DNA of 64,000 bases, from contig PRDI01000058.1 in assembly GCA_003345595.1 (NCBI GenBank), positions 1 to 64,000 on the forward strand, in the 5' to 3' direction. Below, piece by piece: positions 1 to 64,000 of the stretch. Source of the stretch: Candidatus Thorarchaeota archaeon. Lineage in GTDB: Archaea > Asgardarchaeota > Thorarchaeia > Thorarchaeales > Thorarchaeaceae. Both the position numbers and the translations under genes were made by a program. How positions within the stretch are numbered: the stretch's first letter is position 1; each line of letters opens with the position of its first letter. Under the pieces are notes generated by a model, which saw only the letters and a program-made list of their open reading frames with translations, made no database searches and was not told the origin of the DNA.

Positions 1-219
1 GACAACGATTAGGCTCTCAGGCTCGAAGTTGATGACAATGCCACGTTCAGGGTAGTTGACCTTCTTGCACCTAGGGCATATAGCACGATTGACCTTGCCT
101 GTCTTCAAGGACTTTGCCAGGTCGCCGTCCTCAAACATGTCCACATGCTCGATTATCTCGGTCTCGAAGACATTCTCACACTTGGCGCATTTGGTTTCGA
201 TTGAGCTCTTGCCAGGCAT
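1..219 (-). CDS. CpXC-domain zinc-binding protein (3' end runs off the window)
   Basis: Not in the ORF track. Manual translation from ATG 219: MPGKSSIETKCAKCENVFETEIIEHVDMFEDGDLAKSLKTGKVNRAICPRCKKVNYPERGIVINFEPESLIVV. The two CxxC pairs have CpXC-family spacing. Confidence 0.7.
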   Translation of the reverse strand, partial: MPGKSSIETKCAKCENVFETEIIEHVDMFEDGDLAKSLKTGKVNRAICPRCKKVNYPERGIVINFEPESLIVV

Positions 220-306
220 GTTGCTAATCAGGACCTCTCAGTGACCCTCTGTTTTGCCACTTAAGACTTGTGACCCCATCACATCTCTGATTGGATTCTT
301 CACGTT

Positions 307-906
307 TCAAGTCGTGTCTTGCGGGCCGGCGCTCTCTTCATGTCCAAGAGATTCTTCGGGTCTTCTCTCGCTTCTCCGTTTGAAAAGTATGCCAGTGATG
401 ATTGCAGTGAGTGCGATTGAGGCGATCACAATGGGCGCACCTTCGAACAAGCCGCCAGTGACATAGCCCAGGAAAGCCCCTGCGAGGGTGACAGTGAGCT
501 TCCCGATGAAATAGCTGACTATGAACTTGAGAGGGTTGTATCTCGTGAGACCGACATATACTATGAGTGGATCGTCTGGTATTGGTGACGCCGCTGCTAT
601 GAAGAGGGCTAGCGCACCCCACTTCTCAACTCTTGCTTTCTCTTGGTCCAGCGACCTGAGGTGTTCGTCAGACATTGCCATTCTTGAAGAGCGGACCACT
701 CCATAGTGAATCGCTTTAGCGAGTGTCGCAGATATTGCGACCACGAAACCGATCGGCACCCAATACATCGTTGGAACCAGTAGAGCTGCAAGCCCTGCAA
801 GGACCATGTTGCTTGGGCTGAGAAACGGAATCATGTTTATGACGAAGCAGGCCAACAGCAAACCGGGATATCCCTGCTGGATCAGGTCTTGCAGAATAAG
901 GAACAA
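307..906 (-). CDS. VTT/DedA (SNARE-associated) family membrane protein
   Basis: Hydrophobic; contains NMIPFLSP and AASPIPDD...VGLTRY...FIVSYFIGK motifs typical of VTT/YqaA proteins. Confidence 0.8.
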   Translation of the reverse strand: MFLILQDLIQQGYPGLLLACFVINMIPFLSPSNMVLAGLAALLVPTMYWVPIGFVVAISATLAKAIHYGVVRSSRMAMSDEHLRSLDQEKARVEKWGALALFIAAASPIPDDPLIVYVGLTRYNPLKFIVSYFIGKLTVTLAGAFLGYVTGGLFEGAPIVIASIALTAIITGILFKRRSERRPEESLGHEESAGPQDTT

Positions 907-1281
907 ATCTTGCAGTTTGCATCACCCCTTGGCCATTCTTGAAACAAGACGTGTGCGTTTCAGACCCTTTGCATGAACCGCTGCGCCCTTGATTCCTGTT
1001 TTCCGGTGCGGTGCAGGGTTTCTGGTTGAGTATGTCTACCGCTAGGTGTGAACATGAATCGACAGCTAGGGCTGGTATCTGTTGGACATATTACTCCACC
1101 GGATATGGAAATGACACAGTCGATTTCTGAGGAGCAATAGGTCTACACCAGGGTCAAGACAGGGTCCCATAAGTGTAAATATGCACCAGATGGCACTTTC
1201 ACCGGAAGCGCATGAGTCATTCGACAGGCGTATTCGCCACAGCTATCGAGCCTCCGAGCCGCGAGTGAAGGATGCTAGGGA

Positions 1282-2172
1282 GTGAACGGATCACGCAGGA
1301 TAATCCGGCTGATGGACTCTGAATCAGCGAAGACTGACATTGCTGTTATCGGAGTCTTAGCTCTAGTGACCATATGTGCTGTGCTCATTGGGAATGCGCA
1401 GGATTGGCAGTCCTGGTTCCCGGTCTATTGGCGATACTCGCCCAATGCATACAGGCTCTGGGAGCAATTCACACTCTATCTGAGTGGTGTACTCAGTTCC
1501 AACATTGTCAACATAATGGCACTCACGTTTTTCGGATTCATGGTTCTGACATATTTGACCATAAGGCCGATGAACGATATGCCCTTGTTCATGATGTGGA
1601 TGTTGTACATGGCCTTCTGGGGCTACGTAATGAATGGCCCAATGTATCTGCTTCTATGCGCTTTGGCGCGATACTATACCCGTAGGTGGGCACCAGCACT
1701 GTTGATTCCACTTGTGTTGATCAAAGAAGTATCTGTCTGGCTTGGTCTAGGGTACTTGGTACTACACCACAGGTGGAAGAGCGGGACAATCTTCTTCGTG
1801 CTTTCTGTGATTGTCTACGGATTCTTGCGGTTTGTAGTAATAGGCAACGTGCCGGACTACAGTCAAGTGGATCCTTCTTCTGCTCCGCTTTTTACCCCAA
1901 TCTGGATGTTTACGATGTTGCTTTCAAGTTGGTCCGTAATCGTTGTCATTCTACTCTTGCTACCGGTGATTGTTTTGGTGGTACTTAGTGCGTGGCGGTC
2001 ACCTGATTGGAGGCTGTGGGCATGGATGACTGGACCTAACGTACTCTTTGCATTGTTCTACGAACCGCAACTCTGGTTGCCGATAGTGATGATGCAACAA
2101 CCTTTGGTGCAGAGTCCGAAGACGAGAATCTCGGAGAATGTGAAACAGGGCCCGGCTCGCGGTGCACACTGA
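1282..2172 (+). CDS. Polytopic membrane protein, hypothetical (possibly GT-C-like)
   Basis: 296-aa ORF with about 8-9 hydrophobic segments and an LIKE motif after a TM; family uncertain. Confidence 0.55.
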   Translation: MNGSRRIIRLMDSESAKTDIAVIGVLALVTICAVLIGNAQDWQSWFPVYWRYSPNAYRLWEQFTLYLSGVLSSNIVNIMALTFFGFMVLTYLTIRPMNDMPLFMMWMLYMAFWGYVMNGPMYLLLCALARYYTRRWAPALLIPLVLIKEVSVWLGLGYLVLHHRWKSGTIFFVLSVIVYGFLRFVVIGNVPDYSQVDPSSAPLFTPIWMFTMLLSSWSVIVVILLLLPVIVLVVLSAWRSPDWRLWAWMTGPNVLFALFYEPQLWLPIVMMQQPLVQSPKTRISENVKQGPARGAH

Positions 2173-2307
2173 AGAAACAAGACATATTCCCTAGAGCGGC
2201 GAGTATGAAACCTACAGGAAACTTGTCGCAAGCGTTCAGGTCAAAGATCGCTCGTCTTGCTCGAAATGTGCCTGCAACTTCAACGTGTCACGCACACTGG
2301 AATCATC

Positions 2308-2727
2308 TCACGCAGGGACGGGTTCGATGACTACGTTCTTCACGCCTTCCAGTTCCCTGAGCAAGCGCCTCAGCTCGTCCATTCCGACTGTCAGCTGTTT
2401 CGGCGAGAAGTAGCATTCATAGAAGCACTTCGTACCTCTGAGACACACTCCGGTCGAGAAAAGCAGGTCGACCAATCCTGACTTCTTGAATATCCCTGAT
2501 AGCATTGTGAGGAAGTTGTTCGTGAGCTTGCCAATCTCGAGCGACAAAAAACTCACCTCGTCAGTGTCCAGAGGGAAGACCTTGATCAGTCGGTCCTTGT
2601 GTACCAGGACCATGAGTCCCTTCTTGGTTCCCATAGCGGTCTTGAATGCCTTCGGAAATCTCACACTGTCGCTGTCGTCGAATACCAAAACGCGGCCTGC
2701 CGTCGCTCCTTCGTAGCTAGTTGGCAT
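2308..2727 (-). CDS. Putative AbrB-like plus ACT-like regulatory protein
   Basis: N-terminal DDSDSVRFPKAFKTAMG resembles a swapped-hairpin motif; C-terminal LRELEGVKNVVIE is a typical ACT ending. Start moved to ATG 2727. Confidence 0.5.
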   Translation of the reverse strand: MPTSYEGATAGRVLVFDDSDSVRFPKAFKTAMGTKKGLMVLVHKDRLIKVFPLDTDEVSFLSLEIGKLTNNFLTMLSGIFKKSGLVDLLFSTGVCLRGTKCFYECYFSPKQLTVGMDELRRLLRELEGVKNVVIEPVPA

Positions 2728-2830
2728 GTTGACTTCCCCTTGACTGAATGCACGGAGTCTGTTAGAGCTAGGCATCATGAAAGTCCAATATATGTATTCC
2801 TCTTGTGATTATCCCAAAACCGGTCTTTGG

Positions 2831-2974
2831 ATGGCAAAGAAGGCCCAGATGTGGAAAGGGACACGGAAACGACGGTTGGAAGTCAAACCCCAACCTTGGT
2901 CGTACATGTGGATGTATGTTGGCTGCATACGATGCGGTGCTCTTTTTGAGGAATCCTGCAAGACGTATGTGTGA
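2831..2974 (+). CDS. Small basic Cys-containing protein (47 aa), hypothetical
   Basis: MAKKAQMWKGTRKRRLEVKPQPWSYMWMYVGCIRCGALFEESCKTYV; its stop overlaps the next ATG (ATGTGTGA). Confidence 0.35.
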   Translation: MAKKAQMWKGTRKRRLEVKPQPWSYMWMYVGCIRCGALFEESCKTYV

Positions 2975-3263
2975 GAGCGTGAGCATCGTGTCATCGGGAA
3001 CTGGTGAACCAAGTGATATCCCGCGAAACGTTGCTGACCTGCGAACACAGTTCGTGTGCGAGTATCGTCTTCACCTGATGCAGGTCCTTGGTGACATACC
3101 CCATCCCCGGGCTAGAACAGGTACGAAACTCCATGAGACGCGGACACTCAGGGCAACGCGAAGGGGCTCGCTTCACAAGACGGGACTAGGTTTTGTTGTT
3201 CTCTTGGTAGTATCTGCCATACTGCTATGCCTCATCGGGTGGTCAGTTTGGATTCGACATTGA
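2967..3263 (+). CDS. Cas4-like nuclease N-terminal fragment with C-terminal TM helix
   Basis: NVADLRTQFVCEYRLHL...GTKLHE matches the Cas4/RecB-family N-terminal Cys plus GxxxH motif, followed by TM GLGFVVLLVVSAILLCLIGW. Confidence 0.65.
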   Translation: MCESVSIVSSGTGEPSDIPRNVADLRTQFVCEYRLHLMQVLGDIPHPRARTGTKLHETRTLRATRRGSLHKTGLGFVVLLVVSAILLCLIGWSVWIRH

Positions 3264-3952
3264 CTCCTGTGTTGGCATTCGTGATTGTCGCAGGCATTAC
3301 GTTCTTAATCTACCGAAGCGTCCACACGTCATTGCAGTTCTTACGAGGACTTCTCCGCGGATCCGTGTCCGCTCCCTGGGATTTGTACACGTTTCTGACA
3401 TCTGCGCCGTCAGGACTCAGGGAGAATCAACGCTATCTCTTCACGGAACAATGGGTCAATTCAAGACGGTATTCCTTCTGTGGAAGGTTTGACTATGCAG
3501 TTATGCAGTATAGGGAAGTCAGGACTCTCGACGCAGTGATTGAGAGGAAGTTTCCTGTAGGACCATTGCCGACCAGAGCCACACCGGAAGACACCTTTCA
3601 AGCTGGTCTCTATTCTCTTGCCTTGATGGACTCTGGCGTGTCCTGCAAGTCCGCCAGACTCCTAATCATTTATTGCAGTCAGCGCAATGCATCTCGTTGT
3701 GGGAGAAGCAAGGCTCCTGATTGCCTGAGCTGCACGAAGCCTCGGGTCTTTCTGAAACGGTTCAAGCCCGATGAAATCACTCAAACGCTCCAAAGATTGG
3801 ATGAGGTCTGGAATGGGGTACGTTCTCCGCGGCCTTATCCGGGGCGCAGCAAATGCTCCGGCTGCCCCTTTGGGGAATCGGGTCAATGCAAGTACTCGAT
3901 ATCTCAGCAAAAGACACATCTTGGATTGCGTTTCCATTTGTTTCATGCATGA
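3248..3952 (+). CDS. Cas4-like PD-(D/E)XK nuclease core with N-terminal TM helix
   Basis: GRFD, IERK, QAGLY and C-terminal KCSGCPFGESGQC motifs; TM LTPVLAFVIVAGITFLIY. TTG 3248 is preceded by SD-like GGGTGGT (the ORF track starts at 3227). Confidence 0.8.
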   Translation: MDSTLTPVLAFVIVAGITFLIYRSVHTSLQFLRGLLRGSVSAPWDLYTFLTSAPSGLRENQRYLFTEQWVNSRRYSFCGRFDYAVMQYREVRTLDAVIERKFPVGPLPTRATPEDTFQAGLYSLALMDSGVSCKSARLLIIYCSQRNASRCGRSKAPDCLSCTKPRVFLKRFKPDEITQTLQRLDEVWNGVRSPRPYPGRSKCSGCPFGESGQCKYSISQQKTHLGLRFHLFHA

Positions 3953-4358
3953 GCTGCGGGATTTCCTGTTACGGATTTTGGACGCGAAAAGACTCCTGAA
4001 GAGGGTGTACTACTCAACCAAGAACAGAGGTACAAGGGATGATGCCAAACAGCTTGTTGTCGCGATGATATCTGTGGAGAAGACTATCAACGAGCTGATT
4101 GAGGTACGCAGCAAGCACAAGATGGCTGACAAGATTCTGAGTGATCGCAAGGCAGAGCTGTCTCTCAGGATGTGGTCGACTGGCTTGCCCAAGCGAGTCA
4201 AGGACTACATGGAGAAAGCGAACAAGCTGGAACCCGAACACCTGCACCAGTACCAAGAGTCGCTTCTTGCGTATACTGACGGCGTCGCAAGAGAGCTCAC
4301 GAGCTGGCTCCTAGACATTGAGACCTTAAGCGATCTGCCACACCCACCTCGCGAATAG
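3945..4358 (+). CDS. Hypothetical alpha-helical protein
   Basis: MHELRDFLLRILDAKR...; ATG overlaps the upstream stop (ATGCATGA); amphipathic helical composition. Confidence 0.7.
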   Translation: MHELRDFLLRILDAKRLLKRVYYSTKNRGTRDDAKQLVVAMISVEKTINELIEVRSKHKMADKILSDRKAELSLRMWSTGLPKRVKDYMEKANKLEPEHLHQYQESLLAYTDGVARELTSWLLDIETLSDLPHPPRE

Positions 4359-4370
4359 CGAGTCGACTGA

Positions 4371-5453
4371 TTACCACCGCAGTATCGCCGCAATTCCTCC
4401 AAAGCCCTTCAGCTGTGAACCAGACTCGGTCTGACTGGAAAACACCATCAGCTCGGTTCCAAAGTTAGATACCTCTTGGAGGAGTTCATCACTCAAGTCT
4501 GGACTATCCTCAGTTATCATCAAGCTCTGTACTCGTCCAGCTTTCAGAGCTTCCATGACTTCCCTTCTCCCATAGGTCACCGCCGAGGAGCCCTTCATAA
4601 GATTCTCAAGGAATGCATCCCATGCCTGCCTCTCAGCATAGATCTCGGTTTCTTTGAGTATCCTAGAAGCTTCTTTCATGGCTTCGTAGAGGCCGATCTC
4701 ATCAACTTGGCTGACCGGGATTATTGTTTCTGCAACTTTCAGTCTCAGTCGATAGTCGAGATCACCTTTCTCCAAGAACTCCTGTGCCCTGATAGTGTTC
4801 CCTCCAAGGACTATCGCGTCAACGTTTTGAATATTGGGGAGCAAGAGCTCACCCAGCATCCTACCCACGTGCTTGAAGAAGTCGAGCATAAGCCCGTCTC
4901 TGATATGCTCGTACCTCCTTGCACTCTGGCCGCCTGCTCTCGTCTTCCCGATTATGTAGTAGTCCTCATCTCGGACAAGCTCCATATGCTTGCCGCGAAG
5001 ATATCCGATCGTGACCTTTCCACCCTCAATCAGCACAATAACAATGAGGCTCTTTGGCTGAGTCATGCCTTCAAGTTCTTCGACTGCAAACTCTCGACCA
5101 CAGATGTAGACGAACTGTGTGATGGGCGCAGGAGGTACTAGGATTTCCCTGATCTCTTTGTTGGTTCCTCCACCCTCCCCTTCTTGGATTCCGTAGAAGA
5201 ACGCAATTCCGTTCTCAGGGACTGATTTCATCTTTGTGAGTTCGCTCAGGATCGCTGTCAGGTTGTCTGCAACATTCCTTCTGTTGACTCTGCTTTTGAT
5301 GTTCTCGCATCCGGCGAGCTCTGCCCTCACGAAGCCGATGACGTCTGCCAAGGCCTTGTTGGGAGGAACTGTCAGGGTGGTGAATGAGCTCTGTCTTCCC
5401 TTGAAGGCCTTGAGTTCAGCTATTTTCCGCTTCAGCTGGTATCGGTCGAGCAT
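4371..5453 (-). CDS. prf1: Peptide chain release factor aRF1/eRF1 family (divergent, short)
   Basis: NIKS, YICGREF (YxCxxxF), GGQSARR and C-terminal FGGIAAILRW motifs. Start moved to ATG 5453. Confidence 0.88.
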   Translation of the reverse strand: MLDRYQLKRKIAELKAFKGRQSSFTTLTVPPNKALADVIGFVRAELAGCENIKSRVNRRNVADNLTAILSELTKMKSVPENGIAFFYGIQEGEGGGTNKEIREILVPPAPITQFVYICGREFAVEELEGMTQPKSLIVIVLIEGGKVTIGYLRGKHMELVRDEDYYIIGKTRAGGQSARRYEHIRDGLMLDFFKHVGRMLGELLLPNIQNVDAIVLGGNTIRAQEFLEKGDLDYRLRLKVAETIIPVSQVDEIGLYEAMKEASRILKETEIYAERQAWDAFLENLMKGSSAVTYGRREVMEALKAGRVQSLMITEDSPDLSDELLQEVSNFGTELMVFSSQTESGSQLKGFGGIAAILRW

Positions 5454-5836
5454 GAATAGATGTCCACATCCCTGCCTTCTCGGATTGTGGAACCACGAAG
5501 AACGAGGAAACACGCCCGAGTGCTGGCGGAGAGGTCCTCGGTACTGTCTATTTTAACGTTATGCAACAACAAGTCCATCGGCCAATCCAGCGCCATTGCC
5601 CGGAGGGCTCAGAATGAGAGCAGTCCACGTAGGATTCCCACTATGCGAATGGCAGCTCAGTCGATGAGAAGATTAAAAAAGGAGTCATTGGATGGGCCTA
5701 CTCAAGGGTGCGAAAGGAATGTGGCCACGCCAATTTACACTGGCCTCGTAGGCTTCCCATGTTTAGTTGAGGTCAGTTTCAGCGCGGCTATTTCTCCAAT
5801 GCAATCATCCCGAATTCTGGAGGCCTTGGTGCAGTC

Positions 5837-7345
5837 ATGAGTGAACAGTTGACAGACGGAGAGCGGCTCGTATTGGCCGAACTCGTCCGGCATGACCAAC
5901 GCGTTTTGGCACGAAACCTGGCTCAGGATCTGATGGACAGTGAACAGCGCGTAGTTTCGGTGCTAAACTCCCTAGTTCAGCGAGGACTGGTTTCACTTGA
6001 CACTCTTGAGTCGGAGCTTCTCTCTCTGACAGAAGAGGGTCATCGCTATGAAGTGGAAGGCCTTCCAGAAGTGCGTCTCTTCATGGCTGTCAAGAGCTCA
6101 GGAAATAGGATGGGTCTGGACGCGGCTGTTTCAGCGGCCGGTCTGTCGCAGGCCTCGAAAGGCATAGCTGTGAACTGGTCCCGGAAGAATGGTTGGTTGG
6201 ACGTCATCAAGATTGATGGCGAAACCGTGATTGAAGCACGCGTTGAGAAGCCAGTCTCACAGGTCACTGAGGTATTAGCTATGCTTGAGAAGGGTGTTTC
6301 TCAGATACCAGACAGGCTCGCAGAGGGACTTAGACAGGCCATAGAGAGAACTCTTGTGAAGCGTGAAGTGGTCAAGACTTACGCCGCAGAACTGCGAATG
6401 GAGAAGAAGCAAGTGATTCAGGGTCTGTTAGCGAAGGGTCATGAGGGTATCACTGACATTACACCCGAGATACTGACCACAGGCGCTTGGAAGGGTAAGT
6501 CCTTCAGGGCGTTCAATGTTGAACTAGAACCGGCGCGCACGAACTATGGCCGGAAACACCCCTATGCCGAGTTCGTGGATTGGCTCAAGGAGATCCTTGT
6601 AGGGCTCGGATTCGCAGAGTGGTCGGGACCCTATGTAGAGACTGAGTTCTGGAACAATGATGCGCTGTTCGTCCCCCAGGACCATGTTGCTAGAGAGGTA
6701 CAGGATCAGTTCAGAGTAACGAAACCCTATGACCATGGTACAATCCCCGATGCCAAATACTACGCGCAAGTCAAAGCGGTCCACGAAAACGGCGGTGGCA
6801 CTGGCTCGAAGGGCTGGCAATGGCCATTCAGCAAAGAGATCTCGTCAAGGCTTTGCCTCCGGGCTCATACCACACCAGTCTCGGTGAGGTATCTTAGCGA
6901 ACACAAGGAACCCCCTCAGAAGATGTTCATCATCGACAGGAACTTCAGAGCAGAATCTCTCGATGCGAGGCATGGCCAGGAATTCGATCAGTGTGAGGGC
7001 ATCATACTAGACAGGAATCTTACACTCAGAGACCTCTTGGGTTACTTGAGCGAGATTTGTAGGAGGGTTGGCGTGAAGAAGATCAAGTTCAAACCCGGCC
7101 AGTTCCCATTCACCGAACCGAGTGTTGAAACTTTCGCCAAACACGAAACACTTGGATGGATAGAAGTGGCTCCAGGCGGCATCTTCAGGCCAGAGGTGAC
7201 ATATCCTCTGGATATCAGGGACACGGTGCTTGCCTGGGGGATTGGAGCAATGAGACTGTACATGGCCTCACTAGAGATATCGGATATCAGAGATATTCTC
7301 TCGAGAAACCTGACATGGATACGTGGAAAGTACTTTGTGAGATGA
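5837..7345 (+). CDS. pheS: Phenylalanine--tRNA ligase alpha subunit (archaeal/eukaryotic type)
   Basis: FWNNDALFVPQDHVARE, LRAHTT, FPFTEPS, GIFRPEV and AWGIG motifs; N-terminal wHTH domains. Confidence 0.97.
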   Translation: MSEQLTDGERLVLAELVRHDQRVLARNLAQDLMDSEQRVVSVLNSLVQRGLVSLDTLESELLSLTEEGHRYEVEGLPEVRLFMAVKSSGNRMGLDAAVSAAGLSQASKGIAVNWSRKNGWLDVIKIDGETVIEARVEKPVSQVTEVLAMLEKGVSQIPDRLAEGLRQAIERTLVKREVVKTYAAELRMEKKQVIQGLLAKGHEGITDITPEILTTGAWKGKSFRAFNVELEPARTNYGRKHPYAEFVDWLKEILVGLGFAEWSGPYVETEFWNNDALFVPQDHVAREVQDQFRVTKPYDHGTIPDAKYYAQVKAVHENGGGTGSKGWQWPFSKEISSRLCLRAHTTPVSVRYLSEHKEPPQKMFIIDRNFRAESLDARHGQEFDQCEGIILDRNLTLRDLLGYLSEICRRVGVKKIKFKPGQFPFTEPSVETFAKHETLGWIEVAPGGIFRPEVTYPLDIRDTVLAWGIGAMRLYMASLEISDIRDILSRNLTWIRGKYFVR

Positions 7346-9003
7346 GCGCAATGATAGTACAATGTAGGATAGACGATCTCTCACTGCTCATTGGGAAAGC
7401 ACTTACTCTCAAAGAAATCGAGGAAACCCTGTTCCTTCTGAAGGCAGAAATCGAGAGTGTCCAGGGTAACAGGATTGAGATAGAGGTCAACCCTGACAGG
7501 CAAGACATGTTGTCGTCAGAGGGTATCGCACGAGCGATTCGAGCCTTCTTGGGAATTGAACTGGGTCTGAAGAGCTACCACGTGAAGAAGTCTCCATGCG
7601 AAGTGATTGTAAGGCCGGGTCTCGAAAGGATTAGGCCTTTCATATCTTGCGGCATAGCGAAAGGTGTGGAAACCAGCGACGAGCTGATCAAGGACTACAT
7701 GCATTTGCAGGAGCTGCTGACGACCACACACGGTAGGAACAGAAAGAAGGCAAGCATCGGTCTCTATGTCTTCGACGACATAGAATTTCCAATCACATAT
7801 CAGGTCGAGAAGCCGGACTCAATCAAATTCGCACCTCTTGGTCATGACAGTCCTATGGATGGTTGGACCATTGTTCGTACCCACGAGAAGGGCGTCGTAT
7901 ATGGCCCAATCATATCTGGCTTCAAGAAGTGGCCTCTTCTGATTGACGCTGTAGGGAAGGTGCTGAGTCTTCCTCCCGTCATCAACAGCAACGATCTTGG
8001 CCGTTTGACGACCAGTACTCGAAACATCTTCGTAGAGGTGACAGGCACACAGAGATCCTGCGTCGACCAAGCACTGAACATAATGATTGCATCACTCGCA
8101 GACAGGGGCGGCAAGATTGAGTCTGTCAGGGTACTATATCCTGACGGAACCGAAGTCAACACACCGGATTTGTTTCCGGGTAAGATGCCAGTTACTACAG
8201 AGGGCGTCGTCAAGCTCACGGGTCTGACACTGAGCGATCAGCAAGTGGTCGACTGTCTTAGAAGGATGGGTTATGGGGCGAGAATCGTGTCGAGCGGAAG
8301 GGTAACTGCAGAGATTCCAGCATATCGGATTGATATCCTTCATACTGTTGACTTAATAGAGGACGTCGCCATAGGCTATGGATTCGACAGAATTGAGCCT
8401 ACGATGCCAGTGACGACGACTGTGGGTCGTCTCCTTCCCACAACACGCCTGAAGAACAAGGTGCGCGATCTGATGGTCGGCGCCGGCTACCAAGAGATAA
8501 TGTCGTATGTGATGAGTTCCCCTGACATCATGAGCACGAAAATGATGCGGGATCTACCCCTAGTAACAACCGGTAACCCAAAGAGCTTGGACTTCTCCAT
8601 TCTCAGGAACTCTCTGCTTCCGGCATTGATGGACTTCATTTCGAGAAACCAGCATGCTGACTACCCTCAAAGAGTATTCGAGGTTGGTGACATTGTGATC
8701 CCTGATGGTGACGCGGAAACAAGAACGCTCCAAAGGGCTTCCGTGTGTGGGCTCATCGCCGATGCTCGCGTCAACTTGACGGAGATCATGACGCAGCTCG
8801 GCTTCATTCTCAGAAACATGGGTTTCGAAAACAGGTTCCGGTTTGCGCTGCTCATGAATCCGACCTACGTAGAGGGAAGGTCAGCTACAATCCTGATTGA
8901 CGACAAGCCTGTGGGAACACTAGGCGAGCTTTCGCCTGAGGTAATCACTCGATTTGGGATGGCAGTCCCGGTTGTAGCTTTCGAGTTTTTCTTGGTCACA
9001 TAG
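7342..9003 (+). CDS. pheT: Phenylalanine--tRNA ligase beta subunit
   Basis: NPDRQDMLS, GRNRKKASIG, SLPPVINS and PAYRIDILHTVDLIEDVAIGYG motifs; ATGA overlap with the pheS stop. Confidence 0.97.
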   Translation: MSAMIVQCRIDDLSLLIGKALTLKEIEETLFLLKAEIESVQGNRIEIEVNPDRQDMLSSEGIARAIRAFLGIELGLKSYHVKKSPCEVIVRPGLERIRPFISCGIAKGVETSDELIKDYMHLQELLTTTHGRNRKKASIGLYVFDDIEFPITYQVEKPDSIKFAPLGHDSPMDGWTIVRTHEKGVVYGPIISGFKKWPLLIDAVGKVLSLPPVINSNDLGRLTTSTRNIFVEVTGTQRSCVDQALNIMIASLADRGGKIESVRVLYPDGTEVNTPDLFPGKMPVTTEGVVKLTGLTLSDQQVVDCLRRMGYGARIVSSGRVTAEIPAYRIDILHTVDLIEDVAIGYGFDRIEPTMPVTTTVGRLLPTTRLKNKVRDLMVGAGYQEIMSYVMSSPDIMSTKMMRDLPLVTTGNPKSLDFSILRNSLLPALMDFISRNQHADYPQRVFEVGDIVIPDGDAETRTLQRASVCGLIADARVNLTEIMTQLGFILRNMGFENRFRFALLMNPTYVEGRSATILIDDKPVGTLGELSPEVITRFGMAVPVVAFEFFLVT

Positions 9004-9290
9004 GATCCGGAGTGGTCACTTCGAACCCGGGCAGTCCTCTGAGTCTGGCATGGCAGTCAATGGCGGCTCATAACTGGGTCCGAAGCAGTCTTACCTCAAG
9101 GTGTCTGCTGATGGGCTCTCTCAAAATGGCCGAGGCTCATGTCTCATTCTTGGCTTAGGCAAAGCAGACGATATCGAGCAGCCTTTAGATGACAATTCGA
9201 TAGGACCACTCACCGCAGAAAAGATATAAGAAGCCACAAAGGACTCCTTGGTGCATTAGACCCGGCAATCGACCTAGGGGTAGCTATCGA

Positions 9291-9899
9291 ATGAGTAGAC
9301 GACAGACGCTAAGTGAGACGCCCGCAGGGAGTTCACCAGACGCAGACCGCTTCGATGGCTACAAGTTCAGAATTGTCCTGCTAGGTGAAGCAGCCGTTGG
9401 CAAGACTTCGTTGCTCCGAAGGTACACTGAGAACTCCTTTGACGAGGAGTACAAGCAGACCTTGGGTACGACCTTCTCCACGAAGGACGTGACCGTATCT
9501 GACAGTTCTGGACAGGCTCGGCAGGTACGACTTGTGATCTGGGACATGGGTGGTCAGCAAACTTACCGAGAGCTCAGAAGACAGTATATGAAGGGTGCTT
9601 CGGGCGCAATCATTGTGTATGATGTGACACGTCCTGGAACTTTCATGGCCATGAATACCTGGTTTGAGTCTTTTCGCGAGGTGGCCACGTCTGCTCCCGT
9701 TATCATATGTGCGAACAAGGTGGACCTAGAAGGGAAGAGATTGGTCCCAGTTGCTCCGGGATACATGCTGCGGGACTGGTTCCAAGCTGAGTACTTCGAA
9801 ACATCAGCCAAGACAGGTTCTTCAGTCAATGATGTCTTCACTCATATGGCCGAGATTGTACTGAACAAGGCCATTGCGGAGCGCACACCGCAAATGTGA
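9291..9899 (+). CDS. Rab-like small GTPase
   Basis: G1 GEAAVGKT, G2 QTLG, G3 WDMGGQ, G4 NKVD, G5 ETSAK; no C-terminal Cys. Confidence 0.93.
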   Translation: MSRRQTLSETPAGSSPDADRFDGYKFRIVLLGEAAVGKTSLLRRYTENSFDEEYKQTLGTTFSTKDVTVSDSSGQARQVRLVIWDMGGQQTYRELRRQYMKGASGAIIVYDVTRPGTFMAMNTWFESFREVATSAPVIICANKVDLEGKRLVPVAPGYMLRDWFQAEYFETSAKTGSSVNDVFTHMAEIVLNKAIAERTPQM

Positions 9900-9937
9900 T
9901 TTCCTCATGCTCATCCACTTAGGACAGAGGCTTCACT

Positions 9938-10342
9938 ATGTTGGTACGCGACTTCATGACATCTCTCATAGTTACTGCTGATGCTACTACGCCTGTCTTG
10001 CAGGCTGCCAAGCTTATGGCCGTTGAAGATGTTGGAAGCCTCATTGTGACAACCGGTGATGTTCTTGTGGGTCTCGTGACTCAGAAGGACATAATCGCTG
10101 CACAGCTCCTGTCTGAGGAACTCTACCATAGTCTGTCCTTGCAGGACATAATGAGTAGTCCGGTTGTGACGGTAAGTCCAGACGCCGATCTCGGTCAGGT
10201 CATCACGCTGATGCACCAGACAGGCAAGAGACACATTCCGGTGATAGATGACGACACTATCATTGGAATAGTGACGTCCACAGATATCCTGCGTGTATTG
10301 GCCACGATGAAGCTGATTGCAGACGGGGCGCCAGAAGTCTAG
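9938..10342 (+). CDS. CBS-pair domain protein
   Basis: VRDFMT...GLVTQKDI and LQDIMSSPVVTV...HIPVID...IGIVTSTDIL. Confidence 0.93.
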   Translation: MLVRDFMTSLIVTADATTPVLQAAKLMAVEDVGSLIVTTGDVLVGLVTQKDIIAAQLLSEELYHSLSLQDIMSSPVVTVSPDADLGQVITLMHQTGKRHIPVIDDDTIIGIVTSTDILRVLATMKLIADGAPEV

Positions 10343-10983
10343 GCCGGTTGGTATCTTGCTATCTCCGCCTTAATCTCCTGTTTCAGTTTCAGAATGTCTT
10401 TGGCTTGCAGCTCGTTGCGCTTTGGATATGTCGCGACCATGCCACTCCAGCGATCAATCTTGACCATGATTGGGTCACTTGGCAGCATCTTCATCACGGA
10501 ACTCTTCGCGTCAGCCAATGCCTCGATGACGTCTCCCGCAAGACATCCCATCTTGAGGGAACCTATGATACCTTGGAGAATCTCTGCGACCTGCATTGCC
10601 TTGTCCGCTGGGACCCTTGCCGCCGGTCCAACAGAGGGCGCGGCGACAACTGACTCACTGACAGACGCAGGTGCCGCAATCTGGATGCCCTGAATCGACT
10701 GAGAAATCTCTTGTCTCAGGGTTTCGATTGCCTCTGTCAAAGAAGCCTCAATTCTCTGAATCTCAGCCTTCAGCACTCTCACTCCTTCGTCGGTTGATCC
10801 GCCAGCAGAGGTCCCGCGAGGCTGCTTGCCAATTGCCTCAAGTATCTCCCCCTTTGCGAGTTTAATCTCGGACTTAATCTCAGTGACGGCTGTCAGAATT
10901 GTGATCATCCTCTCGAGTGTCTTTCCCAATGATGCGATGCTTGACTCAATCTGTGATAGGCGATTTAGAAACTGTTCAGCCAT
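10339..10983 (-). CDS. Hypothetical coiled-coil protein
   Basis: Heptad-rich N-terminal half, Ala/Pro/Ser linker and helical C-terminal domain; SD GGTGA upstream. Confidence 0.75.
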   Translation of the reverse strand: MAEQFLNRLSQIESSIASLGKTLERMITILTAVTEIKSEIKLAKGEILEAIGKQPRGTSAGGSTDEGVRVLKAEIQRIEASLTEAIETLRQEISQSIQGIQIAAPASVSESVVAAPSVGPAARVPADKAMQVAEILQGIIGSLKMGCLAGDVIEALADAKSSVMKMLPSDPIMVKIDRWSGMVATYPKRNELQAKDILKLKQEIKAEIARYQPA

Positions 10984-11064
10984 CTTTGCTCACCACTTGG
11001 TCTAGGACCACCTAGCGACAGCTCAAAGAAAAGCCTTTGTCCGACAGCTTGCGATATACGGCAC

Positions 11065-11074
11065 AGATATATCT
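11065..11074. promoter_or_regulatory. Palindromic TATA-like element between divergent genes
   Basis: AGATATATCT perfect palindrome between the coiled-coil gene and GTPase 2. Confidence 0.35.
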
Positions 11075-11149
11075 TTAGGGTTTTGCTAGAAGCGTTAAAT
11101 GGCATCCGGCACCCTCAGGTGCAACTGCGAACGCAAGGAAGTGACCTGT

Positions 11150-11758
11150 TTGTCCTCTGAGCCCGTTTCCCATATGTTCAAGCTCGTAGCCCTTGGCGAC
11201 GGAGCCGTGGGAAAGACAAGCTGTATCAAGAGATACACAGAGGACAGCTTCAGCGAGAAGTACATTATGACCATTGGGACTACTTTCGCTTTGAAGACCG
11301 TCGAGGTGACAAGTCCAACCGGCTCGAAAGTCACCGCCCGAGTGGTACTCTGGGATCTTGCAGGTCAACCCACATACAATGAATTGCGGCGTAGATACAT
11401 GGCAGGAGCCTCGATGGCAATCATCGTATATGATGTTACACGTCCCCAGACTTTCCTCGATATAGGCGAGTGGTTCACCAAGTTCATCACTGTATGTCCG
11501 AATGCTGTGGTTGCCGTTGTGGCCAACAAGATTGACAGACCTGACAGGTTGGTCCCCCACGAGGCAGGTCAAATGGTTCAGAAATGGCTAGACGTCTTCC
11601 ACTATGAGACCTCTGCCAAGACTGGAGAGAATGTCAACACGCTGTTCACGGATTTGGTACTGCGGGCTATGGAGAAACAGCGTCAGCTTGGACCCATCAG
11701 TACAACAGACGCAAGCGCAGAGGCGATTCGCACGACTCGACCTTCGAAAATAGCCTGA
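11150..11758 (+). CDS. Rab-like small GTPase (paralog 2)
   Basis: GDGAVGKT, MTIG, WDLAGQ, NKID and ETSAK motifs; start uncertain (11099, 11150 or 11174). Confidence 0.93.
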   Translation: MSSEPVSHMFKLVALGDGAVGKTSCIKRYTEDSFSEKYIMTIGTTFALKTVEVTSPTGSKVTARVVLWDLAGQPTYNELRRRYMAGASMAIIVYDVTRPQTFLDIGEWFTKFITVCPNAVVAVVANKIDRPDRLVPHEAGQMVQKWLDVFHYETSAKTGENVNTLFTDLVLRAMEKQRQLGPISTTDASAEAIRTTRPSKIA

Positions 11759-11783
11759 TCACTTATGGCGGGGATGCGATCGT

Positions 11784-12320
11784 ATGGTTGCTCGCAAGCA
11801 AATCGTGAAGGGCGCTATTGGCCACCTTGTTCTCTTCTTCATCAACTTCTGTGTCCTGGTAGGTATCATCGAAAGCATGAATCTGTTTCAGCAAGACCTT
11901 CCTTTCTTGAATGTGCTTCTCCTCATCTATATGGTTGTTCACACGTTCATTCTTCTATCAATACAGCTCGGCATTCAAGTCTTGGAGCTAGTTCGAATAA
12001 GGATGCCCTCATTCCTAATAGCATACTATTTCCAGTTTAGTGATGAAGAGCTCATTCCCCTGAGAATACTTGACCCGACCAAGAGCAAACTCGCGGTTGT
12101 AGTCCTCCTATTGGTCATAACAGGTGGCCCGATTCTCTATCCTGTGTTCGCAGTGTACGGCTTCCTTTTTGCTTACGCACACGTACTGACCATCGCGCTC
12201 GACCCGGGCACTATCTTGTTCTACTTTGGAGTCTTTTTGAACTGGATGCCGCCTGTCATTGGTGTCATCGTAGCGATGGTGATTGTTTCCATCGTCATCA
12301 TAGAGTTCAAACATGTCTAG
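11784..12320 (+). CDS. Hypothetical membrane protein (4-5 TM)
   Basis: Strongly hydrophobic 178-aa ORF directly after GTPase 2. Confidence 0.7.
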   Translation: MVARKQIVKGAIGHLVLFFINFCVLVGIIESMNLFQQDLPFLNVLLLIYMVVHTFILLSIQLGIQVLELVRIRMPSFLIAYYFQFSDEELIPLRILDPTKSKLAVVVLLLVITGGPILYPVFAVYGFLFAYAHVLTIALDPGTILFYFGVFLNWMPPVIGVIVAMVIVSIVIIEFKHV

Positions 12321-12510
12321 GCAGTCCGTTCTATCACTATGCCTGGCTGCCCAAGCTCTCGATGAGACCAGAAGACTCTCTCATCGTCTTGGCCGAATTC
12401 CTCCAGTTTCGTTCACTAGTTCATGAAAAGAAGAAGCGATTCGGGCTCTTGTAGAACACGCCCTTGGACATTGATGTTTATAACGGCCACCGATTTAGGC
12501 ACGATGACTG

Positions 12511-13866
12511 ATGTTGAAGAGAGTTGAAGTCGTTGTTGTCGGTGCGGGCAGCGCGGGATGTGTCACTGCCCACCGATGTGCGGAGATGGGTCTCAAGACC
12601 CTGCTCTTAGATAGGAAACCTCAGCCGCTCGTGGGCCACAAGGTTTGCGGTGATGAGGTGAGCAGATCGCACTTTGATGCAACAGGTATAGAGTACCCGC
12701 AGGGTGAAGAGATTGCGAACATCATAACAGGTGCTGATGTGTACCCTCCTAGCATGGAGCAAGAGCTGAAGGTTCGTGGCTGGACTGAGTTCGACGGCTG
12801 GATGCTAAACAGAATCAGCTTTGGCCAAAGACTACTCAAAGCGGCGGTGAGCGTGGGGGTAAGCTTCCACCCCAACTGTCACGTCAATGGACCGGTAGTC
12901 AAAGATGGAAAGGTCATGGGGGTTGAGTATCGAGAGCCCGATACTGGAGGAATCACAACAGTAGCAGCCAAGCTTGTCGTGGATGCAAGTGGGTTTGCGG
13001 GCGTAATCAGAAGCAAGCTTGACGACCCACTGGTTGAGAAACGCATAGCGAAGACTGACATAGCCCTCTGCTACAGAGAATATCTTCGCCTGAAGATGCC
13101 TCTCGCGGAGCCGAATGTGGCTCGAGTGTTCCTTGGAGCAAGGGTGGCACCCGCAGGGTATGCTTGGGTGTTTCCGAGAGGAGTCAGCGAGGTGAATGCA
13201 GGCATCGGAACGACTGGTGGAGAGAGTCGAGGATCCCCCAAATCGTACTTCTTAAAGCTTAAGGCAGAATACCCTCTCCTTTTTGGGAGTCAGGAGCTGG
13301 AAGGCGGAGGCGGCGCAGTACCGGTCAGGCGGCCGCTGATGAGCTTGGTCGCTGACGGTGTAGCCTTTGTCGGTGATGCTGCTCTCCAGGTGAATCCCAT
13401 TCATGGTGGCGGCATTGGACCTGGCATGCGTGCAGGGATCATTCTGGGTGAAGTTGCTAAGGAGGCAATCGCCAGGGGTGATGTATCTGCTGAGGGTCTC
13501 TGGGACTACAACAGCAGGTTCCTTTCAGACTATGGGCGAAGACTCGCGTCTCTTGAGATATTCCGAAGGCTCTTGCAGGATGTTAGCGACGATGACATGG
13601 ACTTCGGATTTAGTAGGCGTCTTCTGGAAGCAGAGGATCTTATGAGTGCGAACCGGGGCGATGCTTTCTCTCTCGGCATTGCGGGGAAACTGCGTCGTGT
13701 CAAGAGGTCCAGTGGGCGTCTTGGTCTTCTCTTGAAACTACGGAAAGCTGCGGGTCTCATGAAGAAGATGAACAAGACCTACCTCAACTATCCGGCGGGT
13801 TCTGAGGGTTTCGAGAGCTGGGTTCGTTCCGTGAACAACATACTTCAGTCAGCACATTTCGAGTGA
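12511..13866 (+). CDS. Geranylgeranyl reductase family FAD oxidoreductase (DGGGPL reductase-like)
   Basis: VVGAGSAG, KVCGD, VDASG, GYAWVFP and VGDAALQVNPIHGGGI motifs; TATA-like TTTATAA about 30 nt upstream. Confidence 0.9.
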   Translation: MLKRVEVVVVGAGSAGCVTAHRCAEMGLKTLLLDRKPQPLVGHKVCGDEVSRSHFDATGIEYPQGEEIANIITGADVYPPSMEQELKVRGWTEFDGWMLNRISFGQRLLKAAVSVGVSFHPNCHVNGPVVKDGKVMGVEYREPDTGGITTVAAKLVVDASGFAGVIRSKLDDPLVEKRIAKTDIALCYREYLRLKMPLAEPNVARVFLGARVAPAGYAWVFPRGVSEVNAGIGTTGGESRGSPKSYFLKLKAEYPLLFGSQELEGGGGAVPVRRPLMSLVADGVAFVGDAALQVNPIHGGGIGPGMRAGIILGEVAKEAIARGDVSAEGLWDYNSRFLSDYGRRLASLEIFRRLLQDVSDDDMDFGFSRRLLEAEDLMSANRGDAFSLGIAGKLRRVKRSSGRLGLLLKLRKAAGLMKKMNKTYLNYPAGSEGFESWVRSVNNILQSAHFE

Positions 13867-13918
13867 TCAACGGGGTGCTGGGCGAAAACAGGGATCATTT
13901 ACCTCTGCAGCATCAATA

Positions 13919-14983
13919 CTAGACGTCCCTTATTCCATCTTTGACCACTGTGAACACAGCCTCACCCTCGGGTAGACTCGGCGAGTCCACGAGTCGACAT
14001 ATTCTCCGGTCACCCTTTGACTTCCTTATGTAGCAACGAGTCTGGGGTACATGGGCAAGTACGTGTCCACCAACAGGTGCTGTCGGGTCTCCAAAGAAGG
14101 CGTCAGGACGAGACATGACCTGATTCGTGATGTAGACTGCCATGTTGTTTACCTCGGCACCTCTCATCAGATGATGGAGGTGCTTGTTCAGCTTCTGCTG
14201 TCTAGCGGCAAGTGTGCCCCGGCCTGTGTACTCGGCCCTGAAGTGGCTGGTGACAGAATCGACGACCAAGAGCTTTGCACTCTTCTCTTGAGCCATCTCC
14301 ATGGCTTGGTCACACAGGAGTATCTGATGATCGGAGTTGTAGGCACGTGCCCACACGACATTCTTGAGGACATTCGCGGGTTCTAGGCCCACGGCTTCAG
14401 CCATGTCAACCAACCGTTCGGGCCTGAAGGTGCCTTCTGTGTCAACATAGATTGCCGTCCCAGAGAGGCCACCCTTCTCAGACGGCAGCTGAACATTCAC
14501 TGCAAGCTGATGAGCAATCTGAGTCTTGCCGGACCGGAAAGACCCATAGATCTCCGTGATGCTCTGAGTTTCTATGCCACCACCGAGCATTTCGTCCAAA
14601 GCTTTTGAACCGGTCGTGATGCGGCCAGCATTGCGGCGTCGCTCCAAGAGGAGATCAGCAGTTTCGAATCCGATGTCCAGCATCTCTCTTGCAGCTTTGA
14701 TAATCTTGGTCGCAGTGGTTTCTCCTATTGAGCCTGCTGCAGCGAGTTCGGGCGGAGATGCTACGGCGATTGCCTCGACACTCTTGTAGCCAGCCTCAGC
14801 CAAGCGTTTTGCGATAGCAGGACCGACCCCGGGAAGGTCCGTTACGTCCATACCGGATATGACGGTTTCAGATTCGACTGTACCCTCACCGGGTTCTTTC
14901 GGTGCGCCAGCCTCGGCACCTTCGAAATCCTCGTAATCCGCATCTTCTTTTTCGTCGTCATCCTTCTCAGGTGGAATAGTCAA
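13919..14983 (-). CDS. radA: DNA repair and recombination protein RadA
   Basis: N-terminal HhH DLPGVG, GFETA, Walker [26 protein letters not shown] and RQQKL motifs. Confidence 0.97.
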
Positions 14984-15209
14984 GGCCTCCCTCAGATGTT
15001 AGGTCGACTTCGCTCAGCCTGACAAAGCGTTCAGTTATGATTGTATCGGTTGGGCATGTATAAAAAGAGCACTAGTTCAACGGGCATACTAACCGTTCTC
15101 GAAGTCGTTTTGTCCAATGCGACTTCTTCCGGTTGCATAGTCCTTGCAAGGGATGCACATAACTGACCCCAGTTATTCGGTGACCACGGTGCAAGCGGCC
15201 AGTCCGTTT

Positions 15210-16034
15210 CTATGACAGGTCTTTGATTTTGAACAGAAACGCCGCGATTATCAGCGACCCCGCGACTAGTGCAAGCAGGATGATTCCAGATGCTTCGGGT
15301 GTCCAACCGTCAATCAACCAGCTACCGGGTGTGTAGCTGAAAATGGTTCTTCCGACATTCCTTATGTGTGCTGATAGCGAGTAGGCTTGTCCGCCTATGA
15401 AGCTGAATATGACTCCGAGCAGCTGTTCGTATAGCGCCACAATCACGCCCCAGAAGAGCGGCCTCTTCAATGCGATTCCTAATAGCATGAAGATGGCACA
15501 ATAGACCGCGTTACAGAGACCAATGTATGCCCAAGTGCGCGGAAGCAGGTCCAGAGACATGGACTCCGCACCAAGGCCTGCAACAAGGGCGAACCAGCCA
15601 AAGAGAAATGACGTCGCGATTATGAGCATCAATGTGCCTGCAATGAGAGTGGCGATGTATCTCCAGATCAGGATTTCCACACGAGTGATGGGTCTGCTGA
15701 CAAGCTGCACGATTGTGTGTGACTCTATCTCGTCACTCAAAGCGGCCATTCCCAACAGCAGACCCAGCAAGGGGACGAGGATCGCCCCATACACACTGCC
15801 TATTGTGTCGATATACCGGTTCATAGCCTGACCCGGCGCGCTGGGTGCAATTCCGGTGATGATTATCACAACCACTGGTAAAATGCCAAGCGCAAGCATC
15901 AACTGTCCCTTTCGATCCTTAAAGAAACCAAGGACGAAAAGGGCGAGCAGTGAGAACCCTCTGCCTAAGACAGACTTCAATGTCGTTCCAACTTCTTTGG
16001 CCGAGCTTTCGCTGGATGAAGATTGAGTCGCCAT
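15210..16034 (-). CDS. ABC-2 type exporter permease
   Basis: Six TM segments; DEIESHTIVQLVSRPITRVEIL motif. Confidence 0.88.
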   Translation of the reverse strand: MATQSSSSESSAKEVGTTLKSVLGRGFSLLALFVLGFFKDRKGQLMLALGILPVVVIIITGIAPSAPGQAMNRYIDTIGSVYGAILVPLLGLLLGMAALSDEIESHTIVQLVSRPITRVEILIWRYIATLIAGTLMLIIATSFLFGWFALVAGLGAESMSLDLLPRTWAYIGLCNAVYCAIFMLLGIALKRPLFWGVIVALYEQLLGVIFSFIGGQAYSLSAHIRNVGRTIFSYTPGSWLIDGWTPEASGIILLALVAGSLIIAAFLFKIKDLS

Positions 16035-16044
16035 CTTTGACCAC

Positions 16045-16989
16045 CTACGCTACAAGGAATTCGAAGAGTCGCTCAACGCTCTCCGAAACCGTGTCAACAT
16101 CAACAATAGGCGCACGCTTTTCCACCGAGATGCGGACCAGCTCACGGTAGAACTGCTCAAGCTGTGGTGTGACAACTCGGCACTCCAAAAGACCTGAGCC
16201 CGCTTCAGCAAACGACATCGACCTAACGATTCCATCGAGCTGAACAAGACCACTCGCAACTGACTTGAGGTTGTCTGGCTTCGAGTGGAACACTACTTCG
16301 TGAGGGTATTGGTAAAGAAGGCTTCGAATCTTGTCAGGGTCTCCTTCTGCCACAGCCTGACCGCGGTGTATCAACGTGATCCTGTTGACAAGTTGCTCCA
16401 GTTCCTCCAATATGTGACTCGAAATTAGGACCGTCACTCCCCGATCTCGATTCAGCCTTTTCAGCAGATCCATCATATGCCTGCGTCCAAGTGGGTCGAG
16501 TCCCCCCAGAGGCTCGTCAAGAATCAGCAAGTCAGGGTCGTGCGCAAGAGCTGCCGCAATCTTGGTCCTCTGTTTCATGCCCTTGGATAGCGCAGCAACT
16601 TTTCGGTCTGCAAACTTGGCCATGCCAACATCATTGATTGCCTTATCGACAATTGAGTTGATGTCCTTCGCCCAAGGCAAATTGATGCGTGTCAGTTGCC
16701 TCACAGATGATCTCACTGTAGCCCAAGAGTAGAGGTCATCATGTTCGGAGACGTAGCCCATACGCCTCTTGATGGCGACGTTGTCGTAGGGGTCCTCTCC
16801 GAACACTGTCGCCTTGCCGGTATCTGGGCGAGTGAGGCCAGTGATAATCCGTATGGATGTAGACTTCCCTGCCCCATTGGGTCCAACGAAGCCCGTGAGG
16901 GTTCCCTGCGTCACACCCATGTTGAACCTGCTGAGAGCGATGACCTCACCATACTGCTTGGAAACCTCATTGAGATGAATCGCAGGCAC
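16045..16989 (-). CDS. ABC transporter ATP-binding protein
   Basis: GPNGAGKS, LSKGMKQR, LILDEP and SSHIL motifs. Confidence 0.95.
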   Translation of the reverse strand: MPAIHLNEVSKQYGEVIALSRFNMGVTQGTLTGFVGPNGAGKSTSIRIITGLTRPDTGKATVFGEDPYDNVAIKRRMGYVSEHDDLYSWATVRSSVRQLTRINLPWAKDINSIVDKAINDVGMAKFADRKVAALSKGMKQRTKIAAALAHDPDLLILDEPLGGLDPLGRRHMMDLLKRLNRDRGVTVLISSHILEELEQLVNRITLIHRGQAVAEGDPDKIRSLLYQYPHEVVFHSKPDNLKSVASGLVQLDGIVRSMSFAEAGSGLLECRVVTPQLEQFYRELVRISVEKRAPIVDVDTVSESVERLFEFLVA

Positions 16990-17978
16990 TATGTATCCCT
17001 CCTGAGAAGATTCACGAACAATATCAGAATCCCGATGAGAAAGACCGCTCCGACGACAGCCACAACCATGTAACCTTCGAGCCCTGTTCCATTATAGAAG
17101 TCAACGACGGCACCATTGACCGTGATATTGCTGCGGCCGAGCATCATTGTTCCGAGCATTGCGATGGAACCCATGAAGTCGACGAGGAGTAAGGGCGAGT
17201 CACTCGTGGCAAATGAAACAAACGCGCTGGGCAGGCTTGACATGATGATCGCGAATATGAAGAACACCAAAGTGGCTATTCCTCTCCGTTTCGTCAAGCT
17301 CGAGATCGAGAGCATCAAAAGGCTGACAGCGACTGCTGCCATCGTAGTGAAACCCAGGGCCCAAAACAACAGGTCGGCATTAGCTGCGAAGCTGGTGTTT
17401 AGCCCCATTGTCAGCAACAAGTACTGAAGAGCTGCTGGTGCTGTGATTACAAACGTCGAGAAAATAACAAGACTGAGCAGCTTTCCCGTCAAATACTCAA
17501 AGTGGGAAACCCTAGAGTAGTAGGCCTCTGTTGTTTTGAAAAGCTTGTCATCGGCGACTAGACCTCCACCTATGATCGAAAGGAGTAGGAGCCACATCAA
17601 GCTAGTCCCTACAGAAGTAAAGCTGAAAACGGAGAAACCCGGCATGTAGTTGACACCGATTCGGTTTGTCAGGGAGACCATCCCGAGAACAGATTCAGTG
17701 AACGCTCCACGGAATATGTCATTGGCAGTGATTCCTAGAGACTCTAGGTATCCGAGTGGAAGAAACCTGACTAATACTATTGGCAGGACATCTTGGATAA
17801 TGAGACTTATCACCATCATGAAAAGAAGGAACTTGGTGAAGCCCGACCTCCTGACTGATTCGACAAGGTTGAACCAACCTATAGTGAACACGCGGTACAG
17901 TCTGCCCCTACGTGATCCCGAGAAAGGCCTGAAGCTGAACTTCCTCACATACGTTTCGTGTTCGGATTGGTCACTCAC
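16989..17978 (-). CDS. ABC-2 type exporter permease
   Basis: Multiple TM segments; GGLVADD...YYSRVSHFEYLTGK motif. Confidence 0.85.
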   Translation of the reverse strand: MSDQSEHETYVRKFSFRPFSGSRRGRLYRVFTIGWFNLVESVRRSGFTKFLLFMMVISLIIQDVLPIVLVRFLPLGYLESLGITANDIFRGAFTESVLGMVSLTNRIGVNYMPGFSVFSFTSVGTSLMWLLLLSIIGGGLVADDKLFKTTEAYYSRVSHFEYLTGKLLSLVIFSTFVITAPAALQYLLLTMGLNTSFAANADLLFWALGFTTMAAVAVSLLMLSISSLTKRRGIATLVFFIFAIIMSSLPSAFVSFATSDSPLLLVDFMGSIAMLGTMMLGRSNITVNGAVVDFYNGTGLEGYMVVAVVGAVFLIGILILFVNLLRRDT

Positions 17979-18904
17979 TCCATATCACTCCTCCCTTCAA
18001 CAAGTGCCATGAATGCATCCTCAAGACTACGAGTCCTGCGTCCAAGGTAGCGTAGGATCAGACTTGGCTCCTTGTTTATCTCCTCAAGGATGATCATCTC
18101 GACGTCGTCCGTTCTTTGGACGTCCAAATTGGATCCATCGAGTTGGCCCTCAAGTCCCCTGGACCTGAGCCTGTCTAGCAGCTTCTGGGGATCACCTGAC
18201 ACCTTGACCCTCACCATGCCCGAGGTGTCAGTGAGCATCTGTGACACCTCTCCATTCGCGATTACTTTCCCCTGACCCAGGACGACAACCCAGTCGCAAA
18301 CGCGCTCTACGTCGAACAGCAAGTGCGATGATAGTAGGATGCTTTTGCCTTCCTCTTGGTAGAGTCTCTTGATGAGTTCAAGCATCTGGTGCCGTCCGTT
18401 GGGGTCTAATCCATCTGTCGGCTCGTCAAGTATCACGAGTTCGGGGTCGTGAATGAGGGCTGCCGCGAGCTTGCACTTCTGCATCATTCCTGTGCTGAAC
18501 TCTCTGAGGCGTCTATACCGCTCCTCAGCAAGGCCTACATAGTGCAGAGTGTCATGCGCCCTCTGAGCCGCTTCAACTGGATCCAGACCGGAGAGCCTTC
18601 CCATGAAGGTCACATACTTCTGTGCACTGACATCAGGCATTGTGGGAGAGAACTCCGGTGAGTAACCAATGTGGTCGCGGATTTCCCGGATAGACTCTGG
18701 CATCTTTCGACCTAGCACAGTCGCGGACCCAGAGGAGTATCGGATGATCCCCATCAGAATCCGGATGAGAGTAGTCTTGCCTGCGCCATTCGGACCCAGG
18801 AGACCAACGGCCCTCTTGGGTGCCCCTACTGTTACACCATCCAGAGCCAGTGTCTTCCCATACAGCTTCGACAGAGCGTTTGTGCTGAAAGCGTCAGAAC
18901 TCAC
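17975..18904 (-). CDS. ABC transporter ATP-binding protein
   Basis: GPNGAGKT, FSTGMMQK, ILDEPT and SSHLL motifs. Confidence 0.95.
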   Translation of the reverse strand: MSSDAFSTNALSKLYGKTLALDGVTVGAPKRAVGLLGPNGAGKTTLIRILMGIIRYSSGSATVLGRKMPESIREIRDHIGYSPEFSPTMPDVSAQKYVTFMGRLSGLDPVEAAQRAHDTLHYVGLAEERYRRLREFSTGMMQKCKLAAALIHDPELVILDEPTDGLDPNGRHQMLELIKRLYQEEGKSILLSSHLLFDVERVCDWVVVLGQGKVIANGEVSQMLTDTSGMVRVKVSGDPQKLLDRLRSRGLEGQLDGSNLDVQRTDDVEMIILEEINKEPSLILRYLGRRTRSLEDAFMALVEGRSDME

Positions 18905-18981
18905 ATCTCAACCCAACGCGACAGATTGGGTTCTGCTATATTAGTCTGTGTGTCGCTGAAATGCTCATGCGTACGAGAAGC

Positions 18982-19299
18982 TTAGCTATGCGTCATTGTG
19001 ACTAGGATGAACTCGTCCTGAGGCGCAATACGTATTCCCCCCATGGACGTCTGGACTTGGATAAACAGGAGGTCGCCTCCCCTCAGCATCTGGCCCATTA
19101 CCTCTTTAGTCTTGCCAATCAATGCTCCGAGAAGGGCAGAAACCTCTTCGCATCTCTCCGGGCTGAGTCCCCAGCTGTTTATGGTGAAACCTTCAGGGCT
19201 GATGAACAAAGCGGCATAAACATCAGGGAACTTGCTCGTGATGTTCTGGATAATCCTCTCGAAGATCTCGCGCTTTGGCATTGCGGGCATAGTGTGCAC
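18982..19299 (-). CDS. Roadblock/LC7 (MglB-like) domain protein
   Basis: About 100 aa; DVYAALFISPEGFTI...VSALLGAL...FIQVQTSMGGIRIAP...FILVTM fits the roadblock pattern. Confidence 0.88.
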   Translation of the reverse strand: MHTMPAMPKREIFERIIQNITSKFPDVYAALFISPEGFTINSWGLSPERCEEVSALLGALIGKTKEVMGQMLRGGDLLFIQVQTSMGGIRIAPQDEFILVTMTHS

Positions 19300-19487
19300 A
19301 TCCGTGAGAGGTCAGTAGACTCCTCTTATCGCAGACTTGCGCATGTACAATATAACCATTGTGCGAATGTGGGGCGAGCCTTCAGTTCTAGGAAGCACTC
19401 TTGGTCAAAAGCAAGTACTTGCTCCTTAGGGCACCGATTGAGGGACAAAGGATAAAGCGCACCTTCTTACGGCACGAGGTAAGGTCG

Positions 19488-20120
19488 GTGCTTCCGCTGA
19501 AATACTACGACGAAACGCTTGGGCTCACAGGTAGACGCGTCTTGTTGGCCCGTGTCATCTCCCGGGTCGTACCTGCTCCGTTCGTCAATCTCTACGTGAC
19601 AGTCATAATGTCCTACTTCCCTCCCAAATCCCTCGGACCGTACCTCAGTCCCCTATCTATCGTGCTCGTATGTCTGGTTTTCATGGTGGTTCTGCCGCTC
19701 TCCCCGATAGTGTTTCAGGCGTGGCGTGGCAAGGTCGACCTTGATGTGTCAGCCAGAGAGATGAGACTGAGATTCTTCGTGTTCTCTCTTGTGTGCTATA
19801 CGTTCGCTTACGTCATCTATTGGCTGTTTCAGTGTAGCCTGATGAGTGTCTTGGCTGCTGCCTACTTTGGAGTCACTCTTGCAGTGATGATATCTACGCT
19901 TCGCACAAAGGTTTCGGTGCACGCGGCAGGCGTAGGTGGTCCAGGCACCGCTTTGCTGTACGTTTATGGCATGTTGGCCGTGCCGGTGCTAGTCCTCTGG
20001 GTTGCCGTTGTGTGGGCGCGGGCCTACCTGAAGCAACACACGCTCGTTCAGTCTGTGGCTGGCTTGGCCATTGGTGCAATCGTGACATACTTTGTCTATG
20101 CCTTTCTCTACACGAGCTGA
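19488..20120 (+). CDS. PAP2-superfamily-like membrane protein
   Basis: KVSVHAAG (C2-like) and WARAYLKQHTLVQSVAG (C3-like); GTG 19488 follows SD GAGGT. Confidence 0.7.
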   Translation: MLPLKYYDETLGLTGRRVLLARVISRVVPAPFVNLYVTVIMSYFPPKSLGPYLSPLSIVLVCLVFMVVLPLSPIVFQAWRGKVDLDVSAREMRLRFFVFSLVCYTFAYVIYWLFQCSLMSVLAAAYFGVTLAVMISTLRTKVSVHAAGVGGPGTALLYVYGMLAVPVLVLWVAVVWARAYLKQHTLVQSVAGLAIGAIVTYFVYAFLYTS

Positions 20121-20338
20121 GCTCTCAGATGGAGCCATTCATTATCGGATTTCGGAGTGATTCCTCTGAGCTCAAGAACAGTCGCACCTGATCTGTCGAT
20201 ATGTTCCTCCAGTATTCCTGTCTTTGTACTCTGCCGACAAATACCTATTACGGGTCGAGGGTGCCTCCTAGCGTGGTCAGGTCTGATGTTGCCCACACAC
20301 AAAAAGCATTCATATTGTCACGAATGCCACTTGCTTGC

Positions 20339-21706
20339 ATGGGTGGCGAGCTCAAGTTGCAGGATCAACCCGTCTGTCCGAAGTGTGGTTCCCGCCTAGG
20401 CAAGGGCTCCACACATTGTTTCCATTGTGGCTACAAGCTGAGCGAGACTCTTGGCCCAGACGGAATCATCGTGGGCGCACAAGAAGAGACAGTCCCTCCA
20501 GTAGAAGGCACCAAAGGTCCGAATCTCTCCAATCTTGAGGAACGGATGCTGGGCATGCTGGGGGGTGAAGAGGAGCCCCAAGCCAAAGAGACTGGTCGAC
20601 GAGAAGATGGAGAACTTGTGACTCTCCCAGAACTCGATGAATCGGAACTCGAGGAGCTCGAGGTCGACAGCAAAGAGGTTCGGGTTGGCCCCGTAGAGGC
20701 CGCGAAGCCCCAAACACCCGTTTCGGATGAAGCCTTCCTTCCCCCACTGGATGCGGAAGCAGAAACTAGGGCGACAGAGTCCTCGGCAACCCCCCCTCCA
20801 GAAGAAGCACGCGCTTCGGCACGAAGTGAATCCTTGCGTGTTGACGAGAAACCAGAGCCCGCTCTCACGTGGGAATACTCTGATCGAATCCCAGAAATGG
20901 AACCCGAGGATGTGAAGGAGGGTAACCCCTTCCAAGAGATTGAGCCTCCTAGGGTCGTGTCCGAAGAGGGTGCACCTCGACCAGCTCCTGGGATGGAGGA
21001 AGCGTCCTCTGGCACGGAAGATGAACCCACAAGACGAGCTGTAGCACACCTGTTCCCGCAAGGACGAGGGGTAACGTCCCGACAGTTCATCGATGCTGTT
21101 GTCGGAAAACCTTCGAGGATTGGGGCTGGTCTCACAGTCGTCGAGATGGAGGCTCCAACTTGCCCTCAGTGTGGTGCTGCAGTGACTCAGGATGGATTCG
21201 ACTACCCTCCATATGTCTATGAAGCGATGGGCAAGGCCAGATTGGATAATGGGTCCAGCAAAATAAAGGATAATGAGTACGAGAAGGCCATTGAGTCATT
21301 CGAGATTGCGAAGAAGCTGTTCGAAAGAGCAGGCAATACCAAGATGGTGGAGGAAAGCACAAGAAGAGCGAATGAGGGCTATGACGCTATGGCTGAATCG
21401 CATATTGTTCAGGGCGAGCGTCATCTGAAGTCTGGCCAATTCGAGTGGGCAGTTGTGCAGTTCAAGAAGGCTCGTGAGTTGTACATGTTCAGCACCGATC
21501 CGAGGAAGAGAGCAAGATGTGCTGAGAAGGCGCGCGAGAGTTACAGTGCGTGGGGAAGAGAGCTGGAGTCCGAGGGTGACGCATTGGTGAAAAGCGGACA
21601 GAGCAGAGAGGCGCTCACTAAATACAAAGAGGCCGCTGAGAAGTTCAGAGAGGGCGAGGACTCAAAGCGATTGGCAGGTCTTGAGAAGAAAATCAGAAAG
21701 GCTTAG
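20339..21706 (+). CDS. Zinc-ribbon / acidic disordered / TPR (SNAP-like) protein
   Basis: CPKC...CFHC, a long Glu/Pro-rich region, CPQC, then helical repeats EKAIESFEIAKKLF, EWAVVQFKKARELY and EALTKYKEAAEKF. Confidence 0.8.
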   Translation: MGGELKLQDQPVCPKCGSRLGKGSTHCFHCGYKLSETLGPDGIIVGAQEETVPPVEGTKGPNLSNLEERMLGMLGGEEEPQAKETGRREDGELVTLPELDESELEELEVDSKEVRVGPVEAAKPQTPVSDEAFLPPLDAEAETRATESSATPPPEEARASARSESLRVDEKPEPALTWEYSDRIPEMEPEDVKEGNPFQEIEPPRVVSEEGAPRPAPGMEEASSGTEDEPTRRAVAHLFPQGRGVTSRQFIDAVVGKPSRIGAGLTVVEMEAPTCPQCGAAVTQDGFDYPPYVYEAMGKARLDNGSSKIKDNEYEKAIESFEIAKKLFERAGNTKMVEESTRRANEGYDAMAESHIVQGERHLKSGQFEWAVVQFKKARELYMFSTDPRKRARCAEKARESYSAWGRELESEGDALVKSGQSREALTKYKEAAEKFREGEDSKRLAGLEKKIRKA

Positions 21707-21830
21707 CCTGCCCCCAAATAGAGTTTCAGCTTCGCAGCCACTCTGGAAACATACGACAATGAATCGGGGTCAAAACGGACGACTCATGGCGACCCATCCA
21801 GACATGCCCACAACTTTACCCGGCGCATGC

Positions 21831-23957
21831 TCATATCCAGTCGCCGGTTTCGAGTTTGCGTGGAATGTATTGGTCCGTCAGGTACTCGAAGCCGTGACTT
21901 GCGAACGCTTGAATCTCTGCCTTCTCTTTGATGCGGAGCATCAGTTCCAGATCCTGAACCCAGGGGCCGTTCTTCTGCACAAAGGGCTCCTTAAGCATCT
22001 CCTTCACTCGCTTGATATCTGCTGGCATCATGGGGATACGAACGCTCTTCGGAATCTTGAATTCATCCAAGTCTCTGCTGAGCACTCCGAGGAGTTTGAG
22101 CTCAGGCGTTGCGATGAATGGTGACTCATAGCTGAGTCGCTTGCTGCCTCGCAGAAAAACGGAATAGATGTAGTGCCCGTATGGGTCAGAGTCCATGAGT
22201 GCGAAAGCTGGTATCTCCAGTTCCTTGACCATGATCTTCAGGAAGGCTCTCGTGGCCATGTCACCAGAGCCTTTTCCTGTGAGCACAATGCACGGCTGTC
22301 TGTTCCAGTACTTTGCCTCTGCCAGCCGCATCACTGCTGCGTCCTTCTCTGACAGTAGAATGAACTCGGCATCACTCTCGACTATCTCGACTTCGTCAAG
22401 GAATGGCGTGATAGCCCAACCACCTGTGCCCATCTGAGTGAGATCAATCCTGTCGCCAGCATCCCGTATGACGACACGTCCCATCGCCGACCCACGGGCA
22501 GCGGCCACAACGTGTACGCTGTCACGGGTCGTCTGCAGCATTGATGAAACGTCCTCGAGTATCTTGTCACTATACTTCTGGTCACGAAAGAGGTTGACAT
22601 CCGAATAGTAAATCTCTCTCTTCGTCGCATGAAGGCTCGACTTCAGGAGTTCATATACTATCTCCATCACTCTTGCAGTGCGAGTGGCATCCACAACAGA
22701 CGCTAGGGAGTGGTAGGGACGAGAGATAGTCCTCATACCCAGCAGAAGAAGATCCCTTACTTCATCCCACACTATGTTGTCGGCGGACCTGCTCGGTATC
22801 TCAAACGATGGACGCCCGGTGGTCATTGTTTCGTTCAGAACCTCGATTGCAGCCTCGACCAACCTCTCGACGGTTTCATCTGCAGTCAGGTTCGCCACAG
22901 GAACTGTGCCCGGTGACGTGGCCCCATCCTTCGAAACCGGTTCTTTTTCTGCGGTGCGCCACTGCGCTCTCATCTGCTCGGCGAGGTCAATGATAGGTTG
23001 CGGGACAGGCAACCCTGACGACTTGCGAACCGGTCTTACTCGCGTCAATGGGACCTTTATGGGCTTGGGCTTTCTGTGTACAGTAACGACAGTTTCCTCC
23101 ACCTTCGGCTTCTTCTTCGCCTTCTTGCTTGTCTTCTTCTCGCCGGCTACCTCTGGTGCCTTCGGATCGGGAGTAGAAATCGCTGTTACGGGTTCGCCAG
23201 AAACTTGAGCGAGCTGCCTTGACGTCATGGCCTCCTTCGCAGCCGCCACGAGTGACTTTGCATGGCCCACGCTTAAGCCGTCGACCGTACGTGCCAGACT
23301 CTCTGGACGTGTCCTCGACAATCTAGCTACGGAGTCATACCCAGCTGAAACGAGTCTTTGTGCCAGCTTGGAGCCCACACCGTCAAGATCAGTGAGTTCA
23401 GGCTCAGGACCAGAAACCTCTGCACTCGGCTCGGCTTCTGCAGACGAGGTCTGGGTTTCCTCCAAGTCAATTGACGAAGTTCTTAGATATTCGGCTGCAG
23501 CCTTGATTAGCTTCTTCGCAGAGTCGACTGTCATTCCTTCAACTCGCCGCGACACGGCGTCCGCCTTTGCGTTTGATAGCTGCTCGACAGAGTCGTACCC
23601 TGCTTCGGTCAGTTTCTCTTCTAGCTTTTTGCCCACTCCAGCCAAGAGTCCGAGTGAGGTTGTTGTAGACGGCTCTTCTTCCTGAACGGTTTCTGGGATT
23701 TTGGATGTCCCCCTGCTCTCAGGTTTCTTCTCTTTCTTTGGACTAGCTTTCTTGCTGGCACGTTTGGGCTGTGACGTTCTCTTCTCGGGCTTAGCCTTCT
23801 TCTCCTTTCGTTTCTTGTCAGGCGCCTTGCTCTCCTTCTTCCGAGAGAGTCTGTCCCTGAGAGACTTCATCTTTGAGTCTTTCACCTTCTTTCGATCGAC
23901 CAGATTCCCTAAGGTGGTCTGGACACCCTCCTTGTTGTCAGTCCGTTTGGCTGCCAC
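21831..23957 (-). CDS. top6A: DNA topoisomerase VI subunit A (Spo11 family) with long N-terminal Lys-rich plus 2x HhH extension
   Basis: TKREIYY (catalytic Tyr), SEKDAA and DSDPYG (Toprim), KAEIQA; about 360 extra N-terminal residues. Confidence 0.95.
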   Translation of the reverse strand: MAAKRTDNKEGVQTTLGNLVDRKKVKDSKMKSLRDRLSRKKESKAPDKKRKEKKAKPEKRTSQPKRASKKASPKKEKKPESRGTSKIPETVQEEEPSTTTSLGLLAGVGKKLEEKLTEAGYDSVEQLSNAKADAVSRRVEGMTVDSAKKLIKAAAEYLRTSSIDLEETQTSSAEAEPSAEVSGPEPELTDLDGVGSKLAQRLVSAGYDSVARLSRTRPESLARTVDGLSVGHAKSLVAAAKEAMTSRQLAQVSGEPVTAISTPDPKAPEVAGEKKTSKKAKKKPKVEETVVTVHRKPKPIKVPLTRVRPVRKSSGLPVPQPIIDLAEQMRAQWRTAEKEPVSKDGATSPGTVPVANLTADETVERLVEAAIEVLNETMTTGRPSFEIPSRSADNIVWDEVRDLLLLGMRTISRPYHSLASVVDATRTARVMEIVYELLKSSLHATKREIYYSDVNLFRDQKYSDKILEDVSSMLQTTRDSVHVVAAARGSAMGRVVIRDAGDRIDLTQMGTGGWAITPFLDEVEIVESDAEFILLSEKDAAVMRLAEAKYWNRQPCIVLTGKGSGDMATRAFLKIMVKELEIPAFALMDSDPYGHYIYSVFLRGSKRLSYESPFIATPELKLLGVLSRDLDEFKIPKSVRIPMMPADIKRVKEMLKEPFVQKNGPWVQDLELMLRIKEKAEIQAFASHGFEYLTDQYIPRKLETGDWI

Positions 23958-26152
23958 TAGTCATCCCCACCTGAAGAGGTGCCAACGTCATCCTCCTCGC
24001 TATCTCCAAGCGGAATATCCGCAAGCAGATCCGCACTGAGCACGTCGCCTTCAATCTCCTCTTCGTCCGCCTCCATCTCAAAACCGGATATGGCATCTCG
24101 CAGTCTGGATGCGATTGTTTCAGCATCGAACAGCTTCTTGCGCTTGCTATCATTGGCTATCGCAACGAGGCTGTGAGCGAACTGATCAGCGTACATGGCA
24201 AGAATGCCTGCCCTCTTGGCCTTCTTCTTTGCAGTTTCACGACGGGTTATGAACAACCTGAACTTCCGTCCTGCATCCTCAAGTGCGAGCTTAATCTCTC
24301 TTATGAGAACCTCATCTTCTGCCAGAGCCTGCTTGCTTTGGCCCTTGAACATGACATGAACGTATGCCCCGCACACATGTATGAAGAGCATAACTGGTCC
24401 TCTTGGCACGCCGTTGTCGAAGGAATCCAGCTTGTAATTCCTCCAGTTCACAGAGGTTGTTGCCTTCCAAGTCGCACAGTCACTGTTGTCTCGGAGCTTC
24501 GGCACTCGATTGACAAATCTCCACAATACCGCGTTCGCTGAACCTGCAGGTTTGATATCGCCGCCATATGCAATGCAGACCTCGACCGCAAAGGATAGTC
24601 CCTTTCCTGACGTGGGCTTCCTGGTTATTGCTGTGACGAACTCGGGGTTGTAGGCCTGCTTTATCGTCTTCTCGAAGATTTCCTCTCCGACTGGTACAAC
24701 TGTGTCCGTGGGTGGAGCAATGTATTCTTCGCTCGAGAACGCCTTGTAGAGATACTCCACCTCAGTCTTCGACAACGAGTCTGTCGGAGTCCTTGGACCT
24801 ATCGTGGGGAGCTTCCGAATCCTCAGTTCTTTGTTGGTGTTGTCTATAATCGTACTCGCCTTGTTTCCGCTTAGTCTGCAAAAGCCCCTTGTGAGAAAAC
24901 CATGAAGGTCTCGTTCTGATGTTTCTCGAAGCAGGTCCTGAAACTCACCTATTCTTATGCTGGCTGGGTGCGCTTGGGCGTACTTCGGTTCTTCTGGGAA
25001 AGTGTTTACTCGTCGAGGATAGATATGCACTTCCCCATAGGGGTCTATGAACACAAGGGTGATGTGAGGGTCCAGCAGGGAGGTCATCTGAGCGTAGACA
25101 TCCGCATATCCTCGTTTGTACTGAATGTTGAGGTAGTAGAGTCTGATGTAAGTGCCGTGGTCGAAGGGTAGATCCATTTCGAGTGGGCCGTTGACATACT
25201 CCTTCGTGTTTGCGGTTGTCGTGTAGTACTCCGCCACGGTCGCCTTTTCTGATGTAAACTTCTTTGTGACTGCGAATATTGGCTTTCCCGTCGTGTTCTG
25301 AGCGTCACTGAAAGCTGACGGAGCTCCAAATCCTTGGCTTCCTCTGGTCTGTTTCAGTTTCTCTGACTTGCTGGATGCCAAGTAGATGCCAAACTTCTCG
25401 AGGTCTGCCGGGACCATTCCGACACCGGTGTCAAAGCAGATGAACTCATAGACTTTGAAGCCTTCCTCACTGACCACTGGGACCAAGTCTGGCATGAGGA
25501 GCTCGGTCACCTGTATGACAACTAGGGGTTCGTGCTTCGTGATGAATCCTCGGAATGGAACAAGGAACTTCCTGAATCTCGCGAGGTGTGTTTCCAGGTT
25601 ATCTTTGGGTCGCGGCGGGATATCCACCTGTTTTCCATCACGTATGTCCTTCTCAATCTTCTTGCTGAGGGCAATCGTGTCTTCCAGCTGGTCCTTGAAC
25701 TTCTCCCTGACTTCCTCGACAAGCTTCGGATCAAGCTGGTCGCTTAGGCGAGGCTTCCTGTCTGTCTTCCACCACCAGCTCTCCAGTGCGTCAATTGCAT
25801 TGTCGATAAACTCAATGGAATACTGCGTATGCTTGTTTAGACCAGTTTCGAAACCAACAAGCTGCGTCCTCTTTCGCATGAACTTAGCAATTGTGCCTTG
25901 CTTGATGTCTCCAGACTCCTCAAGAGGGGCTTCGACTGCGGGCTCACTTCCCTTTGGAGTGTCCTTCTTCTTGTCCCTTCTCTTGATCCTCTTTTCAGAA
26001 ACGGATTCTTTCTTGGCTTTCTTTTCGACAGTCTTCTTCGGAACGGCCTGTTTCCTACTCTTGCTTTCGGCGCTCTTCTTTGGGGCAGACTTCTTGCTCT
26101 TGGCGCTCTTCTCTACAGTGCTCTTCTTACTGTCCTTCTTCTCCGGACTCAA
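23957..26152 (-). CDS. top6B: DNA topoisomerase VI subunit B (divergent, with insertion and charged tails)
   Basis: EFIDNAIDA, DTGVGM, QTRGSQGFG and RFVNRVP motifs; TTG 26152 follows SD GAGGTGA (the ORF track starts at 26239). Confidence 0.93.
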   Translation of the reverse strand: MSPEKKDSKKSTVEKSAKSKKSAPKKSAESKSRKQAVPKKTVEKKAKKESVSEKRIKRRDKKKDTPKGSEPAVEAPLEESGDIKQGTIAKFMRKRTQLVGFETGLNKHTQYSIEFIDNAIDALESWWWKTDRKPRLSDQLDPKLVEEVREKFKDQLEDTIALSKKIEKDIRDGKQVDIPPRPKDNLETHLARFRKFLVPFRGFITKHEPLVVIQVTELLMPDLVPVVSEEGFKVYEFICFDTGVGMVPADLEKFGIYLASSKSEKLKQTRGSQGFGAPSAFSDAQNTTGKPIFAVTKKFTSEKATVAEYYTTTANTKEYVNGPLEMDLPFDHGTYIRLYYLNIQYKRGYADVYAQMTSLLDPHITLVFIDPYGEVHIYPRRVNTFPEEPKYAQAHPASIRIGEFQDLLRETSERDLHGFLTRGFCRLSGNKASTIIDNTNKELRIRKLPTIGPRTPTDSLSKTEVEYLYKAFSSEEYIAPPTDTVVPVGEEIFEKTIKQAYNPEFVTAITRKPTSGKGLSFAVEVCIAYGGDIKPAGSANAVLWRFVNRVPKLRDNSDCATWKATTSVNWRNYKLDSFDNGVPRGPVMLFIHVCGAYVHVMFKGQSKQALAEDEVLIREIKLALEDAGRKFRLFITRRETAKKKAKRAGILAMYADQFAHSLVAIANDSKRKKLFDAETIASRLRDAISGFEMEADEEEIEGDVLSADLLADIPLGDSEEDDVGTSSGGDD

Positions 26153-26426
26153 TGGGCTCACCTCAAATAGGCCGTGCTGTTCATTCAACATGCTTCGCAA
26201 CAGGCAGGGACAACTAGCTCGTTGGCTCGTTTCTGTCATCTAGTATCCATTTATTGTTTTCCCGTTGTGCCTCCCCACAGCCTTTCATAGGGCGCGTTTG
26301 GGTCGGAACGGGCTGTTTCGAACGACTTCGATGGCCCATACGGGACTCCAAAATCGCATACTTCGGAGTTCGAGTGACCATCGGCAGGCTTTTACTGTTG
26401 CCATAGGGAGCGTCCACGAGTGTCGG

Positions 26427-27188
26427 ATGTTGCCCAGCCCTCGGATTCAAGTTATCGCAGTCGAAGGCATCCCAGTGATAGATGGTCCGTCGGACCTCCC
26501 TGAAATCATCTTGAGAGCACTAGGGAGGTCTGGCGAGAAGCTTGTTGACGGTGACGTGATAGTCGTAGCCCAGAAGATAGTTTCCAAGTCGGAAGGAAGG
26601 GTTGTCCGTCAGAGCGATGTCCAAGTGTCTGAGCATGCCCAAGGCATTGCGAAACGCAATGGGTTTGATCCATGGCAAGTTCAGCTGGCTCTTGATGAGA
26701 GCCGAGAGGTGCTTAGGAGTGAGCGTGTCTTTATCACTGAAACACGAAACGGCATAGTGTGCAACTTCAGTGGCGTTGACAGATCGAATGCACCAAGAGG
26801 TTCGTACATTCTCCTTCCCGAAAACCCTGATGCAAGTGCAGAACACATCATGCGTGTAGTGATCGAGCGAACAGGTCTAAGCAGGCTTGCAGTCATAGTG
26901 TCGGATACTCAGGGTCGGCCATGGCGGGTGGGTTCCGTGAACTTGGCCATAGGTTGTGCGGGCATAAACGCGTTCAAGTACAACAGGGGCAAACAGGACC
27001 TCTATGGGAGAGTCCTTGAGCATTCGACTGTCTGCCAAATCGATGAACTCGCCGCAGCAGCAGAGCATGCAATGGGGCAGGCTGGAGAGGGTGTACCAGT
27101 TGTAATAGTAAGGGGGTACCCATACTCTGACGGCCCTGAGCATGGTAGCAACGTGCCGAGACCAAAATCCGAAGATCTGTTCAGGTAG
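26427..27188 (+). CDS. cofE: Coenzyme F420-0:L-glutamate ligase
   Basis: DGDVIVVAQKIVSKSEGR, NFSGVDRSN, LLPENPDASA, SDTQGRPWR and DELAAAA motifs. Confidence 0.93.
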   Translation: MLPSPRIQVIAVEGIPVIDGPSDLPEIILRALGRSGEKLVDGDVIVVAQKIVSKSEGRVVRQSDVQVSEHAQGIAKRNGFDPWQVQLALDESREVLRSERVFITETRNGIVCNFSGVDRSNAPRGSYILLPENPDASAEHIMRVVIERTGLSRLAVIVSDTQGRPWRVGSVNLAIGCAGINAFKYNRGKQDLYGRVLEHSTVCQIDELAAAAEHAMGQAGEGVPVVIVRGYPYSDGPEHGSNVPRPKSEDLFR

Positions 27189-27276
27189 TCTAGCACAGAG
27201 TAAACTGCTGGATTCCTATTGTGCAACAAAAGAAAGAGTACGGGCAAGGCATAGCCCTGCCTCGTATGTCCATTGA

Positions 27277-28080
27277 CTATCCTACTTTCTGCCCACAGTT
27301 GTTGCAGAACTTCGCCCCCGCAGGAAGAGGCTGGCCACAGTTCGAGCAGAAACCGCCGCGGCCGCCACCGCCGCCTGTAGTCTTGAATGTGATAGTTGAG
27401 CGGTCAGGCTGTCCTCCACGTCCCGATCCGGTGCTAGTGATCGTGAAAGATCCCTGTCCTTCGTCGCCGCCCCCGGTCACCGTGACTGTTTCATCCCCAC
27501 TGGATCCTCTCTGCGCACCACCGCCGCCACCTCCTTGTAGAATGGCTCCACATTGAGCACATGAAGATCTTCCGCCTGATGGAGCGCCGCAGTATGGGCA
27601 CTTGCCTTGGTCTTGGGCCGCTGAGATATTTGCTATGATCGCAGAGATCACCTTAGGCTGCTTGAACTCGAATCTCATATCTCCTCCTGACTTCAGGGGA
27701 AGTATCAGTCTGTTCCCAGACATCTGCGCCTGCGAAACCGCAACTATAGGGATGGCCATACTCTCGGCGTTGCCTTTGGCATCCTTGTTGATGAACGAGT
27801 CGTGTGTCCATGAGGAGATGGCAGTATACACGGCTGCAGCACCAACACCGCGCCCTACACTCTTGATTGCGTGTCCCCCAATGCCTCCCACACGTGAACC
27901 GACTCCTTCGAGCAAGGCTGCGCCAGCGACTGCGCCGGCAAAGGCACCAAACTTCTTGAGGCCTCCGCTCTTGCTGGGTTTCTTATACCAGACGAGCCTC
28001 ACATCAGTCAGCTCGAGGATTCCATCTTGTCCCTCGAACTTGACATCGTCTTCACGGATCATTTTCTTCTCATAACCCAT
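27277..28080 (-). CDS. PH/GRAM-like domain protein with Gly-zipper insertion and two zinc ribbons
   Basis: DGILELTDVRLVWY...SMAIPIVAV...MRFEF; GxxxG-rich hydrophobic insert; CPYC..CAQC and FCSNCG..FCNNCG. Confidence 0.75.
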   Translation of the reverse strand: MGYEKKMIREDDVKFEGQDGILELTDVRLVWYKKPSKSGGLKKFGAFAGAVAGAALLEGVGSRVGGIGGHAIKSVGRGVGAAAVYTAISSWTHDSFINKDAKGNAESMAIPIVAVSQAQMSGNRLILPLKSGGDMRFEFKQPKVISAIIANISAAQDQGKCPYCGAPSGGRSSCAQCGAILQGGGGGGAQRGSSGDETVTVTGGGDEGQGSFTITSTGSGRGGQPDRSTITFKTTGGGGGRGGFCSNCGQPLPAGAKFCNNCGQKVG

Positions 28081-28234
28081 GGTCGAAAGTCCAGAGTCAG
28101 AGAATGAAACGCTCATGAAACCTGGTCGCTCTGACAGATGATATCACCACAGAGGCGGTCAGTACGTAGCAATAATAAGCTTGCTAGCTGGCAGCCTCTG
28201 TCGGCCTGCAATCTTGGTGCGTGCTTGACTGACT

Positions 28235-29719
28235 TCAGTCGCCGGTTTTTTCTCTCATTGCTGGTCCGATTGCAGTTTCGGTAGGCTGAGATACTTGTGG
28301 CTGGCGTCGCACAAGAGCTTCGTCACCCGTCACTGGGAGCGGGTACTTGAGGCCTTTCGATATCATGATCACGCCCATGAGGGATACAATCCCACAAGAC
28401 ACAAGGGTCAACGGGAAGCCCCAGCGTGGGATGAGCCAACCAAAGAGCGCAATCTGCGGCATCGCTATGATTGTTCCCAAGGCAGGCTGCAACGAGTACA
28501 TGCTGTTCCTGATTCGGTTGGGGATAGCGTCAATCAGGATGCGCTGAGTCAGGATTTCAGCGAACCCTCCGAAGAAGCCTGTCACTGTGAAGGTAATGAA
28601 CATGAATGCTACGGGAAGTACAGTGCTTGGTGGCAGCCTCAGTATCACCAGCTGAGTGAACGGGAAGAAGATATCGATGGTCGGCGTCCCTACGGCGGCC
28701 GGTGGAAGCAGATACATGATTGCGGCGAACAGGAGGAAGAAGACAGTTCCGCACATCTGAACAAGCCTGAAACGCGGGATCCACTTTTTGGGCTCGAACT
28801 TCCTTGACCAAATCCCAGACCGTTCCTGGGAGGCAACCCCTGGAATGAACAACAGAGTCCTGAATAGAGCAACGGCTACGTCAGTCGCCAAATAGGCGTA
28901 GTACATGGGAAAAAGTATCAGATTTCCCCACACGAGGATGCTGCTCGCTGTGACCATCGTGCCTATCATCACATACTTCACAAACGGCTCGCTGAAGATG
29001 TAGCTGACGCCTGCCTTTAGAAGCGAGCCATATTCCCCGAACGATGGTCTCTTCTGTCGGCTGGCTTTGACCTCTGGCAAGTCCTGTACTAGAACGAGGA
29101 CGGAGGCCGCTATCAAGACGCACAGAATTGCTTGCAGCTGAAAAACCCAAGATCTACCGAACATGACCGCCATAAGAGAGCCAGGCAGAAGAGCCACAGT
29201 CGAAACAATCTGGAAGAGCATCCCGATCCTTCCCTGCATGACTCCGTACTGTTTCCTGTCCACATCGTTCGGCATGGCAACTCTGTAGTTGTTGTCAAAC
29301 CAAGCTCCCCAAGCTCCGCTCTGTTGGGCATCGGCAGCGCCGTTTATTGCGTAAATGAGAACCAAGAGCAAGTATGGCGTAGTAACGTTGACCAGTGAAA
29401 CAAGGTAGAACGTCAGGCCGTATAGCGCGAATGAGAGTGAGATGATGTATCTCTGGCCGATCCAGTCTCCCACTGCTCCTGTCGGATAGTCGAGCACTGT
29501 CTGTACGGCCATCTGTATCACGATCAACGTCCCGATGAGAGCCATTCCTTGGATGTAGTCCCCTCCGCCCAAAGCTGTCGCTATGAAGATGACATAGAAT
29601 GTTGTCGAGAAGGTGACAGTTGCTGCAATCAGAGGGAGGAAGATGGACATGACTCTGGCCATTCTCAATATTGAGTCAGGTGCATCTCTTAGTCCAAAGA
29701 ACCTCGAGTTGCCGGTCAT
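28235..29719 (-). CDS. MFS transporter
   Basis: About 12 TM; DYPTGAVGDWIGQR (motif A); QSGAWGAWFDNNY. Confidence 0.88.
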   Translation of the reverse strand: MTGNSRFFGLRDAPDSILRMARVMSIFLPLIAATVTFSTTFYVIFIATALGGGDYIQGMALIGTLIVIQMAVQTVLDYPTGAVGDWIGQRYIISLSFALYGLTFYLVSLVNVTTPYLLLVLIYAINGAADAQQSGAWGAWFDNNYRVAMPNDVDRKQYGVMQGRIGMLFQIVSTVALLPGSLMAVMFGRSWVFQLQAILCVLIAASVLVLVQDLPEVKASRQKRPSFGEYGSLLKAGVSYIFSEPFVKYVMIGTMVTASSILVWGNLILFPMYYAYLATDVAVALFRTLLFIPGVASQERSGIWSRKFEPKKWIPRFRLVQMCGTVFFLLFAAIMYLLPPAAVGTPTIDIFFPFTQLVILRLPPSTVLPVAFMFITFTVTGFFGGFAEILTQRILIDAIPNRIRNSMYSLQPALGTIIAMPQIALFGWLIPRWGFPLTLVSCGIVSLMGVIMISKGLKYPLPVTGDEALVRRQPQVSQPTETAIGPAMREKTGD

Positions 29720-30050
29720 TCTGTATTCAGTCCCCCAATCATGCTTCGGAAGGCCGAGTCATGCTGCAAGAACCGTGAATCAAAGCGTGCCAGTTTCGCA
29801 TGTGTCATCATTCAGGTGTTCTCCTAGTTCGACTTCGCGATCTCTCGGGGTGCGGCCCCCGCAATCACACTGCAGGGACCGCTGCTGAGAGAGTAGGTAT
29901 GTTTAGCCGTCCATCGGTTACCATGGTTGTCGAGAGGCTCTGCTTCTTGCCGAGTGTCAGGGCTTCCAGCGGTTTCATCGAACCGGTCAGCCGGGAATCG
30001 GAAGAGTGCGCCGAGTCTACTCAACCATGTCACCTTGTTTTGGTTTGGAC

Positions 30051-30141
30051 TGGTCACTTGATATGCTACTGATGGTCTACAGTGCTCATTCAAGTGACCA
30101 CTTGTGGTCACTCTAATACAAGTCGTGTGGTCAAGGTGACC
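30051..30141. repeat. Cluster of TGGTCA/TGACCA inverted repeats
   Basis: TGGTCACTTGA (30051-30061) pairs with TCAAGTGACCA (30090-30100); AGTGACCAC-TT-GTGGTCACT at 30093-30112; another GGTCA-AGG-TGACC at 30129-30141. Confidence 0.55.
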
Positions 30142-30594
30142 TGCTGAAGAGGCTGGCTCGCCTTTGCGCCCCACGCGGTAGTTGTTGGAACAAACCATGC
30201 TCACTGCTTCGTTGTTCACAGCCTCTACCTCATGGTGGCATAATGGTTTGGTGCTGACACCATTTAAATACTACACTGTTGACGCAATAAACCATTGATG
30301 ATGGGACCTTCGCACACAGGTGCACATCCAACGGACTAGGATTGACGAACTGAAGGTGAGATACCTGCTGAGTCCTTGCGTCGGGAATACTTAACGATAA
30401 AGCGACACCGTAGCCTTTCACAAGAATTTCATCATTGGTACCAATAAAAAGCGCAGCCACATCATGGGGTCACGTGTTGAGGTCGCTTCATGTTACCGGT
30501 CACGCAGGCAGGGGTGTAGGTGTGCGACAGTCAAAGATATTACGAAGCTGATTCAGAACCTGCAGTATCAACTAACGACAGGAGACAGGTCAGG

Positions 30595-31476
30595 ATGGAT
30601 ATCAAGAAGATTGCCGTGCTTGGCGCAGGCCAGATGGGCAACGGTATAGCTCATGTCTGTGCTCAGTCAGGCTATGAAGTCAAGATGCGAGATATAGAGC
30701 AACAGTTCCTCGACAAGGGCCTTGCAACGATAAAGGGAAACCTAGACCGCATGCTGAAGAAGAGCAAGATTACTCAGGTGGACGCGGATGCAACATTGCG
30801 TCGCATAAAGTGCGTTCTCGACCTTAAGGAGGCCGTGAAGGACGCTGATCTGGTCATTGAGGCGATTCCCGAAATAGTCAAGCTGAAGTTGGACACTTGG
30901 AAGGACGTGGACGCTGCCGCCCCTGCCAGCGCCATATTGGCGTCGAACACTTCGAGCATCAGTATCACCCAAATGGCGGCTGTAACAAAGCGGCCTCAGA
31001 AGTTCATAGGCATGCACTTCTTCAACCCAGTGCCTGTCATGGGACTTGTTGAAATCATTAAAGGGCAAGCCACCGACGACGCAACTGTCGATGTGATAAA
31101 GGCTGTCGCGACTAAGGTCGGCAAGCAGACAGTCGTTGTTAAGGAAGCGCCAGGGTTCGCAGTCAATCGATTGCTGGTGCCCGCTTTGAATGAGGCTGTC
31201 TTTGCGATTCAGGAAGGCATCACGACAGTTGAAGACATGGACCTAGCCATCAAGCTCGGGTTGAACTGGCCAATGGGTCCGCTGACACTTCTTGACTTCG
31301 TGGGTCTAGACACGGCATTGTACATCGCCGATTATTTCGTGGACGAGTTCAAGGACAGCAAGTACAGGGCACCTGCCTTGTTGCGCAAGATGGTGCGTGC
31401 AGGATGGCTGGGCAGGAAGTCCGGAAGGGGCTTCTATGACTACTCAACCAATCCTCCCAAGCCGGGTAGGTTCTAA
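30595..31476 (+). CDS. hbd: 3-hydroxyacyl(butyryl)-CoA dehydrogenase
   Basis: GAGQMGNG, EAIPE, ASNTSS, GMHFFNPV, PMGPL and LGRKSGRGFY motifs. Confidence 0.95.
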   Translation: MDIKKIAVLGAGQMGNGIAHVCAQSGYEVKMRDIEQQFLDKGLATIKGNLDRMLKKSKITQVDADATLRRIKCVLDLKEAVKDADLVIEAIPEIVKLKLDTWKDVDAAAPASAILASNTSSISITQMAAVTKRPQKFIGMHFFNPVPVMGLVEIIKGQATDDATVDVIKAVATKVGKQTVVVKEAPGFAVNRLLVPALNEAVFAIQEGITTVEDMDLAIKLGLNWPMGPLTLLDFVGLDTALYIADYFVDEFKDSKYRAPALLRKMVRAGWLGRKSGRGFYDYSTNPPKPGRF

Positions 31477-31497
31477 GAGTAATCTGGGGCGGCCAAG

Positions 31498-31953
31498 CTA
31501 GCGAGGTTCGCCCCTCCTAGCTCCAGCTGGAGTTGAAGCTCTGGATACTTGCGGCTGTTTCTCTTCACTTACTCGAACTTCAATCATATGCTGACACACA
31601 TGACATATGAACTCATCAGAACTTGTCCATTGTATATCCTCCGGGGTAATTGGTTCACTGCAATAAGACCAAATCACGAAGGAAGATTTTGATCTAGTTC
31701 TCGAACGCGCTTGGGAATCAATGTCTTTCCCACCTGCTCCATCAATCCCATCCCTTCTAGGCTGACATTGGCGCCTCATGAGAATCAGCAACACAAGTAG
31801 CTACATTCCCAACATGACACGCCAAAGCACGAAAAACGGTTGCAGTAGAGGTATCATTCAGACAGCGGAGAGGATTGGAAACACAAGGAGCAATACGAGA
31901 GTCAATGCAACGATCACCGAATCAACTGTCTTGCTTCCTGCTTGCTCTCCCAA
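31498..31953 (-). pseudogene. Decayed 2-TM plus zinc-ribbon membrane protein gene
   Basis: From TTG 31953 (after SD AGGTGA) one frame reads LGEQAGSKTVDSVIVALTLVLLLVFPILSAV*MIPLLQPFFVLWRVMLGM*LLVLLILMRR...WSYC...CHVC. In-frame TGA at 31858-31860 and TAG at 31801-31803. Confidence 0.6.
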
Positions 31954-32101
31954 CTCACCTAACTGAAGACCCTTTCATTCGAAACGTAATAGGCCTGCGT
32001 TCTTCTGTTTTGTCTATTCATGCACAACCGTCATGAAACAGAATTGAACACTTGCACACATCCATCGTGAAAGGTGTTAGACACTGCGACAGATGTCTGT
32101 T

Positions 32102-35100
32102 TCATTTCGTGAGCTCTTCTTCTCTGAGCTTCTTCTTGAAGAGTTTCATTGCCACAGTCAGAGGCAGCTCATCTCTGAATTCTACCCATTTTGGCACGGC
32201 ATATGGCTTCACTCTCTCCTTCAGGTATTCGATGATATCCTGCTCTGAAACTTTACCTCTATATTCAGGTTTCAGCTGGACAAAAGCCTTCACCCTTTCA
32301 CTTCCAGGTCTTTCAGAATCAGGAACCCCTATCACACCTGCAACATCGACGGCTTCGTGTGTGTGAAGGATGTCATCAATGACCCTACTGTACACCTTGT
32401 TACCCGAAACATTGATCATGTCTTTTAGCCGGTCTACTATTCTGAAGTAGCCGTCACTATCCATCTCGACAATATCGCCCATAGGCAACCATCCGCCCTC
32501 TCTTAGTCCACTTCCAGGAGTTGGGAAGTACCCCTTCATGACCTGCGGTCCACGGATCCAGATTTCTCCTCGCTCGTTAAGCGGAAGCTCTTTTCCAGTT
32601 TCGGGATCGACGATTTTGACCTCTGTATCAGGTATGGGAATGCCGATGCCCCTCTTTGTTTCGGTCATGAAACCAGTGACCTTCGAGAGCGCTGACACGT
32701 TGATTGTTACGATTGCTGATGACTCTGTTGCGCCATAGCCTTCGCCCATGGGCACTCCCGTCTTCTTCTCAAACTCCGCAGCAAGATCGGCAGGGAGTGC
32801 CGCTGCACCTGAGTAATAGAATATCTGTCCCTTCTTCAGGTCCATCTTGCTCAGCATTGTATAGTGAGCTGGGACTGCGAATACAACGAAAGGACGTTGC
32901 TTGTTGATTATATCTGCAATCCTCGAGATGTCACGCGGGTCAACCAGGAATATCTTCATACCCCATGACACGCATGCATGCACGGCCCAATGGCCGTACG
33001 CGTGGAAGATGGGCACACATATCAGACCTGCGCTCTTTCCGATGATTCCCTCCTTCAGAGGGTCCATCATCCATTGAATTGACTGTATGACGGCACTTGT
33101 CAGATTGTAGTGTGTCAACAAGGTCCCTTTTGGAAGCCCTGTGGTGCCTCCCGTGAAGGGCAGCAGGGCGATATCCTCCTTCGGGTAGATTTCGACAACA
33201 CCTTCATGCGGCTCGTGCTGTTCTATCAAATCATTGAGAAGGAAGTAGTTGTCATCATCAATCTGCTCTGTGTCAGGATATTCATAGTCTGGGAATACCC
33301 TTGTAGGGGTGTAGATAACGATTCTCACGCTCGTTTCGGGTTTGACTCGATTGATTCTTTCAAGACGTCTGGATGAGCATACCACGATCTCAGCTCTACT
33401 CTCTTTGAGTTCATACAGCAAATCGTCGTCCTTGTGCATAATGCTTAGAGGTACATGAATCGCTCCAATCTTCATTGCTGCATAGTCAGCTATTATGAAT
33501 TCAGGACATGATGGAAGTACAGTGGCAATTGCGTCCCCCTTCTTCACACCAAGGGCTACGAAAGCTGATGCAAGCTTGTCAACCTTCATTTTCAGCTCAT
33601 GATATGTCAAATGCTCATCCAAGTACTCACATGCTTCAATATCAGGGAAATTCGTTGCAGAGTCCTCTAGAAACTTGTAGACATTTATCTCAGGATACGG
33701 AGCCATCGAATGCTTGAGTTTGAAAGGACCAATTTGGTAGCCACTCAACCACGGCTTGTCACCAAAGATTTCTGCCGATGTTCTAGATACTGCTGATGCC
33801 ATCTCCTTTTCAGAAGTAGCCATCTGTTTTGTTTGTGCCCCCGTAGTTCCTCTCCCAAGATCCCCATATTCAGGGATCGAATCAGCAACCCATGCAAGAT
33901 CAAGTTCCTTTAGTTTTTCTCTCGAGGGTCTTCCTTGATGATCCCATCCGCGATACTTGTAGTATGCATCTAGGAGAACATCCAGTTTCACAACATGCCC
34001 CTTCGCTGGCCCTTCGGGCATTGGATCCTCTAGTAGTCGCGGAGGTAGACTGTCATCTCTTCGTCCAAACCCCTCCCTCAAAATGTATGCCCTCTCCAGG
34101 TTATAGATTCTCTCACCTGTCTTGCGAAAGTCATCTGCAGAGAACTCATAGCCCATCAGTGTGGAAATCAGTTTCGCCCAGTCTTCGGCAGTGAGCACCA
34201 TCCCCATGAACTTGCAGCCACCAATGGCGTCAAAGATGCCGAATGCATCCTCGAAGTTCTTGACGACTAATGCTATCTCTGGGATTTCCATTAGTGGATC
34301 GCCCACATCCGCATTCTCAACGATCATGAAAGGCATGGAGAGAAAAGCAGGTCCCTCAATATACGCTGTTATGTGATCTCCGCCTCGATTCGCAACAGCA
34401 TAGGCAAGTCCCGTTATCTTGGCCGCTCTGCTGTCATAACCCGGGAGCTCTAGTCCCTTCACATGCATCGCGAATCTCTCAGACCCATTACCTAGTTTCT
34501 CAGCCATCCTCATGGTCCCTTCAGCAAGGAGATTCCCTATTCCCTCACGTTTTCCAATCTTGTGAACAATGTCAACGATAAGTTGCGCATTTCCCCAGGA
34601 GAAGTCCATGCCACCAATGTCGTCGTCTTTCAGGATGCCGCGTTGTCTGCATTCCATGGCAAAGCCAACGCTATTGCCCGCAGAGATTGTGTCAATGCCA
34701 TACTCATTGCACAGGAAGTGCGCGAGGGTGATGGCTTCTAGGCTGTCCACACCGCACATAGTCCCAAATGAGCTAATAGTTTCGTATTCCGGGCCCTCTC
34801 CCTTGCTCTTGAAAGGTCCCTCCTTGATTTCGGCAATCCTCCCGCAATGGATGGGACAAGCAAAGCAGGGCTTTCGTCTTACTAGGATGCTATCATTGAT
34901 TGCCTGCCCGTTGATTTTTTCTGCGTTCTCAAAAACGCCGGTCTGCCAGTTTCTGGTCGGGATGCCTCCCTTGACATTGACCAGGTCAACCATTGTAGCT
35001 GTGCCATAAACCTCTAGGGTCATCTTCAGAAGGCTTTGATTCACCCAGTCGAACCTTTGCTTTGCCTCCTGTCTGTATGCGTCTGGGTCTGCAATGGCGA

Positions 35101-35737
35101 TTTCCAGAGTCCCCTTTGATGCTATTGCCTTCAGATTCTTTGAGCCCATGACCGCGCCAACGCCGCACCGTCCCGCTGCGCGACCCCAGTTCTCCTCATC
35201 GCAGTCGTTCATGATTGCAGCGTACTTTACCAGATTCTCCCCTGCGATACCTATGCAAGCGACATTGAATTTGGGTCCGTGCCTCTCTCTGAGGATTCTA
35301 GTGGTTTCGGAGGTGTTCTTTCCCCATATCTTCCCTGCATCGAACAGCTCCGCCTTTCCATCTTCAGTGAGGAGGTAGACCGGACTTGGCGCTCTTCCTT
35401 CGAATATTGCACCATCAAAGCCGGAGCGTTTGAAATCTCTCCCCCAGAATCCTGCGGAATTTGCCTGGCCCCATCCATTCGTGAGGGGTGACTTTGTTAC
35501 CACACTGTATCGTCCTGTGCTGGGCGAACTGGTGCCTGTAAGAGGGCCGGTCATGAAGATGAGCTTGTTCTCAGGACCAAGGGGGTCAATGCCTTTTTCA
35601 GTTTCCTCAAGTAGGATCTTGGTAGCTAGTCCGGCACCACCGAGGTATTTTCGTAAGGTTTCTTCATCAGGGAATTCCTCCGTTATTGTAGATGTAGTCA
35701 GATTGATGCGCAGGATCTTTCCCATGTAGCCATACAT
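32102..35737 (-). CDS. Fusion protein: aldehyde:ferredoxin oxidoreductase (W/Mo AOR family) plus long-chain acyl-CoA synthetase
   Basis: AOR part (aa ~1-620): YLGGAGL, KSPLT, AAGRCGVGAVMGSKNLKAI, CFACPIHC, EYET, GIDTIS, DAIGGCKF. Ligase part (aa ~660-1211): FTGGTTGLPKG, EGYGATE, GPQVMKGY, GD, DRLKDMI and A10 Lys. Confidence 0.93.
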   Translation of the reverse strand: MYGYMGKILRINLTTSTITEEFPDEETLRKYLGGAGLATKILLEETEKGIDPLGPENKLIFMTGPLTGTSSPSTGRYSVVTKSPLTNGWGQANSAGFWGRDFKRSGFDGAIFEGRAPSPVYLLTEDGKAELFDAGKIWGKNTSETTRILRERHGPKFNVACIGIAGENLVKYAAIMNDCDEENWGRAAGRCGVGAVMGSKNLKAIASKGTLEIAIADPDAYRQEAKQRFDWVNQSLLKMTLEVYGTATMVDLVNVKGGIPTRNWQTGVFENAEKINGQAINDSILVRRKPCFACPIHCGRIAEIKEGPFKSKGEGPEYETISSFGTMCGVDSLEAITLAHFLCNEYGIDTISAGNSVGFAMECRQRGILKDDDIGGMDFSWGNAQLIVDIVHKIGKREGIGNLLAEGTMRMAEKLGNGSERFAMHVKGLELPGYDSRAAKITGLAYAVANRGGDHITAYIEGPAFLSMPFMIVENADVGDPLMEIPEIALVVKNFEDAFGIFDAIGGCKFMGMVLTAEDWAKLISTLMGYEFSADDFRKTGERIYNLERAYILREGFGRRDDSLPPRLLEDPMPEGPAKGHVVKLDVLLDAYYKYRGWDHQGRPSREKLKELDLAWVADSIPEYGDLGRGTTGAQTKQMATSEKEMASAVSRTSAEIFGDKPWLSGYQIGPFKLKHSMAPYPEINVYKFLEDSATNFPDIEACEYLDEHLTYHELKMKVDKLASAFVALGVKKGDAIATVLPSCPEFIIADYAAMKIGAIHVPLSIMHKDDDLLYELKESRAEIVVCSSRRLERINRVKPETSVRIVIYTPTRVFPDYEYPDTEQIDDDNYFLLNDLIEQHEPHEGVVEIYPKEDIALLPFTGGTTGLPKGTLLTHYNLTSAVIQSIQWMMDPLKEGIIGKSAGLICVPIFHAYGHWAVHACVSWGMKIFLVDPRDISRIADIINKQRPFVVFAVPAHYTMLSKMDLKKGQIFYYSGAAALPADLAAEFEKKTGVPMGEGYGATESSAIVTINVSALSKVTGFMTETKRGIGIPIPDTEVKIVDPETGKELPLNERGEIWIRGPQVMKGYFPTPGSGLREGGWLPMGDIVEMDSDGYFRIVDRLKDMINVSGNKVYSRVIDDILHTHEAVDVAGVIGVPDSERPGSERVKAFVQLKPEYRGKVSEQDIIEYLKERVKPYAVPKWVEFRDELPLTVAMKLFKKKLREEELTK

Positions 35738-35778
35738 GATGAAGTGGACCTCTTGCTATCTACGAAACGGGGTCATGC

Positions 35779-35790
35779 GCTTTTAAAAGC
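35779..35790. promoter_or_regulatory. Palindromic bidirectional TATA-like element
   Basis: GCTTTTAAAAGC perfect palindrome in the 85-bp gap between the divergent AOR-ligase and MoaD starts. Confidence 0.55.
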
Positions 35791-35822
35791 CTGATGTTCA
35801 TCAAGGCGGGTGAGGCGCCCGG

Positions 35823-36107
35823 ATGAAGGTGAAAGTGAAATTCTTCGCGCATCTCAGTGAGCTCACAGGTAAGAAACCAGTATTCGAGGTCGATGTTGAG
35901 GAGGGCGCCACCGTTTCCATGCTCTTGGACAGTCTACTCGTCGACCGGAGGATCAGGGATGCCCTGCTGGACGAGAACCAAGAGATCAGGTCCAATATAA
36001 CTGTCCTCAAGAATGGCAGAGAGATAAAACTCCTGGCGGGAATGGAAACCAAGCTGAGTCATGGTGACGAGCTAGCTGTGTTTCCCATGCTTGTCGGAGG
36101 TCGATAA
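35823..36107 (+). CDS. MoaD/ThiS/SAMP ubiquitin-like protein (C-terminus ...VGGR)
   Basis: MKVKVKFFAHLSELTG...VLKNGREI...LSHGDELAVFPMLVGGR, a beta-grasp pattern. Confidence 0.9.
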   Translation: MKVKVKFFAHLSELTGKKPVFEVDVEEGATVSMLLDSLLVDRRIRDALLDENQEIRSNITVLKNGREIKLLAGMETKLSHGDELAVFPMLVGGR

Positions 36108-36222
36108 GTGGTGCATCGAATACCCTAGACCCCTTCAAGCTCAATTTATCAGTAGGACATTCCTGTTACAAGAGCATTCAATCGAATTACGATGACCAGT
36201 GCTATTCGAAGGATTGATCACT

Positions 36223-36672
36223 ATGCCGAGATTCATGTCAGCTGAATGGCTGAATCTATACAAGAATGCGCTCAACAGCAACGATGCCTATGCAAGGGCT
36301 GCTTCGTGGTGGACTGGCGACTTCATTTTCGTTGTCAGGGCAAGCGGCAAGTTGGACCATGATATTTTTGCTTTCATCGGGTTGACTCACGGTAAGTGCA
36401 CCGGTGTGAAGCCAATAAAGGGAGAAGACGAATACCAAGTTGTGAAACCTGGTGAGGGTGCGAGCAGTAAGGACAAGGTTGCCGTAGAGTATGTCTATGA
36501 GGCCAAGTATGATGCTTGGCTGAGAATCCTGAGAGGCGAGTTGGATCCTGTCCGCGGGCTTCTCAGCGGCCAAGCAAGAATCGTTGGAGATATGGCCAAG
36601 ATTCTCAAGGCTACGGACGCTGCGAAGGAGCTAGTACGAACATCCACCCTGATCGACACGGAATTCTACTAA
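36223..36672 (+). CDS. SCP2 sterol/lipid-binding domain protein
   Basis: FMSAEW...LNSNDAYARAASWWTGDF...WLRILRGELDPVRGLLSGQARIVGDM is the archaeal SCP2 pattern. Confidence 0.88.
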   Translation: MPRFMSAEWLNLYKNALNSNDAYARAASWWTGDFIFVVRASGKLDHDIFAFIGLTHGKCTGVKPIKGEDEYQVVKPGEGASSKDKVAVEYVYEAKYDAWLRILRGELDPVRGLLSGQARIVGDMAKILKATDAAKELVRTSTLIDTEFY

Positions 36673-36692
36673 AGACAACAAGGTGAAGTGTA

Positions 36693-37103
36693 ATGGATGA
36701 AGCAGCGCGGGAAATCCTCTTCCATACATTCAAGGCCGTAATAGAAGATGTCATTGCTGACAAGCGGAAGAATCCCAAGAACACCACGACTCTTGACGAA
36801 TATCGAGCCAGGATAAACATAGGTCTGCATGTGGAAGAGGAATTCATATTGTGGGTGAATCTTGTTGCTGAAGGCGGCAAGTATGTCGTCAACAAAGGAA
36901 AGCTTGATGACTACGATCTACAACTCATATCAGACCCCGAGGATATGATGTACTTCACTAACAGGAAATACTCAACGCTGAAGATGATGTTCACAAAGAA
37001 CAGATTCGGAGAGAGAAGGCTGCTTTTCAGTGGAGGAACGTCTGGCAGAAACTACGGGAAACTGTTGAAGCTCCCCAAGGTGCTAGTCTTGGATGGCAAA
37101 TAG
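36693..37103 (+). CDS. SCP2-like protein (divergent)
   Basis: LVAEGGKYVVNKGKLDDYDLQLISDPEDMMYF...STLKMMF...LLKL fits the SCP2 fold pattern. Confidence 0.65.
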   Translation: MDEAAREILFHTFKAVIEDVIADKRKNPKNTTTLDEYRARINIGLHVEEEFILWVNLVAEGGKYVVNKGKLDDYDLQLISDPEDMMYFTNRKYSTLKMMFTKNRFGERRLLFSGGTSGRNYGKLLKLPKVLVLDGK

Positions 37104-37305
37104 GTGAAAAAGCCCTGTATAGAACCATAAACCCTCATAATGAGTAGTTGATTCGGCTGCAGGAGTTCTTGGAACCAACTCTGACTATCGCTGTGAGAAC
37201 GACGTTTAGTTGGACGTGATGGGCCGACAAAACACAATACTAGGTGTCGAATACGAGAGTTGCATGCAAGAGTACTGGAGATTCTCATGCTAACACACGG
37301 CATTC

Positions 37306-37545
37306 ATGGGAAGGTGGGGGACCTGTGGGCACATGCACAATGCTCACGTCAGGAACTGTTTACCTGCCGACGTGTCTGTCAGACTCCTGAAGAAGATGGG
37401 AGCGGACATCACGTTCGTCTGCGGATCAGACACTCATGTTACTCTTCTCCTGACTGTAACAGAGGCCGCTGGTGTTAGTCACAGAGAACTCTATGTAGAG
37501 TACCACGAGCACTACCTGGAGATCGTAGCCAGTTTCCCAATCTTA
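37306..37545 (+). pseudogene. metG: Degenerate N-terminal fragment of methionyl-tRNA synthetase
   Basis: GHMHNAHVRNCLPADVSVRLLKKMGADITFVCGSDTHV...GVSHRELYVEYHE matches the MetRS HIGH...PAD..R....G....F(V)CGSD.HG region with eroded motifs; only about 80 codons are present. Confidence 0.7.
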
Positions 37546-37582
37546 ATAGCAGTGTTGCATCATGTCCGGTCATGTGGTGCAG

Positions 37583-38425
37583 ATGAGGTACGAAGAGAGC
37601 AGCTACACAGGATACGATGGCATGCAGATGTTCATGTCGGTATGGACTCCCGACGACGAACGGCCCCGTGCTCTCATGGTAGCTATTCACGGGCTTGGAA
37701 GTCATGGGTCTGCTCTGACTAACGTCGGCGTCTATCTCAGTGAGCGGGGCATTGCAGTGTTCGCCCCTGACATGAGGGGCTTTGGTCACTATTCGGGACT
37801 GAAGGGGCACGTGATGAACTTCGATGAATACATCGAGGACATCGATAGCGTGGTGACTCAGGTCAAGATGATGCACCCGTCCAAGCTGACCTTCCTGTTT
37901 GGCCACTCGCTGGGGGGTCTTGAAGCGATAAGATATGTCACTACGTATCCCGGCGATGTCGATGGTCTGATTCTATCCTGCCCTGCGGTTTCTGAACATG
38001 TCGAGATCGGGAAGGCAACCAGAGTGGCGGGCTCATTCCTTTCACTACTAAACATTAAGCGATACTTCGGCTGGCCTACCCAGTTCCAGTACGCCTCACA
38101 TGACCCAGACGTCGTTCAGGAGCATGAGAACGACGTGCTTAGGTTTGACAAGGTGACACCCCGACTTGGAATGTCTGCACTGAAAGCTACCCGCAAAGCG
38201 TTCGAGTCTGCATCCGGAATAGTGCTCCCAGTCCTTGTGCAGCAGGCGGGTGACGATGTCTTCGTTATACCTGAGAAGACCAAGTTGTTCTTCGACAGCA
38301 TTGGTGGATGTGACAAGAGCTGGAAATTGTATGAGGGTCTCTATCACGAACTTCACAATGAAAATGCGAGGGAGCAGGTACTTGGCGACATGTACGCATG
38401 GCTTGAGAAGCGCCTGACGGGATAG
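37583..38425 (+). CDS. Alpha/beta hydrolase, lysophospholipase/monoacylglyceride lipase family
   Basis: HGLGSH, DMRGFGHY, GHSLGG (nucleophile), GDD and YHELHNE motifs. Confidence 0.92.
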   Translation: MRYEESSYTGYDGMQMFMSVWTPDDERPRALMVAIHGLGSHGSALTNVGVYLSERGIAVFAPDMRGFGHYSGLKGHVMNFDEYIEDIDSVVTQVKMMHPSKLTFLFGHSLGGLEAIRYVTTYPGDVDGLILSCPAVSEHVEIGKATRVAGSFLSLLNIKRYFGWPTQFQYASHDPDVVQEHENDVLRFDKVTPRLGMSALKATRKAFESASGIVLPVLVQQAGDDVFVIPEKTKLFFDSIGGCDKSWKLYEGLYHELHNENAREQVLGDMYAWLEKRLTG

Positions 38426-38482
38426 TGAGAAATGGGATCCGAAGGTTTTGACAATCTAGTTCGGTCCAAAGAAAGGACGGCT

Positions 38483-41236
38483 CTAGCCTCTGCCGACCAT
38501 GACCGGACGACTGTCATTCATGAATCCTTGTCTTCTCATGACGAGCTTTATGGCTTCTATTGAAAGGAAGGTAAACGCGCAGACACCAAAGACTACTTCC
38601 ACGCCAAGCAACCCGATTGGCACTAGTCCGAATGCGTTGGCTACAGCTGGGATGCTGAACAGCCCTATGGTGAGGGCTGCATTCCCAAATACGGCCAGCC
38701 ATAGCAGACGGTGCGGCCTCACTTCGAATACTGATCGCCTCAAGGAACGACATGTGATTGCCATCACAAGTTCAATGAATACGAACAAGTAGAAGAGCAC
38801 ACTTCTCGCTTCAAGCAACTGAGGGCTGTTCTCCGGCGTGCCCAAGGGCACCATACTGGCGAAGATAAACAGGAAGAGAGGGCTTTGGACCAGAACGGAG
38901 ATCAGATAGAACAGCTTCATATCCTTTGTGAATATGCTCTCCTTGGGACTTCTTGGAGGTCTTTCCATTATGTCGGGGTCTGCCGGGCTCAACCCAAGAG
39001 CGATTGCAGGGAATCCATCGGTGACGAGGTTTATGTAGAGAAGCTGAGCCGGCTCCAGCGGAAGCGGGTACCCCGCTAATATGGCAACTGAGAGCACTAT
39101 AATCTCAATCAGATTTGTCTGCAGTAGATATGCAAGGTACTTCTTGATGTTGTCGTAGATCCACCTTCCTAACTCAATGGCCTTTTCGATTGTTGCGAAG
39201 TTGTCATCTGCAAGTACGAGGTCGGCAGCCTCTTTCGTGACATCGGTCCCTGTGATTCCCATGGCAATACCGATGTCTGCCTGTTTTAGAGCTGGAGCGT
39301 CATTGACGCCATCGCCGGTCATCGCCACGACCTTTCCACGCTTCTTCCATGCTTTTACGATCTTCAGTTTGCGTATCGGCGAAACCCGCGCATAAACGGA
39401 AACATCCTCGACGATCTGTTCAAAGTCTTGATCGTCGATGCGCTCCATATCAGAATCCGTTAGGAACTTGTCACCCTCATTATAGATGCCAACTTCGCGT
39501 GCTATGGCCACAGCAGTCAAAGCATGATCGCCAGTTATCATGATGGGCCTGATTCCCACAGATTTGCATACACTAATCGCCTTGACAGCTTCGGCGCGGG
39601 GCGGATCTATCATGCCAGCCAAACCCAGAAAGACTAGGTCCTTCTCAAGTGTTTCTTCACTCGAGTCATCGATCTGCGGCCCCTCTCGGTATGCCACAGC
39701 CAAGACTCTCAAGGCGCGCCTTGCCATCATCTCATTGGCTTGCAAGATTCTGCCTCTGGAATCGCTTCCCATGTCTTGAATTCCGCCAGATGCAAATTCC
39801 TTGGTGCAACGGTCAAGCACAACCTCCGGTGCTCCCTTGACGAAGACAAGCTTGCCGCCCTTCTCGCTATAATGCATTGTTGTCATGCGTTTTCTCTCGG
39901 AGCTGAAGGGAACCTCCCCTATCCTGGGGAAGGCACTTCTGATTTCGTGCACTTTGTGCCCAGACTTCTCGGCGAGAACAATCAATGCTCCCTCTGTCGG
40001 GTCTCCCCTGATTCTCCATTTTCCATTCTCAATGACGAGGTCTGCATCATTGCACAGAACGCATCCCATGACAAACAACCTGAAACTATCACTGTTCAGG
40101 ACACCGTCCGGGGCCAGAAGTCTGCCTGTGGGCTCATACCCTTCGCCCTCGACCGCCACCGTCGAGTCTGCAGCGTAAACCTCTCTAACAGTCATTTCTC
40201 CTTTCGTGATTGTCCCTGTCTTGTCAGAGCAGATGACAGTGGTGCACCCTAGGGTTTCCACAGCTGACATTCTGCGTACGAGCGCATTGGCATGCGCCAT
40301 TCTATGCATACCTATTGCGAGACTTCCCGTCACGACTGCCGGCAGTGCTTCAGGAACGGCTGCCACTGCAAGAGCTATTCCGAAGAGTATCATTTCGAGG
40401 GCAAAGGCCGGACGGAACAGGCCGTACACTATGAAGTCCCTAAGTAGTCCCACGGCTATTACTGCAACGCATACACCCAGCGAGAGTGCACCAAGCCACT
40501 TGCCAATCTCCTTAGTCCGTTTCTCAAGAGGTGTTTCCTCTTTGTCCACGGTTGTTACTTGGCGCGCGATCTTGCCAAATTCAGTATTCATCCCAGTGGC
40601 AGTTACTACAGCAAGTCCCTTCCCATATGTCACTTCCGTGCCTGAAAGAACCAGATTCTTCCTGTCAGGGAGGGGGGTGTCAGGCTCAATCGTCTCTTCA
40701 GTCTTGGATACGGGCAACGACTCGCCAGTGATTGCTGCCTCGTTCACCTTGATGTTACAGACCTCAATGAGGCGCCCGTCCGCAGGAATCTTGTCCCCCT
40801 CTTTGAGCATGAGGATGTCACCAGGCACAACCTCCTTGGTAGGCACCTCGAGTGCTTGATTGTCACGTAGGACTGTTGTGCAAGGTGTAAGCATCTTCTG
40901 CAGTGCCAAGAGAGCCCTCTCCGCCCTGTATTCTTGCGTGAAGCCCAAGATTGCAGAGATGATAACGATCACCAGAATCAGTAAAGCATCTACGATCTCG
41001 CCGACAAGAAACGAGATCCCAACCGCAATGAGAAGTATGACAACGAGAGTTTCGGTGAACTGTCTGAGAAGTATCCTTAAGGGGCTCTCAGTTTCGGCTC
41101 TCATTAGCTCGTTTGGTCCATACTCTTGCAGTCTTTCAATAGCATCAGCGCGACCAAGACCTGCCCGGCTCGTACTCAGCTTCATCAAGACGGTCTGTGA
41201 ATCTTGAGAGTGCCAAGCCTCTTCCGTTGATGTCAT
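38483..41236 (-). CDS. P-type IIA (Ca2+-transporting-like) ATPase
   Basis: [34 protein letters not shown] and LYINLVTDG motifs. Confidence 0.95.
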
Positions 41237-41284
41237 TGCCTCTCACCGGGCCGGCAGCGCGACGTCGGTCACCATGTGGCTTGC

Positions 41285-41423
41285 CTTGACATTCGAGCGA
41301 CCCGACCCTAATGGATCCGGGTGATGTCAAGACGTAGACTTATGGCCGAATGTTGCCAGACGCAGCCTACGGGTTGTCGTGCTGGCACCTGAGCCGACAA
41401 ACAGACGAGATAACTGTTTCGTC
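41285..41423. other. Three consecutive predicted hairpins in a divergent intergenic region (candidate structured RNA)
   Basis: CTTGACAT/ATGTCAAG with inner ACCCG/CGGGT; TGCCAG..CAGCC-TACG-GGTTG..CTGGCA (cUACGg loop); GACGAGAT-AACT-GTTTCGTC. Confidence 0.35.
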
Positions 41424-41514
41424 AGCGGTACTTCTGGGAGATAGTATCCTATGTCGAAAGCATTAAGACCACACTGCGGTTAGTGCTCTGCAGAACACCC
41501 GGAAGCACAACACC

Positions 41515-42126
41515 ATGTCTGAGAAGCCCAAGTACAGCTTCAAGTGTCTGGAGAATGAATGTCCACAGCGAGCCTGCTGTACACGCGAACCGGTGACTGT
41601 GACTCTAGGCGACATTGTTCGATGGAATGAGCAAGATTACCTGTCTCACATTGTTCCCGGAGTGGTCATTCAGATGCCTGAATCAGATACGGATGCTTTG
41701 ATACTTGTGACGGCGCGACGCCAACTGAAGAAAGACGCGAGCAAGACTGCGTGCGTCTTCTATCACGAGGAGTCAAATGCCTGTTCAATCAGATATGCTC
41801 GCCCAATCTCTTGCAGGACATTTCCTCTTCAGTTCGCAGGTGAAAATTTCGTTCTCAGCAACAAAGAGTGTTCTGGCATCGGGAAGGGCGAAGTCGCACG
41901 CGACGCCCTGAAAGAAGCCAGAAACACTGCGGAACTCGAGTTCAAAGAGCGACTGGAAACGGAGAAGACATTGCCCGGCCTCTACACCGTATTCATGAGC
42001 CTCATGTTGCGTCAATCAGCCGAAGCCATGAAGGATCTCTCTGATGAAGATAGGAAACGCATTGACGAGATAATGTCTCGCAGGTCTTCGAGCGAAGAGG
42101 GTCAAGGCGCTGAGAGCGGCGACTAG
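41515..42126 (+). CDS. YkgJ-family (CxxCxxCC) Fe-S/Zn cluster protein
   Basis: FKC...C...CC, CVFY, CSIRYARPISCRTFP and CSGIG motifs. Confidence 0.88.
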   Translation: MSEKPKYSFKCLENECPQRACCTREPVTVTLGDIVRWNEQDYLSHIVPGVVIQMPESDTDALILVTARRQLKKDASKTACVFYHEESNACSIRYARPISCRTFPLQFAGENFVLSNKECSGIGKGEVARDALKEARNTAELEFKERLETEKTLPGLYTVFMSLMLRQSAEAMKDLSDEDRKRIDEIMSRRSSSEEGQGAESGD

Positions 42127-43253
42127 ACATCCATCCTAAACAGTTCTCTTGGAGACCGCGTCAGAGCATCGCACCCTGTTTCCGTGACACTGACCAGGTC
42201 CTCTATCCTTATTCCGAATCTGCCTTCTAGGTAGATTCCAGGCTCAACACTGTGTGTCATACCAGGTTTCAGCTGAAGTGCGTTGCCTTTCACCAAGTAT
42301 GGTGGTTCGTGAACTTGAAGCCCTACTCCATGACCAAGCCTGTGAGTGAAGTACTGCCCGTAGCCGTTTTCCTCGATCAAGCGGCGGGCAATCCCGTCTG
42401 CATCGCTGCAGGTCAAGCCAGGTGAGATTCGATTCAATGCTGCTTGCTCAGCTTGCAGGACAACAGAATAGACATTCTCCTGCTCACTCGTTGGCTCTCC
42501 GGCGACAGCCATTCTGGTGATGTCCGTGTTGTAGCCTCCAACAGAACAGCCGCAGTCAAACAAGACCATATCGCCCCTATGGAGCGTACGATCTCCGGAC
42601 TCGGCGTGTGGGAGGGCTGTGTTCTCGCCGAACTGGACCGTGGTGAAAGTCGGGACTGCCCTGCTCTGAACATCCTCATTGATGACCAGCTGGCTCAGCT
42701 CCAGTTCTGTCATTCCGGCCTGTGCTTGGCTCATAGCCCTAGCAACCGATCCATCTATGATCCTGCTGGCCTCCTTCATAGCAGCTATCTCGTTTCGGTC
42801 CTTGATGATACGCATTGAGTCCAGCTCGCGGGTGAGCGAAGTCCTCTTCGTGACCTTGCCGAGGGCCCTCTCAAGCGACCAATACACTCCCATCGGAAGG
42901 CTGTCGTCGAAGAGCAGCGAGTATCCAGCCTTCCTCGGTCCCGCAATCTTGGCAACCAGCGAGTAAGGGTCATCTGTTTCGTCCCAAGGATGGAACCTCT
43001 TGACCCATGTCAACCGGGACAGGTTCGAGATCTCAAAGCTTGGCGCCACGATTTGTGGCGGCCCGTCTGCCGTAATAACGAGGGCGATGAGACGCTCACG
43101 CATTTCATAGTGGATGCCAGTCAGATACTGGAAGTTAGGGGAGGGAGTCAAGAAAGCGAAGTCCGCCTTTGAATCACGAGTGACGTCCTGTACTCTATTC
43201 ATTCTCTTGGCATACGGAGCCATTGACATGTTCTCTGTGAGCAGATGGCGCAC
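42123..43253 (-). CDS. Xaa-Pro aminopeptidase/prolidase (M24B)
   Basis: PHA, DCG...DITR, HRLGHGVGLQVHE, EPGIY and GIRIED motifs; start may be 43229 or 43223. Confidence 0.93.
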   Translation of the reverse strand: MRHLLTENMSMAPYAKRMNRVQDVTRDSKADFAFLTPSPNFQYLTGIHYEMRERLIALVITADGPPQIVAPSFEISNLSRLTWVKRFHPWDETDDPYSLVAKIAGPRKAGYSLLFDDSLPMGVYWSLERALGKVTKRTSLTRELDSMRIIKDRNEIAAMKEASRIIDGSVARAMSQAQAGMTELELSQLVINEDVQSRAVPTFTTVQFGENTALPHAESGDRTLHRGDMVLFDCGCSVGGYNTDITRMAVAGEPTSEQENVYSVVLQAEQAALNRISPGLTCSDADGIARRLIEENGYGQYFTHRLGHGVGLQVHEPPYLVKGNALQLKPGMTHSVEPGIYLEGRFGIRIEDLVSVTETGCDALTRSPRELFRMDV

Positions 43254-43351
43254 CGATAACTTGTTCGGTGGCGCAGGCGCACCTGACGCTAGCAGAATCA
43301 GAGTTATATAGAGTCAGAAGTCGGCTCGTCTTCAGGACTGCAGGTGACTGA

Positions 43352-44704
43352 ATGTCTGAGCTAGAACCGCCATGTGAGATGCAGAAGCTTCCTGCTAGTG
43401 TCTATGCGGTCGGCTCGCTCACAATGTTCGCTCAGGGACTCTATGGGCCTTTTCTGAATACCTACATTCTCGATATGGGCGCAAACTACGCGGAGCTGGG
43501 TGTCTTCCGGAGCGTCGGCAACATCAGTCCCGCCATACTGCAACCTGCATGGGGCGCCGCGTCAGACAAGCTAGGACACACAAAGGCTTTCGTGGCTTTT
43601 GGGACCATAACCGGGCTGTTCATGGTCTATCTGTTTCTCTGGGCTTGGACGCCGCTAGACATGATAGTGCTCTACGCAATCCAGTGCATCCTGTTCAGTG
43701 TCCAGATTCCTACTTGGTTGTCTCTTGTCGGATGTCTCATGCACGAGTCCAAGAGAGGTTCGGAGCTCGGTCGACTTGGGATGGTGACGAACCTAGCTTC
43801 TCTCGTGGCGACGCTGGTGGCCGGGGCAATAATGGTCTATCCATCAGTAATCCCTGTCTTCAAATCGTTCTGGGGCACCTTCGGAAATGTTCTCTTTCCT
43901 TCAGGACAAGTCTGGAGAGAAGTCTACATAGTTCCATTCTACATGACGGCCATGATAGGGATTGTGGCATCAATCCTTTCACTGAAGATAAATGAGCGAC
44001 CTCGGATGAATGGTGAGAGGCGAGGTTTTCCCCCCGTTCTCAAGCTACTTACGCGGCCCGGGGACTTCCGCAAATTCTGCTTCACTGCTACGTTCTTTTC
44101 ATTTGCAATGTCGATGGCTTGGCCATTCTTCATAGTCGTGCAGCGAGAATGGTTGGGCAATACTCTTTTCGAGATTGCCGTAGCATCGGCAATATCGACG
44201 GTAATGACAGTGGCTATGACCATTCCCTTTGGGCGGCTTAGCGACCGAGTAGGGCGGCGTCCCCTGATTTTCACAGGGAGGTTTCTCTTGTTCTTTGTCC
44301 CATTGTTATATCTCATGGCTACCGATACGTTTCTGATATACGTGTCAAACGCTATTGCAGGCATAGCCACTGCGGCTTCTGTGAATGCGAACACCGCCTA
44401 CATCTATGATGTCGCTCCGGAGGGAGAGAGAGGGTCGCATGTTGCGGTCTACAATACCTTCACAGGTATAGTGTTCCTCTTTGGCTCACTAATATCCGGG
44501 ATAATGGGACAGTTGTTCATAGATACCGGGCTTCTCGGGGCCCACCAATCGGTTTTCACGATGCTTGGGATAAGCACCGTCCTTCGGTTCATAGCCTCGT
44601 TCGTCTACTTGGATTTGAAAGAGCCACGTGTCTATCATTCGACCATCTGGGCTGAGTTCCGGGCTTTGGTCCATAGGCGACGCCATGACTCCGAAACGCC
44701 GTGA
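43352..44704 (+). CDS. MFS transporter
   Basis: WGAASDKLG and FGRLSDRVGRRP (motif A); 12 TM. Confidence 0.92.
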   Translation: MSELEPPCEMQKLPASVYAVGSLTMFAQGLYGPFLNTYILDMGANYAELGVFRSVGNISPAILQPAWGAASDKLGHTKAFVAFGTITGLFMVYLFLWAWTPLDMIVLYAIQCILFSVQIPTWLSLVGCLMHESKRGSELGRLGMVTNLASLVATLVAGAIMVYPSVIPVFKSFWGTFGNVLFPSGQVWREVYIVPFYMTAMIGIVASILSLKINERPRMNGERRGFPPVLKLLTRPGDFRKFCFTATFFSFAMSMAWPFFIVVQREWLGNTLFEIAVASAISTVMTVAMTIPFGRLSDRVGRRPLIFTGRFLLFFVPLLYLMATDTFLIYVSNAIAGIATAASVNANTAYIYDVAPEGERGSHVAVYNTFTGIVFLFGSLISGIMGQLFIDTGLLGAHQSVFTMLGISTVLRFIASFVYLDLKEPRVYHSTIWAEFRALVHRRRHDSETP

Positions 44705-44777
44705 TTCTTCTGTTATAGACAGGCTTAAGGATGCGGTCCCATTCACCTGAGTCTGCACTCTGAGAGGACTGCAATTC

Positions 44778-45131
44778 TTGAGGAATGATCCGAGCTTCGA
44801 GGAAGGCTGGAAAATCGAGATGAGAAGAGGCCTCCTGGAGTATGCGGTCCTCGCAATAGTGAAGCGGCATCAAGAGGGTATACACGGTTATGGCATTGCA
44901 AGGGAACTTGAGGAGAAGACGGATGGGCTGCTTGAAGTGAAGGAGGGAACGCTCTACCCCATTCTGCACAGGTTACGAGAGGACAGACTTCTCAACGTTA
45001 GGGCTGAGAGGTCGGACACAGGACCGAGTCGAAAAGTGTATGTGCTTACGGGTGAGGGTGACCGCGTCTATCGTGAGCTCTCTTTCATGCTTGCTAGGAT
45101 GTATGAGAAGCTGGAGGCATTGTCTCGATGA
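44778..45131 (+). CDS. PadR-family transcriptional regulator
   Basis: RRGLLEYAVL, HGYGI, GTLYPILHRL and RKVYVLTGEG motifs. Confidence 0.93.
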   Translation: MRNDPSFEEGWKIEMRRGLLEYAVLAIVKRHQEGIHGYGIARELEEKTDGLLEVKEGTLYPILHRLREDRLLNVRAERSDTGPSRKVYVLTGEGDRVYRELSFMLARMYEKLEALSR

Positions 45132-45586
45132 GCGAGCGAAACGTCGAAGACGTGATAGGCGACTATGTGAAGAGAACCCGGAAGGTCTTGCCCAAGGGGC
45201 GAGAAGCCGAAGATTTACTGGATGATCTCAGGAATCACATTCTCGATTCACTCGCCGACAAGAGTGAACAGAAACCCGGAGTCAGCCAGCTGGAATTGGT
45301 TGGAGAGGTCCTGAAAGAACTTGGCGATCCGGAGGACATAGCTCGTGAGTTCGAGTCGACACACCCGGAGGAACCGGCTACGAGAAGACGCAAGACGATC
45401 AGGCTCGTTGCGAGACTAGTGTTTGCAATAGCGGTCGTAATTGTCGCTGCAGCTGTGGTTTCCAGTGTTCCACTTGGACAGCAGGAAGAGCCCTCAGTGG
45501 ACTTCTTCACTGCCTTTATCGTTCTAATGGTGTTTGCGGTTGCAGAGTGGTATGTCAGAGCGTGGCAGACTAGATCTGTAGATTAG
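45128..45586 (+). CDS. HAAS-domain membrane protein (PadR partner)
   Basis: DLRNHILD...VLKELGDPEDIAREF followed by 2 TM; ATGA overlap with padR. Confidence 0.82.
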   Translation: MSERNVEDVIGDYVKRTRKVLPKGREAEDLLDDLRNHILDSLADKSEQKPGVSQLELVGEVLKELGDPEDIAREFESTHPEEPATRRRKTIRLVARLVFAIAVVIVAAAVVSSVPLGQQEEPSVDFFTAFIVLMVFAVAEWYVRAWQTRSVD

Positions 45587-45694
45587 CCCTTTGCACTGTG
45601 CTTTCACACCTTGGCTCTCTGCAAGCCACGCACCACTCTGTGTCAAGCCTGTAACACACACAAACAAATGCTTGCTGTGACCTCGTCGCAGAGC

Positions 45695-45792
45695 GAGTGG
45701 AGGCTTCACTAGGGATTCACTAGTTCTAGAGCACCCTCAGTAACTCCTCGACACCCCTCCCTACCTATTTTGACAGCGTGAAACCTCCACTC
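45695..45792 (-). repeat. 15-bp inverted repeat enclosing a second stem
   Basis: GAGTGGAGGCTTCAC (45695-45709) pairs with GTGAAACCTCCACTC (45778-45792); the one mismatch is a G-U pair on the minus strand; inner TAGGGA/TCCCTA. Confidence 0.55.
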
Positions 45793-45882
45793 CTCCTTTA
45801 CTCACAACCGAGCTGATTGGGCACAAACACCTTGGTCATGGCAGGCAGTCCTGCGCGGCTGGATCAAGGTGTCGTGAGAGTA

Positions 45883-46482
45883 TCAGAACTCGACCGTGTG
45901 TATCTGGTAGAAGTCCTTAGGATGATCACATGCAGGACACTTCTCGGGCGGACTAGTTCCTTCGTGGATGTAGCCACAGTTCGAACACCGCCACTTAACC
46001 TTGGTTTCACGCTTGAACACGCGACCTTTGGCTATGTTGTCAGCCAGCATCGTGTAGCGCTGCTCATGCCATGACTCCGCTTTCGCAATAGCCTTCCATA
46101 CTGCGGCAATCTGCGTGAACCCTTCTTTCTCCGCAGTTTCCGCAAAATTGGGATAGATTTGCGAGGTTTCCAAATGCTCTCCTGCGGCGGCAGCCCGAAG
46201 GTTCTGCTCGGTCGTACCGAGCGGCCCTGTCGGGTACTCCGCTTCAATCTTGACCATAGCGCCAGTCTTGTTGTCTTGAAGCAGCTTGAAGAATCGGGAC
46301 GCATGCTCTCTCTCTTGGCCCGCTGTTTCCTCGAAGATGGCCGATATCTGGATGAACCCCTCCTTCTTCGCTGTGCTTGCATAGTAAGTGTAGCGGTTCC
46401 GAGCCTGCGACTCGCCAGCGAAAGAAGCTAGGAGATTCTTCTCAGTCTTTGATCCTTTCAGTTCCACTTTGATTGCCTCCAT
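45883..46482 (-). CDS. rbr: Rubrerythrin
   Basis: FAGESQARNRY, EREHA, GEHLE and ESWHE di-iron motifs; C-terminal WRCSNCGY...CPAC. Confidence 0.96.
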   Translation of the reverse strand: MEAIKVELKGSKTEKNLLASFAGESQARNRYTYYASTAKKEGFIQISAIFEETAGQEREHASRFFKLLQDNKTGAMVKIEAEYPTGPLGTTEQNLRAAAAGEHLETSQIYPNFAETAEKEGFTQIAAVWKAIAKAESWHEQRYTMLADNIAKGRVFKRETKVKWRCSNCGYIHEGTSPPEKCPACDHPKDFYQIHTVEF

Positions 46483-46612
46483 TCGTCCCCCAACAAACGT
46501 ACTCGCCAGCTGTGAATGCGTGTTTTCGGGGACAGAATGCGGCCGGCTGACAAACGTTCGCTATTAAGTATGACCGTACAGCACAATCGCAATCCTAGAA
46601 AGTGCGAGCCTG

Positions 46613-47809
46613 TTATAGGCGAACCTTTGCAGCGATGGTTTCCGCAAGACGCTTGCAGTCTTCCAGTTCTTGACTTGTAGGCCTACCATGCACGTCGATT
46701 GTGGGCTCCAGAACCTCGAACTTTAGGTCTTCGAACTTGTCTTTCAGCCGCTTAACACCGCCGCCTCCCCATCCGAAGGTGCCGAACAGACCAATCGGTC
46801 TTTTGGCAAATCTCTTTCCTTCCATCTCGTCAACGAAAGCCCAGACTCTCGGAAATGGATACGCATCATAGGTTGGAGTGCCGATGGCTATGACGCCCGC
46901 CCGCAAGCTATCGGTGACGACCTTGCTCATGTCTGAGTAGGAGAGGTTATGGATCTTGACCGGGACTGAAAGATTCTCAAGTTCTCTCTTGAGTGTCATG
47001 GCAACCCTCTGAGTAAAACCATACATTGTTCCGTATATGATCGTGCATCCCTTCTCAAGATCGGGTGAACTCCACTCTGAATACCGATTGATGATCCACG
47101 TCGGATCCCTGCGGTACACCGGGCCGTGACTAGGAGCGACCATCTTCAGATCAATGCCCAGTCCAGTGACCTTGGCAATAGCTTGCTGTATGAACTTGAG
47201 GTAACTAGTGATTATCACTGAGAGATACCTCCTGCTCTCGGACTCCACCATACGCATGTCGATTTCGTCGTCAAAGTGGTTTCCATTCAGTGCACCGAAC
47301 GAACCGAACGCGTCACAGGAGAACAGAATATGGTCTTGCATGTCGTAGGTCATCATGGTTTCAGGCCAGTGTAGAAACTGGGTGTGCAAAAACTTCAAGG
47401 TACGCTTACCGAGGGATAGTTCCTCCAGATCGGTGACTGTCTTCTCCCTCAGTCTGACATCGTAGAATGACTTCTGCATATCTGATGCCTTGGGCGTGTA
47501 GATCATGGTCGCGTTTTCCGCAAGCTTGGCGATGTGAGGAAGCGCACCAGTGTGGTCTGGCTCCATGTGATTCATGATGATGTAGTCAATCTTGGCTGGG
47601 TCCACTACCTCTCTTATGTTGCCGATCCATTCGTCTGCCCAAGGTTCCTTGACGCACTCAATCAAGGCTATCTTGTCATCGACGATTAGGTAGCTATTGT
47701 ATGATACGCCGTGAGGGAGTGCCCAAAGGTTCTCGAAAAGAACTGTGTGGTGGTCATCTACGCCAACATAGTATACACCTTTGACAATCTCTCGATTCAC
47801 ATGATTCAC
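46613..47809 (-). CDS. fprA: Flavodiiron protein (FprA/type A flavoprotein)
   Basis: SYNSYL, NHMEPDH, HWPE, SCDAFG and PSHG motifs; flavodoxin domain TMYGFT. Confidence 0.95.
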   Translation of the reverse strand: MNHVNREIVKGVYYVGVDDHHTVLFENLWALPHGVSYNSYLIVDDKIALIECVKEPWADEWIGNIREVVDPAKIDYIIMNHMEPDHTGALPHIAKLAENATMIYTPKASDMQKSFYDVRLREKTVTDLEELSLGKRTLKFLHTQFLHWPETMMTYDMQDHILFSCDAFGSFGALNGNHFDDEIDMRMVESESRRYLSVIITSYLKFIQQAIAKVTGLGIDLKMVAPSHGPVYRRDPTWIINRYSEWSSPDLEKGCTIIYGTMYGFTQRVAMTLKRELENLSVPVKIHNLSYSDMSKVVTDSLRAGVIAIGTPTYDAYPFPRVWAFVDEMEGKRFAKRPIGLFGTFGWGGGGVKRLKDKFEDLKFEVLEPTIDVHGRPTSQELEDCKRLAETIAAKVRL

Positions 47810-47940
47810 CTACGAGTAAGTCACGGTCTGAATCCCTCATAAAAGCTACACGGCGTGGCAAAGAGAGCCAGGAACAGTGAGGGCCGGGTCGTGCCGCAGT
47901 CCAATAAGGGATAAGTGCATGCGTTGCTTGTCAGTGTCAC

Positions 47941-48537
47941 TTGTCGGAGCTGTGCGCATTGAACAAACGCTCCATTGCTGCCGTCATGATTCTAGCTGCT
48001 GCGATGGCAGCGTCCACACTACTCTCTGTCAGCAGCTTGGGTGTACTACCCTTCGACGCAGCTGACTTTTGGATGGAACCCTTTTCCTCGCGCACCTCGT
48101 ATGCAGACTGCAATGCCGGGGACGTGCTTCATGGGACGTTTGAAGTCATACAGGATGGCGACCTCTTCCCGGGCGATCAGACCAAGTACGATATTTGGCT
48201 GATTGAGGGTGTTGACTTCTTCATCTTTGATGAGTCAAACTATAATCTTTGGCTCGAGGGAAGCTATGCCATAGCCGCCTATGCGAATGAACGAGTGTCT
48301 GCGCTATCCTGGAGCGTCCGGGTTCCGGAGTCCGGGCGCTGGTATGTTGTATATTCCAACGGGGCAGTATTCAGGAAACATGTGACGGCAATGAGTTCAC
48401 GTTCAGGAAGTGCGTGGTTGGCCTTTCTTGTTGTTCCGTCTGTGTCAGTAGGCTGCTTCCTGTTGGGCTTCTTCTTGCTGGGCCGATTCTGGAGTGGCAG
48501 ACAGTCGGTGGTTCCGACTGGGGAAATCCGACACTGA
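47941..48537 (+). CDS. Type I membrane protein with emp24/p24 GOLD-like domain
   Basis: Signal-like N-terminus; GDVLHGTFEV...GVDFFIFD...WSVRVPESGRWYVVYSN...KHV; C-terminal TM and short tail. Confidence 0.6.
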   Translation: MSELCALNKRSIAAVMILAAAMAASTLLSVSSLGVLPFDAADFWMEPFSSRTSYADCNAGDVLHGTFEVIQDGDLFPGDQTKYDIWLIEGVDFFIFDESNYNLWLEGSYAIAAYANERVSALSWSVRVPESGRWYVVYSNGAVFRKHVTAMSSRSGSAWLAFLVVPSVSVGCFLLGFFLLGRFWSGRQSVVPTGEIRH

Positions 48538-48585
48538 TGGTGTGAGTAGCTGGAAACTCAGTCTGGTCCAGCTTTCTCACAAGAT

Positions 48586-49014
48586 TCAGGTGGTCTGTTG
48601 CTGGGGTGCACTTTCCTTGGCAGGCTCATGCAGCGCCTCATCGATGAGCTGTACTGCGTTTCTTCCGAGCAATCCACCAAAGCCTCCTAGCAGAGCTCCC
48701 AACAACACACTGATGACTATCACGAGCATTCCCATTCCACTTAGTCCCAAAAGACCGATGAAGAAATCAGCTATTTCCAGTGCAGATGCTGAAAACGAGA
48801 GGTATGCAAACAATAGGGTCCAAGCGATAGCCACTCCGACGAAACCAACCAAAAAAGCACGCTTGGAAGTCCGCGTGAACAGCGACCCGAGTATCCCGGC
48901 GATCAGCATGGTCACCCACGATCCACTCAGCTCGAGCACAATGGCGAAGATGGTCGCGATGATGATTGCGGGAACAAGTTTCAAAGATGGGAATATGTCG
49001 TCAATCTTACGCAT
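48586..49014 (-). CDS. Small membrane protein, hypothetical
   Basis: Four hydrophobic segments; Gly-rich GALLGGFGGLLG. Confidence 0.75.
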   Translation of the reverse strand: MRKIDDIFPSLKLVPAIIIATIFAIVLELSGSWVTMLIAGILGSLFTRTSKRAFLVGFVGVAIAWTLLFAYLSFSASALEIADFFIGLLGLSGMGMLVIVISVLLGALLGGFGGLLGRNAVQLIDEALHEPAKESAPQQQTT

Positions 49015-49025
49015 TATGTCACCTC

Positions 49026-51602
49026 CTACGGAACAAACGTCACAGTCCTCTCAATCATCGTGTTCGTTGTGTCTGCCGCGCGAAATGCTTCAGCTGTATT
49101 ATAGAAATACAAGAGGTTGTAGCCGTACTGCTGAGTTGCTTCGTCAAAAGCATACCACAAGTCGAAGAGATCGTCCCAGTGAGGACTGAAGAGATTGCCA
49201 CTCTGTCCTGCTGGAATCACACCATAAGACATCTGAATGTTGCTCAGGTCTGCGACCATCCTCCATGAAGGTCCGTGTGTCACTCTCCAGCCGCCTGCCG
49301 CGTTCAAGGTGTTCTGCCCTCGGTGGGGTCCACCACCGATGTACGTAAAATCGGCAAGATGGTCAACGAAGACTCTGTGGTGGACGCCGTAGACCCAATT
49401 GGCTGGATCATTGCCGAAGTCTCCAATCATATCATTGAGAGCACGATGAAGAGCCCTGACAAGTATTTGATTCCGGGTTTCAACAGTCCCATTTGTCGTG
49501 TGGTCATCAAGATAGTATGCATTGTTATCCTTGATGATCTTCTCGATTATGGGTGTTCGAGACAGCGGAAGCGCGGAGTCAATCGATCTGACCTCATCAA
49601 GGATCTCATAGTGAATTGCATCGCGGAGGTACATCCAGAAAGTGGGAGCGACTATGTCGGTATCCATGACGTAGTCCCAGTCGTCCAACCAGTTCACAGC
49701 CTGCTCGATACTGGTGTTGACATCTCCTGCACTAACCCAGGCGTACGTTACATAGGGCACGATCTCCTCAGCTCTGACTTCGAGTGAGTCTGCTTGGTAC
49801 TGCTTCATATCATCGACGGTCACATTGTTGTTGGTTGCTAGGAGGTGGTCGATGCGACGTCCCCTGTAGCCGTCGTCAAAGGGTCCCAATAGCTTGAATC
49901 CGTAGGAACCGAAATCGATCGATTTCTGGTTTGCGGACTGCAAATAGCCCTGTGACGGGTTCACAGATCGAGGAATCAGGGCATAGGGGATGTTGCTCAC
50001 CATGCCTATCGAGTCGTTCAGTGCGGTGACCGGGTACTCACCTGTGTATCCCGATCTGATAGGGAACCTGCCACACACGGTTATCGCTATGTTGCCCGCG
50101 TCATCGGCATAGATTATGTTTTGGGGTGGACTGTCCCACCAGTAGAGCGCATCATAGTATCCTTGGAGGTCGTTGGCTCTGTTTAGCTTGCTGATGGCAA
50201 GCAACGCAGTGGAAACATCACTTCCCGTCCAGTTCATTGCTATGTTGGACCCTGTGTCGGAGTCGAGCCCATATGTGTCCACGACAGAATCGATGAGCGG
50301 TCCATGAACAGAGATCTTCACATCAAACGGGACATCGGATCCTCCTTTCACTCTGATCGTTTCGTCCACGACCTGGAATGCTCTGTACTGACCATTGTAC
50401 ATGTACGTGCTCGAGTTAGCGGGATTGAGCTGCTCAACAAACACATCGAGCACATCCGCGCCAACATTAGTGAAGCCCCAAGCGATATGGGCCGTGTGTC
50501 CCAGAATGACTCCTGGTAATCCGGGCAAAGTGACTCCAGTAACGTCTATCTCTCCGGGCACGACAATATGAGCCTCGTACCAGAGCGATGGGGCTTGTAG
50601 CCCTAGATGCGGGTCATTGGCCAGGATGGGCTCCCCGGTAGCCGACCTCAATCCGCTGACCGCCCAGTTGTTGCTGCCCAGCATCTCCTCTTCGAACGGT
50701 CTGATGACGTCTTCGATGACTGCCATCAGAGCGTCCAGCTTCTCATTCGGTATGATAGCTTTGTCAACCATTGTCTGGCTGACTAGACCCTCTGGGTTCG
50801 GGGTAGCAGGTTTTCCGCCAGGCGCATCGGGATATGTCGCCAAACTCAGGTTTGTTTGCTCGGGCACTATCGGCACATCGAAGGGCATGACATCAGGGAA
50901 GAGTTCATCATACATTGTGTCGTTGTCAATGGTTTCTCTCACCCACTGGCGATAGAAGTCCTCGAAGCCACCCGACAAGCCCCACGCCATCATCTCTGAC
51001 CATATGAAGATGTCCAATCGAGTCCAGTGTACGGGTGTGAACCCGAGGATCTTGAACTCAATGGGTGTCATCGCGCTTGACATGGAGTCGATGAATGCGT
51101 TTACCCCTTGGACCTCCGCGTCAACCACACTAAGGGAATATGCGATATCAGGATTGGCTTGGTGAGCTATACACCAGTCGAGGGTATTCTGAGCGGACCT
51201 TGCCAGTCCAATAGTACGGTAGAATTTGTCGCTACTGACGCCACGAGAACCGACGATTTCACTAATCCGCCCTGAGGCAAGGTAGTTCTGCAACACCATC
51301 TGGAACAACCTGTCCTTGGCATGAAGGTACCCCAAGGCCATGTAAGCATCTTCGGCTGTGTCACCGTATATGTGAGGGATACCCCACTGGTCGATAATCA
51401 CATCGACCTGCGCCGTGAGACCCGGCAGTTTCACTGTTTGCGCGGCAGGGTTCCTAGCCCCAAATCCCACATCAAAAATCCCGCCAATAGGCTGTATGAT
51501 GCCCAGACCACCTGCCAGCGGTCCAATGGGCATGGTCAGAAGCACTATCAATACCGCAGGACCGACAAGCGACAGGCAAAAGCTGATGATTCTCTTCTTC
51601 AT
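49026..51602 (-). CDS. Penicillin acylase family Ntn-hydrolase (membrane anchored/secreted)
   Basis: DQWGIPHIY, GYLHAKDRLFQM, GSNNWAV (Ser nucleophile), ANDPHL, SANQ, GPSWRMV and GQSG motifs. Start moved to ATG 51602. Confidence 0.93.
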   Translation of the reverse strand: MKKRIISFCLSLVGPAVLIVLLTMPIGPLAGGLGIIQPIGGIFDVGFGARNPAAQTVKLPGLTAQVDVIIDQWGIPHIYGDTAEDAYMALGYLHAKDRLFQMVLQNYLASGRISEIVGSRGVSSDKFYRTIGLARSAQNTLDWCIAHQANPDIAYSLSVVDAEVQGVNAFIDSMSSAMTPIEFKILGFTPVHWTRLDIFIWSEMMAWGLSGGFEDFYRQWVRETIDNDTMYDELFPDVMPFDVPIVPEQTNLSLATYPDAPGGKPATPNPEGLVSQTMVDKAIIPNEKLDALMAVIEDVIRPFEEEMLGSNNWAVSGLRSATGEPILANDPHLGLQAPSLWYEAHIVVPGEIDVTGVTLPGLPGVILGHTAHIAWGFTNVGADVLDVFVEQLNPANSSTYMYNGQYRAFQVVDETIRVKGGSDVPFDVKISVHGPLIDSVVDTYGLDSDTGSNIAMNWTGSDVSTALLAISKLNRANDLQGYYDALYWWDSPPQNIIYADDAGNIAITVCGRFPIRSGYTGEYPVTALNDSIGMVSNIPYALIPRSVNPSQGYLQSANQKSIDFGSYGFKLLGPFDDGYRGRRIDHLLATNNNVTVDDMKQYQADSLEVRAEEIVPYVTYAWVSAGDVNTSIEQAVNWLDDWDYVMDTDIVAPTFWMYLRDAIHYEILDEVRSIDSALPLSRTPIIEKIIKDNNAYYLDDHTTNGTVETRNQILVRALHRALNDMIGDFGNDPANWVYGVHHRVFVDHLADFTYIGGGPHRGQNTLNAAGGWRVTHGPSWRMVADLSNIQMSYGVIPAGQSGNLFSPHWDDLFDLWYAFDEATQQYGYNLLYFYNTAEAFRAADTTNTMIERTVTFVP

Positions 51603-51802
51603 GCATCTCACCTTGAGCCCCGAAGTGTGGTCTAGAAGAGTGTGGTTCGCAACTGATAAGTCTTGGTGAAGGCAAATCTCGGGGGCATGTCCTGTTTTAT
51701 GCAGAGGTACCCGAATTATCCAGTGCAATGGGCTGGTTCTCCATGTTTGTTGACAAGCTTTTTCAGTAAGATAGATGGCCGGTAACGAGGTCGTGAATCA
51801 CC

Positions 51803-52849
51803 ATGGTAAAGACCGACGGATTTAGAGGTAGAGATTTCATAACTCTACGAGAGTACACAAAGGAAGAAGTCGAAACGATTCTGGAGGTCGCACTAGACCT
51901 CAAGAAGAAGTTTGCAGTAGGGGAGCCGCACAAGCTTCTCGACTCAAAGACGCTGTTCATGATATTCTATAACCAGAGCCTTCGGACACGCAACTCGTTC
52001 GAAGCAGGGATGACGCAGCTCGGAGGACATGCCCACTTCTTGGACCCTGACAAGATATACGCTCCAGCGTTGGAGGGTGATGAGAAGGCGTACTCTACCG
52101 AGAGAGTGGCCGATGTTGCTAGGGTTCTTTCGAGAATGGGACATGGGATATCGATTCGCTGCTATGGTGACCCGGTAGGCTGGGTATATGGTCGGGCAAA
52201 CGAGATAATCAGGAACTTCGCCCATTGGTCCAGCATTCCGGTCATCAACATGGAAGATGACAAGTACCATCCATGTCAGGCACTGGCTGACATATTGACT
52301 GTCAAGGAGAAGTTCCACACTTTCAAGGGCGTCCGATTCGTGATGTCTTGGGCCTACTCCCCATCCGTCCACAAACCGCTGGCTGTACCGCAGAGTGCGA
52401 TAATTGCAGCGACCAAGATGGGCATGGACACAGTGCTGGCTCATCCTAAAGGCATGGAACTTGATGACGACATCATCAAGCAATGCAAGGTCTATGCTCA
52501 GGAGAACAACAGCAGCTTTGAGATCATGAATGATATGGATGAGGCATTCAAAGGTGCTGATGTGGTTTACCCGAAGTCTTGGACATGCAAGCAATTCATA
52601 CCACCTTTCAACGCCAAGCCAGAGCTTGACAAGGCAAAGCTCGTTTTTGACAAGAACAAGAGCTGGATTTGCGATGACGCGAAGATGAAGATTGCTGGAC
52701 CCAAGGCTCTCTACATGCATTGCCTGCCATGTGACCGCGGTTTCGAGGTTGCGAACTCAGTGATTGATGGCCCTCAATCCATCGTCTGGGATCAGGCCGA
52801 GAACAGACTGCATGCACAGAAGGCTGTCATGGCGCTGACCATGCGCTAG
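51803..52849 (+). CDS. Transcarbamylase, YgeW/knotted-type (not canonical OTC)
   Basis: SLRT, HPCQ and HCLP motifs, plus WAYSPSVHKPLAVPQS and YPKSW (YgeW-like); no DxxxSMG. Confidence 0.82.
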   Translation: MVKTDGFRGRDFITLREYTKEEVETILEVALDLKKKFAVGEPHKLLDSKTLFMIFYNQSLRTRNSFEAGMTQLGGHAHFLDPDKIYAPALEGDEKAYSTERVADVARVLSRMGHGISIRCYGDPVGWVYGRANEIIRNFAHWSSIPVINMEDDKYHPCQALADILTVKEKFHTFKGVRFVMSWAYSPSVHKPLAVPQSAIIAATKMGMDTVLAHPKGMELDDDIIKQCKVYAQENNSSFEIMNDMDEAFKGADVVYPKSWTCKQFIPPFNAKPELDKAKLVFDKNKSWICDDAKMKIAGPKALYMHCLPCDRGFEVANSVIDGPQSIVWDQAENRLHAQKAVMALTMR

Positions 52850-52962
52850 AAGCGATAGTCTTACACAGCATCGGGGTCACGTGCGGCGGCCGGAGTCGAC
52901 CAATGTCGTGACCTCCGATACACCTTAAAACGCCACGTTCTTCTTCACTTTGCAGTGATTCT

Positions 52963-53994
52963 ATGAAGAGTCTTTTTGGACGCGACCTAATAACAACGCA
53001 GGAATGGAGTGTTGATGAGCTCGAACGAACCTTGGCTCTCGCTTTCGAGTTCAAGGCTCGCCGCTTCGACCACCCATTAAGGGACTGTCTTGACCGCAGG
53101 ACGTTCATGATGTTCTTCTTCAATCCTAGCGTAAGAACTCGACAGAGCTTCGAGTGTGCGGCCACGGAACTTGGCGGGCATGCGCAGTTCCTCGAACCCA
53201 AGACGATGAGGCTCAAGACGGAAACGAGTGCAGGCGAAACAGTCCAAGATGCCGCGAATGTGATGAGTCGCTATGCCTGTGGGATTGGCATCCGGACTCT
53301 TGAAACCGCAGTTGACCGCTACGGTGAAGGTGACGATCTTCTCCGGGAGTATGCTAAATGGGCCAGCGTGCCTGTCATCAGTATGGCGCATGACAAGTTT
53401 CACCCTTGTCAGGGATTGGCCGATGTCATGGGCATGAGAATGCACGGAGGCAAGAACCTGAAGCGCAAGAAACTTCTACAGGTATGGGGAAAGGGAGCTC
53501 TGGTAAGATCTTGGTGTTCAGTGCAGGAGAGTATTCTGATCAACACCCGGCTCGGACTTGACGTGACCTTGGCTTATCCCGAAGGATACGACTTGGATCC
53601 ACAAGTCACCAAATGGTGCGAGGACAACGCTGCCGCATCAGGCGGCCGATTCGAAATAGTTCACGACCTAGAGGAAGGGTACAAGGGAGCTGACTTCGTC
53701 TACAGTCGCAACTGGCAGAGTCCCGCTTTCTATGGAGACATGAAGAAAGTGGGTGCCGACGCGGCCAAGAAGAAAGAGATCGAGATGGCGGCCAGGTATG
53801 ATGACTGGATCTGCAGTAGGGAGTGGATGTCGAGAACGAACAACGCGTTCTTCATGCACTGCGGACCTGTAGACCGCGGGGCAGAGGTTACAGACGAGGT
53901 CTGCGATGGACCGCGATCCATAGTGTATGATATAGCAGAGAACCGGCTGCATGTTCAGAAAGCAATAATGGCCCTGACGATGGCTCGCACCTAG
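52963..53994 (+). CDS. Transcarbamylase of unknown substrate (AOTCase/YgeW-related)
   Basis: SVRT, HPCQ, variant HCGP, YSRNW and AENRLH motifs; no DxxxSMG. Confidence 0.8.
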   Translation: MKSLFGRDLITTQEWSVDELERTLALAFEFKARRFDHPLRDCLDRRTFMMFFFNPSVRTRQSFECAATELGGHAQFLEPKTMRLKTETSAGETVQDAANVMSRYACGIGIRTLETAVDRYGEGDDLLREYAKWASVPVISMAHDKFHPCQGLADVMGMRMHGGKNLKRKKLLQVWGKGALVRSWCSVQESILINTRLGLDVTLAYPEGYDLDPQVTKWCEDNAAASGGRFEIVHDLEEGYKGADFVYSRNWQSPAFYGDMKKVGADAAKKKEIEMAARYDDWICSREWMSRTNNAFFMHCGPVDRGAEVTDEVCDGPRSIVYDIAENRLHVQKAIMALTMART

Positions 53995-54129
53995 CATGGT
54001 TAGGACGTCCTTGGAGCCGCAAGGGCTGAGAACCGGTCACGTGGCAAAACACGCGACTGATAGTCACAGGGCATTCTAGTCCTGACACCGTGGCGAATCA
54101 GGATGACGGGACCTACCGGCCACCACAGG

Positions 54130-54414
54130 CTACCATCCGCCCTCGGTCGTATCAAACATCTTCAATATGAAGTAAGCAATGACACCTACAATCAATATTA
54201 CCGCAAAGAATGCAACCACGAATGATGGACCTGATAATTCATTAAACCAGACGAGCGGCCCAAAGATCTCCCTAAAGTGGACTACACCGGTAAGATCTCC
54301 TATCACTATCAGAATGAGAGGCATTCCAACGAGCATTGCTATTGCCATCGCCATGTATCCTGCTCTTCTGACCCAGGCGCGCTTCGAATCAAGCTGTTGT
54401 CCGTCCGCCATCAC
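54130..54414 (-). CDS. Small 2-TM membrane protein, paralog of the neighbour's C-terminal domain
   Basis: Shares W..RAGY...DLTG...F.EIFGP.V.FNELS...FILK.F...EG.W with the C-terminus of 54457..55320. Confidence 0.8.
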   Translation of the reverse strand: MMADGQQLDSKRAWVRRAGYMAMAIAMLVGMPLILIVIGDLTGVVHFREIFGPLVWFNELSGPSFVVAFFAVILIVGVIAYFILKMFDTTEGGW

Positions 54415-54456
54415 GCTCTGCTCCTGAGATGACTATGAGAATCGTCAAGGAATCGT

Positions 54457-55320
54457 CTACCAAGTACCTTCTTTCGCGCTAAAAGCTTTGAGGATGAAGA
54501 ACATCATGGCTGCTGTAAGAATAATGACAGCAAGGAAGCCTGCTAGAAAGGCGTTTGACGACAACTCATTGAAGAATACATAAGGACCGAAAATCTCACT
54601 GAAGGTATTTGCACCTGTCAGGTCTGCGACCATGACTAGGAAAAATGGTGCCGAAACAAACACAAGTGCTGCGATGGAAAGGTACCCTGCACGCTTAAGC
54701 CAGAGAGATGTGGAATCGCGCGGCAGGGGTTCCGCCGGCGCAGTAACATGTGTTTGAGCTACGGGTTCTGCTGCCTTCGTCCCTCTCTTGAGCAACCTGT
54801 CGCGTAACGAGTCGTACCTGCTCCGCCAGTAAACCTTGAATCCAACCTTGCTGATGTCCTCCGTTCTTCCAAGCAGAACCTTGAGCACAAGGGCTGTAAC
54901 AATCCCGGCAATCACCGCTGGTGTGAATGCAGCCAAGTTTCCGTAGAAGAGGAGGATGTTATATGCCGCAGCTCCTATGCGGAAACCAACTAGGGCGGCA
55001 AGCCAGTTGATGCGATTCCCGAAGATGCGAGAGCGAGTATGAAGATAGTAGGATCCCGCAATCATGGCAAAAAGCGAGAACGAAACTATATCAATTATGA
55101 ACCATAGAACCCACCACTCTGTGTTGAGGGCATAACGAACAAGGGGATTGAACTCAAAGGCTGCACCCAGGTCGTGCCAGAGGAGGACCGTGTAGACAGC
55201 ATCCACCAGACCAATCGGGGCAAGTGAGAAAACAAGATAACGAACCCATTTCTCTTGCCACCAGAGAGAGAACATCACTCTCGGTGTCATCGTGGATAGG
55301 TCCTTTTTTCTCTTAGCCAT
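54457..55320 (-). CDS. DUF5658-like membrane protein with C-terminal 2-TM module
   Basis: LVDAVYT...EFNPLV N-terminal motif; about 6 TM. Start moved to ATG 55320. Confidence 0.7.
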   Translation of the reverse strand: MAKRKKDLSTMTPRVMFSLWWQEKWVRYLVFSLAPIGLVDAVYTVLLWHDLGAAFEFNPLVRYALNTEWWVLWFIIDIVSFSLFAMIAGSYYLHTRSRIFGNRINWLAALVGFRIGAAAYNILLFYGNLAAFTPAVIAGIVTALVLKVLLGRTEDISKVGFKVYWRSRYDSLRDRLLKRGTKAAEPVAQTHVTAPAEPLPRDSTSLWLKRAGYLSIAALVFVSAPFFLVMVADLTGANTFSEIFGPYVFFNELSSNAFLAGFLAVIILTAAMMFFILKAFSAKEGTW

Positions 55321-55567
55321 TTGCACCCTTTTGGCACCCAAATCCCTGTACATCGCTAGTCGTATAAAAGCTTCCAACTGTGCTGTTCTCAGCTGTGACT
55401 GCACGACTGCGCGACCGGCAAGTTGCTAAACTCAAGGTGGGAGAATTCTCTAAGGGTCTAGTCGCTGTATCAGACATATACAATGTCATTCCGAACCTAC
55501 CGAGCAACGAAAAAGAAGATTGGGCAGAGGATTGCGTCCTCTGCCTATACACTAGTTACCTGTTCCG

Positions 55568-57448
55568 CTACAACGTAAACCCTGTGGGGTAGGCCTTCCA
55601 CATGTGGTAGAAGTACGGACCCGAGAGCATTGCGTTGTACACGTAACCGTTCATGTAGACGGCTTCAACATGGAAGTTCGTAGACTGGTATACCCATATG
55701 TAGGCAGCCTGGTCCACGATGGCCTTCTGGATCTTGCCGTAGAGAGTTATGCGGTCGGCTGGAACCAAGCTCTGAGCAGCGGTATTGATCCAGCCATCGA
55801 CGAGAGTCGAGTTCCATCCTGCAGAGATGCCAAGACCGATTCTTCCAGCGTAGAGAGACGTGCTCTTCACGAAGGGAGAAGCGTAGTTGTCCGGATCAGC
55901 GTAGTCTGGTGCCCAACCAAGGAAGAAGAATGGTAGCTGCTTGTTGTTGAGCTGGTACAGATAGCTGGGCCATGAGAGCGCCTGCACTGTTACGGTGATA
56001 GGACTGGCAGGATCAGTTGCCGCGGGATCTGCCAAGATCTTCATGATGCCATCCTTCATGAGCAAACAGCCTTGCTCACGAACAGTGTTGCCTACGTTGT
56101 AGTACAGCTCGATGCTGTAGGACATGTTGGCAAGAATAGCAGGCAAGCCTTCAGTCATGGCTTGGTTCCATTTCAGTACTGCTTGGTCTATGTCGTACTG
56201 ATACATGTACAGACTGTCGTTGTGGCCGAACATGCCGGTCGGGATTGGTCCCTGGCACTGAATGCCAAAGCCGCTTATGATCGTGTCAATGAAGGTTTGG
56301 TAGTCAAATGCGTAGGAGAATGACTCCCTCAGAGACTTGATAGTGAATGGGCTCTGCACGATGCTGCCAGACTTGTTCAAGGTCGGATTCATGTTGAATC
56401 CGATGAACATCACGTTATACCCGGGCTCTCCGCACCATACCTTGAGCTTGCGGTTGAGGGATTTCAGAGTGCCGTCGCCGCTGTCACTAGTAACTCCGTT
56501 CCAGATGTAGCTGGCGTGGGTTGTCGGCCATAGGCCTACGTCGGTCGAGTTGGCCAACAGGTTCAGGATTCTGCTGCTGACATCATTGTTCGTCTTGATC
56601 ACTATGGTGTCGAGTGTGCCCGCCTCCGGGACGTCAGCTATCGCCGCGGTGGCTCTCCAGTAGTTGCTGACCTTGCTGAGCTGTATCACTTCTTCCGGTA
56701 CCCAACTAGTGACATTGTACGGACCAGTGCCACAAGTGTGCGTATCGATGTACGTGTTGTGTGCCCCATAGGCAACTCCACCGTGCTTTGCAACCCATGT
56801 CGGGCTCATCTGGGCACCGACAAAGTAGGTAATCGCTGCAAGGAACGGGGCGAACTTGTAAGCGAGTCTCATCCTGATTACGTAGTTGCTCATAACGATG
56901 AGCGAACTAGAGTTCGCTACCCAGTTGTCATATGCTGCTGCGAACTCTGGGCTAGCACCGCCGTGGTCATAGAGAGCTGCCTCAACATCCCCGCCGCCCA
57001 GGATGGGTTCTGCAAACATCCAAACTGGTCCATCGGGGTCAAAGATCTTCATGGCCCTCTCGAAGTTCCACTTCACGCATGATGCATTGAACGGGGTGCC
57101 GTCCTGGAATGTGACTCCCTGCCGTAGGGTAAACGTGTAGTTCAGACCATCGGCTGAGGTCACATAACTCTCAGCGAGCAGTGGTACAACAGGTTCCGTG
57201 TTATCGGTGTGCCATTCATATGTGTACAACGTCTCATAGCAATTGTAGGCTATCCATGAGCCGAAGGTTTCGTAGTCAACGTGTGGATCCAAGTACTGAG
57301 GCGTGCTGATTGTTTCCCAGATGAGTGTACCCTCCCTTGGAGGTGTGGGCGTCACGCCTGCAGGGCCCTTGGGCCATAGTACGTATGCTCCTGCAGCACC
57401 GACTATGACAACCACCACTACGATGGCGAGTATCTGATTCTTGTTCAT
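55568..57448 (-). CDS. oppA: Oligopeptide/dipeptide ABC transporter substrate-binding protein (family 5)
   Basis: N-terminal anchor; LDPH...YETL, YTFTLRQGVTFQDG, GTGPY and GWAPDYADPDNY motifs. Start ATG 57448 follows SD GGAGG. Confidence 0.92.
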   Translation of the reverse strand: MNKNQILAIVVVVVIVGAAGAYVLWPKGPAGVTPTPPREGTLIWETISTPQYLDPHVDYETFGSWIAYNCYETLYTYEWHTDNTEPVVPLLAESYVTSADGLNYTFTLRQGVTFQDGTPFNASCVKWNFERAMKIFDPDGPVWMFAEPILGGGDVEAALYDHGGASPEFAAAYDNWVANSSSLIVMSNYVIRMRLAYKFAPFLAAITYFVGAQMSPTWVAKHGGVAYGAHNTYIDTHTCGTGPYNVTSWVPEEVIQLSKVSNYWRATAAIADVPEAGTLDTIVIKTNNDVSSRILNLLANSTDVGLWPTTHASYIWNGVTSDSGDGTLKSLNRKLKVWCGEPGYNVMFIGFNMNPTLNKSGSIVQSPFTIKSLRESFSYAFDYQTFIDTIISGFGIQCQGPIPTGMFGHNDSLYMYQYDIDQAVLKWNQAMTEGLPAILANMSYSIELYYNVGNTVREQGCLLMKDGIMKILADPAATDPASPITVTVQALSWPSYLYQLNNKQLPFFFLGWAPDYADPDNYASPFVKSTSLYAGRIGLGISAGWNSTLVDGWINTAAQSLVPADRITLYGKIQKAIVDQAAYIWVYQSTNFHVEAVYMNGYVYNAMLSGPYFYHMWKAYPTGFTL

Positions 57449-57791
57449 GTCTTCCTCCTTCTTTTGTGTTGTGTAGCACAGATGTCCTTGCGGACCAAGT
57501 AGGTCGCATGTTGGAACCCTAGGGGTCCCCGGTGAAATATGGACCTCCGTGCTCCAAACAACAAGCACCTTTACTCGTCATGCGTCTAATATAGCTTACT
57601 ACTCCCCAGATGACCAGAATGGCGCACCCTGCAATCTTGCAGGAGTCAAAAGCTATTATAGATGTGCAAGAGCATGCACATCATAGGCCGGGTTCAACCA
57701 AATACTTAAGTATCCTGCAAAACCCGCCTCACTAGCTCACAAAGTCTAGAGATTCGGCCCCCGGAATCAACAGGTGCCTGAGGTCTAACAG

Positions 57792-58856
57792 ATGAAGCTA
57801 AGGGATTTCATCCTGAGGAGAGTTCTACTTGCTATACCAGTTATCTTTGGCGTACTTACGATAACTTGGTTCTTGTCTTATGTTGTGGGAGACCCGTTGG
57901 CCATGTTCATAACAGAACGGACCAATCCGGCGGCCATCCCCGGAATAATCCAGGATCATGGGTTTAACGAGCCTCTGGTCATTCAATACTTCCTGTACTT
58001 GAGAACCCTGCTGGCTGGCGACTGGGGCGTGAGCTACTCAACGGGTGGTGATCTGCCAGTTCTTACTGTCATCGCACGCAAGTTTCCGGCTACAATCGAG
58101 CTTGCCATTGTCGCCATGGTCTTTGCGGTAATTCTTGGCGTTCCTCTCGGCATACTCTCGGCCACAAGGAAGGACAAGCCGATTGATCACTTCACGCGAG
58201 TCTTCTCCCTAGCTGGCGTTTCAATGCCAATTTTCTGGTTCGCTCTCCTGCTGAAGTATGTCTTATTCTATCAGTTCTCTGTTTGGGGCCTACCCTACCT
58301 ACCCTCGGGCGATAGAGTGGACAATGAGTTGTGGAAGACTGTTCTCCATAATGGAGTCGGCTACGATTTCACCAGCAGCATAACTGGGTTTGTTCTTGTC
58401 GATTCCTTGCTGTATGGCCAGCCCATCCTGTTTGGGGATGCCGTGCTGCATCTTATTATGCCAGGTTTCTGCTTGGGCTATCTGACGCTTGCTATCATCA
58501 CGAGAATGATGCGTTCAAGTATGCTAGAGGTCATGAAGGAAGACTATATCACGTTAGCACGGTCCAAGGGGCTCACCGAACGCATTGTGATATACAGGCA
58601 CGCTTTGAGAAATGCACTGATTCCGACGGTGACAGTCATTGGCTTGGCATTTGGAGGTCTTATGTCAGGTGCTGTATTGACGGAAACTATCTTCAACTGG
58701 CCTGGTCTGGGCCGATGGGCGACGCAGGCAATTCTAGTTTCAGACATGGCTGCGATCAACGGCTTCGTGCTCCTAGTGGCCTTCATCTTCGTAAGCGCGA
58801 ATCTGATAGTCGACTTGACATATGGAGCGCTTGATCCTCGCATAAGGTACGGATAG
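57792..58856 (+). CDS. oppB: Oligopeptide ABC transporter permease
   Basis: FPATIELA, DYITLARSKGL...HALRNA and ETIFNWPGLG motifs. Confidence 0.94.
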   Translation: MKLRDFILRRVLLAIPVIFGVLTITWFLSYVVGDPLAMFITERTNPAAIPGIIQDHGFNEPLVIQYFLYLRTLLAGDWGVSYSTGGDLPVLTVIARKFPATIELAIVAMVFAVILGVPLGILSATRKDKPIDHFTRVFSLAGVSMPIFWFALLLKYVLFYQFSVWGLPYLPSGDRVDNELWKTVLHNGVGYDFTSSITGFVLVDSLLYGQPILFGDAVLHLIMPGFCLGYLTLAIITRMMRSSMLEVMKEDYITLARSKGLTERIVIYRHALRNALIPTVTVIGLAFGGLMSGAVLTETIFNWPGLGRWATQAILVSDMAAINGFVLLVAFIFVSANLIVDLTYGALDPRIRYG

Positions 58857-58868
58857 GAGAAGAGATCG

Positions 58869-60614
58869 ATGACCGTCAGAGGAGACAATGGCAACGATCA
58901 AGGAGAACAAGAATCAATCGTTGTGCCGGGACTGGTTCACAGAGTCTTTCCGTCCCTCCATATTGTTCTGTGCCTCGCAGCGATATCTCTTGGTGCTGCG
59001 TACTTAGTAGGCAATTTCGTTGCCTGGTTCGCGAACTCGTTCATGCATGAACTGGGGTTCCAGCTTCCATCGCTGCTGATTGGCTGGCCACTTCAGGCAT
59101 TGCTGCTTGTCGTGATTGGCTACATGAACCTGAAATCTGGCAGAGCGATTTCTAGAGGGGACGCTTGGGCATATTCATCGTCGCTCTACATGAATGCCGT
59201 CACTGGCGTGATTCTGCTTACCATAGGACCATTGGGGCTGCTACCTGCGGTTGGCGTCTTCGCACTGGTGCTTGCGTTGTTTGCGCCCAGTGTGAAGTCC
59301 TACTGGTACAGGGAGTTCCGGGAAGACATGGGACCTCGCGGCAAGGAGTTGAGATTCAGTTTCCACCTTCTTCGCAGAAGCCCCCTTGTCATCGTTGGGA
59401 TTCTGATTGTAGCCGGGTATATTAGCGTCGCATTTCTAGCCCCGTGGATCACACCCTACGGGCCAGAGGAACGTATCTGGAACGATGCGAATCTGGCTCC
59501 CGGCACGCCCGCAGGAGAAGCGAAGGCCAATTCTCTGATACTGTTCAGTAACTACTCAGCAGACATCAGCATTTACCCCGAGTATACGAGGGGAGAGGTT
59601 CAGGTCGGTCCAGAAGAAGTGACCACTTCGTTACCTCCGATTATCGCGTTTTCTGGCTACGTTCGTGACACGGGTAACGACAATCTGACTAATGTCCTAG
59701 TACACACCGCAGTCTACAAACTGAACTTGACAACTTTCGATTCTCTTAGTCCGAGCCTGCGAGAATTGTACCTCGTCAAGTCAGTAGAAAAGGCCATGCT
59801 ATCGCGTCCGAACATAGAAGTGAACAATTCGCCTTCGACCTATGTCTGGGTTGTCTGGTTCGTCGCCAGCAACAAGACTGTGCCGTGGATTGTGGACACG
59901 GTTGTCACCTTGGACTACAATCGGTACTACCCCATTCACTACTGGGGGACAGACAACTCAGGTGGCGACATATACAGTCGCATTATATGGGCTGCTCAGG
60001 TCGACTTGAGAGTATCTCTCAGTGTTGTGCTTGTGGCGTTGGCATCAGGTGCTCTAATCGGAGCTGCATCGGGCTACTTTGGCGGCAAGCTGGATGAAAT
60101 GGTGATGAGAATCACTGACATATTCTTCGCCTTCCCCGGCTTGATTCTAGCCATGGCCATTGTAATGGCCTTGGGCACTCGTAATCTTGAGAACATATCT
60201 TATGCACTGATGATCACTTGGTGGCCAGTCTACGCAAGAGTAGTACGTGGGCAGGTTCTTTCGGAAAGGGAGAAGCTTTATGTCGAAGCTGCTCGTTCAA
60301 TTGGAGCAAGTGATAGCCGGATCCTGCTTTCTCACATAATTCCCAATACTATCCAACCATTGATTGTGCAGGCCACAATGGATACTGGCGGTGTCCTCCT
60401 GACAGCCGCAGGACTCTCCTTCATAGGGTTCGGTTCCGCCGCTGGCACTGCAGAATGGGGCCTGATGATCTCGCAGGGGCAATATTACCTGCTCAATTAT
60501 CCATGGGAGTGCATGTTTCCGGGGGTGGCCATACTCATGATAGCATTGGCTCTGAATCTCGTTGGTGATGGGATTCGTGACATCCTCGATCCCAAGCTAA
60601 GGCGGAGAGGGTGA
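58869..60614 (+). CDS. oppC: Oligopeptide ABC transporter permease with N-terminal TM extension and large loop insertion
   Basis: HYWGTDNSGGDIYSR, YVEAARSIGAS, EWGLMI and GDGIRDILDP motifs; 581 aa. Confidence 0.92.
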   Translation: MTVRGDNGNDQGEQESIVVPGLVHRVFPSLHIVLCLAAISLGAAYLVGNFVAWFANSFMHELGFQLPSLLIGWPLQALLLVVIGYMNLKSGRAISRGDAWAYSSSLYMNAVTGVILLTIGPLGLLPAVGVFALVLALFAPSVKSYWYREFREDMGPRGKELRFSFHLLRRSPLVIVGILIVAGYISVAFLAPWITPYGPEERIWNDANLAPGTPAGEAKANSLILFSNYSADISIYPEYTRGEVQVGPEEVTTSLPPIIAFSGYVRDTGNDNLTNVLVHTAVYKLNLTTFDSLSPSLRELYLVKSVEKAMLSRPNIEVNNSPSTYVWVVWFVASNKTVPWIVDTVVTLDYNRYYPIHYWGTDNSGGDIYSRIIWAAQVDLRVSLSVVLVALASGALIGAASGYFGGKLDEMVMRITDIFFAFPGLILAMAIVMALGTRNLENISYALMITWWPVYARVVRGQVLSEREKLYVEAARSIGASDSRILLSHIIPNTIQPLIVQATMDTGGVLLTAAGLSFIGFGSAAGTAEWGLMISQGQYYLLNYPWECMFPGVAILMIALALNLVGDGIRDILDPKLRRRG

Positions 60615-60620
60615 GCATAA

Positions 60621-61781
60621 ATGTCTCAGTCTCAAGACCTTGTGCTTTCCATAAAAGGCCTGACGACGAATTTCTACACCTACGAAGGTGTCGTCAAAGC
60701 ACTCGATGGCATCGAGCTCAGCCTCAAGCGGGGTGACACCATGGGCGTAGTCGGTGAAACCGGTTGCGGCAAGTCAGTCACCGCCAAGTGCGTTCTTAGG
60801 CTTATTGAGCCGCCAGGTCGCATTGACGGGGGTCAGATCCTTTTCTATGACCGGGACCCCAAGACGGGTGAAACCCAAGAGACTGACATCGTCCAGCTTA
60901 CTCCTCTGGAGATGCTGAGCATACGTGGAAACAGGATTGCAATCGTCTTCCAGGATCCCGCGACTTATCCAAACCCTGTCTTCAGGATCGGTGCACAGAT
61001 AGCAGAGGTTGTGACGTTGCACCAGGACCTGGGAAGAGAGGCCCTGGAAGTGAGGATTAAGGAGCTGGAGGAGTCTCTCAAGAACTCCCCTTCGCCCGAA
61101 CATCAAGCCAAAATCAGAGAGCAGATTGAACACTACGTGTCGATGCTGGAGAACCCGCCCAAGCCAGATCGCAAATACGCGCGAAAAGCCGCTTGGGCCA
61201 AGGCTGTCGATATGCTTAGACTCGTAAGGATGCCTTCTCCCGATCAGATCGCCAACCAGTATCCACATGAGCTTTCTGGGGGCATGAGGCAACGAGCACT
61301 CATCGCGATGGCGCTGGCCTGCAATCCATCCATTCTCATTTGTGACGAGGCAACGACGGCCTTGGACGTTACTGTTCAGGCCCAAGTTCTCAATCTTCTG
61401 AACATACTCAAGAAGGAGATAGGCGCTTCAATCTTGATAATCACGCATGACCTTGGTGTTGTTGCTGAAACGTGCAACTCGGTCACTGTGATGTATGCAG
61501 GGACGACAGTGGAGTCAGCTGGTACGAAACAGTTGTTTGAGAATCCGGTGCATCCATACACAATTGGTCTTCTCACTGCGATTCCAAAGCTCCATGAGAA
61601 CAAGGAGCGGCTGGATCAAATACCGGGTACGGTTCCGAACTTGATCAATCCGCCAACAGGCTGCAGATTCCATCCGAGATGTGCGTTCGCGACAGACATA
61701 TGCGTGAGTGATAGACCTTCTCTTGAGGAAGTCCTGCCCGGGCACTACGTAGCCTGCCATCATCCGCAAGGGAATCTATGA
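60621..61781 (+). CDS. oppD: Oligopeptide ABC transporter ATP-binding protein
   Basis: GETGCGKS, YPHELSGGMRQR, DEATTALD and GCRFHPRC motifs. Confidence 0.95.
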   Translation: MSQSQDLVLSIKGLTTNFYTYEGVVKALDGIELSLKRGDTMGVVGETGCGKSVTAKCVLRLIEPPGRIDGGQILFYDRDPKTGETQETDIVQLTPLEMLSIRGNRIAIVFQDPATYPNPVFRIGAQIAEVVTLHQDLGREALEVRIKELEESLKNSPSPEHQAKIREQIEHYVSMLENPPKPDRKYARKAAWAKAVDMLRLVRMPSPDQIANQYPHELSGGMRQRALIAMALACNPSILICDEATTALDVTVQAQVLNLLNILKKEIGASILIITHDLGVVAETCNSVTVMYAGTTVESAGTKQLFENPVHPYTIGLLTAIPKLHENKERLDQIPGTVPNLINPPTGCRFHPRCAFATDICVSDRPSLEEVLPGHYVACHHPQGNL

Positions 61782-61794
61782 GGAGGAGCAAAGC

Positions 61795-62829
61795 ATGTCA
61801 GATTCGAGAGTTCTACTCAGCATTGAGAACCTCAAGAAATACTTCCCGCTGACAGGAGGAGTATTCAGAAAGGTCATAGGTATGGTACACGCTGTCGATG
61901 ATGTTACTTTGGACATATATCGCGGGGAAACCATAGGCGTGGTCGGTGAGTCGGGATGTGGAAAGACGACACTGGGCAGGACAATCCTTAGACTGCTTGA
62001 TGCGACCGCCGGGAAGATTACTTTCATGGGCAGAGACATAACGCATGTCAAAGGGTCCGATCTTCGCGCAATAAGACGTGAGATGCAGATAGTCTTCCAA
62101 GACCCGATGGCCTCTCTTGATCCTCGAGTAACAATAAAGAACAGTGTTGGGGAACCTCTGCTGATAAATGGCGTTGCTCGAGGACCGAGGATGCGGGCCA
62201 TGGTCCTGGATTTGCTTCAAAAGGTTGGTCTGACTGAAGACCATCTCAATCGGTTCCCACACGAGTTCAGCGGTGGTCAGAGACAGAGGATATGCATAGC
62301 CCGTACTCTGGCACTGAATCCAAAGTTCGTCGTGATGGATGAGCCCACGTCGAGCACAGACGTATCCGTGCAGGCCCAGACACTCAACCTCATGAAGGAC
62401 CTTCAGGACGAGTTTGGTCTCACGTACATGTTCATCAGCCACAATCTGAGCGTCGTGAAGCACATGAGTGACCGACTTGCGGTCATGTACTTGGGGAAGA
62501 TTGTCGAGCTGACTCCAGAAGACATCTTCCGGAAACCGCTGCATCCCTACACGTTCGCATTGGTGTCTGCGGTTCCAGTCCCAGACCCTCGATTCTCCGG
62601 CAGAGCAGTGATACTGAGCGGCGAGGTCCCCAGCCCTATCAACCCGCCGACAGGCTGCCGCTTCCATCCAAGATGCATCTTCGCGCAGGAAATCTGTAGC
62701 TCGGAGGAGCCGCTACTGAGAGATATGGGCGACGGCCATCTTGTTGCCTGCCACTTTGCCGGAGAGTTGGACTTCGGCAGAAGTGCTCAAATGGAGTATG
62801 CTCGGGCCGCAGAGGCAGAGGCCAGCTAG
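61795..62829 (+). CDS. oppF: Oligopeptide ABC transporter ATP-binding protein
   Basis: GESGCGKT, FPHEFSGGQRQR and GCRFHPRC motifs. Confidence 0.95.
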   Translation: MSDSRVLLSIENLKKYFPLTGGVFRKVIGMVHAVDDVTLDIYRGETIGVVGESGCGKTTLGRTILRLLDATAGKITFMGRDITHVKGSDLRAIRREMQIVFQDPMASLDPRVTIKNSVGEPLLINGVARGPRMRAMVLDLLQKVGLTEDHLNRFPHEFSGGQRQRICIARTLALNPKFVVMDEPTSSTDVSVQAQTLNLMKDLQDEFGLTYMFISHNLSVVKHMSDRLAVMYLGKIVELTPEDIFRKPLHPYTFALVSAVPVPDPRFSGRAVILSGEVPSPINPPTGCRFHPRCIFAQEICSSEEPLLRDMGDGHLVACHFAGELDFGRSAQMEYARAAEAEAS

Positions 62830-62890
62830 TTGTTGCGAACTGTTCTCGTCAACAGCTCGGATGGCTTTACGACAAAAGTGAGTGCTTAAC

Positions 62891-63118
62891 ATGAGCGAAG
62901 AAACCAGACCAGACCACGAGGAGCCCGTAAGCTCAGACGATGCTGATGTAGACTGGAAAGGCATTGCCTTTCGGCAAGAGTCTGGAACTGAGTACGCGCA
63001 CCTTGACGCCAAGGACTACGTAGCTTTGTTCATCGCCTCATTGGAAACTATTTTCCTGCCGCTTGTCATCCTTGCCATCCTGCTCCTCGTTCTTGGAGCA
63101 GTCTTCATCTTCATATGA
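62891..63118 (+). CDS. Small membrane protein, hypothetical
   Basis: Acidic N-terminus, LDAKDYVALFIA and a long C-terminal hydrophobic stretch. Confidence 0.65.
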   Translation: MSEETRPDHEEPVSSDDADVDWKGIAFRQESGTEYAHLDAKDYVALFIASLETIFLPLVILAILLLVLGAVFIFI

Positions 63119-63142
63119 TCCGGAGAATCTGGTGGTGGCTTA

Positions 63143-63487
63143 TTGCCCGGGCGATATCAGTTCATTCTTGAGGCCATAGCGATATCTTCAGTCATTGTCG
63201 TGGTTGACTTGCTCTTCGCCCTCTTGATACTAATCGGCCTTGCGGGAGCGTCACTGTTTCTCGTGGTTTCTAATGCTCTCACGATTGAATTCGGTGCCAT
63301 GCTTATTATCGGAGGCTGCCTGATGGCTCGACAACCGCTCGTGGACGAAAAGCGTTACGACAGTGCTGGCAAGCCTACTGCAGCTTGGAGATTTGCCTTG
63401 TTGGGCAAGCAGGTGCTGTTGTCTTCCATCTTCCTGCTCTTGTTTGGTCTCTTGTTTGCGCTGGCTCAGGTCGGTCTTGGAATATGA
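63143..63487 (+). CDS. Membrane protein, hypothetical (3 TM)
   Basis: Hydrophobic 114-aa ORF; SD GGTGGTGG before TTG. Confidence 0.65.
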   Translation: MPGRYQFILEAIAISSVIVVVDLLFALLILIGLAGASLFLVVSNALTIEFGAMLIIGGCLMARQPLVDEKRYDSAGKPTAAWRFALLGKQVLLSSIFLLLFGLLFALAQVGLGI

Positions 63488-63644
63488 CTTGAGGAAGAAG
63501 CGATAGCCTGTGTCAGGTGTCTTCGGATCTTATGGATTGCAGTCGAGCTTAGGTTTTGGCAGCAGGTCTCTGATTGCATCAGTGTTCCCTGCAGTGCTTT
63601 CTCCTCTTCTTGCCTTCTCTACTTACTATGTTCGGGTTTCTTGG

Positions 63645-63986
63645 TCAGCTCTCTTTGGGCTCAGGCTCACGTCTTCTTTTGAGAGCTGATATCAGCGTTT
63701 TGGGGAATACGTAGAAGATGAGGGATGCGACAAGGGCTACATACAGAAAAGCAAGAAGAAGGGAAGCGTCTGCGATCGCAGTGGCGGGATAAAGAATCAG
63801 ATACGCTGTTAGGATGGCAACGACGGCAGCAATGCCTTGAAACAACATGTCACCGAAGGGAGCCACGATTATGAACAGAAACCCTGCAGTCAGTGAAACC
63901 AGTGTCCATCTCGTTACACTCGCGTTTGCCAGTCGAACGCATGCGTAGTCCTCTCGAGTGAGAGCCCGAAGCTCCTGTTTCTCCAC
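63645..63986 (-). CDS. Membrane protein, hypothetical (may be 5'-truncated by the window edge)
   Basis: Three hydrophobic segments; the frame stays open to the end of the window. Confidence 0.6.
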   Translation of the reverse strand: MEKQELRALTREDYACVRLANASVTRWTLVSLTAGFLFIIVAPFGDMLFQGIAAVVAILTAYLILYPATAIADASLLLAFLYVALVASLIFYVFPKTLISALKRRREPEPKES

Positions 63987-64000
63987 AGCCGTAAGAAGGG

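Follow-up and report, generated by a model that had tools for sequence, protein, structure and literature searches.

A single-chain fusion of an aldehyde:ferredoxin oxidoreductase and an acyl-CoA ligase in Asgard archaea, and its proposed role in the conversion of aldehydes to acyl-CoA

The fused gene and its neighbours

This study analyzed a 64,000-nucleotide stretch of a Thorarchaeota contig (hereafter the window), in which an initial annotation had described a single 1211-residue open reading frame joining a full aldehyde:ferredoxin oxidoreductase (AOR) to a full acyl-CoA ligase. The results revealed that the reading frame is intact and uninterrupted but that its coding strand is the minus strand, which corrects the earlier description; the plus-strand translation of the same span is riddled with stop codons. 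Pfam identified AFOR_N (residues 6-210, E 5e-77), AFOR_C (residues 237-614, E 4e-138), AMP-binding (residues 690-1071, E 2e-83), and AMP-binding_C (residues 1120-1195, E 2e-13). Residue 1 of the fusion paired with residue 1 of the P. furiosus AOR (1aor) in the alignment, indicating that the annotated start codon is correct. The gene is the only orthologue in its own genome. The features of the locus are listed in Table 1.

Table 1. Positions in the window of the fused gene, its parts, and the adjacent genes
Feature	Position	Strand	Basis
Fused AOR-acyl-CoA ligase gene	32102..35737	-	1211 aa + stop; Pfam four-domain architecture
AOR half, residues 1-622, AFOR_N + AFOR_C, AOR-proper type by sequence	33872..35737	-	Bit scores to PDB, conserved residues, pLDDT
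Linker, residues 623-660, predicted disordered tether	33758..33871	-	pLDDT, column identity
Acyl-CoA ligase half, residues 661-1211, ANL superfamily, FadD-like by sequence	32102..33757	-	PDB match, core motifs
Small protein of the MoaD/SAMP1 family, oriented divergently to the fusion	35823..36107	+	Pfam ThiS E 1e-10; NCBIfam
SCP2-like protein	36199..36672	+	Pfam SCP2 family matches
U136, 136-aa protein, predicted SCP2 fold	36693..37103	+	AF2 model, Foldseek

The best PDB match of the AOR half was 1aor, with residues 1-615 aligning to residues 1-602 of that enzyme at 550 bits, compared with 400 bits for FOR (1b25), 273 bits for WOR5, and 229 bits for BamB (4z3w). The alignment with 1aor ran from end to end, whereas that with BamB covered only residues 2-433. 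On these scores, we assign the AOR half to the AOR-proper subfamily, with FOR, WOR5, and BamB as more distant relatives. The substrates of AOR-proper clade members are free aldehydes and acids (PMC9295118). The CFACPIHC motif provides Cys291, Cys294, and Cys298, which together with the distal Cys508 are the equivalents of the [4Fe-4S] ligands Cys288, Cys291, Cys295, and Cys494 of 1aor, and the active-site residues Tyr318, Glu319, and His455 are the equivalents of its Tyr312, Glu313, and His448. The four cysteines, Glu319, and His455 were kept in all 36 fused proteins, and Tyr318 was kept in 35 of them. The AOR family binds pterin through two copies of the motif DxxGL(C/D)x. The second copy was intact in the fusion (Asp503 to Cys508), and the first read NEYGIDT, with Asn344 where 1aor has Asp338; asparagine occupied this position in all fused proteins and in 29 of the 33 stand-alone relatives. 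Another difference was Thr457 of the fusion in place of Lys450 of 1aor. The domains, the four cluster cysteines, and the Tyr/Glu/His equivalents are common to the fusion, 1aor, and other AOR-proper enzymes (9mqx and 9g7j), whereas only the fusion bears a C-terminal acyl-CoA ligase. In the AF2 single-chain model, the pLDDT of the AOR half was mostly above 90. A search of the fusion's own genome yielded no WtpA tungstate-binding protein, a result that is uninformative because the genome is 83% complete.

The ligase half was matched best in the PDB, over its full length and at 208 bits, by the Archaeoglobus fulgidus enzyme FadD-1 (3g7s). Its motifs comprised the A3 P-loop (862-871), the A5 sequence YGATE (1001-1005), A7 Asp1088, the A8 hinge (Asp1102, Arg1103, and Lys1105), and A10 Lys1198. 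All five were kept throughout the 36 fused proteins, with only slight substitutions in A3 and A5, and these core motifs were essentially invariant across the 36 fused and 25 stand-alone proteins. On these motifs, we classify the ligase half as an AMP-forming acyl-CoA synthetase of the ANL superfamily. It shares the complete set of ANL core motifs and an N-terminal segment of the FadD kind with FadD-1 and the FadD-type synthetases, and differs from them in that the genes of its subfamily nearly always follow an AOR gene immediately. All curated NCBIfam ligase models, including that for long-chain-fatty-acid-CoA ligase, scored below their cut-offs (best PRK06187, 358 bits against 476). The CFACPIHC and distal cysteines, the P-loop, YGATE, and the A10 lysine named in the initial annotation were all located, every catalytic or cluster residue that we checked was conserved, and both halves look catalytically intact.

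The MoaD/SAMP1-like neighbour exceeded the cut-offs of the NCBIfam models SAMP1 (77 bits) and moaD_arch (63 bits), and its gene adjoins the fusion or the two separate genes in the majority of the loci of Thorarchaeota and Hodarchaeales. The protein is likely a pterin-cofactor maturation factor. MoaD-like genes within an aor operon have been described (PMC6365974): in Aromatoleum aromaticum, as here, an AOR, in that case the tungsten enzyme AorABC, is co-encoded with MoaD-like maturation genes, AorD and AorE. The A. aromaticum enzyme uses separate Fe-S and FAD subunits and NAD+ (PMC6365974), whereas the fusion has an attached ligase and no such subunit genes adjacent to it.

The true start of the SCP2-like protein is probably the ATG at 36223. 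Pfam SCP2 was detected in seven of the seven aligned members of its family (best E 3e-7, 31 bits against a cut-off of 21.3), and the copy in the window scored 16.8 bits, under that cut-off. The protein is 38% identical to its Hodarchaeales counterpart, and its gene lies beside the AOR and ligase genes in all Asgard loci with enough flanking sequence; of the 79 wider loci, 40 show this neighbour as well. U136, which had no match in Pfam or NCBIfam, occurs in all Thorarchaeota loci and in some Promethearchaeota loci. Its AF2 model (pLDDT 89, pTM 0.81) retrieved SCP2 structures as nearly all of the top Foldseek matches in the PDB (E 1e-4, TM 0.5-0.68), and we predict from this model that U136 adopts an SCP2-type alpha/beta fold. 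Its kinship with the SCP2-like family was visible in the fold search only, as hhalign gave a probability of 0.3%. The fold matches include the MFE-2 SCP-2L domain (1ikt), UbiJ (6h6n), and the alkylsulfatase SdsA1 (2cfu), in which the SCP2 fold is likewise tied to enzymes with hydrophobic substrates; in the locus, by contrast, the putative carriers are separate small proteins.

Occurrence and origin of the fusion

The four-domain architecture recurred in 36 full-length homologue clusters, and the junction was uninterrupted in 23 of 301 sampled Asgard genomes (21 of the Thorarchaeota family and two of the Hodarchaeales family), which bears out the original view that the fusion is real. Relatives at approximately 70% identity have two genes, some in the same frame with one TGA between them, but an assembly chimera or a missed stop codon is highly improbable given that the open junctions and clusters come from NCBI, JGI, ENA, and Logan assemblies and that the fused clade is monophyletic, with its own linker of conserved length. 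A stop in the linker of close relatives had been named beforehand as evidence against a fusion; such two-gene relatives do exist, but they represent the origin of the fusion and give no sign of an artefact. Recoding or read-through of the in-frame TGA found in some Thorarchaeota was also considered and rejected, because several relatives have two stops followed by a normal ligase start.

Among the 1.84 billion representatives covered by an exhaustive HMMER search, no fused representative and no distant fused form were listed. At 50% clustering, the fused proteins apparently lie behind stand-alone representatives, so that the breadth of the architecture could not be read from this search. A literature search found no description of the fusion or of the module and no characterized enzyme with this architecture, in agreement with the initial annotation, which knew of none.

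The stand-alone orthologues in Asgard genomes (64-77% identity) were always arranged as AOR followed by ligase, on the same strand and with a gap of 34-99 nt. We also compared 79 wider ligase loci from Dehalococcoidia, Desulfobacterota, Bathyarchaeia, Bacteroidales, Spirochaetota, Acidobacteriota, and Actinomycetota, and a separate AOR gene lay directly upstream of the ligase gene in 75 of them. The search for the ligase subfamily gave 389 loci. The fused gene is the product of joining two genes that lie side by side in numerous anaerobes. This joining occurred twice independently, in Thorarchaeota and in Hodarchaeales, as revealed by the trees of both halves, the AU test (delta lnL 141, p 8e-55), the unrelated linkers, and the lineage-specific gene order of the loci.

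Proposed reaction sequence and alternatives

The conserved adjacency of the AOR and ligase genes across many phyla and the two independent fusions make it very probable that one reaction follows the other, as the initial annotation had proposed. We consider it likely, with a probability of approximately 0.7, that the protein tethers two enzymes that convert aldehyde to acid and then to acyl-CoA with reduction of ferredoxin. The AOR half would use a pterin cofactor, probably with tungsten, and a [4Fe-4S] cluster for oxidizing an aldehyde to the free carboxylic acid, handing two electrons to ferredoxin. The FadD-like ligase would then adenylate the acid with ATP and move it to CoA. The approximately 38 disordered residues would keep the active sites close together and in a 1:1 ratio; a sealed tunnel is not part of the proposal. 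One or two co-encoded SCP2-fold proteins would probably carry a poorly soluble substrate or product, and the MoaD/SAMP1-like protein would probably assist in maturing the cofactor. For Hodarchaeales and Bathyarchaeia, where the neighbours include an Fe-type alcohol dehydrogenase (Fe-ADH), this enzyme would probably make the aldehyde from an alcohol. We infer the direction, the ferredoxin acceptor, the metal, the hydrophobic substrate, and the kinetic coupling.

The SCP2-fold neighbours and the FadD-like ligase suggest that the substrate may be fatty or hydrophobic. The Fe-ADH gene was adjacent in eight of eight Hodarchaeales and seven of seven Bathyarchaeia loci, and these dehydrogenases resemble short-chain enzymes, namely the alcohol dehydrogenase domain of AdhE and lactaldehyde reductase, with which a fatty substrate fits poorly. 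The proposed pull of flux into beta-oxidation was not upheld, as the 3-hydroxyacyl-CoA dehydrogenase gene adjoining the fusion in the window is not conserved in related loci. A lipid-scavenging module including this dehydrogenase and a lipase-like hydrolase was rejected because neither gene is conserved beside the fusion in those loci.

The pathway might also operate with no direct hand-over, the fusion fixing only stoichiometry and co-expression while the acid equilibrates with the cytoplasm or rides on the SCP2 proteins. This reading, which we regard as doubtful, accords with the sufficiency of two separate genes in most lineages and with the properties of the linker. In the AF2 single-chain model (pTM 0.62), linker residues 626-659 had a pLDDT below 50 and the domains showed no confident packing, and among the Thorarchaeota clusters the column identity of the linker was 0.375, compared with 0.92 and 0.87 for the two enzymes. 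The channel or tunnel that had been postulated between the domains is consequently not supported by the model. A complex prediction of the AOR half with the SCP2-like neighbour scored 0.01, which is evidence neither for nor against contact. The linker, estimated earlier at about 40 residues, is 38 residues long at the expected position, and falls between the ends of stand-alone AORs and the starts of stand-alone ligases. Its length was held at 34-40 residues in 32 Thorarchaeota clusters and at 42 residues in Hodarchaeales while its sequence drifted freely, suggesting that the distance between the enzymes matters; this finding and the occurrence of the fusion on two occasions argue against the absence of hand-over.

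A further alternative is ATP-driven carboxylate reduction resembling that of carboxylic acid reductase (CAR), in which an acid activated by the ligase, as acyl-AMP or acyl-CoA, would be reduced to the aldehyde by the AOR half with reduced ferredoxin, and the neighbouring alcohol dehydrogenase would yield the alcohol. Activation would remove the thermodynamic barrier, and the Fe-ADH neighbours could run in either direction. We nevertheless consider this direction unlikely: the AOR half retains the classical AOR active site and is far nearer to AOR proper than to BamB, the AOR gene comes first and the ligase second in 75 of 79 loci, and A8 and A10 of the ligase retain what characterizes a complete CoA ligase. 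To our knowledge, no AOR reduces an acyl-adenylate or thioester, and within the family activity on a CoA ester is known for BamB only. The broader claim that the fusion and the widespread AOR-ligase pair constitute a ferredoxin-dependent, ATP-coupled carboxylic acid reductase, with the pterin enzyme reducing an activated acyl group, is quite unlikely. If this were true, anaerobes would possess a reversible valve, gated by ATP, with acids on one side and aldehydes or alcohols on the other, through chemistry that no AOR is known to perform.

We consider it very unlikely that the ligase acts first, as benzoate-CoA ligase does with BamB, and that the AOR half works on a CoA ester by ring reduction or distal aldehyde oxidation. 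BamB, an AOR-family enzyme that acts on benzoyl-CoA, is detectably related to the AOR half, but the partial extent of that alignment, set against the end-to-end match with 1aor, and the lack of BamC-H-like partners in the loci oppose this order.

Significance and relation to known enzymes

The fusion acts as a natural "Rosetta stone" in that it links putative SCP2-fold carriers to two enzyme subfamilies, one of tungsten-type AORs and one of dedicated FadD-like ligases. All three are encoded together in Asgard archaea, Bathyarchaeia, Dehalococcoidia, Desulfobacterota, and further anaerobes of sediments; in genome papers, they have so far received only generic annotations. The fusion probably marks an unstudied route from hydrophobic aldehydes to acyl-CoA. 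If so, alcohols or aldehydes would be oxidized to acyl-CoA, with ATP as the price and with a gain of low-potential reduced ferredoxin that would be useful to hydrogen-releasing syntrophs. The single-chain form offers the simplest laboratory construct for the route and may find use in biocatalysis. It is of evolutionary interest that putative SCP2 carriers accompany acyl-CoA enzymes in those archaea that are most closely related to eukaryotes.

CAR of the NRPS type likewise joins an ANL adenylation domain to a redox domain for the acid/aldehyde couple. It has carrier and NADPH reductase domains, whereas the redox partner in the fusion is a pterin enzyme that likely works in the opposite direction. 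The initial annotation had called the two unrelated, consistent with the finding that the four Pfam domains of the fusion are its only ones and include neither PP-binding nor NAD_binding_4.

CoA-acylating aldehyde dehydrogenases (PduP, EutE, and the N-domain of AdhE) perform the same net conversion of aldehyde to acyl-CoA as that proposed for the fusion. They use one NAD+-dependent site and a thiohemiacetal mechanism, with neither ATP nor free acid, whereas the fusion combines two unrelated enzymes, likely has low-potential ferredoxin as its acceptor, and would spend ATP. The proposed route from aldehyde to acyl-CoA consumes two ATP equivalents, an expense that would be avoided with a CoA-acylating aldehyde dehydrogenase.

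A genuine single-chain fusion

The translated reading frame contained four Pfam domains, confirming the initial annotation of an aldehyde:ferredoxin oxidoreductase (AOR) and an acyl-CoA ligase within one uninterrupted chain. The N-terminal 615 residues aligned end to end with P. furiosus AOR (1aor, 550 bits); FOR scored 400 and WOR5 273 bits. The C-terminal half aligned over the full length of A. fulgidus FadD-1 (3g7s, 208 bits), and no curated NCBIfam ligase model reached its cut-off on this half. AOR-half residue equivalents were obtained by counting positions along the 1aor alignment. The first pterin motif is opened by Asn344 and not by Asp. The Fe-S cysteines, distal cysteine, P-loop, YGATE motif and A10 lysine previously proposed were all located; the residues checked in both halves, Asn344 included, were conserved in 36/36 fused homologues, with exceptions limited to single conservative changes.

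Positions of genes, domains and residues
Feature	Position	Basis or remark
Fused gene	32102-35737 (-)	open on this strand only; 1211 aa
AFOR_N	residues 6-210	Pfam, far over cut-off
AFOR_C	residues 237-614	Pfam, far over cut-off
Linker	residues 623-660
AMP-binding	residues 690-1071	Pfam, far over cut-off
AMP-binding_C	residues 1120-1195	Pfam, far over cut-off
Cluster ligands	Cys291, 294, 298, 508	1aor alignment
Active-site residues	Tyr318, Glu319, His455	1aor alignment
Ligase A3	residues 862-871	motif kept
Ligase A5 YGATE	residue 1001	motif kept
Ligase A7	Asp1088	kept
Ligase A8	Asp1102/Arg1103/Lys1105	kept
Ligase A10	Lys1198	kept
3-Hydroxyacyl-CoA dehydrogenase	30520-31476
MoaD/SAMP1-like (ThiS-like)	35823-36107 (+)
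SCP2-like	36199-36672 (+)
136-aa protein	36693-37103 (+)
138-aa ORF	37306-37722 (+)	overlaps start of next ORF
Alpha/beta hydrolase	37562-38425

The domain-architecture search that the annotation had proposed was limited to proteins of similar length. AFOR and AMP-binding domains were combined in 47 clusters, including the query's own, and 36 of these were full length (1204-1226 aa); they originated from NCBI, JGI, ENA and Logan assemblies and were named Thorarchaeota (78-91% identical to the query) or Hodarchaeota (62-63%). We also scanned 301 Asgard genomes in six frames with a query spanning the AOR-ligase junction. The query matched in 76 genomes, and the examined translations revealed an uninterrupted junction in 21 genomes of the window's family and two of a second, Hodarchaeales family. 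Two-gene relatives, which the annotation had named as evidence against a fusion, are indeed abundant, but the junction is unbroken in these 23 genomes. The fusion is genuine, and an artefact is scarcely credible.

Six ANL genes and 12 AOR-family matches (11 long, one fragment) were counted in the window's Thorarchaeota genome (2.73 Mb; completeness 83%), an unusually high number of AOR paralogues; one of the 12 is a second match on the window's contig, at C58:79958-80938. Because the other paralogues are at most 42% identical to the AOR half and 38% to the ligase half, the fusion is the sole orthologue in this genome. A genome of the same family, G203, has two fused genes (G203:C142:1185-2243 and G203:C40:25035-26081), whose identities to the junction region of the window are 80% and 68%. 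In the single-contig genomes G242 (C1:29380-30423) and G236 (C1:156330-156908), the frames are shortened to 1003 and 982 aa, with one half incomplete, and the SCP2 neighbours are missing from G242; the shortening may reflect indel errors in long-read assemblies or decay of these copies.

Two origins from a widespread gene pair

Split AOR and ligase genes are common among Thor-, Prometheo(Loki)-, Hod-, Hermod-, Odin- and Heimdallarchaeota. The stand-alone AORs (616-625 aa, 69-77% identical to the AOR half) end exactly where the linker begins, and the stand-alone ligases (558-570 aa, 64-74% identical) start approximately 6-8 residues ahead of the conserved KPW that follows it. The AOR gene preceded the ligase gene on the same strand in the first 4/4 contexts, with 34-99 nt between them, and likewise in 20 further split loci drawn from genomes. 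In two loci of a Hodarchaeales family (L072, G211:C14; L073, G139:C4), an insert of approximately 1 kb separates the genes, and in four others of this family (G062, G025, G102 and G283) they lie on different contigs.

In the trees of both halves, the Thorarchaeota fusions formed one clade beside split Thorarchaeota and Promethearchaeota genes, and the Hodarchaeales fusions formed a separate clade nested within split relatives: in the AOR tree these were a split Hodarchaeales AOR, and in the ligase tree they were ligases named Promethearchaeota. A constraint joining all fusions was rejected (delta lnL 141, p-AU 8e-55; quick tree). The linkers of the two groups are unrelated in sequence (34-40 vs 42 aa), the old ligase Met persists within the Hodarchaeales linker, and gene order around each fusion follows the pattern of the lineage it belongs to. 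These findings demonstrate that the fusion arose twice independently.

With the ligase alignment as query, a scan of GTDB genomes, one for each species, gave 389 relatives; the best 80 were kept, giving 79 usable loci. In 75/79, an AOR gene on the same strand ended at most 400 nt upstream; no usable locus, from the best 80 of 389, carried the fused form. The Asgard-trained SCP2 model matched 40 of the 79 loci, and Fe-ADH was present in 11 of them, including 7/7 from Bathyarchaeia. The hosts were Dehalococcoidia and other Chloroflexota, Desulfobacterota, Bathyarchaeia, Bacteroidales, Spirochaetota, Acidobacteriota, Actinomycetota and Asgard archaea. The suggested survey of taxonomic spread placed the adjacent pair in many bacterial and archaeal groups and the fusions in Thorarchaeota and Hodarchaeales; this makes the fused gene the single-chain version of a unit of two or three genes that is widespread. 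On one metagenome contig (L075), the order was SCP2, AOR and ligase, with genes for a molybdopterin oxidoreductase (Molybdop_Fe4S4/Molybdopterin) and a 4Fe-4S ferredoxin-like protein coming next (L075:8075-10648).

SCP2-fold and MoaD-like neighbours

HMMs derived from the neighbours were used to map 48 Asgard loci. In Thorarchaeota, the 136-aa, SCP2-like and MoaD-like genes diverge from the fusion, and at split loci the 136-aa, SCP2-like, AOR and ligase genes share one strand. At both fused and split Hodarchaeales loci, Fe-ADH and SCP2-like genes diverge from the AOR-ligase gene or pair, with a MoaD-like gene next; in Promethearchaeota, DUF1512 precedes AOR, ligase, SCP2-like, HAD phosphatase and PEP-utilising enzyme genes. 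The SCP2-like gene was found in every Asgard locus with enough flank; Pfam SCP2 matched 7/7 members, and the Thorarchaeota and Hodarchaeales forms are 38% identical (E 1e-26). Sequence-level searches found no family for the 136-aa protein; its predicted structure (pLDDT 89, pTM 0.81) matched SCP2 almost exclusively. The small ThiS-like protein scored over the cut-offs for SAMP1 and archaeal MoaD, and the aor operon of Aromatoleum includes MoaD-like genes (PMC6365974).

Across the 48 loci, neither the alpha/beta hydrolase nor the 3-hydroxyacyl-CoA dehydrogenase was conserved beside the fusion. The 138-aa ORF matches only approximately the first 84 positions of a class I Met-tRNA synthetase model (E 5e-11) and may be a gene remnant. 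In a Promethearchaeota locus (L014:1454-4911), an AOR-ligase-MoaD unit is immediately preceded, on the same strand, by two thiolase-like and two DUF35 (zf-ChsH2/OB) genes, and a second AOR gene follows it.

Proposed reaction and its alternatives

The roles of AORs and acyl-CoA ligases are established and, with the observed linkage, underlie the best-supported reading, a sequential conversion of aldehyde to acid to acyl-CoA with ferredoxin reduction and SCP2-fold helpers. The pterin site would oxidise the aldehyde, often supplied by an adjacent alcohol dehydrogenase, electrons would pass through the [4Fe-4S] cluster to ferredoxin, the tethered ligase would convert the acid at the cost of ATP to AMP and PPi, and SCP2-fold proteins would handle poorly soluble substrate or product. 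Reaction direction, electron acceptor, metal and the nature of the substrate are inferences. The short-chain character of the models nearest to the adjacent Fe-ADHs and the ligase's failure at every FadD cut-off argue against an explicitly fatty substrate.

Both enzymes folded confidently in an AlphaFold2 prediction built on a 94-row alignment (mean pLDDT 88.4); residues 626-659 were below pLDDT 50, and whole-model pTM was 0.62. The prediction shows neither the channelling tunnel previously envisaged nor a fixed interface. Across 32 Thorarchaeota clusters, mean column identity was 0.375 in the linker as against 0.92 (AOR half) and 0.87 (ligase half), yet linker length was held at 34-40 aa. The linker therefore appears to be a flexible tether whose length matters. 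Mere co-expression of the two enzymes, without hand-over, seems unlikely.

A plausible rationale for the aldehyde-to-acyl-CoA route is that the very low acid/aldehyde potential would let syntrophic, hydrogen-releasing anaerobes produce reduced ferredoxin, which a CoA-acylating NAD-dependent dehydrogenase presumably could not yield. The reverse use, in which the ligase activates the acid and the AOR then reduces it at the expense of ATP, is rather less probable than mere co-expression. Ligase-first chemistry with the AOR half working on the CoA ester is very improbable; BamB, a benzoyl-CoA reductase subunit, scored 229 bits against that half, far below 1aor.

The annotation knew of no characterised enzyme with this architecture. 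Literature searches found no description of the fusion, the AOR-ligase pair or the SCP2 companions. Papers on Asgard genomes refer to AORs in generic terms only, and one preprint (PMC12139934) records a single SCP-2 homologue in MK-D1 but does not study it further. The fused proteins are already in public databases under generic names, and the fusion is a variant of known enzyme kinds.

Many proteins of approximately 830 aa (P0052-P0103; 41-48% identical to the window's protein) from Methanomethylicaceae, Nezhaarchaeales, Thermoprotei and Hodarchaeales join a complete AOR-family enzyme to a 3-hexulose-6-phosphate synthase/OMP-decarboxylase-like domain and could handle formaldehyde. Another protein, P0322 (992 aa), has a full AOR at residues 4-591 followed by approximately 400 more residues, and would be a further AOR fusion.
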